A DNA stretch of 52,371 bases, counting the filler, from Porpidia crustulata (taxonomy: Eukaryota), in NCBI GenBank assembly GCA_964255105.1. It is 2 parts of 2 records of this genome, joined end to end, with 100 filler letters (N's around TTAATTAATTAA, not from the genome) between each part and the next. Parts side by side here need not be neighbours in the genome. Positions count along the whole stretch, not along the records: positions 1 to 26,142 come from CAXUWE010000039.1; 1 more part is not named here. One strand, written 5' to 3'. Shown here one piece after another: positions 1-52,371 of this stretch. Position numbers and translations under genes: made by a program. How positions within the stretch are numbered: the stretch's first letter is position 1; each line of letters opens with the position of its first letter. The notes under the pieces are model-generated. The model saw nothing but the letters and a program-made list of their open reading frames with translations, was not told the origin of the DNA and ran no database searches.

Positions 1-1704
1 CCCGCAAGCCGACATTCTTCATAAGATACCACTCCAAAACCGAACCAACACCGCAATACTCATCTTCTACCTTCGTTCGGACAAGGGCTACCAAAGACGT
101 ACAACCTGGGTTGCGATCCTAACAAGAACCCAAAAACTCTCGCCTTTTTCCCCCCCTCCCCCAACACCCCCGAACCCATGAAACCAATCTCAAGGCAAAT
201 GCACCCCCTCCTCTCGTCTCACCCACCACCTTCGCAGCAAAGTCCTGACTTCGGAACATATCAACACCCACATGAGCGTGGGCGTGTACCGCCTCATCAT
301 TACCATCCATCATAATCGTCAGCGTCGCAGTTGTCAAGTGTGTGATGTTCTACTCTCATCACTGATGGCAAGCATGTCGGATTTGCAGCTGTTGGGGAGT
401 TTTTTGTGGGTTGGTTTGTTGCTGATGGATGAGTTGGTTTATGGGTGGTTTGTTCTCGAGTGGACTAGGAACTCCTTTGGCCTGAACAATATCCAATTCT
501 GGACGAGCGCCCGGATTACAGTATTTCCGTTATAATCATCTTTGCAACCGTGTCTCACTATCAGCCCCTTATTAGCTCCGGTACCATCATGAATTAAGAG
601 TACGTCGATAGTCAAACCCAGGTCTTCTCTTTTTGATTTCGTAAGAAAAGCCTGGTTTCACTCCTTGATTACCACTCACTTACGACGTGCCTTTTGATAG
701 CTGCGCTGTCAATTTCCGAAACTCTACGGTGATTCACGAGATTATTAGGGGAGAAGGGTTGATGATGGCGAGGAAGCGGTATCCTCGCAACTGGGTAAAA
801 GCACCCTAACGCCAATGTTTTATGATTCCGCTCTCGAGGATGTGAAGATCATGAGATTGATATTCTAGATAAACTTGCGAACATGAGTTACGAAGTTCTA
901 AGACTCAATTCTGATATCAAGTCTTCGAGACGCAATTTTACACTACGTATGATAGCACACATATTCGAGAATGATAACTCTTTTTAACTACGCTTCGTGT
1001 AAGAATATTCTTAATACTTCGCTTCTCAGAAACGATATACGATGTCAGTCATGAATCAACTGCTGTAAATTTCGAAGACACAGCAATTCAGCATATACTC
1101 ATCCCTTTGCCGTCGAAACAAGTCGAGAGCCAAGACCTTTCAACACGTAGCCAGAGCCAAAGAACGAATCCTTCACAATAAACCACAGATAGAAAATTCG
1201 ATAAAATAGCAAACACAACACCGTTTTTCCTATTCACCTTCCTAACACCCACCCAGTGTCATCCACCCAGTGTCACCCACTCAATCTCATCAATCGCTTC
1301 CGTACTTCATCGAATCTATAACATAAGTCTAACCTGATCAGACAAACACACCTGGTGCATTGAGTAGAACGCGCCAGCCAGTATGGAAATTCATCAATGA
1401 GGAGAGAGTGTCGGTGGAGGGTGGTGTTGGATTGAAGTGTTATAGTCGAGGGAGTTATATATATGTTTTTTTATGGGTTTAAGTCTTTTTGGTTTTTGCA
1501 GCGGTGATAGAAGGAGGAGTGAGGTAGGAATACTCTACAATTGTGCTGGATGTTTTTGAGGACTTTTGACAAATCAGTCTCGAAAGTACAAGTGTGGTAG
1601 ATTCTTTCTGTTTACGGTATACTCGCTCAGCTTCTTCTAGATACTATTGGATACCTTTATAGTTTTTCTATTTTCACCTTTTCTTTGCACCTCATACCTT
1701 GGAC

Positions 1705-4700
1705 ATGGATCCACACAAAAGGTGACATTTGGATATACTAGATGGACCTTCAACTCACCGTCCCACGAATCAAGGAGTTCAGAGATCGACTTCACACCCC
1801 AAAAAGCCAATAGATCCATCTCAGAGACCTTCGATGCATCATCAAAGGATACGAAATATCCAGAGATCTCTGGTTCGAGACTATAATCCATCGTGGCTTC
1901 TAGCTCAGCCAGTGATCGGTAAGTGCAATGACTTTCTTAGTGTTTATATGGGTCTAACGGTTCGCAAAGGTCGAAACCAGATGACGGGCACGCTGAGACG
2001 GGTTTCGGACGTACCAACACGACATTATGTTGTGGATCCAGAGCTATATAATCGTCGTCGAAATAGCCATTATGTACCTATGTCTCAGCCGCCAGACCCA
2101 AGTGCTCAGAATAGCATGGAGCACTACAACATCTATTCAGCAGTCCAGTCACTATGCGACGCCATGAACTCACCAAGGAGGTCGTATAACACAATCGACG
2201 ATGCAGACTTTGTGCAGACTCTTGAGGGTCAAAGTAAGTCAAAATGTCTTTCCAGTTGGGAATTACTGATCCAAAGTCACAGAATATGATTTTAACGATT
2301 CTCAAGTTGCAGGAGGCATTCACTGGGTCCCGGAAGAAGACAACTCACTTGTAAGACGAGAAACTCCTGGCGAAGAATGGATACAGCAGCAACACATGGT
2401 AGAATGGTTCGATCAAGGGACACAATCCAGCTGCAGCACTGGAGGGGTTCGAGGAGATCTATATGAGGAAGCTCCGAGTCTGTCTCTATATGACCGTTCT
2501 TGTGAGCGAAGCCCAGCCGCTCAAGGATGTACTCAGTTACAGTTCCCTGAATCAAAATCTCCCCATGTCGGCATCCCTAATTTTGGCCGGTCTGATTCCA
2601 ATCCAGGAGGCACCCAAGGAATGGAGCACCCGGAATTACAGCAATCAAGACAAGGCCAGAATTGTAAACCATCTATGGTGCGACCAAGTCAATACGAGCA
2701 CCACAATCGGACCGGCGAACTATTCCCCTGAAGTACCACAGGATACATGGAGAGGCAGCTTTGCGTCAGAGTCACGAGATACCCAATCTGAAACGGGCAG
2801 CTCAGGCACGGTCAAAGAAAGCGAGCATGTATCTGTCTCGAGGAAATAACAAGAAGTCGCTCCCATCGGTGAAGTGCACGGCATGGATGCCGAACTGGGA
2901 GTAGGCAACAAGGTCAAGGCCCTCACGAATCGGACAGGCGATTTTTGTGACCGGAATACGTGTCCCTCCTGGCTTTCGAGGAAAGGCAGTGATGACCTAA
3001 AGGATCTTGTCTGGAGTATAATGTCGATAGAGCAGCGAGAGGCTTACTCAACGGAAGGGCTTTCGATGCTAACGGAGATTCAACTACTCGAGCTTAAAGA
3101 GCTAGCGAACGAAAAATACCTAAACCGTGCTGGTATCAATGATCCGGAGCCAGGAGAAAGAAAGAGGCGTCGTGCTGTATATACTGAAGAAATGGTGAGA
3201 GCTAGAGCGGAAGCAGTAGCTCAGCAAAGTTGGCCAAGACGTGAGCAAAAGCGCGAGTACGCTTCTCTCTTCAGCGATGACGAAGAGCAGACTCAGCCCG
3301 TGGCCAACAAGCGACCACGGTCCGACCAGTACTCGCCTTCAAACCAAGAAGTCCCTAGTATGGTTGCTGAGAGCTGCTTTAGACGTGCAAGTGAGCGACT
3401 TAACGCAATCGACGGCGTCTCTGGTGAAAAGCTGGGGTATTCAGAGTTGGAGCATACTGGCCATCAGTACCCGCCATCAGCTTGGCAAGATGTTTTGCCA
3501 GGTGCCAAATCGGGACAATCAGGCAATGGAACACTCAGATCCTATAGGGCTGGCCAGGTTATCAACCTTACCCCTGTGGCAAATCCTGCTGATATTGGAA
3601 GTACGCACAAAGACCCATCAAGCCGTGCAAACGCCTCTCGTATAGGAAACACCTCTTCGCTACCACCTCCACGCAGCTACTCGACTGGTAGCAAGCGACG
3701 CCGCCTGGTATCCGATCTGTCCGTCGAGGAGGATTCCGAGCCAGCAACAAAGCGCCGCGAATTATCTCGGTTTTCTCTAGACGCCAAGGTCCTAGCCCTA
3801 GCATCTGCGTTTGCGACTCTAAGACAGCCACGGAGCCCGGGTCGGCATGTTCGACCCAGCATTGTGTCAGCTCGGGTGCAACGGTCATCCAGAATTCTCC
3901 AGGGCCTATTGGGGCTGACGTCACCTTCGCTTGACAATGGCCACGTTCAACAATCGGGCTTTGACATTGCTGGAAACAATGGGTACATCTCGAAGGCGGA
4001 GAACAATGCCTTTGTCTCTGGCAACTGGGGTGATGAACACAAGCCGTTGTCCAGTAAGCCCAATGTCAAAAAAAAAAAACAAGCCAAGGGGAGCTGAGTT
4101 CAAAATATTCGACGAACTTGAGGATTTTCAAAACGAGCGAAACGCGAAACAAGTACGCACTACTGCCGTCAACATGGAAGTCCCGGATGAGTCGCAAAAG
4201 GAAAATCGTTCTCCTACTCCAGATCTGCCACAGCTCGAGGAATTCTCTGAGCCGCAAAACTTAGCCGTACCCCTTGACCATTCTTCTCCAGAGCTTCCTC
4301 AGCTTGAGGAACCCTCCGAGCAGCAAGACTCCACCACACCTCTTGAAGCTCCAGCGCCCCAAGAAGATACTCCGATAGATAATCCCGCCCCTATCTTCCC
4401 AATGGCGCCAGAAAGCGAGTGGACAGAGCACGTAGCCGTCTGGGAGCTCCTTACCGAACTCAATTCGGCCAAGCACGAAGGAGACAACAAGGAGAACCAA
4501 TCCCTTAGCACCCAGCCCTTCGTCCTCGACTACCGCATCGTGGATCCCGAGACCGAGCACGACAAGATCAACATCGTAGGCGCCTTGTGGTACACCCTCG
4601 CTGTAGCTAAGTCCATGGGGTTCGAAGGATTCGTGCAAACGTCTCCTGAGAAGTGCTACTTTGACCAATACAAGGAGATCCAGGCGGCGTTTGCGAGCGA

Positions 4701-4844
4701 GTGGAAGGTCGCAGACGTTCCGGTGCCGCAGCTGTATCTTTTCGATGCGTGGCACGGTGGTTTGGTAATTGGCCGGCTCTGGAGATTGCGGCTGAGGAGT
4801 TTGATCATTTGGTGTCTGCACTCCCGGAAGGAGCGCCGATTTGA
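1705..4844 (+). pseudogene. Orphan family copy 1 (partial domain A + domain B), disrupted
   Basis: ATG 1705; GT-AG introns 1919-1969 and 2234-2282. The frame can be reconstructed across in-frame TGA 1723, a frameshift in CCCC ~2725, in-frame TAA 2847, a frameshift in the A12 run 4068-4079 and a frameshift near 4760. Contains KALTNRTGDFCDRNTCPSWLSRKGSDDLKDLVWSIM..STEG (domain A tail) and DYRIVDP..ALWYT..KCYFDQYKEIQAAF..W (domain B), which match the neighbouring genes. Confidence 0.7.
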
Positions 4845-6063
4845 CGACATCGGGATTGGGCGCCGGTTTGGGGTTGTCTGTTGGTTTGGTGAGGCGTTTA
4901 GGATGAATTCTACAAAAGCGCTAATGGGTTGCATGAGTCTTGGTTTGTCTTATCTTTTGGGTCTTAAGTCTTGTTCATGGCAGTCTTGTGGATAGGCATT
5001 TGGAAGGCTATTGGCGTAGGGGGGAAAAGGAAAGGCGCATCGGAGTACATCTCTCAATTAGCACATATCTTCCGAATGAAAAAATATACCCGGACTCCAC
5101 TCACCTGTAAACCTGACCAATAAAAGTTCTAGCGTACATGAGTGAATTGACGTGAAAATCTTCACTTCTGCAGTAGTACCCGAGCACTCCCAACCAAACG
5201 CATCTACCCCATTACGCTTTTCATGGTCTCTCCAAAACATGTAAAATGTCTAAATAGATCATAGTAAGAAGTTTCAAAGGTACGCCCGGCAGAAAAAGCT
5301 ACAGTATTTCCAAGTCTATCATAAGCTGCGTAATGGTCGCGATAGAACAGATGGGAAGGAAGTTCCCATCTCAATTTAGAGAATCTTGATGTTGAATTTT
5401 ACGCTGTTTCGTGGGTTCTGGAAAATGTCCTCTCCCAAGTGAAAAAGGGGTTCGAGCCCCTTTGAAGTTATTTCAACGTCGTGGATTCGATCTAGCCTGG
5501 CTGGGCAATCTTGTGTCCATTGAAACCAGCGTAAGAGCTTGCGATTGAAGATGGCCGTCTCTGCTTTTCTCTATGATGATCAAATAATGGGCCTGCCGGG
5601 AGCTTCAGATTCATTGTTTACGCTTTCGCAGGATGAATTCGGTGAGTGGGCCCTAAGTTTGATTGCGAGCAATGGATCCAGGGTGGTCCGTTGCCTTGCA
5701 GAAGATTGTGGAAGGGCTCGAAACAAAGAGGATGAATAGAGAGCCGGGGTCTTACTGAGCGTTGATCCTTCAAAAACTTCTGGAATAGACTGTATCTTTC
5801 TCTAAAATTTCCGTCGTCATGGGTACTAGTGCTGTGATATGGTGTCTAAAATAAAACACCCAACACTGACCAACACATTGTTTTAATTCAACACATCAAT
5901 CTAATGTCTTCCTGAGATTGTACGATAATTTTGCTCGAGCTTGGTCGCGCTGTTTGACCTCGTCGCCGTCGCCAGCTCGTTTCGGAGATCGTCGGAAGTC
6001 GTTCAAAAGATTTTGCTCTGTCGCTGTCGGCATTGCTTGGCCGCAAATTAGTACCAGCACAGG

Positions 6064-8181
6064 ATGAACATTCCAGTCGTGAGACGGCAGCCCGAAACCA
6101 ATGGCTTTCTGGTTAGTCCCTACTCTGAATTCTTCTAAGATGGATGCGATGCAATGCAGCTTCAAGAGTCTAACGACAAGTAGGATACTAAAATCACTGG
6201 CAAAAATGTCTCTAAAAGTAACAAAACTATCAGTAGCAATCACACATCAGACGTAGTCAGCTCGCAAGCGGCGGAAATTTCGGAGAATCATGTATTGTCA
6301 TACAAAGACGATGCAATCAGCCTGCCTGAACCACCAGAGTCAGAAGCTCCAGACGATGCAGGGCACTGGAACGGTAAAGTTGTACTCAACGTGCGAGGCT
6401 CGGCAAGCTCAAATACCTCTACGACAACGGAAGCGTCGTTCGATGTTGGCCGTAGTGATGGTCGAGACAAGGTTAAAGATTCTATTAGCCCAACTTATCA
6501 ACGATCAAATAATCCGAACAATGCTTTTCAGAATCAAAAAGACAGTTCGGAAATACTTGAAGGTACACTGTTCCAGTCAGACGATGATCAGGAGGTCGAT
6601 CTAGACAATCAAAACCTCGCGGCCGCGACAGCTCAAGGACTTGCAAGCATCAGGCAACCGCTTGAATCCCACCATTCTATACAGACGCCCGTGACACAAA
6701 ATGTAGCGCCCCGACGGGGTCCTGAGGTCAAGCCAAAAGGCGAAGTAAGGTTCCATGCTACTGGGATGCAATATCGAGAGTCGGCGAGCATGAGATGGCT
6801 CCCAGCTGTATATCATTACAATCTGAGGTCTAAGTTTATCACACAGTCATTTCGTAAGGGCGAGTACCGGTTTCCAGATCCGGAGGGAGAAGGCTGGGAT
6901 GATAAGACGAGCTTCCTCATGGAGAATAAAGACTGGGGTCCAGCTTGGCACCAACGTCCCGAAATCTTACGACGCTTCGCTCGAACCGACTTGCCCGTCC
7001 CAACGGACGAGCCAGTAACTCTGAATGACTCTGGACGTGTGGTGATTGATCAAGAAAATCATGCTATCGCCGGTTGGAAGGAGCTTCCGCTTTGTATCTC
7101 TAGCAAGGTACCCGGATATAAAATGGAAGCATGGAGGCGTTTGAATCCGAAAATCACTATCTTCGATTTTATGGCTAGGATGCCAAAGTCAGACAGGCCA
7201 ATGACCACCGACAGGAATAAGCTTTCGATGCGGATGACACGTTTCCGACTCAGGGCAGCTTGCATCTCTTGGGTTGAAAGAGAAGGTTGTTGGGAAATTA
7301 AGGAGCACATCTCCAGCCTCATCGGACCCACGTGCGTTGCCGAAAATTCAACAGCTGCCTTCGGGAGAGACCTGACCGACTCTGAAATCCGCCAGGCCAC
7401 CGCGGGTAACAAAGGCAAATTCCCACGACGTCGTCGTAAGAAAAACAAGCTCAGAACTCGAGTGCAAGTCACTGGGCCAGAACAACATTCTCTGGCCATG
7501 GATACCGACAAAGAAGATGACGTAGTGAAAATTGAAGATGAAGGAAAAAACAATGGTTTGGGTGGCCGTGTGCGCAGGCGACAAAAAATGGAGGAATCTG
7601 CGGTCATGGCGGAAGCTCAAGGCGTTGGGGGCTCTCGAGCACCATTTTCTCGTCGACGTAAAAATAAAGCGTCCTCATTTGCAGGTCCGGCTCCGCGTTT
7701 GACAAACACTCTTCGACCACAACAGAACTTGCGTCACTTTGCGCCTCGACACCAAGATCTTCAGGGCCAGGGAAGAACCATCAGCGCCACAACGGAACGC
7801 TCTCCCCAGTCTACTTCCCGCGCCGAACTTTTCCCCGCAATCAATTCTCAGCAGCTCGCATGCGAGGTTCACCAGCAGTTCTCGCTTATTGAAGCCGAAC
7901 ACCAGTATGTTCCAGTACCATCGGATCCCCGATACCTGGAACCTCGCAACATGGCCGAAGCGAGTAGTATACAGCGAGCTTTGGAATATACTCGAAGAGA
8001 TTTCGCGGTGCACTTCGCTGAGGAGGCACCCCTGACAGACACCCGAAAGTGCTACGCATACCAGTACCACGAGCTTCGAGATGCATTCGTTCGCCGTTGG
8101 CCTTATCCTCCTCCCGTTCCGCGACCAGATTTCGTTGAAGATTGGGGCAGCACTGTCATGGAATGGAGGAAATTCGTGTGA
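6064..8181 (+). CDS. Orphan family copy 2 (domain A + domain B), apparently intact
   Basis: ATG 6064. Intron 6112-6183 (GTTAGT...CTAAC...TAG) removes two in-frame stops and joins the frame of the 628-aa ORF 6295-8181. Domain A ~6736-7440, domain B ~7924-8166, low-complexity linker with basic NLS-like runs (RRRRKKNK). Confidence 0.75.
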
Positions 8182-9330
8182 GATTTACAACCGCACACGA
8201 CCAAAGAAGGTAGCTTCTTCAAGTGATGGTTTCGAAGGCTCCCCGCTCATGGATGGAAGTTCGCTTTTGACTTCGACATAGCGCGGAATATTTCAGTTGC
8301 TGGAGTGGATGTATGGTCTTTTTGTATTTCATTCGAGCAGTAGGATTTGTAGAGACAGAAAACGGCGTGGATGTTCAGCGCTTGACACGACTATTCCAGA
8401 GGACAGTTGTAAGAGGAATCTATGTAAAGAGCATGTCAAGCGGTCTCAAGATCTTCGTTCTCGTCCATGAATGTGGTCAGCAAGTACAGAAGGTACTGTT
8501 CAAGGCAATAGAAAAACGAAGGATTAATCACCACGCATTCGTTGTCTCGTTCATTACTTTGACACCCACAACGATTAGGTAGTATGAGCCAAAATCATTG
8601 ATGGGTTTCAATGGGTCACTAACCATTTTGATGGATGAGAATTTCATGCCTGCTAGACCGAGTGTTTGGGTCATCGCCGTCACTCCACACCATCAGTCAA
8701 GATAATTTTGTTAGTATGGTTAGACCGCCATCAAGTTCTGAGCGAGGATATTACGTTGCCGTACTCATTGTAAACTTTTCATCTTAAGTTTTACTAGCTT
8801 GTCCATGCAAACGACGAAGTCATTGTCCCGAGAGATGGCGTACCTAATGTTCAACTTTCATCCTTCATATGCAACACATCCCAACATTTTGCCTACAACA
8901 CGCAGCAACACGTCTGATCTTCAAGGTGATCCAATGTCTTCATGACATCCCAACACATGGATTCACTCAGTATCACAATTGACAATCATCCGGCCATACA
9001 CAACAATGCTCCTAGCACCTCGCATCTCCTCACTCTCTCATATATATGTTATTTTCTTCTGTGTTATATATTCTTGATTACTTCAACGTACCAACATCTT
9101 GATGATATCTTTTTGCGTTGCAACCGCCACAAAAAGTATCACGATCAGACTTTGTCAGAGTACTTAACCATCCCGATTATCTGAATTAAAATTCGAGCTC
9201 GAGCTCTTACTTTCAAGTACCAGACGTCTTCCTTGGGTAATTGGAGCTGGGCCCAACGCGCAGGCCTCGACACAACATTAGCGATAGCTCTCCCAGCATT
9301 GTGGCCGGAGCCATACCACCATCAACGTTC

Positions 9331-12300
9331 ATGAAGGGTCGTGCGGGTAGTGACGTGAGTTAATACATTACGCTTGGATAGAAATATGGAAGAAACTGAC
9401 GGTACTTATCCAGATTTCAAAGAAACGTGGACCTAAAAAAGCGGACACTCTGAGACACCAACAACGGCAAGAGTATACGCCTCCACTGGGATATCATCCT
9501 GCTGAAGGAAACCCCCCGGATTGGGTTGGGGGTCCTACCCTAACAATGGCGGAGATAAACAGAAGTGAGTCCAATACCCTTCTCTCCAAGCAATATGTTG
9601 ACAGTATCTAGATAGAGAGATCGAAAATGACAATGAGTTAGCGCTGCTTCTCGGTGATTACAATCGTGAACATGCCAATGCGGCTCTCCAGAATGTCGAT
9701 CCGCACAATACGGTCATAGACTCCACTCTCGATGTCAATGGCCGGATATCACCTCGATTGGAACGTATACCATCTCCAATCATCGAGGAACAGTTCACGG
9801 CAACTCCAGAAAGCGTTGACCCTGAGAGTAAGTACCAGCGACCCTAGACACATTGCATATACTGACAGATTATAGTGATCAATGTCACGAATTTCCTATC
9901 TCAAGATACGCCCTTGGTGTCGATCACCAATCCATTCGATCCTGCCGGGGGAAGTCATCCAATCTCAGCATCTGGTCTCCGAGATACGGTTACCCAAGAC
10001 TCTTCAATTGGTGGTGTATCTGACCCGCCAAGTTGGACAGACGACAGTGATACTACGTCAACGAAACCCTATCAAGGGACAGCAAGCGAAGACGTTGCAC
10101 ATGAATCACGATTGGCCTCGCAACATCTAGTCGAGCCGATTCTCCCAAAGTTCTCGATTGGTAGTCCTCCCATTATTGAGAGAGAGGCGTCAACGCAAGA
10201 TAGATGGAACAGCATTGCTAATCGGCTTCCAAATGTTCAGGAGCAGGTTCGGCCAAGCCTTCCAAATTTATCTGTGAAGAATACTCAACACTCTTGGCAT
10301 TCAAGCCAAGTACAACAAAGCTCTAGTGTCTCTGCCTTTGAAAATGGGACTGTTCTTGAAAGACGACCGAGTGTCAACTTAAGCCATGGAAAGCATATCA
10401 ACCACCCTGTGCTGAATAGGCCAGTGTCCGCACGCAAACCCTTGCCACAGTCACCAGATTTGCTTTCCCACCCTATCTCAAATCGCATAGTTGAAAGTAC
10501 AGCAGACTATGGTGCACCGAATTCCATACAATACACCTGGAATGTCATTGAGGATCAAAATGGGTGCTTCTCTGATCGAGAACTAATCAAACGCCCAGGC
10601 CAGCTGGACTACGCACAAAGACCGTCTTCACCTATTGAGGGCAATTGGATCGATACGACTTTGTACCCAGTACAACAAGGCCATCGAAATGAAACAGTCC
10701 GGAGCTCCAGACCTCCCGTTCGAAGACGCGGAGGCGCAATCTCTCAAGATCTTCCTTTGCAGAGTGTTGAGGATATCAATGCTAAAGGAGAATCTGACGA
10801 ATCTGACGAATCTTATGAGGAGTTCTCTGAATCCATACTATCAAGGGAAGTGTCAACCCAGACCGAGCATCATACGGGCGCATCAGGCCGATGGCAGCCA
10901 GGAAATGTCTTGAAAGGTCGGACCCGGACAGTACGTGGAGGCTTGGAATACCGTGGGAATAAGGGATGGGGTGAGCCTCTTTCTACTCCTCAGAAGAAAT
11001 AAAAGAGCTAAGTTTTCGTAGAGTCTGCTGTTCGTCTCGACGATATACGAGGTGAGCTTCGTCGATTCAAAGAGAATCAAGGAACTTATGGTGAGTCCGT
11101 CTTTTCTCTAATCACAATTCTTTTGTTAACAAATAGTAGATTATAAACGACCCAGAGGCAAAGGCAAGCACGATGTAACATGCTACCATCAAGCCCACAA
11201 AAGCTGGGGTAAGGAGAGAAACCAGCGACCAGAGGTCCTGTTTCGGCTCGAGCGAGGAAATCATAGCGTGCCGCCGTATAATCCTCCTCCCTGGTATCAC
11301 CGAGATCGGATTGTCCTGGACCTTGACGATAATCCAATCGAGTGCTGGCATGAGATTCCGTTGGTCTGTAGCTCAGACATGGAAGGCTGGGAGCTCGAAG
11401 CTATCACCAGAACCAATACTGCCATATCTCTGAGCGCAATAAGAGCTCGAATGCCATCAAGAATATGGAAAGGCGGAAAGATGCGCGATCTGTACAGCCT
11501 TAACACACTCCGTATGAGAATGAGTCGATTCCGACTGCAGGCAGGCTTAACGGCTTGGAATGAGCGGGAGGGCACTCGTCAGATGAAGGAAGAAATTTCA
11601 AGAATCCTTGGGCAAGAGTGTATCAGAAAGAACTCTACTCGCCCATTTGGAAGAGACCTCACGGCAGCGGAAATGGAGAGAGTCAAAGCCCAGAACAAAG
11701 GTACCGCCCCACAACGCTCGAGGAAGGGGCGATTAGCAAACCATGACGACGAGTTTGATGAAGACTCAGATGGTCGTGCCCATGATCGTGAACGGGACGG
11801 ACTGGATTCGGAATCAGAAGAGGACGTCTCTTCCAAAAATCCCACAAATGCCTATTCGCAAACAAGCCGGAACAGTCCAGCGCGTTTTATACATAGCCAT
11901 ATCGCTAGTGTTCCAGGATTTCTTTCACGTGGCAACATGGACCACAATCTTAAACGTACGCGGCATTGGGTGGCGGAAATCAAAGATGAAGAGTCCGATA
12001 ACGAGGAGCCCGGCTTGCCTGTGAAGCGGCGTTATGTCACACAATCCCGAGTACGGTCGGATCAAACAACAATGTCTACTAGAGGAAAATCGAAGCATGT
12101 ATCCCCGCTTGAAGGTCACGGAATGCCGTGGGCGCATCGAGAGTCCTACGCTCATGCTCCGCCTCCTGGTAGTCAACGTCGAGACACTATCGACCAGCGT
12201 AGAGCCCGGGTGCAAGCAAGGTCTCTTCTGCCCGCACCCGGTTATACTGTCAGGGCACTGGGACGGAACTTTGCGTCCAGCCATTCCAGAAATCAGGGGC

Positions 12301-12839
12301 AACGTGGTAGACTCGTTCAGTCTCTTTTGGATTACTCCGAAGATGAACTCAAGGAAGAGATGAATTCAGTTGCAAATGACGTGCCTTACCAAGCCTCATC
12401 GACGCTGGCAAATATTCAATCCGTAGCTACGCGCCCAACCCTACAAACTTGGACAGATCCAATCCTCCGCAGAGAACCGTCAGGCAATGAGAACTTGGTC
12501 GTACCTTCGCGACAGACAGGGCTGCATCTCTTCAAAGAAGCGAGCTTCAATCAAGTGGACCCAAGTGCACAAGATGACGGAGGTTACAACCCATTTGCTG
12601 TACTATCGGCAAGTGATAGAGTGGAGCAACTGCAAACTGCGACTAACTTGGGTAGACAAATATCAGAGTCTGATCAACTTGATTCTAGTCTTACTAGTGA
12701 TATGTTAGGCGAGGATGTCGATTTATCCGCCTTCCAGGTACCATCAGATACCTTCTTAATGCAGGGTCTTATAGGAGACTCTGTCCCATTAGACGATCAA
12801 TCTCAGTACCAGCAGAGCCAAGGCCTTGATGTCCTCTAA
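9331..12839 (+). CDS. Orphan family copy 3 (domain A; truncated before domain B)
   Basis: Exons 9331-9354, 9414-9564, 9612-9827, 9876-10970, 11022-11090, 11140-12839 all have GT-AG borders and keep frame. The spliced product aligns with copy 2 (SWGKERNQRPEVL / DWGPAWHQRPEIL; RMRMSRFRLQAGLTAWNEREG / SMRMTRFRLRAACISWVEREG; FGRDLT in both). Confidence 0.75.
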
Positions 12840-13170
12840 GGAACAAACACTGGTCTTTGGTCTGACGGAGCTCGAAAGGACAGTTTTGATAATGGAAGTA
12901 GTGATCCGGACTGTGACTTTCGCTGCAAAGAACTATAGAACGCGACGGACGAAGTTGGTATTCAAAGAGGGCTTTCATTTACCCGCCTGGACTATCAAAA
13001 AAGCTTTTTGGTGGCTACACGCCTCCAAAGAACCCAAGTGAGGGATCATACGACTTCCGGTACACATTACTGAAGCGAGAGTTTGACAGAATCTGGCACT
13101 TACAATAAGAGCCACCACCAGCACTGCATTGCTTTGACAATCGATAGCGTTCCTCACTGACTGGCAAGTC
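12840..13170 (+). pseudogene. Decayed domain-B coding tail of copy 3
   Basis: Reading through TAA 12837 gives DFRCKEL*NATDEVGIQRGLSFTRLDYQK, which matches DPRYLEPRNMAEASSIQRALEYTRRDF of copy 2. A frameshift follows in the A run 12997-13002, then further stops at 13106 and 13145. Confidence 0.7.
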
Positions 13171-14993
13171 CTCGAAACTGCCGGTATATAGGAGAAGAGT
13201 CAGTGATTCAAAAACTCAACCTCTATATGAGTTTCAGGGGGAAACGAGTGAAAGAAATATGGCATACCACCACAGACCCACAAATACAAGCGCCACTTAC
13301 GATTGAACGATTTCGTGGGGTTTCGGTTTGGATTTCGGGTTATTCGGTTGAGTATGTGTCTGATGTTGGATATGGTCCACCAAATCTGGCAAAAGGACTT
13401 GTTTGAGTACTGGAGATATCTTGGAATACATATTGAAATATCATTTCCTTCCAACCTACAGCGGAATACGACATTCTTGTTTTTACATACTAGAAACTTT
13501 GTTACCCGTGAATATTGCCTGATTAATAATTAAACGTTCTTCATATGTAAATCTTGTTGATGATTTGTGATTGCTCGCTGTTCAAGAACATTTGCATCTT
13601 CCAGTAGCCCAAAGCCTTGGTCAGCCTTATGGGAAAACCGCATGCTACTGAGAATTACTAAGGTAGATTGAACGTCCTTGGCCATTATCTTAATTCGTCA
13701 ATCGTCAAAATGTCCTTTCCATAAGTTCAGATCGAATTGTACGCAAAGGATCTTGCATCTGCACGTGTAGTGATAGGGGTACCTTTGGGTTGTGTTGAAG
13801 CCTGCAGGAATATAAGCGTAAACACTATTCGCAATATACTCCATCGTCTAAGCGTTCTAGTTTCGATCTTTCTATGAAACTTACTCGGGGGTTACCACTG
13901 GGACCAACTGCAATGCCATCCGACCCATCTATCTGATGTTACGGCAGCTTCAAAGCGCTATCATAATGACCTTCTGCCATTGGTAGAGAATTAAAAAGGT
14001 GCAAGCGATCAAAAAGGCCGTCGAATGAACAAATTCACTGTTTATTACACCCGTTGAGATTGAAGCCGGAAGTTCCCAACTAGGTCTGGGCGAAACCCGA
14101 ATATCCGGACTAGTAATTGATGAGGGATTGGATATCTATTGTCAGGGTAAGTCTTTCAATATATCCTGGTGAAAGGGCTCGGCGAGAAGCTGGGGCGTTT
14201 GTATGAACAATGTCCGGAGAGCAACTCCTAGTGTATCAGGGCAAGCACATGATTTTGAAGACTGATAAATTGCAGTAGCTCGTTCAGCGAAAGCGCCTTG
14301 CGCGAAATAAGGCCAACCCCTGGATATTAGGGGAAACTTATCAGCTCCTAACACCAACCTTCATGCAAACTTGTCTATCAAGATTGGTCGAGAGAATCAA
14401 TCTACACAGAGTCGACTAAGCCCCGTATTGTGAATTCGAACGACGGGATTAGGGACCTTCCTATTCGCGAGAACGTCTAGTCGACTTTGACGGATAGCGG
14501 ACAGCGTCTTGAGCATGCTCGAAGAGAATATAGATCTTTAATGCAACACCAGCACTATTCCGGGCAAAAAGTTTTTCAAATCCCACTCATATCCATACTA
14601 CAACCGCCTTTGGACAGCTCATGGACGGGAATAATTATTCGATCCAGGGCTTAAAGAGACACAAGAAGTTGAGTAGCCTTTCACAGAACGGAGCTGATGG
14701 TCCGGGAGCGGCTCATGCCCAGGATTATCGAAGGGTTGTGACCCCTAAGAGTCCTCCAAAAAGGAGCACAGTGTGCAAGCGCATGGTTGGGGGTGCACAG
14801 AGCATAGGAAGTCAACTTACTGTCTCTTCTGTGCGCATGAGGCGTGATGGAGGGGACATAGGCTCGATTCTAGATAAAAATAATATCCGCAATTCTGAGA
14901 AGGTATCAAAGTCAACCAACACCACATCACGTGGAGCTGACACGATGATGATAGGAAATAAATATTCGGCGTAGGGTTGGCAATTTTCCATTC

Positions 14994-16037
14994 ATGAACC
15001 GCCTAAATGGAAGCCGAAAAATTCCAATGTCATCAACGGATGTTGAAGATCTTCGTAGATTTGGGTATCTGCCAGGTTGCGACAAAAGAGACCCGAACCT
15101 CGTTTTTTCATTCCATAAATCTATGACACAGAACGCCTGCCTGCCGCCGAGTCCCCTTGGTAGAAGCTTTTCTCAATCCACGACCACCGCAGCACGAGAT
15201 GGTCGCACAATTAAGCCCTCCGATTGGGGCGAAGTTCTCTCACTTCAAAAAGCCTTGGAACCAACGCGTCAGAGCTTCAGCGCACTAAATGGCCGTCCAG
15301 CACCTGCGCCTCAGCTCTGGGATAATTACGTTTCCCAGTGGAAAGCTCTTGATAAGCATTCGAAACGTTTCTGGAACGCGGCCAAGCGTCAAGGCCAACG
15401 TCCACATCTAGTAGCGCTGAAACGTTGGTCGGGGCGGATTCAGGATTGGGAGTGTAATCAAGCTTGGATTACGCAGGAGATAGAATGTCCGTATAGATGC
15501 GCACAGCTCGACTCCACTCTCGCGAATCAGCAAGTGCTGCGAGCTCACCAATTCCACGAGAGCGCTGCAAAAGAGCTTCGTCAAGCATTTGATACAGATC
15601 ATTATGAGCTCAAGGAAGATACTTCAGTGAGAGGTCTGCCCCAAGAGATAGAAGTCATCGAGCCTATCAAAGACATATTGGCAGATTCCGTGTCAAAGGA
15701 TCCACAGGCCTTTGCATCATGGCTCGCCACCAAGGGAGCAGAGCACTACAGTCAATATGCTCAGATGCAACACAGTCTATCCTGGAAAGATTTCAGCTCT
15801 TGGTTGGCTCCATCTCGGTATGAATATGAATCAAATCCTGGGAAGGCGTTGAAGCCGGGACGTATTTATCGGGCCTCCGCGTTCGATGATCAGGCCCCGA
15901 TTGCGAGTATTGAAGAGGCGTATAGGGAAGTTATTAAAATAGTGAACGCAATTCGGACCAGAGACGTTTTCATGGGAACGAATGGCAAACGAGAAATTCA
16001 GGAAGCCAATGCGATCCAGCAGAAAATCCGAGATTAA
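14994..16037 (+). CDS. Orphan family copy 4 (domain B plus a unique C-terminal region); 5' part uncertain or decayed
   Basis: 347-aa ORF containing DGRTIKP..LQKALEPTRQSF..NYVSQWKAL..FW..PHLVALKRWSGRIQDW, the same residue pattern as domain B. Upstream ORF 14621-14974 is in a different frame and may be a broken N-terminus. Confidence 0.6.
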   Translation: MNRLNGSRKIPMSSTDVEDLRRFGYLPGCDKRDPNLVFSFHKSMTQNACLPPSPLGRSFSQSTTTAARDGRTIKPSDWGEVLSLQKALEPTRQSFSALNGRPAPAPQLWDNYVSQWKALDKHSKRFWNAAKRQGQRPHLVALKRWSGRIQDWECNQAWITQEIECPYRCAQLDSTLANQQVLRAHQFHESAAKELRQAFDTDHYELKEDTSVRGLPQEIEVIEPIKDILADSVSKDPQAFASWLATKGAEHYSQYAQMQHSLSWKDFSSWLAPSRYEYESNPGKALKPGRIYRASAFDDQAPIASIEEAYREVIKIVNAIRTRDVFMGTNGKREIQEANAIQQKIRD

Positions 16038-16650
16038 GCATTTCATAGGGCGTGTACATCGTACCTCGGATCGATGAGATTATGTTAGATGCCTCGTTTG
16101 ATTCGGACTGCCATTTTCATTTCCATAAAGCTAGACGACCAAGGCGATGGTCAATGCGCAGCACTAGTGGTTGCGATAGGTCTATGAATGGATACTCCAA
16201 AGTATGCCAAAATTCTCAACTCCTAGGCTCACCGAGGCCGACCATATGCAGTATGCAAGAGTTCCATACTAGAGTATAGGACTGGTCTTGGCCTGCTTTG
16301 TTTCGAACATCAGTCCTCGAGGCTTTAAAAATAGTAAAACGTGAGTTGATATCACTTGAGGGCGCACTCCTTGTTCCGTTTGACGAGGCTTAGGTAGAAT
16401 AAAAGATTGCAAAAACTAGACCTCCCATGCACATAGCGTTACCCTCTCGACCTTGAAGGCATGATTGTTCGGGTTATGAAGTTTGTCTGAAAACCGTAGG
16501 GCCGACGGCATATTACTGAGATACCCGCGCGCCAAATGCTAAACGCACTTGATCGTACAATATTTGCAGCTCTAGGAAACACGGCTGTCCTGATATATCC
16601 ATGAAGTAAGCATATCCTCCCAAAACGATGACGCAGTATCTGAATGTAGC

Positions 16651-18240
16651 ATGGATACCGAGCATCCTAACAAGTGGACTCCTACGTCGACTGCGTCCTT
16701 GATTCTCCCAGCGGCGTCTCAAAATCTCTCAAAAACACTCTCCTCTTTGGATCACACTACGCTCTCAATCACCAATCGTCTAACTTCTATACAACATGAC
16801 TCAATCATTGTACAGAAAATTGCCGAGCAATGTAGCCTCCCTCTCGTTGCAAATGAACGCTGTGGAAGCTGGTATATACCACCCGAACTCAAAGCAGGCA
16901 ATGTGTATTTCAAGAGCACAGACGGGCATATACTACAATGGAGCTTCAGTACCAGAAGGCTAAATTTGCACGCACTCAGACTCATTGGTGAGCGCCATGG
17001 GTATGGTCAGCACTCTGGATTGGAAATTTAGTGAACTTTGGTCGATGACTGGTGTTACCGACAATCTAGGTGCATCATAATCGACTCCACACGACGTGGG
17101 AAAAGTATGCCTGATGCACTGTCGAAAACAGTCCCTATCTGGTGTACTGTCATCAATCGTCTTCTTTTTGCCGACATGCCTACATCACATCAGCTTCTCA
17201 TACCAGAAGATATTGTCGGACCATCAGAACAGAGTCAGATCGAGGCAAAACTTGATAGTTTTGTTGCTAATGCGAAGGTGCGTGCCGACTTTTGTAGACA
17301 GTCCCTCGAAATGATGGGCTAAGGACTCAGGCTCTACGCCTTGATATCGCCTCTTTGCGATTATCACTTAAGAAACCTATTCGTCCGTCGTGGGTTACGC
17401 CAGCCACCTCTCTACTACTACCCTCCTCTGATTTTGAAGGCTTTCATCCAGTGATTTGCTGCACTGCTTCTCGACGTGTCGAAGGTGCGGAAGCGTCAGA
17501 AAATGGGTACATACAAGGTGCTGGGGACGACAATGAAGCTTGGGCTTGCGGGCTTACGCCACACATATTTTGGCAACACCGGCATCATCTTATGTCTACC
17601 GTCGAAAGAGAACTCCCGGGGCTTATTCGAAGCCTCCTAGACGTCGATCAAAATAGCGCCAAAGGCAGTGCTGCTGTGCCTTTAGACACCGCTCGTACCA
17701 TATCCATTAGTACTCTGGGCTCAGCCGTGTTGCGAGATTTTGACGGTGTAATTATTTGCAGCAACCAAGAGAACATTCTAGAGTCTGAAGCCATCAAATC
17801 TCCTAAAGATGTTCTCAACCTCCAATGCGGGACCGGCAAACTTGGCAGTCGCGCCCTTCGAAGAAAGTTGCCTCTTGTGCCTACATTTGTCTCTGCACTT
17901 ATAGCTCGGAAACAAACTCCTAAAATCCTTGTCATTTGCCCTACTGGCACCGACCTTGCCATTGGAATAGCCTTAGTGCTGCTCTGCCTCTATTTTGACG
18001 ATGACCGTAAGCCTTAACTTACACTACTGCTTCTGTGAAAAACAGGCCCGACTATGCCACATATGACTAACGTGTTCTTCTGCCGTAGGTAATTTTGTTT
18101 CTCATGTACCGGATAATCCAGTTGATAAACAATTCATCCGCCGCCGCCTCGCCTGGATTATGACTGCAAAGCCTGATGCCAATCCATCGCGTTCAACATT
18201 GCAAGCTGTAAACTCTTTTCTCATGAAACGCCCTTCATAG
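16651..18240 (+). CDS. RIT1: tRNA A64-2'-O-ribosylphosphate transferase
   Basis: Motifs LVANERCGSWY, YFKSTDGH, IIDSTRRGKSMPDALSKTVPIW, YIQGAGDD, NPSRSTL. Exons 16651-17000, 17070-17277, 17331-18006, 18089-18240. Confidence 0.95.
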
Positions 18241-20673
18241 GATAGACCCCAACCTCCTAGGAGACTATGAAAGTGGAAGTTTCAGAGATTGGACTAATCG
18301 AGAGGGACTCCATGGCAATTTGAGTGAGCAGCTTGTAACAAATAAATGGATAGTGGAGCTGCAATGCAGCAGGCTTCGATTCAGTAATGTAGGAGCTGTA
18401 CCCAAAAATGGAGGAATGGTCTGCATGGAAATTGAACGACTGGGTTCTCAGCAGTATGTGAATCAAAGCAGGTACAAAATACCGCAAAGCTGTCAATTCT
18501 CTGTAAGCACTCAGTACACACCATGATGGTGTACATAATTTGCACGAGCCCGGCCACTTTCCTTCAGAGTCAATCAACAGAATAGGCACCGGGCACGATG
18601 AATCTCATAACCATTCAGCCTACTGGGTTTGTTTGACCATCGACGTAGCAGAATCCTTCGTGCGCTCGAAGATGATTACAAATAGGGTTGAATTTAAAAG
18701 CGACCAATGTTGTTAAACAGTCCCACAAAGATATGTTACCAACCGTTTCGCGATTTCGTTTAAGACGGAAGTGCCTCCTCTCATATACATTTACAAAAGC
18801 GGGCGCAATGCCTTCCTCGGCAATTCATTCAGAAAACATCTTGTTGAAACAGAAGCACCAATTGTTTTCAATCCGTTCTTAGTTCCAATCATTTGATCGC
18901 AGCTTTCACTGAAATGCATCTTACTTGTCGCTGCTCCCTTACTTTGTCCGTCCACATTGGGTTTCCTGGAACCACTAGACCCACGATAACAACTGAGATG
19001 GCAAGATTCGAGAGGAGGTGCGTGGTGGAGCTTTGGGACGTGATAGAGGAACTTCCGGCTGACGCAACAAATTCGCTTACGTTATTTTAGAGTGGAAGAA
19101 TGCTCGTATATCGCAATCCGCTATTGCACATTAAATGACAAGCATTCGAAGCTCATATCAGCAACATATAGAGGCTGGGAAGCGTTAGACAACACAAAGC
19201 GGATCCGTTTGTTATGTGTAGAACCTCAGAGAGATAGAGGGAGGGCTAGCAGGAAGCTGAATTCTAGGAGGTACGGTATAGTGAACATGCATGAAAGATT
19301 GAGCGCCCTCGATGAAGGTTTGCATGTAGTCTCTCATCTGGAATTCAACACCATAACAGTTTTCTATCTTCTGTGGCCCTCCAATCATAAAGCTTAGCAT
19401 TCCTCGTTGGCTACACCGTGTCACTTCCGCACAGTGAATCTGCCCAAATCATCCTCTCTCTTCCTCTGTAGCAAATCTTTACGCTCCAAAGTGACACTCG
19501 AGCAGCTCAACTCGTCTTGACGTAGGTGACGGTACAACTTCGCCATGTGTGGGACAGAGCCGCACTTGGGCCGCGACTATGGTGCTGACCCTTGCGTTCC
19601 GTCTGCAGCATAGACCTCAAACTCAGTTCTTGGTTGGGAGCCCATTGTCTTTGCGACCACGGGACGCACAGAAGCTTGATTCTTAGTTCATCATGACAAC
19701 GTGGTAATGGGAGGACTTGAGCAGGTGAGAGCAGACCCTGGCGCTCAAATAGGCTAGAAGGTGTCACGATATCGGCCTAGGTGTCGTGATTGTGTTGTCT
19801 AATTACACTAAACAATACTCCGCAAAGTACCTCGCCCGCCAAGATAACAGCCTAAGCAGCGCTAACGATTGGTCTCCCGAGCATTTGGAAGACCCACCCC
19901 ACGATATCGCCCCCAATCTCATCGAGAGGAACAAGATCAGACTATGCCCATCCCTGTACATTGCAGATGCCTAGACGCCTAGTACCAGAAAGGATAGGAT
20001 CAAATTTCACACAATTTGGATGGTTTGCGCAAGCCACGGCTTCCATCCAGGATATGACGAGAAATAATCATGGGTCCAACAGGATGATGACAAGGTAGAG
20101 CGACCGTTATCAAGATGACACACATCAACCTGACAGATTGCACAAGATGTCAAATTCAAATTGTCGTTCCAGACCGAACTTCATACGCAAGGAAGCTGCC
20201 GGTAAGCAATCAAAATATGATTAAAAGAATAAATGATAATCTTATCCTTAGTTATAATTTGACGATTCAAAGGACTTAATATTTCCCCAATCGGACACGT
20301 TCCTTCCCCTCCCCCCGGCTCAGAATCTGAAGCTCTGTGAATGCAAGGCCCGGCTCGGCGAGATCCTGTACGGGTCATTAATTAATCAGCTAAGCATATG
20401 ACATGGATCACTACCAGGCCATCTCGAGCTACACTACCTACCTGGTCGACCTAAGTAGACCCTTCCTAAATAACAATAATGCCAGAACCAAATCTTCCAG
20501 ACATCATCATCTACTCGCTGCTGGACCAACGGTCTCGTGCTTTCTTCCACTTGGTATTGACAGACTGAGCTCCCCGCATCACCACTCCCCCACCTCTCAA
20601 TCGCACCTGCAGCTGGAATATCAACCGAAGCTTCCCCAAAGCTGAATATTGCACCTTTGCAGTCAATTGCATC

Positions 20674-22504
20674 ATGCAGAATGAGTCCCTCCACCCGGAT
20701 GGACCTTCCGCAAGAGCGGAAAACTTTGCACGATCACCAACCAGCGAGAGTGCCCCGAGGCTGAAGGAGTGGCAAGAGGTCACCACGGTTAGCCAGCCGT
20801 CGTCAAGCACCTATGCGCCGTCAATATCCACACAAAAACACAGTCCCGGTAACAATGCCATGCTCACAAATGGCGTTGCCGACTTTTTCAGTCCAGAAAT
20901 TTTCCAAATCGTGCTCCACAACCCAACAACGTCTCACCAACTTCTCAAGTTCAGCCAATCGCGCTTCTGTGGAGAGAATATGGAATTCTTGGACAAGGTT
21001 GGTAATTCTTACATTATGGCCTCAGCCCTCGACGGCATAGCTGATGATGACTCAACTGGAAATAGGTCGATCGCTACAATACCTTACTCGATGAATTGAC
21101 CAAGGTCATGTCCGAAATTTACCGCTCCTTTACTTCCTCCGAAGCTCCACGGCAATTAAACCTCTCCCAAGGTATAATGAAGACGATGAACATGGATATC
21201 AAAGAGACGACTCTTACAACGCTACCTGCGATGGAACTCATCTTCTCAGATGCTCAACAGTGTATAGAAAACGTGCTGGCGACAGACATATACCCCCGCT
21301 TTGTTAAGCATCAGATGACGGTGAGCGCAGAAAGGGCGCTAGCGACGAGTCGAACTAAGTTTGGTGGCTTGGGAGATTGCTTCTGTCTAACAAGCCCCTC
21401 GTAAGAAAATCCAGCATTACAGTTGTACGGTATCTGCGCATGTAGGCTAACGACGTATAGAAAAGCGGACAATCCGATCGTATATGCTTCGGATGGTTTT
21501 GTCAAAGTGACGGGGTATTCCCGATCTGATATTATCCCTCGAAATTGTCGATTTCTCCAAGGGAAATATACAGATCAGTCTTCGGCAAGGCGTATCAAGG
21601 AAGCAGTACAGGCAAATTTGGAATCCGTCGAACTTTTACTCAATTACAAGAAAACCGGGGAGCCGTTCTGGAATTTGTTATATGTTGGTACGGCATCATG
21701 GTTGATTCTCTAAATGTGGATGTCTCAAAACTAAACGAGCTAACGAATGACACAGCACCTTTGTTCAATTCGGAGGGTAAAGTAGCTTTCTTCTTAGGAG
21801 GGCAAATAAACTGCTCAACCACGATACATAATCGCTCCGACATTTTGAGGGCATTGTCCTTGTCTGACGACCCCATCGATGAGAACATAGAGTTCAGCTC
21901 ATCAGCGTCAATCAGCCAAAACGAAGCTGCCAAGAAGCGAGGTTTCTTCAGGAGCCTCAGAATGCGGACTAGCAGTAGCAGAGGCGATGATAGGGAAGCT
22001 GGTATGGAAGCAGAATTGATGCAAAAGATCGAGAAAGTGGACTTCAAGCAGCAGATGAAGATGTTCTACACTGCTTACTCCAAGGTATGGGTAATCTCTT
22101 ATCTGATGGCTACGCCAGTCGTTCAACGCAGTTGCTAACAAAATCTGCTTCGATTTTAGTATTTAGTCCTTGGCTACGACAGTATGTCAATCGAGTTCTA
22201 CTCATCAGACGTGGTCGACATGCTCTTGATTGACCCGAAGAACGATACGACGTTCGTGGGTAACAGCATCTTCAAGGTACTGACGCAATATTCGCCGAAC
22301 ATGCCTCGAGACTTCAAGAACCGAGTCAAAGGGTCATTGAAAATGGGACGGGCGGTGTCCGCGGACATCAGCCTTGCAACGCGGCGCTCCGTGGTCAACC
22401 GAGGCAGCGAGAAGTTCTCCACGCATTGGACGCCGCTCAAGGATGAGCATGCGAATGTGCGATGCGTGGTCGTTCTATTCGCTCCTTTGAACCAGGAGTG
22501 GTGA
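20674..22504 (+). CDS. RGS-LOV-DUF blue-light photoreceptor 1 (BcLOV4-like)
   Basis: Exons 20674-20997, 21066-21400, 21461-21687, 21756-22084, 22160-22504. RGS-like region (CGENMEFL..QLNLS..DIYPRF); LOV domain DNPIVYASDGF..PRNCRFLQG..LNYKKTGEPFWNLL..GGQIN; polybasic KKRGFFRSLRMR helix; PAS-like C-terminus ending HWTPLKD. Confidence 0.9.
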
Positions 22505-24020
22505 TGATTCTGCACTTGGGTGGGACTACTTGGGGGAGGGCGTAGATGTCAGGAGTATGTCTGTTTCGGTTATATGGTCTTTTCAGCGACGATTCTTTCG
22601 ATAACCATTTAATATGTATGGCTGAGGGGGGTATCTCTGGGCGATGCGACTGCATCATCAAGGCCATGCCAAACCATGCGAAGGAAGAAACGACCATCCA
22701 CATCCAGGCCGATGTCCACATTTACTCGGCTTGCGTCATGCATAATACGCAATGCACGTGGGCGGAGTCTTCACCGATCTCCTCCGCTGGAATATGGAAG
22801 ATGTAGCGAGCAGATGCATTCAGGCCCTGGCATGTGCGATCGGAAGCCTTGACCAGGTCTCGGCATGAAACCGCAGATGCACATGTAAAGCCCTTGCGGC
22901 GCGCAGATGTTGGAGATGAGCTACACTCGACCACGAAATCACTCCTGTTGGTACATCTTCCGGGATTGACCGCAGGCAAGATCGACCGATGGCCCGCAGT
23001 GCGACAGTAACTTGCCTTGACTTGTGAACACTCTTAGAGTACCATTGTGTATGGAGAGGAAATATGGGCAAAATGATGGAGCATGCTAATTGGTTGAAGG
23101 GCATAACTCTATCTCCCAATCGAGAGTCTTATGTGTACATGAGTCATCCCAGTCCCCCCGGACCCTGTACGTGCATCGGGGGGACATTGCATTAGTTGAT
23201 TCGGTAATCGAACTTTAATGACTCGCTCATCCTGGTCGTCGGCGCCATTAAGGAATTATTTGATTTTTCGGTGTTCGGGAAGCTCCAGCCTCCAGGACTC
23301 TCCAGATTCAGGGAGTCTAATTCGTATGATATTGCGCGAGCAATGGCTACGGTAGATCAGGGGCAACGGCTGTCAAAACCACGAGGTGGGAAGTTACAGC
23401 GACAACAACGGTTTCCGGTCAATCGTGACGAGGAAATTGATAACGGGGCATATTCCTTGGTGCGTTGGTTCCGACACGCTGCTGTGGCTTTAGCAACATA
23501 ATCTCACGGCAGTCAAGCAGCCATTTGCTGAAGAACAAGAAGAAGAAACCCGATTCAGGAGAACCGGGTTTCTCGTACTCCACGAAATGAGCGGGCCAGG
23601 GGCGAGGGTTAGATAGGGTGTTTATCCACACAACGGAGAAGCTCGCTGCTGTCAAATAACAGTCGATGGCGTTGGGAAGCCATGTGCGAATGATTACCTG
23701 GGCGTTTGACTAGAGGTGATTCAACTGCAGATTGGCCAACAGGGCATATGGCAACTGCAACCGCCGATTGTCGATTTTCCCCAGCTAGCTTGCAATAGTG
23801 CAGTGTTTGGGGAAGGATTGGGGCATTCGCAGGTGGCAGGAGCAATAGATACCCAATTTAACCTTACGAGTCATGTTACATTGATTTCTTGGGGAGTATC
23901 GAAGCGAAACAGATCGACAAGTAAATAATCTTCTAGCTTTACAATCGCTGCTGAGCCTCTATTGCTCTTCCATCTAAACATTGAAGAGGAAGTGGACGAC
24001 TAAAGACTGCTGTGTTATCA

Positions 24021-26142
24021 ATGATTGCTGCTGCAAACCGTCAGAGTGTCGTCATCGACGGACGGCAAGTACCCACGTACAACGGGACCGTGTCCTATCT
24101 GCGTGGTTCTCCAGCATCACCGGATACTGGCGTCCCCTTTGTCACACAACGCGCACGACCGAACTGGCCTGTCGACAATCCGTTGGCGCAAAATCCTCCA
24201 GTCCCGCCGAAACCGTCGGTGTCGCAAAGGGTGGAGGAACAACCACGAAAATCCGGAGAGCGTCAAGTCCCAGCCGTCGACTCGCACCGCCCTCAACCAC
24301 AGGCATCGTTATTCACTTCCCAGACAGCGTAAGTGGGATGAAGAACTTCTTCGAACGCGACTGATTGGTATAATGGGGTAGTCAACAGGATAATTGGCAG
24401 CCACCGAGGCGCACCAATGGCGCGTCCGACTACATCCCTACCCAAAATGGCTCGTTGACGCATACGAACGGAGTGCCCGAGAGTAATCATCCTTCAGCAA
24501 AATTCTCACAACAGAATCCTCCAGAGTCAAAGGATAATGATGGCCGAGGACTTGAAGATCGGTTGGAAGACTTTGATTTGGCAGCACCGATCGAGGATGG
24601 CGGCAAGCTTGAGTCTCTGGAGCAAACCTCCGACTTACTCTTCTCCGGTGCCCATATGGAGACTATCTTTGCTGATCCATCCTTTCTTCTCAAATTCATG
24701 TCATTCCTACGGGCCCATCGACCTCAATCCGTCCCCACTTTGATGTACTATCTCGACGCCAGCAAAGCATTGAAAGCGATTCACTATGCAAATGCAGTTG
24801 CAGCGGCGTTGGAGCCATTACAAGAGCAAGGCTTGATACCTATACAGGAAAATACGAGGAATTTCGAACTGGAGCAGAGGGCGGGGAGGGCATTCAACCT
24901 GCTGGTTCAGGATGATCTGCCAGCCTATGTGACGCTTCTGTATATCCAGGTCGCGAAATCGAACATCAATCCATCGACAATGGCGGGACAGCCGAATGTA
25001 CAGGAGACTTCTGCAGGTTTTGCCGAAGTGTTTTGTTTGACGGATCCTTCTAGACCGGATAATCCTATTGTGTTTGCTTCAAAAGGTATGGTGAGATTGG
25101 TACGGGTGCTAGAACTTGCTAATGATGGATCAGCTTTTCATAGTATGACTCAGTACAACATGAATTATATTGTTGGTCGAAACTGTCGTTTCTTGCAAGG
25201 CCCGAAGACGAATCGTTCCAGCATTGATCGGATACGAGACGCGGTATTGGCTGGAAGAGAGCATTGCGAGGTCATCCTCAATTAGTACGTACTGGCTTCG
25301 ATTGCTGCGAACCTATGCTAATCGACATGCAGTCGCCGCGATGGATCACCCTTCCTTAATCTACTGATGCACGCACCTCTACGAGACGGCACCGGCAAGG
25401 TCAGATACTTCATGGGGGCTCAGATTGATGTCAGCAGCGTGACCGATGTCAGCCCTGAGCTGCAATCTCTACAAAGGATCATTGCGAAAATGGAGCGTGA
25501 GCAGAACCCAGAGGATCCAAAGGCAACCGATGAAGTCGAAGAAAAGAAAGGTGAATTCCAACAACTGGTGGAAACGTTGGATATGCAGGAGTTGAAAGCT
25601 GCTCGGACGTGGCAAGGCCGAATGCTTCAAGAAGGACCTGAAGGATCGATAGATTCGGATGCAGCCAAATGGCAGAAGTCACCATTACATACTAGGGACC
25701 CATCATACGATGTCGTGAAAGATTACAAAGGAACATTGGACAGTCTGTACAATTATGTAGGTTACTGTTCTCCAATTCCGAGTAATTGACTAATCCCTCA
25801 GTTCCTCCTCGTCCGCCCTTATCCCTCTCTACGCATCCTCTTCGCCTCCCCTGCCCTTTCTGGGCCCGGAATCGTCCATGGCCTTGTCATGGATAAATTC
25901 CGCGTCAACTCCCGTATCCGTGACGAACTCTCGCAAGCACTAATCGAAGGCCGCGAGGTCACCGCCAAAGCTCTTTGGATCCCTCACCACAACGAAGAAG
26001 GTACCAACAAATGGATCCACTTCACCCCGTTGTTCGGCAGCAAAGACCAAGTCGGAGCCTGGATGGTCATCCTCGAAGAGTACAACCCCGACAGCCCGCG
26101 AAAGCCGAAACAACAAAACCCCCCCTCCAAACACGCCAACCC
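24021..26142 (+). CDS. RGS-LOV-DUF blue-light photoreceptor 2 (3' end lost in the gap)
   Basis: Exons 24021-24328, 24382-25085, 25134-25284, 25333-25756, 25802->26142. LOV domain EVFCLTDPSRPDNPIVFAS..GRNCRFLQGPKT..LNYRRDGSPFLNLL..GAQIDVS; C-terminal LLVRPYPSLRILFASP..WIHFTPL. No stop codon before the N gap. The RGS-like N-terminus is more diverged. Confidence 0.88.
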
Positions 26143-26242
26143 NNNNNNNNNNNNNNNNNNNNNNNNNNNNNNNNNNNNNNNNNNNNTTAATTAATTAANN
26201 NNNNNNNNNNNNNNNNNNNNNNNNNNNNNNNNNNNNNNNNNN
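26143..26242. other. Artificial contig-joining spacer
   Basis: Exactly 44 N + TTAATTAATTAA (stops in all six frames, 26187-26198) + 44 N = 100 nt. Confidence 0.95.
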
Positions 26243-26246
26243 TCCA

Positions 26247-26340
26247 TAACCCTAACCCTAATGCTTAGGGTTTTCGAACTAGGGGTGAATACGAGTAACT
26301 GAACAAACCTCTCAGCAGAACAGCAGGCTTAGGTTTAGGG
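26247..26340. repeat. Cluster of telomere-like TTAGGG/CCCTAA motifs
   Basis: TAACCCTAACCCTAA 26247-26261; TTAGGG 26265-26270, forming the inverted repeat AACCCTAA-tgc-TTAGGGTT; TTAGGTTTAGGG 26329-26340. Confidence 0.6.
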
Positions 26341-26672
26341 CTATTTTCACTAGTTTTAACCTACACCACACCTTCGATACCAAAAGACGCAGTCGAAACG
26401 TGTCTTTGATCACTATTGACACCGTGAATATGACTAGGCGAGTCTACATAGTGACTTTGCTGGCTGCCTTCAGTCCATGAGGATTATGGTAGCATGGCGT
26501 AACTCTAGCTCCAGCACTTGGACTTATAACAGAGGATTTGCAACTACTGAGGTCTCGGCTGCTTGGTGAAAGTGGTGACGAAAACATTGCTTCAATTCGA
26601 CCTCACGTCTCGATCACAAATATAGCGCCTGCGCATGGCCTTATTGCATCGTCTCAGGCGAGCACGACGCTG

Positions 26673-29600
26673 ATGGACTTTGACAATCCCCAAAATGAGG
26701 CACTGCGAACTTCAGAGGAACCACAATCCGACTATCATGACCAGAGGAACACGCCGGAACATGAGACCTTCCCATTTCCCCGGCTCTCTAATGATGTACC
26801 TATGCTTTCCAGGTCAAAGCCGAAATCCCACCTTTCAGAAGGTGACGATGAAGAGCCCGCTACGGCGAAGATTTTTGATCGTTCAAACAGTCCCAACTCA
26901 GCCACGCAGAGGAATAAAGTGGCAGAGTACTTGAAAGTGGGCGAAGAAGGGATCTGTAAGATGCACAAGTTCTCACTTTATGAGACAGCCAGCCGCTACT
27001 ATCTGGTAGGGGGCGATATCGTAGATCGGAAGTATAGAATCTTGAAGATAGATCGTACTTCAGAATCTGGGGAGCTGAATGTCGTTGAAGATGATATTAT
27101 ATACACTAAGAAGGAAATGAATCAGCTCTTGAACGCCATTGATGAAGGTAACAAGGTCTCGGGCGGATTGAAACTAAAATGCAGCACCTGGGGTCTTTTG
27201 GGGTTCATCAGGTTCACTGGTGCATACTACATGCTTCTCATCACTAAACGGAGCCAAGTTGCGATGATCGGTGGTCACTATATTTACCAAGTTGATGGCA
27301 CGGATCTTGTTTCGTTGACCTCGTCATCTTCAGCCCGTCACAGACTTGATCGAGACTCCGAAGAATCCCGTTTCGTTGGCATTCTCAACAATCTGGATCT
27401 GTCGCGTTCTTTCTATTTCAGTTATTCATATGATGTCACTCGTACTCTGCAGCATAATGTTATTTGTGAACGACAAGCTTTACAACAAGGCCAATTCAAC
27501 ATGCCTCAGCAGTCACGAAATCCAATGTTCGTTTGGAACAATCATCTGCTTGACCCAGCGTTGAAGAAGATGAAGAATACGTTTGATTGGTGCCTCCCAA
27601 TCGTACACGGATTTGTCGACCAAGCTAGTATATGGCACTTAGCAATGTCAATGCATTTTCTAACTTGGTAATCAGCTTTGTCGATTTACGGGCGAACAGT
27701 GTATGTAACCTTAATTGCCAGGCGATCGAGATTTTTTGCCGGGGCGAGGTTTTTGAAACGTGGTGCGAACGATTTGGTATGTTCTGAGGCTGCTAGACCT
27801 GCGTCGACAGCTAATTTCGCGACTAGGGATATGTTGCCAACGATGTTGAGACTGAACAAATAGTCTCAGAGATGTTGACAACCTCTTTTCACGCACCAGG
27901 CCCTGAATTTTATGCTAACCCCAATTATACCTCATACGTACAGCACCGTGGCAGCATTCCTTTGCATTGGACGCAAGACAATACTGGAGTCACACCAAAG
28001 CCAGATATCGAGTGTAAGTAGCGTCCTCAAATTAAGACAGATAAGTCTGATCGTCACTAGTGAATCTCGTCGACCCTTTTTACAGTGCCGCAGCACTCCA
28101 TTTTAATGACCTCTTCGAGCGCTATGGTTCTCCCATCTACGCACTCAATCTAATCAAAGTGCGGTTCCCTCGAAATCAGCGAAACGGGTGAACGCTAACG
28201 TTCTCAGTCACGTGAAAGAACACCCCGGGAGTCGATTCTGCTCAAAGAGTACACAGATGCCATTAAGTACCTTAATCAATTTTTACCCGACGACAAAAAA
28301 ATCACTTATCGAGCGTGGGATATGAGCCGAGCTTCAAAAAGGTATGAAACAGACCTTGAGGGTAGGATACTGTATTGAAACGATGCTCGATAGTCGAGAC
28401 CAGGATGTCATTGGGACGTTGGAGTCCATTGCAGATGATGTCATGACATCAACTGGCTTTTTTCGGAACGGCGACAGTCGATCTCCTAACATACAGATGC
28501 AGAACGGTGTGGCTCGAACCAACTGTATTGATTGCCTGGACAGAACCAACGCTGCTCAATTTGTAATAGGTAAACGTGCCTTGGGCTATCAATTACATGC
28601 TCTAGGTGTTATCAACGACACGTCCATCGACTATGATACCGATGCGGTAAATCTATTCACCCATATGTAAGATCCGTCAACGCTCAGTCTTGAAGGAGCG
28701 CTGATCAATATCGCGCTGATCAATATCGAGCATCTCAGGTACCACGACCATGGCGATACAATTGCCATTCAGTACGGCGGATCGCATCTTGTTAACACCA
28801 TGGAAACATACAGGAAAATTAACCAGTGGACAAGTCACTCTCGAGACATGGTGGAAAGCTTCAAAAGATACTATAACAACTCGTTCCTTGACCGACAGCG
28901 GCAGGAAGCATATAACCTCTTTCTTGGGAACTACATCTTCATCCAAGGACAACCAATGCTGTGGGATCTTGCCACCGACTACTACCTCCATCATGCAGAC
29001 CCGCGCGCGTGGCATAGGAAATCTCGGAAGAGCTACATTGAATGGTACACAGCGAGTCACCTATTGCCTAGAAAGATGCCAGAAAATACGCAACCTTGGG
29101 GATCGCTCGCTGGAAAGCCGCTACAATTCTTTGACGACTACTGGCTCGAGTACTACCGCCCTCTTGCCATATCTTCTTTTGAGAAGATTTTCTCTTACAG
29201 GATGAATTCTACTCTTACCTACATCCCCTTTAAGTCTACCCAAGAAGGCAGGTACGATTTCAGCCCGTTTCGAGTAAGGACTAGTAATGAGCATGATTCC
29301 CTCGCCAAAGGCCGTACTAGAAAGGCAGTCACTATAGTCGACTCTCGCGCAGACAATCTCAAGGATGATTCTAGTCAGGCTTCCTTTATAGCTTCACGAA
29401 CAAAGCGACCGGCATTACCGGGTTGGCTACAGGCTCAAACAAACGAGCAGTCTATACTCAATCAAAGCATACTGAAAGAGCTTACACTCAACGGAATCGG
29501 CGGTCTTCGTAATAATGCGAAGCCACTCGAGCAAAACAAACCAGTAAAAGACAAGTCTGCCGTCACCCAGTGGACCTTTGATCAATTCGTCACCAATTCT

Positions 29601-29924
29601 TTGAACCCCTCGGTGGCGGATACCGAGGCACACGAGTATCAGCGCTACGTTAGTCACCCACAGAATCTTCCCCTGATTGTCTCGAATGAAGTTCCGCCAA
29701 ATACAAACCTAGAGTTTTTTGGCTATATTAGCAGTATATCACCAGATGCCATGACGAATCTCCATCCCACAGACGATGAAATTGCGGATTATACGGAATT
29801 TCTGGATGTGGGAGAGGATCCTCTGACTGTTACTGATGTAGACACACCAAAGAAGCGGTACAAGGCTTATCGGCAGTGGCTGAAAGGTAAGTCATTGTTT
29901 AAGCAGCAGCGTGTTGATGTCTGA
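26673..29924 (+). CDS. FIG4: SAC-domain polyphosphoinositide [PI(3,5)P2] phosphatase
   Basis: Motifs [27 protein letters not shown], catalytic [34 protein letters not shown]. Introns 27628-27675, 27777-27826, 28014-28060, 28159-28207, 28342-28393, 28667-28738. The start ATG is inferred. Confidence 0.95.
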
Positions 29925-30107
29925 GGCGAAATGCCTCGACATGAGCCATAGCGGAGCAGCTGTTACGATGCGCGCAGTTGTCGCTCAATGAGTGATGTGG
30001 CTTACGAAGAAGATCGTATGGCTTCCGGGGACCGCTGCGGAAACCACGAAGAGAACGATCTTCAAGTAGCCAGCCACACGTTTTTCTTAGATCACAGTCC
30101 ATATAGT

Positions 30108-31899
30108 CTAGGCATTCAGTAGATCCCGAAGTCTGCCGTCGCCATCTATTAGAACCCGATATTCTTTTTCAACGTCGACGTCGTTCTTCGAGACAGCTGT
30201 CAGCAATCTCAAAGTACACTCCACACTGTCCAGCGCATTTTTGAGGTCTGCGGACATTGATTCTTCTTCTTGCAGATTACACCAGCATACGATTAATCCT
30301 TCGAGTATGTCGCCTCGGTGATGAGTTATTCGGGGCCAATCGTTCACGATAACGGCATTGAATGCTTGCACCGCCGCTTTCAATAATGGAAAATACGACA
30401 TCGCAAAAGGAGCTGTCACTATCTCCGAGAGCAGAGGAAGCAAATGCTATCATCCGCCATTAGCTGCCCTAAGGGAAACATATTCCAGACTCCTCACCTT
30501 CAAATGCTTGACAGATGCAATCCCCATTTCATTGACCAGATCCATAGCATTGTTTACGAGCATTTCCGCAATCCTGACATTCTGTCCAGCGTGAGCATAT
30601 CCCTTGAAAACACCATTGCGGAAGATCTGGTCAAATGCTTTCATTCTCGGGCCACGATTTTTCGCCCCGGCGAAGCAGGAGTTTACGAGGGCGGTCAAGG
30701 TCGGGTATATCGCAGCCAACAGCTGTAGTGATTCTTCCTCGGGTGTCAGAGATGGGAGGTATAAGAGGCAAGGCATCAGTGCGTTTTGAAATACCTCGCT
30801 AAGACCTGTACGCTCGATTACCTGAGATGGAGCCACCATGAGGAATAGGACCAGGATCTCGCAGCCCTTGATTTTGTAGGCCGTTGAGGAATCATCGATC
30901 AGTGCAAGCAGTGGGGGGATGATCAGTGGCCAATTTGCTTGTGTTTGGGATGCCTAGTCCCCAGGATTAGTTTAGACATTAGGACACGTTACGCATGCGT
31001 TGGCATCGTACATCGAGTTGCCTCGAGATCCACTTAAACACCGTGACAACTCCCACATCTCGAAATTTCCACGGTTTACTCGTAGTCTCAAGATTACTAG
31101 ACACAAAAGGTCCCGGAACAGCCCCGACGGCTTTCCGCCCTTGCTCAGTGATTTCCTTACTCCTGGATTTTTCAAAGGCTGGCCTGATCTTCTGTCGTAG
31201 TATTTCACTCAGCAGAGCATCTAGATCCTTGGTTCTAAGACTCAAGTCATCCAGGTATCCGTTCAAGAGAGCGGTAGCTTCGGCGAAAGATTCCTGGCTC
31301 GTCCATGGGTCCCGGGAGTTTGTAAAGGACGCTAGGCACGCGAGGAGCTCCGGGCTTGGATCCTCGCTGGAGAACGCCATAAAAGCTCGCAAGTGTGATA
31401 GCAGCCGTAGGCCCGCCAGGTACATTGCCCGGAGTCTCCTTGGTTCCGACGGCCTCAACGGCAGGTCATCGTCTAGAAAGCAAGGTTAGCTCCCTACGCT
31501 TTCCGCGTAGTCAATGTTTCTATTTACAGCTACTCGAAAATGGCGCTTTCTCGGCAAAGGTTTTATCTGGCAGGATGCTATTTGCGGTCCATTGCTGCAA
31601 GCGTTGAAGCGCAGCTGCTGGGGATTTGGGCGTCGAACGTCGTGCACACGCCTCGAGAACAAGGATTTCCTGATGTACCTGAGAAGTGACTTAGTATATT
31701 TTTCCAGGTTTAGTAGAAGATTTGACTGTTATACTTCGATATTGATCCTGTCCGCCGAGAATTCATTGTTCAGAATCAACGAATCAAGAGTTACATGTTC
31801 GAAAGCGTCAATTATTGGCAGGCAAGCCGGCGTCTTTTCTCTTTCTATAATCAGCTGCACATGCTTTAGGGCAGCAGTGCGCAGACCGTTGTGGTCCAT
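30108..31899 (-). CDS. TTI2: Tel2-interacting protein 2 (TTT co-chaperone complex)
   Basis: Recognised segments ASFTNSRDPWT, IRPAF..ITEQGRK, KPWK, WPLIIPPLLALIDD..KIKGCEIL, TGLSEVFQNALMPCLLYLPSLTP, WPRITHH. Multi-exon; the 5' exons and the start at 31899 are uncertain. Confidence 0.82.
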
Positions 31900-32195
31900 G
31901 ATATGTATCTTAGAAAACAGTTTTTCTTATACTTTGATACACAATTCAACCAAAGACAATAGGTTCTATTTGATTCTTCGGTGTTTTTATTCTCACATTG
32001 CTGTGAACCGCAAGTAGTAGATGATTGTTTGACTGTAATTAATACGATATCTTCTATACTGCCGCGTCCGACGTTCCTGCTGTGAACCGCATCTTGTCAC
32101 CCAATTATTCAATTTTCAAATTTTTTCTTCAGAACGAAACGTCAAAATCAGCTTTTTACGACACACGAGTTTGTCCCTCAGTCGGACAAACCTCT

Positions 32196-32438
32196 CACGC
32201 GGTCAGAAAGTAAATCCATACCGCAAGACTCGATCCTTGTCAAATTTACTACTTTATCTTGAACATACGATCTGAACGCTACAAATTTAGATGATGATGA
32301 ACGCAAAGCATCAGGTTCAAGCGATACACTGCTAAACTACGTAGATCCATCGATAAATATCCTGAAATCAATCATCAGATCTGATTCATATTGATGAAGA
32401 TCGATGTTTGCGGTATGGATTTATTTCTGACCGCCGTG
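32196..32438. mobile_element. MITE-like foldback element (~243 bp)
   Basis: CACGCGGTCAGAAAGTAAATCCATACCGCAA (32196-32226) is the reverse complement of TTGCGGTATGGATTTATTTCTGACCGCCGTG (32408-32438) apart from two 1-nt indels. AT-rich non-coding interior; no clear target-site duplication. Confidence 0.55.
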
Positions 32439-33010
32439 CCCCTCAACTGAGCATCGCACCTACCCTAGGGTTAGGGCCTAGTATCCTAGTAGATTTATTC
32501 GATTGAGAGGTAAGTACTAGCACTCTGAAGTGAACAACACCTTAAAATCACACGAGGTATAAATCATATGTTGTTTCATCTGTGCACACAATTGTATAGA
32601 ATTTAGACTTCGTATTATGAATGTATCGTTTCCATCCCTAAATAATGATAATGATAATTAAGAAACGAGGCAGTAATCTGGAAACCGGGGTACTTCTGAA
32701 ACCAAACTTCTTAACAGACGATATCTCACACCCGCAGCCAATCTGCTTGCATTCAATGTCAGCTTTGTTCTAAGCCTGTATTTCTGTGATTGCTCTTCGT
32801 TCCTGACCCTATGCAGATTTGGCGTTATGGTTTTCGAAAGCTGAACGTTCTGTTCATACGACTGGCTATCCAGCTGAGAATAACGCTGGGTGCGACATTG
32901 GCAGCGAATGAGAACGAGGTCGTGGTACGATGAGCCAGCGACGGGCGGAGTTGAAAAGCTTTCGATATCGTACACTTAATGAACGAGGAAGCAATCACTG
33001 TTCATCAAGT

Positions 33011-33802
33011 TCATTTCGAAACGGTTAATATCCCATAATTTGGCACCTCCTGATAACTCTCCAATTCTCCCAAGCTGCTGCCCCCGAGACCTTCGCCCCT
33101 TAGATACCTCTCCGGTATACTAGTAACGCCCCATTTGAGCTCCCCTCCTAGTCCGGCCTCCCGTGCCGCGGACTCGTAGACGTCCTTTCTCAGATGGTAG
33201 CAATCGAAATCCACCGCCCCAGCCTTTGTATCACCATGCACGTGGAAATATACTCCACCCTCGACTTCCTTCACAACATGATAGACGAGGAATCCGGAAC
33301 CCTCTGGCGGCGGACGAAGCTGATACTCAGCTTCAATCGACCCTGCGGGATCCTGGGTTGGCGGAACAGTGATACCGACAAAGCGCCCCCCACCCTTTAG
33401 GTTGACGGCAATATTCCTAAACATGTCCACCAAACCCGCGCGGTCAGGCGCGTAATTGAGCAACCATGCTCCAAAAACGAGATCAAAGGGTCCCTCCTCA
33501 TACGAAGTCGCTTTCGAGCAATCTGCGAGTTTAAAACCGACAGTCCCGGTCATGTCTGCAGGGGCCAGTCGTTTCGCTTCCGCAATCATGACGGGCGAAA
33601 TGTCCGCGCCTGTGACAGAGTTGGCGCCCCATTTGAGAAAATGATAAGTGTAGAAGCCGGAGCCGCAGGCGAGCTCGAGCACACGGGCGTTTTTTATATA
33701 GGGTGCTACTGTGGTTTCTACGTTTTCGCGCTCGATGAGGGCAATGGAGCATTCACGGCAGGCGTCGTAGGGGCCTTGAATGTTGTCATACTGGGTCGAC
33801 AT
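33011..33802 (-). CDS. Class I SAM-dependent methyltransferase (resembles ToxA-like family), intronless
   Basis: Motif I VLELACGSG, motif II GADIS, FDLVFGAWLLNYA, NLKGGGRFV. N-terminus MSTQYD; an alternative in-frame ATG lies at 33826. Confidence 0.88.
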   Translation of the reverse strand: MSTQYDNIQGPYDACRECSIALIERENVETTVAPYIKNARVLELACGSGFYTYHFLKWGANSVTGADISPVMIAEAKRLAPADMTGTVGFKLADCSKATSYEEGPFDLVFGAWLLNYAPDRAGLVDMFRNIAVNLKGGGRFVGITVPPTQDPAGSIEAEYQLRPPPEGSGFLVYHVVKEVEGGVYFHVHGDTKAGAVDFDCYHLRKDVYESAAREAGLGGELKWGVTSIPERYLRGEGLGGSSLGELESYQEVPNYGILTVSK

Positions 33803-34271
33803 TTTTGCTAGAAAACGGTATACCATGAGACATCAAGATTACTGCTTTTCGTAATCGTAGGAGATCAAATGTTGACTGGCAGTCCAGGAATGAAAATCCT
33901 ATAATAAAAGCACCTGCGGAAAGTGCCTTGTCGACTGATCATCTATAGTATGTAGCTGGTGCTTGTATCAATGGACATCTGCTCACCGACTACACGGTTC
34001 CATAAATGAGGTCGAGAATATTGCAAGTTGTGAATGTCAGGATTCGGGGATACTCGTTCCCCACACCTCATCGGACCACACCCCTCAACGACCACCCTAA
34101 CCAACATGAGTATATCGACCCCTAACCGTCGTCTTGAACAATAATTGGCGCCGTCCAAAACCTACCACAACGTGAACGCAACTGCCTTTCGACAGCCGTA
34201 GCGAACGCAGTTCCTGTCTAGATATGAATTTACACATACAACTTTTTGCTTCCTCAGACCCCATTCTACCC

Positions 34272-36057
34272 CTATATACCAAACTGCTTCACTTCGAGCC
34301 ATCTTAGACCTGGGTATACTACGCCGGCAAAACCAATAGACATCCAAGCGCCGATATCGCCTCCATACCCCCCAACCAGAGATGCAACAGGCCCATGGTA
34401 CCAAACCTGCTCCATGCCAATAATGGCGCCGGCCCAACCAACGAGCCAAGCAAACAGCGCTGCGGCACCAACAGGTAATTGTTTCCTGTCCTCCCATGCG
34501 GCCCAATTGAATGGTACGCCACGTAGCTGATGGAAGAGGACATGTTCTTCTATGGCAATGGTAAGCCAGGGACAAATCCAGTAGCTCATGATTGGAAGGA
34601 AATTCTCAAAGATGCTAAATAAATGATTACGTCCTGCGACAGAGCAGACGAGCTCAATGACCGTAATAACAACGCACCAAAACCAACGAGGAGTCGCCTT
34701 TGCGTAACGACCAAGTGCTTGAATAGTTAATGCCGCAGCATAGGTACACGGCGCATTGTTAGTAACAGAACCAAGAGCGAGGATGACAACGCAGAAACTG
34801 CCGAAGCCACCAAGTCCATCATAGGCCTGTAGAAGGAGTGCGCCGGATGAAATGCCATAAGCATCAGTCCAGGATTGCTTAGTGGCCACGCCAGTCGCGA
34901 TGCCCACTCCGATGATATTGCAGACGATCAAAGCGAGCCATGTGCCAGACCAGGTAGTTAAAAAACTGATCCACTTAGGAGTATTTGTAGGTTAATAGAC
35001 GTAGAAATCTGCGCCTATGGCTGCAAAGCCAACTACGATGGCAAATTGTAGTGCAAAGAAAGAGCACCGATTTGCAGTAATGGTACCTGCAGGGCCGACA
35101 GAGGCTGCAGACTTGTCCCAATCCTTGGCAGACTGGCCAATGAGAACAAGCATGGCACATAATTGTGGGAGGAAGGCATATCTAGCTTGCAGTGAGCTCA
35201 ACGAACTTGGGTTCTGAAACAGTATTGATACGCGCGAACCTCTCGACTGTGTGAACGATGGCGATACCAAAGGTAGCAATCACACCGATGCAGATGGCAG
35301 CAATGACACAACCAACAGCGATGCTCAAGCCCTTGCCGTTGATGGCTGAGAACATCTGACCAGCGATGATACAGCCAATAATTCCCCACCCAATCTGCAT
35401 AATCAGATTGAGGATACAGGCAAGCTTCGAAGGCCAGTAGCCCATAAAATATCGCCCAATGATCTAAAGGACAAGTAGTGCGAATTAGACAAATGTTTCA
35501 ACTAATTATTGCACCACCTGGAGAACACAGGTTGTTTGCATGAGAAAACACATACGCGCAATACGTACCATGGTCCGATTACCACTTTCTGGGCCAAAGG
35601 TGGACGTGTACGCAGGCGCACAAGCAGAAAGCCCGGTGGCAAAGATGACTATGCATATGCTGTCTACCCAGCCAAGCTGGAAGACGAGGGGCCCAAGAAG
35701 GCCCGTGATAATATTGTTGGCGCACATGTTGATGCTGAACCACAATACGGCCATTTGCACATAGCCCCGAACACCACCATTATGCTTTTCCTCGTGCAAG
35801 ACACGCATTATTCCACGAGCTTCAAGCCCACCAAGGCCTTCGACCTTGGCATTCCATCGGGCGAGCTTGTCTTTAAGGAATTGCGGAGTAGGAGGGATGT
35901 CACATTCCTTGGAGTGATTGAAGGAAGAATCGGGCGCATCAATATCGCTGTCGTTGTACGGATTGACATTGATTTCGGTCGGAGTCTTCAGCTCGCCACC
36001 TCTCTCAGGATCATTTTCGGGGATCTGGTGGGCACCTGGACGATCAAGAACAGCCAT
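34272..36057 (-). pseudogene. Purine-cytosine permease (NCS1/FCY2 family) with one premature stop
   Basis: Motifs LEARGIMRV, FGPESGNRTM(I)IGRYFMGYWP, ERYAFLPQ, NNAPCTY, EQVWYHGP..GGDIG. Introns 35464-35568 and 35182-35239. In-frame TAA at 34992-34994 (ADFYVY*PTNTP); the frame continues cleanly afterwards. Confidence 0.8.
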
Positions 36058-36608
36058 GATTGCCGCAAATGGTTTTGTGCTCTTAACATGAGACGAAGAG
36101 GAAGACTGACTTGAAATCCAGCTTCGCGAGGGTCCAGAACCTTACTAGTATTTACCCCTCAATCGGATAAGCATGTGTACATAGCCCTGAACAAATTGTG
36201 GAGCTCCACGCATAGCCCGGAGCGAGGGAGGCAGCTACCACTAGCTACACCTGGCATGATTCGCTTACGCAGCAGCAAAGGCTCGTTAGCCTTCCAACAT
36301 CTTCGCTGTGAAGGTAGTAAGTAGTACACAAGCTCAAGTAACTGCTGAGCACAACCCAAGTTCCTCTGGACTGGTTAGGACGATTAGTGCGCTCGAACCC
36401 CATTCGGGTTTGACGAATTGAAGCGGTTTTCCTTGATTGATGATAGACCCGATTTTGATCCGGACATCTATTGGAGGATTTTTTAGGCCAATTCGAAAGT
36501 CGTGTGGACGCTCTTACCGGTAGCGACTGCATCGGACTTGGGTAGACTGTAAATTGCCTGTTGCTATACCAGTCATAGTTTTTCGTGTAGTAGGCATGCA
36601 TTCAACAT

Positions 36609-38379
36609 TCATAAAAGCCCAGTTTCCCCCTTTCGACGCCGTACTTCTTCAATAGCATTTTTGACATCTCTTTCTTCTGGATTACGGAGCTGCCATTGAA
36701 TTACAAAGTCAAGGGCTTTTTTCAACCAAGGACCGCTGTTTGCTCCGAAGGCATCGCAAAGCTGTTTCCCGTTCACAATTGGTTTCAACGATGGAGCGTC
36801 CAGGAGATCTAATGCCTTGATTTTCGACAGCCACGCAATATAGCCATTTAAAATCTGCTCGCGGTCTGGAACTGTTAGCTTTGGAATAGTCATTGGTACC
36901 AATTTCAAACCCACCATACACGTCTGTGGCCTCTGTGACTTCCACCAGCAATGCATACATAACGCTACTCTGCCAGTGAATACCCCAGCGGCGAATTGCC
37001 ACACCCAGAGTCTCGCGCGCATGCGACTCTCGCTTTCGCTTTAATGATAATTTTGCTGTATCTTCGCTATCATTGAGGGCTGACCTTGTTTTCAGAATGT
37101 CGGGCAAAAATAGTATTGCGTTGTTGATGATCTTGACTTCTTTGTTATCCGCGGTAATGCCTTCTCGAGCAACGCTAGCTGCTACAGTCGATGGGAGCTT
37201 GGCTTTTAGTTTCACTGGAGTGATTCCACTTACTCTAGCCCAGGGAACGAAAGCACAAAGAAGCCAAGCTAGGTACACCAGCTCTTTACCTTTTAGTAGA
37301 ACATCATGAATTATGCTTAGAGAAGTGCATACATCATCTTTCTTCGATGGGGCCTGATGGATTGCTAGGAGCTGATCATAGGCTAAATTCCAATGCTTGA
37401 TGTCCGCCTGGGCGATATAATTATTTGCAGGATTAGTGAATATCGTACAGTACAAACCCACACGGTCAATGAGGCGCAGCGCCATGTGAGGGTCAGGTCC
37501 TAGAACATATCAATAGGAGTAAATTTGCTGGGTGATACCTCACATTCTCGCACCTCTTAGCATCTTAGTTAGTTCAACACCTACCCTTTCCCGTTTGATT
37601 TTGAGCTTTAGAGCATCCAGGATACTCCTTTCACTCATTGCCTGCTCATCTTCAGGAGCAATTTGGTAACCCAGTCTGCTTGCGAAACGTATGCTTCTCA
37701 ACACTCGTAGAGGATCATCATGGAAGGTTTGTAGCGGCTCGAGTGGCGTCTTAATAACTTTAGCTTCCAGGTCTCGGAGACCTCGACCTGTCAAGTCCTC
37801 AATGCTAGAGGTAGAAAGATTGTAAAATAAAGCGTTTACTGTAGCGTCGCGGCGCAAAGCGTCATCTTCAGGGGTCCCAAACTCCATAGTTGGATTCCGG
37901 CTATCCTCAGCATACGTTTCTTTCCGTAGGTTTACTAAGTCTATGTCAAGGCCAAAGATTTTCGTCGTTACAGTCTCTAGGTGTTTGGACTGCTCTGGAT
38001 TTGCCTCTATCTTAGCCAACTTCCCAACAATCTTTTCATCATATTTTGCTTTACATTCGGGCTGAGCAAGATACTTCTTCATCAGAGTTCCGAATGCGAA
38101 ACCTGTCATTGAGCTGATGCTGATATCGATATCGTTGCTCGTAGATCCTAAAAGCTTGTCCCTGACCCAACCTCCAGTGAACCTCAACTCTGGTTTTGCG
38201 TATCCCTCAACTGTACCAATATAAGAAGAAACATCGAGTAAGAATTGTCGTAGAATGATCTCCTGGTCTGATAATTGGATTCTTTTCGCCATCCTTGTTA
38301 TTTTGGACACGGAAAAATAAGGTTTCCCAGTCTTAGGGGTAAATATTGGGCGTGTAAATAAGCCTCGATTGAAACACAT
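36609..38379 (-). CDS. CCA1: CCA-adding tRNA nucleotidyltransferase
   Basis: Motifs GGWVRDKLLG..DIDI, KHLET, DLVNLRKETY, DALRRDATVNALFYN, DDPLRVLRSIRFASRL, ERVGVE. Introns 37500-37553 and 36866-36914. Confidence 0.95.
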
Positions 38380-38674
38380 TGGCAGTCATGCTATGGAACT
38401 GCACGTAAGTCAGGGGAATCCTGAATTCAATGGATCTGAGGAAACCAGCGGATGTAAGTAATTATATGTCTTTGCAGCTTGAAGCATGAGATAGTACATT
38501 GAAAGCAAATAAGAAATACAGTCGGCGGGTATCACACGCGAAGCTGGCGCTTAATCTATCTACTCTAAACGCTTCTATCGTCTTTAACGAGCTAGAGAAA
38601 GCGAGATCTGCTCTTCACCTCTTTTCGCCGGACAAAGCGGTTCGTGGAGTGACGTGGCTCCCCAGGTAGCCAAA

Positions 38675-39592
38675 ATGAATGCACTAAGTCCTACGTAGGT
38701 TTCAGCGTCTTGGTCAGCCATTGCACTTAGGCTGACTGTCAATAGTGTTTATGTTTGTCGTCAATCATTGAGGTGCAGCTGAAGTTCAATTAGACTAATC
38801 GGATTTATAGGTCAAGAACCTGGAGGAAAGCATCAAAATTGAGCCGCTGAAGGAGGCACTTACGGAGATTTTCTCCGAATATGGCACCATTATCGACGTT
38901 GTAGCCAAGAAAAACTTGAGAGCAAAAGGTCAGGCTTTCATAGTGTTTGATGACACTGAAGCAGCTGAGCGAGCTATCAAGGAGGTTCAAGGCTTTGAGC
39001 TTTTCGAGAAGCCGATGGCTCTTGACTTTGCCAAGACGAAGAGCGACGCCACGGTGCATAAAGACGGGATGCCGGAAGAGTTTGAGCAGCATAAGCGGCA
39101 GAGGTTAGCTGAGAAAGGTGAGCTGTCCATTCCAAGTCCGTTTTGATACCATTTCAGTGCCTAATTGGGAGCTTGTGACCTTTAGAGAGAAAACAGGCTG
39201 CAGAAACTGCGGAAGCACAGAAGAAACTGAAACGGTCAGCCGCGCCGAGTGCTGGAGACGCTGGCAATGCGCGACCTGTTAAAGCGGCTCGTGGCGCTGG
39301 TCTCAAGTCGTCAAATCCCGCGACAGGGGCGGTGGTACCCGAGGAGTACCTGCCACCAAATAAGATTCTTTTCGTACAGAATCTACCGGAGGACTACGAA
39401 GTTGAAGGGCTCACCGTGATATTCGGTAGGTTTGAAGGGTTTAGGGAAGTACGACTGGTACCGGGAAGGAAGGGTATCGCTTTTGTTGAGTACGAAGCTG
39501 AAGCTGGAGCTATAAACGCCAAGCAGGCTACTGCTGGCATGGCCTTAGGAGATGAGCAAAAACCTATTAGAGTCGTATATCAACGTCAATAA
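38675..39592 (+). CDS. U1A/U2B''-type snRNP protein with two RRMs
   Basis: Exons 38675-38694, 38746-38752, 38811-39117, 39186-39592 give TVYVKNLEE..KGQAFIVF and PPNKILFVQNLP..EVRLVPGRKGIAFVEY. Confidence 0.9.
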
Positions 39593-39847
39593 AATCCCGA
39601 CGTTCAATTTTATCCCTTTGCCACCGATGTTTTTAGCATTTGTGTCACCACAGGTATCCTAAAACAGCTACTTGACAGGTCCTGAGTATTGAATGGTCTC
39701 TGTGCCTGAAAGAAACTGATATACATCAAATAACGACGAATGTATCCGTGCGCCAGCTCACAAATCAAAATTCTTGCCACTTTGTTGCTGCAAACCTGGG
39801 AGAACCTTCAATGAGCAAAGATCCCTCAGACTGAAAACAGACAAAAA

Positions 39848-41114
39848 TTAGAAAATCACATCTTGATCCTCCTGATCGCCAAGTACATCAGTGGGCCCAG
39901 AGCCTTCTTCGTTTTCCTTATCGCTGTCAAACTTCTTTTTACTAGCCGCCTCTTGATCTTTCCTTACATTATCTCTCGTTTTATTGTTTTTCACCTAGCA
40001 TTAGACTTTGTCAGTGGACGCCCATTACCAAAGAGGTATACTACGATCGGGGTAAATCACCTTTTTCAATCGATAGAACTCTTCTCTATCAAGCTCATCC
40101 AACTCCGAGTTGATGTCTGCTAATCATTAGCAAGAATGTATACAATTTTGTTCATTCGTGTCCATACACTTAATGGTGTTCTCTGTACGTGGTATGATGA
40201 CCTATAGGTAAGGGTCAGACAATGATATGGAGTATGGACGGCCTTAAAAACCATACATGCTCTCTGAGTAGCGTTGCAAGCAGCGATTAGCGTGTGTTTT
40301 TGCGTATTTGGGTGATTAGACTTGCATAGCATTTACTGCAATGATTCCGTATTAGCACTACAATTTGAGGTTATTGGAAAAGAGTGATTACCTCTTCTAT
40401 TCACAACCTTGATAACTTCGTCCAGGATTACGAAAGCCGTCTAAGTTGAGATATCTTAGTAATCTGCGTCTCAGAGCCAAAGATACACAAACTTGTAGGC
40501 TTGCTAATTCTACGAGCGTTTCCACAGCCCGTGCGTAGGTTTCCCTGCAACGTTGGACCTGTTGACCTCCTTTACCGAGACCGGTCAGGCCGAAATCGTT
40601 ATTTCCTTCCGTTGTATAGCTTTCGAACGCAGGCAAAAAGACACCAGAAACATTTTCTTGTTTGGTTCTGACTCGGAAGCGGGCCTGTTTTGCAGATTCC
40701 TGAATCTGATAACCTATGTCGCCACCCACAGCATAAGTGACCTCTGCTAGTGAAAAAGCCGCAATTTGCATGACCCGGCCCATTTTTCGTTTGGCTTCAT
40801 CGATGCGCCTTGTAATCTCTACCGGGATTTAGCGGGAGCGCAGATTTCTGGTTGAAGAGATGTACCTCGAAACCGTCTTCGAGCTGCGGTTAGTTTGTGT
40901 GTTCAGTGCAGTTGTGCTGGACCTACTTCGTCAATGCCTCGCTTTTCCTTTTGAGTAGGCTGTGGCCGGTCTCTGCACCCTTCAATTTGCTCTTCATCAA
41001 CCCTAAAGACTGCCGTGTTGGAAACACGGCTTCCCTATCCTGAAGCATTCTAGGATATCAGCGCCATCTTGGTTATCTGAGCTAGTAGAGTCAATTTACC
41101 CCGGCACCTGACAT
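39848..41114 (-). CDS. VMA8: V-type H+-ATPase subunit D
   Basis: Ten exons: 41114-41100, 41039-40927, 40876-40866, 40818-40493, 40440-40392, 40335-40326, 40263-40257, 40201-40168, 40116-40061, 39994-39848. They give REAVFPTRQ..GHSLLKRKSEAL..VELASLQTAF..NRRVNAIEHVIIPRTENT..ELDELDREEFYRLKK. Confidence 0.95.
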
Positions 41115-41434
41115 GTTGCGCAAGTATGAGTAAAGATAGAAGGCCTCTCGTATTTGTAAATATGCGAGTAGATCTTGAAATTCTGTAAAGGGGTATTTCA
41201 AGTGATGACCTCTTGTCTATAGAGCCGCAGCTTCTTCACCAATAGGAACTGAAGAGAAGCATCATAAATTGAAAGCGGCGCGGCACGGGGAGATACTTAG
41301 CGCCAGCCGCTTAGGAAGTTGAAGATCCCGTCACTCGGTTAACTTGCCTTTCTTTCGTCAAAAGATCCTCTTGAGTTCCGTGAGGAAGATCTACAGTTGC
41401 GGTGTGCATCAAACGTAAGTATCAGCAATACACC

Positions 41435-44019
41435 ATGCCTGGGGAACTACTACGAAAAATGTCTATCAGTCGGCCTAGGTCGAAGTTGAGCGTTTCAAGC
41501 TCAGATATGGGCTTGTACCTCATCTCCTCGGACGACGTGGTCTACGAGCAGGACATCTTACGCGATCCAGGAAGTATCAAGCCATGGCTCGTGTATGTAA
41601 ATCACAAATACCAACATGGAACACTCCTTGAGCAGGCATTCGTCCTAGAGCGTGCATGCGCGCAACTTCCGCGATCATACAAGTTGTGGAAAATGTACCT
41701 TGAACTACGCGTCAAGCATCTTCGGAACCGAAATCCTGTGATCCACGCATTAGAGTATGCAAAAGTCAATGCTCTCTTTGAGCGCGCTCTCATTTTGTTG
41801 AATAAGATGCCCAAGGTTTGGGAGATGTTCCTTTCGTTCCTGATGCAACAACCTTTGATCACATTGACCAGGAGGACCTTCGACAGAGTATTGCGAGCAT
41901 TACCGATGACCCAGCATAACCGGATATGGGCCTTGTATCGCCCCTTTGCGAGTTCGGCCTCTGGAGAGACGGCGATAAAGATATGGAGACGCTACATGCA
42001 GATCCATCCTGAAGATACTGAAGACTTCATCGATCTACTGGTAGAAACGCATAGGTATACGGAGGCCGTGAAAAAATACATGGATATTTTGAACAATCCA
42101 AGATTTCAAAGCAAGAATGGAAAGAGTGAATTCCAGCTTTGGACTGAGATGGTGGATATGCTAGTGACACATGCTAAGGAGGTAGAGACAGGGCATGCTG
42201 CAGGCGTCAACGTAGAGATCATCGTGCGAAGTGGGATCGAACGGTTTGCTGACCAGAGAGGGAGGTTATGGGCCGGTCTGGCCACATACTGGATTACAAG
42301 AGGTAATTTTGAAAGAGCACGGGACATCTTCGAAGAGGGAATCACAACTGTTATGACAGTACGAGATTTTACTCTTGTATTCGACTCGTACGCCGAGTTC
42401 GAAGAATCGATCATCGGTAACCTCATGGATGCTGCGGCAATACGATCAGAGAAAGGAAGAGTCAGTGAAGATGCAGATTTCGATTTAGATATTCGTATGA
42501 TGCGCTTCGAGCAGCTTATGGATCGGCGACCCTTCCTAGTGAATGACGTGCTTTTGCGACAGAACCCTAATAATGTTGTGGAGTGGGAGAAGAGAGTCGC
42601 GTTATGGGGTGAAAATAAGAAACAAGTCGTCCAGACCTACACAGACGCAATCGCGGCGGTCCAACCCCGCAAGGCCGTAGGCAAGTTCCATGAGCTTTGG
42701 ACGAACTATGCAAAGTTCTACGAGGATGGCGGTGACTTGCGGTCATCGCGGATCATCATGGAAAAAGCTGTGAAAGTGCCTTTCAAGTCCATTGCAGAGC
42801 TTGCTGAAATGTGGTGTGCATGGGCCGAGATGGAACTCAGAAACGAGAACTTTGACAGGGCGGTAGCTATCATGGCAAAAGCGACCCAAGCCCCTAAAAG
42901 ATCTACCGTAGACTACTTCGATGATTCTCTCTCACCACAGCAGAGAGTTCACAAAAGCTGGAAGTTGTGGAGCTTCTACGTTGATCTAGTCGAGAGTGTA
43001 AGCACTATTGACGAAACGAAAAAAGTTTATGAGAGAATCTTCGAGCTGCGTATAGCAACACCGCAAACAGTCGTCAACTTCGCAAACCTCCTGGATGAAA
43101 ACAAGTACTTTGAAGAATCTTTCAAGGTCTACGAGCGAGGTCTGGACTTGTTCAACTATCCTGTCGCGTTCGAGCTGTGGAACCTATATCTGACAAAGGC
43201 CGTGGACCGCAAAATTGGCATTGAACGACTTCGAGATCTATTCGAGCAAGCGGTTGAGGGCTGTCCTCCCAAATTTGCCAAGGTGTTGTATCTTATGTAT
43301 GGCAATTTGGAAGAGGAACGTGGACTTGCCAGGCATGCTATGCGTATTTACGAACGTGCAACACGAGCTGTCTCGGATGAAGACAGATTCGGGATGTTCA
43401 GTTTCTACATCACCAAATCGGCATCTAACTTTGGACTTACCTCCACTCGTTCTATTTACGAAAGAGCGATCGGAGCACTGCCAGATAAAGAAGCACGGGA
43501 TATGTGTCTCAAATTCGCCGAAATGGAGCGCAGACTTGGTGAAATTGATCGGGCTAGGGCCATTTATGGTCACGCATCTCAATTCTGCGATCCACGCACG
43601 ACGCCGACCTTTTGGTCAAAATGGGAGAGCTTCGAGGTGCAGCATGGTAATGAAGATACCTTTAAGGAAATGCTTCGTATCAAGCGAAGCGTGCAGGCTC
43701 AGTATAAGTACGCCAAGCTCTTTTAACTTGTATTGATGGTTATACACTAACAAAATATAGTACTGATGTCAACTTCATTGCCTCTCAAGCGCTGGCGCGA
43801 AGCCAGCAGCCGTCTGAACAGGCTGTAATAGAAGACAACGGCAGCACAGGTGGTGAACGAGCTGACGCTATGGCGGCCCTCGAGCGCCAGGCTCATGCAC
43901 CTTTAGGATTTGTTCCGGCTAGTAGTGGCCCTGAGGGCGGCAACGAAAATTCAGTTCCGCCAACGCCGGTGGTAACGGCAAATTCGGATGCACTTGATGT
44001 CGATCTAGATGACGAATAA
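41435..44019 (+). CDS. SYF1: Pre-mRNA splicing factor SYF1 (HAT repeats)
   Basis: Motifs LPRSYKLWKMYL, VMTVRDF, RRPFLVNDVLLRQNPNNVVEW, HGNEDTFKEMLRIKRSVQAQYN. One intron 43708-43760. Confidence 0.96.
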
Positions 44020-45663
44020 GGTATCTAACACAAAGGAACTAGTCACACATCACGATAGAACCCTATTGCTATGGTCCCAATCGGTCGATCTCCAGGATTT
44101 TGACATCTCGACGACTTAGAAAGCCTGAAGCTTATAGGTTGCATTGCCATTCAAGAAAAGCTCCATGGGGGACTTTGCACCGCATTATGTAGGTCCGTCT
44201 CCAGCAGGAGTGGCCAACATTACAACGTGGTTGGTCGCGGTCAATACGTAACACGAATGGTTCGTCATTGACCTCCGTCTAGTCTTGTACATAATCGGGT
44301 GTCAGGCAATTTGACGATGCCTTGGCAAATCCATCAGAAGATCACCTGATAGACAACAATGCGGCCTGTTGTACGCGGTCTTGGCTCTATAATTCGATCT
44401 CCATCAAAGACTTCGCTTTTAAATAGTGCATGAGTGCTCTCAGCCTACGTTTATGCTGGAGCCCTACGAAGATCCATTGGCCGCTTCCGAAGACATTCTA
44501 GAGGAGTGAATTAGCTTTGAGCTCCGTTACTATAAGTAGGTGTGTGTTACCTGTTGCCGCTATTCGAACGTCGACAACTTAGGCTATAAATCCGCTATTC
44601 TGATGTCTACCACCGCTCGCGGAATTTACTGTGCCGCATCACAGTATACTGCCTAGACATTGACATCTAAATATTTACAATGCATGACATTTGAGATTTT
44701 CAGACCAATCAAAAGGGGAAGATTCCTGTAACGCATCTCTATAGAACGTGCCTCGCTAAAGTAAAATTTGAGAGGGATAGGGTGCGAGTCAATTTGGCTT
44801 CCTATAAACCTGAGTAGCTGCGGCGCACAGTAACAATTAAAGCTGGTAAGGATTCGGTTACACAGAAGAGTACCACCGCCAAATGCAATCTCATTTTTAA
44901 CAACAGCAGCCCTACAAATCTCTAAGCTATGAGAAGCGCTAGGCATGCTCCGGGGTGTACTTATGGAGAGAGCCATACCTCTTACTTTTTAATTCAGGTC
45001 TTTTCTTCTTGCTTCTAAAGCGTCATTTGTAAACTTCGAGCCGGAATAAGCTGTTATTTTACGAATGTCCTGAGAGACGTAAATGGAGGAACGTTTCCCT
45101 TGGGTTTTCTATCATTGAAGAATGTTCTAGTTTTCATCGCACTATAGAGCGGAGTGGATCACACACAAGTAGCGTAGGTATATTTCAGTTAGGTGAATTG
45201 GTAGAATGCTTCGAGACTGGCCCTGTCAACGTTGGACGATATCGGCGCCGGAATGTGCTGGACTTGACGGCATTATTATGTTTATCAGCGAATGTGGCTA
45301 GGAGGCACACTATTCCGGACCTTGATCTTGATATACTACAAAGTGTACATGTAATGCTCAAGCGAGTATCTGAGTGATTCACGAAAGATTTAGAAGGGAC
45401 TTCGAACAAACAAAATCCCATGGACAGGCTCATGACTGAGGAACTCCATGTATATTCGCCAAAAGGGATATTTGACTCTGAACTTTCGCTGAGAAGCCGT
45501 ACCCCTTAGTAGACGTATGATGCTTACATCGTGTAAAATCTAGTACTCCAACGCTATGCTAAAGAGGTCCTCGACACTTAGGTATATCACTATTAGTACA
45601 GGTAGTTTACACGCCTTACACCCGGATTGTTTTCTGCTTCTTTTTTGCTTCTGCGGGACACTG

Positions 45664-46760
45664 TCACCCGACCTGACTTCTTCCTACCTTAAGCGCTGTA
45701 GACTCATTGAGAGCCTCTTCGAGAACGAGCATTGTCGACGAAGCAGCTTCCATAGCGTGATCTACGAGTAGCTCAAACCCGGGTTGCTCGGCTTGTCTCG
45801 TAGATGATCGCTCTGAATTGCCACTCTTCGCCCATATCTCTGTGATTTCGTCACGAGATTTCAGATAGCCCACAACACAAGCCGATAGTATTTCCCGATG
45901 TTCTGATGGACGGGGATCCAATACTATGGCGGTCGGTGCATCAATGAAACCAGCTTTGGAGCTCGTATGTGGGAATTGCAGCATGGGCTCTCGTATGGCG
46001 TTACGAACTACTGCAGCGACTCCACCAGTGACAAGACCAACGCAATCAATGCCAGCGTCGGCGATGGCAGCAGAGGCTACTGTGATGCATCCAGAGAGGA
46101 TATTCATCAGGCCCCATCCAGTCGTATGCCCATCTTGATGTCTTGTGATTTCTCTGGTATCGTCGTCTAGGCGATCCTCTTCGCCTTCGAGAATTGTAAT
46201 AACAACGTCCAGTCCACTCTTCGGCCATCGTTCGCTTATCAGAACTCCACGAAGGGCCGTCTCAAGGTGAGAACCAAGATCCCGTTCACTAGAATGACGG
46301 ACGTAGCCTCTTCGCTCTCGCGTTGCGAATGGCGCAAACTTGACATGGGTTGAGAGACGAAGGTGGGGAGAATAGGGCGCGGATCTTGGAAGGGGGCGTG
46401 GTCCATTTACAGTACATGTCAGCTTCAGTCCAGATGAAGTCTTTCTCAGGATCTTTGTCCCCGAAATAATTGCGGGAGGAGAACTTTCAAGCTCCAAGTA
46501 CGCCGACCCTGAAGCTGAAGGTGTCAGGCCGGTTTTCAGGACTACAGTTTTTGCAGTTAGCTGTAAGCCAGGTTCACACTGTAAAGCGGAAGCGTTTGAA
46601 CCAGGATGATCGAATACTTACAAATCTTCCTGAGCTCACCTGATGCCCTACTACGGCGTTCAGTCTTTCTGGACGCACCATCCGCCGCGGCCGACGAAGG
46701 ACCATATAACGGTGGTGCAGTTCCTCCTGGTGGCCCATTGACACGCCTTCTATCAGTCAT
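45664..46760 (-). CDS. MTR3: Exosome RNase PH-like subunit
   Basis: N-terminus MTDRRRVNGPPGGT; FLKTG..ASGSAYLE; VKFAPFA; RWPKSGLDV; SAAIADAGIDC. Intron 46542-46621. Confidence 0.9.
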
Positions 46761-48321
46761 TTATGTAGCCTATCCTCGTACCCTATGAGACTGCATGCCA
46801 TATATGTAACAAACCCGCGGAGCTAGATTCGTGAACATAGAATCCGCGTCATTTGATAACGTAAGGACTGTCCTGGATTGAAGTTAAGATAGATTACTTT
46901 AGCGTGGTAAATTATCACTTGACTCCAAAGCCGTTGAAATTTCTCCTATTGGCTTTTGAACTGAATCACACCACTGTCTTAATAATTGAGGTACCTCATG
47001 CTGCTTGTAAGTCTCACGCACCCTTTGACTCACCGAAATGTTCCTGGAATCTCATGAGGAAAATACATCACACACGTTCTGGTTATCCTTCATGCGCCAT
47101 TGAACACATGCACTACCATCTGAATACTTGAATCCGTTCCTTTGACTTATCCGACACAAATAGTATTATCCGAGCTGACGTGCTTTTGACAGGGTACAGT
47201 CTGGAATTGTGTCTTCTGAATGTAAGCCATTGCCATCTTCTTAATCTTCTCAATGGTTTATTGAGAAAGCTGCGTACAATGATGAAAAAACCTATTTCAG
47301 TTCTGCTACTGAATACCTATGAACGACAATCTATACCAATCTTACCATCTTTTCTGAAAACCTTACCCGATTCCATCTTGCCTTCAGAATGCACTCTGTA
47401 TCTGGGCAACATGCTAATACGTGCCTCAGCCTCGAATCGCCCTTTTCCATAAATTGAAAGGTCAGTTCGACTTCTTTCTTCTTCCGAGCACGCAAAGATG
47501 AACAAAGTCAATCCATTCCCTGATTCTATCCTGCCAAGCCACCCTCCCTTACCGGACTGGTTCGTTCAACGACCCGGGATGATAGGTTGTGGAGTTAGTC
47601 CTATGTCGCTGATATTGACTATGCCATGTCAGGTGATGGCACATAATGTGGCTTTTGAGTTCTGGGTAGCGCTGGTTGTCTTGATCCTCGCGAGCTCAGG
47701 ACCGGCAGGAATGCTTGATTAAACTGGCTTTACTGAGCAATGATACTATTATTTTCATTTGACGAATCCTCTTCTAGCTCTGTGGGAGATGCTGATATTT
47801 GTTTGCTGTATAGTATTTGCCAGCAATTATTCTCTCTCCAATCCCAGCTGCATACATGAACGCGCTGCAATTTCATTATACGTCATTAGAGTGTGTCAAA
47901 TGTCATTGCAGCAGGAAATGTAACAATCCTATGAGAATTGTGCAATGACTTCTGGCAGCACCCTGGTACACTCAGTGGGATTGCTTTGTCAGTTGGCGTC
48001 AAGTCCTTCCATTGTTCACCTCTCAATGTAACAAATTGTCTAATGTGAGATTCCACTAGTTCTTTAGGGTGAGCTGTCCTATTGAAGGGTGTCATGACTT
48101 ATGGATGTGTCCTGTTGGGTTCATATGAGTAAATGAAAAAGGTTGGTATCTTCGCTAAAATAAACTCAGATTGGTAAATTAAAGTTGAACTAGATATATT
48201 TGCAATGTGCAGTGCATAAACGATACTTTGAGATGGACGGAAATGGTCTGGCTTTTGCCATTCAGCACGCGGCTATCATGCTGATTGGCGTACAACACCT
48301 GTCACAGCATTCTGCACAGAA

Positions 48322-48868
48322 TCAGAAATCAGGTGTATACTCCCCTTTCGCGTGAGCCAATTGATCCCAGGTTCCAGACTCCATCCCTGTCAACCTCAGC
48401 GAAGATTCATCCGCGTTAATCAGTATGCATGCAGCTGGGCCTAGTCTTCTGCCCCTGGTTGCCAGCAATTCTTACTAGTACGACCTTTCCATCCTTGGCT
48501 TTCTTATCCAGCACAGCAAAGAATTTGATCTCTAAGTTAACATCCTCTGGCTTGTTTCTCAGCCATTCTGCCAGTGATTCAAGACTTTGGCCGATGAAAG
48601 GACATTTGAAGGTGTCGGAAATTGGGACCTGGGTGGCTTGGTCACGAGTACCGTCGGGCTTCGGGCGTGGAGCAAACTCACAGTCCGAGACTGCGAGGTA
48701 GAAGTACCATTGGTTAACTGTACTGCCGTCGTGGGCTTCCTGGATGATATTGTTGATAGTCTTTTCGTGCGTTTTAGAATTGTCCTCTGTTGTGGGATAT
48801 GGTGGGGCACTTACCTCGATTGGGAGATCCACAAGATTGAAGAGCGCGAACGGTGGATGGACGAACAT
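48322..48868 (-). pseudogene. Small hypothetical protein gene, probably frameshifted near the 3' end
   Basis: ATG 48868 and a likely in-frame intron starting GTAAGT (~48814). Protein-like ORF (FIGQSLESLAEWL..FFAVLDK). Removing a 4-bp duplication (ATGCATGCA at ~48425-48433) extends the frame to ..SCILINADESSLRLTGMESGTWDQL..DF*. Confidence 0.45.
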
Positions 48869-49917
48869 ACCCACAATGTTTTTGAGTCAAGAACCTTGAA
48901 TTGTGCTTGTGCAAGGCTGCGAAAGAAGAAGTGAATTAAGTTGTCGTGAGGTGAACTCAGAGTGACAGAGCTTTGGGGACGTTTCGGAAGTGCGCACCAG
49001 ATACGAAGAAGGAGCGGAAGAATGATTGAAAGAGCTGGAAAGCTGAAAGGATAGGAGTCGATGTTGTAAGATTTATTGCTTCAACGTGGTGAAGTGTCAA
49101 AATCCACAGTGCGTGAGGCACAGCGTTCTTTAAATAATGTAAGTGATAGTGCACATGGTGGGTGTATCCCCCATATCGGATTTGTTTCACTTCTGTTAGA
49201 CTCTATCTCCTACGTTTAGTTCCATCTAAAAGCAGGCTGCAATGGTAGACAGGCGATGAAGAACTTACGCTGCCCAGACACGCCAAGCAAGGCCCGAATG
49301 GTCTGGAACAACATGTCAGGACCTAGAATATTTCGTCCATCCTTCGCGCCTTGGTCATCAATCGAATTTTAATGTGGGCACTAAAATACAAGACCTGGTT
49401 CGGCAGCATTTCGAGTACAAGAAGCTTATATATTCTTGGCATCAGACGAACCTCAGCTCACAAGACAAAGGGACAGCCTTGTAGTGGACTACGCTGACGT
49501 TCTTTCAACCATTGAGGCTCTGGGCAGCTGACATAAGAACGTCTCGGTATTCTCAGGTAGGAGGGATGAGGTCCTGTTTTAAAAGAGTATGGGCCTCTTT
49601 CTATCAAGCTTAATCTTACGTTAAGCAGTCGGTTCTCACGATGAATAATGTTGGCCAGCAGTTCTACGTGTGCCCCAGTGGCTATGCCCTACATAATATT
49701 GCACACCGCTTCAGCATGATCTCATCTACATAGCTGTAGGAGCGAAAGCCTAAATAAGAAGACTATATTAAGAAATTAGCAGATACCCAGAATTGCTCAC
49801 AGTCCGAACATGCGTTTCTTCCCACCGAAAATCATCAATGAGCACAGCGCAGACCAATATCGCCACCCATCCTACTTTACGGCATGTGCCCTTTCCCCAC
49901 GATCCCAGGTTCTCATT

Positions 49918-51430
49918 TCACTCCCAATAAGAGGACCATGCAAAGTTTCTGGCGTACGTATGCTCGAGGGTGGCGAAGCTCCACTGCAATTGCCGCTTTT
50001 CAGTCTCTTGGCGGATCATGACCAAGTGAGTAACTAACCCCCTGTCATGAACCAACCTCGTTAATATTCTCACAGAGCTTTCCAATCTACATTTCATAGC
50101 TAAACTTTCATACCGACAGCTAAACTGCAGTATGAAGGAGGAGGAGGAGATTTTGAGCACGTAGGGGGATGGTGCAAGTGGTTCGTTGACGAATATTCAC
50201 CCAAGAATGTGTCCTTCGAACTTAGTAATCCAAGAGTCGAGGGGAACTCACTCTTCGCCCATCCGCTATTCTTGACAGAATGTAAACATCGCTGCTTCTG
50301 CAATTGGCAAGTAGAGGATCGAACTAGACAACCAGCATCGGTGGGAATGGATCCACCGCCCTAGTTTGGGCCCGGGGTTAGAGCGATTGAAATAAGATTG
50401 CTCCGCCTCGATGAAACTCCGACTTTCGAGCCCATGGACCATAGCTACCCGATTGTCCCTCAAACCGATCTTGCAATATGCCTGCGTTTCGTAGGGCAAA
50501 TGGATGTACAAGTTCATGAAATACAATTTTCCTCTCCTTGGGCTGTACACTATGTTCGATTTCCGAAACAACCAGGATTTGTGCGCTGTTGCGAACTCCC
50601 GCGGTACCGTGTAAGTTCGATTTTCACCCAAGCTTGCCCCCCCAGTGTGGATGATGAGCTCAGCCGTTGTGACGATATCAGCTATCAAGATGTATTACGT
50701 GTTAGGTTTTGTTGAACACGCGAATGCCCTAAGCCACTTAAATTGGGCCCCAGATAAGCTGACATGGAGCCTTTCAGATATATCAATGCTGGCGGTTACT
50801 GCTACCAGAGCAACTTGAACCCCAACTAGCCCAATCAGGTTCACTTGGTCTGGTTCTTCGACGCCATGACTCCACGCTATAACTGGCAATGGAATACAAA
50901 CTTCATCGCCGCGGCCTCCATTCGGTTTCATTGTTAGCGCAACTACGCGTGCATCGAGCCGGACAAGAATCCTGCTCGCGAGGATCTGACCAAGAGGGTT
51001 TGGGTGTTCGTTTAGAAGGCATCGCATTTTGCTATGTTTATGACCAAAGAGAATTGCATCAAGATGGGGCGCCTTACGGCAGGGAAGCGGCTCCGCTCCG
51101 GGAGGGAGATTCAACCGCCGCAGGAAAAAAACCCCCTGGGCCGTACGTCCGCAGGGACGTGTGGAGAGGATGGCAGGCAATTCTGCGTCGAGCGTTGGCC
51201 GTCGAGTCTCCTCGGACATGTCCCCACACCGCCGCCCGACCTAAGGGTGCTGGATGAGGTGGTGATTGACGATCCGGATGTAGATGTTGGATAGTGCGGG
51301 AATCGTTGCACGGGCTAGGGTGATTGTAATGAGAGATATGATACTAACGGTAGCTGCGATGTACGGTGCTAGACCCGGTAGGGGCGAAGCTGTACGGCGT
51401 TGATCCCGTGGTTTCGCCTGGTTTGTGCAT
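49918..51430 (-). pseudogene. Decayed orphan gene
   Basis: ORFs 50695-51219, 50266-50688 and 49918-50160 are all in one frame, separated only by single stops (TAA 50695, TAG 50266, TGA 50248, TGA 50197). The 5' end is ambiguous: either a stop at 51241, or ATG 51430 with an intron and a frameshift in a G5T7 run. Confidence 0.5.
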
Positions 51431-52134
51431 GCTGATTGTAAAAGGAAACGGAGCGGTCAGACTTCTAGGGAGAGGCTTTGAAGGGGACCGGGTTTGCCAG
51501 TGCAACGGCACCTACGTTTCGCCGAGATGCTGCGGTCCGAAGGATGGGATAGTCTTAGCGACATTCTGTTTTCAGAAAGCCAACACGAGCGGGTTATAGT
51601 GCGCGAAGGGTAGAAATGAAGGGCTCGGTGAAACTTCGGCGAAGTTTCGGCGAAGGCAAAATCTTGACCTTGGTCAATATTTCGAGTCTACACACTGATC
51701 TAAAAAGTCAGATTAAAGTGGGCTCGACGTAGAGTAATCGTCCACTGGGAAAGCTGTCGTAGTGATTGATTGAGGTCAAAGTTAAATATCGTTGAACGAA
51801 GGTAAAGGTAAGCATAACTTCTTTATTGTACATGCTCGATTTATAATTTAGTGAGTTAACTTATATTCAACGCATGCAAAGATTATATAGCTCAGTGCAT
51901 GTGCTCAATTGATACAAGATGTTCATCCAGTGCAGTGGCTAGCTTTTCTCTATCCTTGTTGGTGAGCTCAAAGCCTTAATTTGACATGTATGATTGAATA
52001 CCCATAGTTCATTCCCTTCCGAGCGATGGTTTGTAGGATAGCGTTGAGAATCCGTTCAATTTTCGGCCGAATCCTACGCTGAGGGAAGCTCATTCCAAAC
52101 CTCGATCCACGCCTTTTTCAGCGGTCTTTTTGGT

Positions 52135-52371
52135 TTAAGGTGGGCTTTCACTGTGAGATCCGAACATTTGCCACACCACTTTAGATATGAGATTGGAAAA
52201 ACGAAATAATTTCCATAGCACGTGGAACTTGATATCACAAGATGTCACTCTTAACAGCCCGTTTCTCGGTATTGCTATTAGTACGAACTCATATATGTTG
52301 GACCCTTTCTTAAAAGTCTGTGTTACGATCAGACCTTCCCCAACATCCCCAGCAGCCCACCGGATCAAGGT
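52135..52371 (-). CDS. Possible 3' end of a gene running off the window
   Basis: Open frame from the window edge to a stop at 52135; no recognisable motif. Confidence 0.2.
   Translation of the reverse strand, partial: TLIRWAAGDVGEGLIVTQTFKKGSNIYEFVLIAIPRNGLLRVTSCDIKFHVLWKLFRFSNLISKVVWQMFGSHSESPP

Follow-up and report, generated by a model that had tools for sequence, protein, structure and literature searches.

The question raised by this locus is what is encoded by four neighbouring fungal genes that resemble each other only in two compact modules, here called A and B, and that are found in four different states. They lie in the window, i.e., the whole fungal stretch of DNA that was analysed (52,371 nucleotides, filler included, from Porpidia crustulata), whose positions 1-26142 correspond to one contig (C39) of an assembly of 22.9 Mb and 2,447 contigs. 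A first-pass annotation had described a tandem array of four co-oriented paralogues on the + strand, between 1705 and 16037, and this array is confirmed as described. What emerges is a genuine family built on two modules, so far undescribed, whose size and stability go far beyond the first reading.

Four diverged copies in four states

The features of the array, and of the gene that follows it, are listed here.

1705..4845, + strand: copy 1, an A+B gene decayed to a pseudogene, the orthologue being a single uninterrupted frame of some 1,210 codons
2910..3173, + strand: C-terminal remainder of module A of copy 1, recognised by profile, 52% identical to P0117 over 87 aa and falling in the copy-1 clade
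4507..4770, + strand: module B of copy 1, recognised by shuffles and profile, 43% identical to that of the orthologue
6064..8181, + strand: copy 2, A+B gene, modelled as 6064-6111 + 6184-8181 (681 aa), with P0002-P0012 as orthologues
6112..6183, + strand: candidate intron of copy 2, 72 nt (GTTAGT..CTAAC..TAG) with two in-frame stops, its splicing being predicted from DNA
6724..7449, + strand: module A of copy 2, 242 aa, delimited by AlphaFold and conservation
7915..8178, + strand: module B of copy 2, two helices and an extended Pro/Trp tail, delimited by AlphaFold and alignment
9331..12839, + strand: copy 3, six-exon model of 1,084 aa with five GT-AG introns, ending before B
12900..13141, + strand: decayed module B of copy 3, with stops at 12936 and 13106 and a frameshift near 13003
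14955..16037, + strand: last open frame of copy 4, with module B (15189-15455) and a conserved copy-4-specific region (about 15480-16034)
16651..18017, + strand: first three exons of RIT1 (initiator tRNA phosphoribosyl transferase), undisrupted, recognised by Pfam PF17184 + PF04179 in a spliced model

Module A spans about 240 aa and module B about 90 aa. Pairwise comparison with shuffled controls, whose failure the first-pass annotation had named as a refutation, gives significant similarity both for A between copies 2 and 3 and for B of copy 2 with those of copies 1 and 4. A is complete in copies 2 and 3, as had been stated; their alignment score of 352 is reached by 0 of 200 shuffles (BLASTP 39% identity, E 1.6e-34). 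It is partial in copy 1, where about 88 C-terminal codons (2910-3173) are recognised by the family profile (E 1.3e-12), the pairwise comparison of this remnant with the paralogues being not significant against shuffles. B is detectable in all four copies with shuffle controls and the family profile: copy 2 scores 77 with copy 1 and 78 with copy 4, each reached by 0/200 shuffles, and 47 with copy 3, a weak score reached by 3/200. Paralogues share 30-46% identity and orthologues 64-72%. The copies are thus highly diverged products of an old duplication, as proposed, since they form separate orthogroups with conserved synteny in a relative. The linkers are indeed unrelated among paralogues, yet they are partly conserved among orthologues.

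Copy 1 carries the multiple lesions that had been reported: an in-frame stop (2847-2849), an in-frame loss of about 170 codons that took away the N-terminal two thirds of A, and two frameshifts, one located between 3971 and 4097, for which a run of 12 A (4068-4079) is the candidate site, and one near 4755. The copy 3 model (exons 9331-9354, 9414-9564, 9612-9827, 9876-10970, 11022-11090 and 11140-12839), which is 62.5% identical to the orthologue over 208 aa, retains a complete A. Its B lies past the stop at 12837 and is split across two frames, so that the reading of a copy with A kept and B lost stands. With the B of the closest orthologue, one half of this remnant shares 58% identity over 33 aa and the other 57% over 47 aa. 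The working B of copy 2 is no closer to the B of its own orthologue (60%), so that the loss in copy 3 is recent. B is also absent from four of twelve other copy-3 records, for which an unspliced intron could account.

Copy 4 had been described as carrying B only. No trace of A is found in copy 4 within the window, the model being confined to the last open frame. On the other hand, a further conserved module of about 190 aa follows B, copy 4 being 42% identical to its orthologue over 348 aa, and in the copy 4 of a relative B is still preceded by 46 codons left over from A (E about 5e-4). The stop of copy 4 comes about 23 residues earlier than that of its orthologue.

Copy 2, initially considered intact, is so if the 72-nt segment 6112-6183 is spliced out, and is otherwise interrupted by its two in-frame stops. 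In 11/11 orthologues the corresponding segment is free of stops and conserved (YFEDAYxAM), with a weaker donor in the eight loci whose DNA was seen, whereas the splice signals around it are good in copy 2. As the next in-frame ATG falls within A itself, this copy is most likely rescued by splicing, and the segment may be a case of intronisation or an exitron.

Various artefacts or processes could mimic or favour such lesions. Assembly errors are unlikely, because the adjoining RIT1 is undisrupted; sequencing reads show zero differing letters along the stretch, in a single run that may be the assembly source and is then not independent. RNA editing of the stops is rejected, since the stops of copies 1-4 are not aligned to Trp and are accompanied by frameshifts and a deletion. 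A general loss of sex behind the decay is not supported, Spo11, MAT alpha-box and Mnd1 being stop-free over the short matched stretches, which make this a weak test.

An old and stable family of lichen-forming fungi

The genes had been called orphans, a term that does not hold: the A profile retrieves 1,712 clusters at 50% identity (E<=0.001), 366 of them at 1e-30. The best 150 of these 1,712 clusters were considered, and the organisms named among them, from 26 proteins looked up by name, are lichen fungi. Relatives of the array genes with names come from nine species, of which four were checked for taxonomy (Lecanoromycetes, four orders, two subclasses); the other five are lichen fungi that we take to be Lecanoromycetes as well. 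The co-occurrence of modules, another check suggested initially, reveals a constant order: A precedes B in 95/95 of the proteins with both, among 184, and B follows A in 72 of the best 150 clusters. A-only and B-only genes both exist in the family. Among longer proteins, in the range of 2112-5000 aa, none bearing B was found.

The source genome contains at least 10 genes of this family, including at least six outside the array. The latter are in three pairs, C113 (one A+B and one B-only gene), C302 and C366, the last two being of an intron-rich, more distant type; one stop is seen in a C366 paralogue. In another five records, three or four members each are found on contigs of the same size (58584, 43040, 39533, 26913 and 24346), and the C113 type is present in three of these five. 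In the same way, the intron-rich type and array genes occur on same-sized contigs (153501, 322308 and 621843). Because members occur on contigs of identical size, the family is probably gathered in a single region of the chromosome. An overlap joining C113 to the array contig was looked for and none was seen.

A metagenome scan gave eight loci, all found via copy 2; seven come from a single species, with identities of about 98% or more, and L039 from another. The same four-gene order is found in six of them, the other two being too short, and RIT1, which is outside the family and is the synteny anchor 3' of the array, follows it in the four loci checked for this. In a tree of 192 A sequences (FastTree), the copy-1, copy-2, copy-3 and C113-type clades have supports of 1.0, 1.0, 0.91 and 1.0, respectively. 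The dN/dS of A is 0.18-0.24 in three between-species comparisons, which are rough since dS (1.1-1.7) is near saturation; RIT1 gives 0.15 for comparison, the B of copy 2 0.53 (82 codons) and copy 4 0.36. Within the related species, 10 synonymous variants and 1 non-synonymous variant are found in the two modules of copies 2 and 3 taken together, versus 13 synonymous and 9 non-synonymous ones, one of them a stop, in the A of copy 1. Copy 1 shows the highest polymorphism in this relative (pS 0.02-0.03, pN/pS about 0.5). At locus L037, both copy 1 and copy 4 carry nonsense alleles. Thus, the array is under purifying selection, with dispensable outer copies. As the copies 1 and 3 of the relative are whole A+B genes, the four differing states are mostly due to recent decay in this genome.

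No description of the family was found in the literature on lichen and fungal gene families, a search that motif-level or supplementary mentions would escape. For example, in the part available to us, as for all the papers cited here, the Cladonia genome study reports expansions of HET, ankyrin, membrane, kinase and PKS families, none resembling the A+B family (PMC6652019).

Predicted role of the modules and alternative readings

The modules were said to be unrecognised, and this is upheld: neither has a meaningful Pfam match or matches a solved fold. There is no meaningful Pfam match in the copies of the window, and no match at E<=0.01 in 145/150 relatives, among which HET, NLR, kinase, nuclease and transposase families are absent. 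The remaining five give short or sub-threshold matches: YL1, Peptidase_C48 and three times TAF1C_C (about 45 residues each, one above cut-off). PHROGs matched 0/7 proteins, a phage tblastn gave nothing meaningful, profiles retrieved only low-complexity or E>0.2 matches among PDB sequences, and the ESM Atlas only unrelated bacterial clusters with low recognition. Structure prediction, which had been suggested too, gives confident models of both A (pLDDT 95.3, pTM 0.90) and B (pLDDT 93.8, pTM 0.82), whereas the fold search brought nothing. Foldseek finds 0 matches at E<=0.001 in PDB for A and B, and none at E<=0.001 in BFVD for A. The best VIA-align hits in PDB have Z 3.5 for A (rmsd 4.2, 57 aligned), barely covering residues 1-183, and Z 4.2 for B (rmsd 2.1, 50 aligned), covering the helix pair only. 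As modelled, module A is therefore likely a new fold. A complex of A and B, predicted with alignments not used, gave an uninformative score of 0.00.

In this model, the first half of A is rich in loops and beta-hairpins and is followed by a three-helix core (131-140, 146-151 and 160-177), whose third helix is long and Arg-rich, and by three further helices. A is basic: across 147 sequences its net charge has a median of +8 and is above zero in 91%, and the pI has a median of 9.4. Most of this charge sits in the three-helix core, residues 121-190 carrying +7. Among 148 aligned rows, R139, R152, R173 and R175, on and around the long helix, are conserved in 93-99%, R170 in 86% and W183 in 90%; H31, R35, D60, T62, R75, S126, E135, D148, N208 and E221 are near-invariant as well (86-100%). 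The many invariant Asp, Glu, His, Thr and Asn residues are just as compatible with an active site or with salt bridges in the interior. The import-type motif K[KR]x[KR] is found in 121/150 proteins, versus a mean of 60 (maximum 68) across 20 shuffles; in disordered regions, however, motifs of this sort are a poor guide to where a protein resides. A hydropathy window detects a membrane-like segment in 0/150 proteins and a hydrophobic N-terminus in one.

Because A is basic with near-invariant arginines, import motifs are enriched and none of the proteins appears membrane-bound, we favour, on balance, the reading that the family consists of regulators that bind nucleic acid in the nucleus and carry a separable interaction module. 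Lineage-specific nuclear regulators were one option of the first reading, supported here by proxies, charge and K[KR]x[KR] motifs. According to this model, an old family of Lecanoromycetes, i.e., of lichen-forming fungi, would have grown by tandem duplication and would encode soluble nuclear regulators. The basic three-helix core of A would bind nucleic acid, most likely DNA or chromatin, the Lys/Arg stretch behind A would direct nuclear import, the long disordered arms would be activation or scaffold regions and B, at the C-terminus, would mediate protein interactions and could either be lost or stand alone. The copies, long diverged, would be kept as separate orthologues whose roles overlap in part and are not essential, perhaps at some stage of development. 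Single copies could therefore decay in single lineages, as in this array. Family size, architecture, synteny, purifying selection, the lesions and the lack of a fold match are observed, whereas the location in the nucleus, the binding of nucleic acid, the function of B and any link to development are deduced. A diverged DNA specificity carried by the long helix is not supported by the alignments, since positions differing between paralogues are not concentrated on it (2/15 versus 6/24 in helices 1-2).

Lineage-specific DNA-binding regulators of fungi include those with Myb/SANT, homeodomain or Clr5-type three-helix domains. The A+B family shares with them a basic three-helix core, an Arg-rich last helix, import motifs, disordered arms and an expansion of paralogues. 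It differs from them by the lack of sequence or structure match, searches of the whole module with Foldseek and VIA-align, which barely covered residues 1-183, giving no structural match of A with helix-turn-helix, Myb or homeodomain proteins, by a core held within a 240-residue domain and by the second module, B.

The enzyme-like residues of A also suit a different reading, in which A would be an enzyme or cofactor-binding domain of new fold, acting for example on nucleic acid or chromatin, with B being regulatory. The near-invariance of H31, D60, E135, N208 and others within a rigid 240-residue domain is what it would predict, but D148 is replaced by Ala in the copy-3 orthogroup and by Gln in the C113 orthogroup and no enzyme fold or family was matched, so we hold it to be unlikely. 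The family might also descend from a transposon protein whose DNA-binding part was domesticated before being duplicated in tandem. In P0155, A is followed by a fused stretch with a weak match to the Ulp1 peptidase (20.1 bits, cut-off 20.7), and a helicase C-terminal fragment adjoins the C113 pair; domains of these kinds ride on fungal transposons. However, a low copy number in this genome (at least 10 genes), stable synteny, introns and the lack of transposase families in 150 proteins make it very improbable. All other readings together deserve hardly any credence.

The birth-and-death pattern of the array had first been likened to that of conflict loci. A spore killer, allorecognition or other cell death system would have A as a poison, B or a spliced isoform as the antidote and the old copies as suppressors. 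Decay is indeed frequent (copies 1, 3 and 4 here, the C366 paralogue and the L037 alleles), genes with A only and with B only occur side by side, polymorphism in the relative is highest in copy 1 and the optional in-frame N-terminal segment of copy 2 recalls the two transcripts of wtf4 (PMC5478261). However, stable orthogroups beside RIT1, a dN/dS of about 0.2 for A, near-invariant alleles and the lack of HET, NLR, kinase or nuclease domains and of membrane segments speak against this interpretation, which we regard as quite unlikely. The wtf genes of Schizosaccharomyces have in common with the A+B family a multigene organisation with pseudogenes and possibly a pair of N-terminal isoforms (PMC5478261), but the A+B family is under purifying selection, its second transcript is a prediction from DNA and it has a membrane segment in 0/150 proteins. 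For their part, wtf proteins are membrane proteins with transmembrane helices. As the Spok genes of Podospora, the family is an ascomycete multigene family, diversified by duplication, that combines separate modules in one protein, but no nuclease or kinase domain was found in it; its position and order are fixed across species 35-40% diverged in A, while Spok blocks move between strains (PMC6660238). With het and NLR genes it shares clustering and frequent inactivation, without HET, NACHT, NB-ARC or repeat domains. Balancing selection is the general rule for het genes (PMC11138114), whereas alleles are here 98.2-100% identical and divergent allele classes are absent among the seven loci of one species, a small sample. 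Lastly, copy 3 keeps an intact A after the loss of its own B, which also goes against a conflict system.

Significance for lichen-forming fungi

In Xanthoria parietina, 55% of the thallus-upregulated genes and 171 of 250 apothecium-upregulated genes are unannotated, according to the available text of that study (10.1101/2024.08.16.608140). Unannotated fungal families are common. The one described here offers two well-folded, well-bounded domains present in four orders of Lecanoromycetes, which can be expressed, solved and traced in existing RNA data. Copy 2 is possibly a rare and datable case of coding sequence becoming an intron, a conversion reported as rare in fission yeasts (PMC3629103).

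A broader form of the nuclear-regulator reading is put forward tentatively. A would be a new nucleic-acid-binding fold defining a large family of regulators of lichen fungi, located in one region of about 100 kb or less, whose output B would tune in cis, or in trans from B-only genes, together with an optional spliced activation segment. Such a family could control a lichen trait, for example thallus or fruit-body development. If true, a new DNA-binding fold in fungi would be of interest to structural and fungal biologists.

Family members elsewhere in the assembly

Members of the two-module family are also found on other contigs (C113, C366 and C302) of the Porpidia crustulata assembly (G000), where they occur in pairs:

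C113:8527-14923, minus strand, second tandem pair of the family (loci L011 and L012)
C113:5768-6424, lone helicase C-terminal fragment next to this pair
C366:9950-14638 and C302:1228-9000, minus strand, two pairs of a more distant, intron-rich subfamily carrying module A only

The C113 pair, which encodes a 593-aa protein with both modules and an 875-aa protein with module B only, is flanked by an MBOAT gene and by the helicase fragment. One of the C366 copies carries an in-frame TGA at a position occupied by Trp in the other copies. A PAK kinase gene and an acyltransferase gene are also located on C366.

Among the 150 best relatives, protein P0035 carries module A twice, the first one being partial, and P0155 has a weak Ulp1-peptidase match C-terminal of module A.

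Other genes of the window and assembly

Two closely spaced paralogous genes with LOV/PAS-like segments lie in the window, upstream of the contig junction:

~20569-22135 and 24374-25786, plus strand, LOV/PAS-like gene pair
26143-26242, N-padded linker joining the two contigs

These segments share 41% identity over 82 aa (E 3e-14); a Pfam search with single exons of these genes gave no match at E<=0.01. A few CCCTAA telomere-like repeats are seen at the start of the second contig. Elsewhere in the assembly, a match to the MAT alpha-box (MAT1-1-1 type) without stops is found at C2:32368-32736.

Variation between related array loci

Copy 1 is preceded by a 3-kb stretch (L036:900-3800, metagenome locus of a related species) in which variability between isolates is several times that of the array, with up to 74 differences per kb versus 0-24 per kb, and strong RIP-type bias was not seen in this stretch among the isolates compared. 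The coding sequences of L036 and L037, another such locus, are about 99.9% alike; their four differences, all non-synonymous, are confined to copies 1 and 4, and half of them are CA-to-TA nonsense changes.
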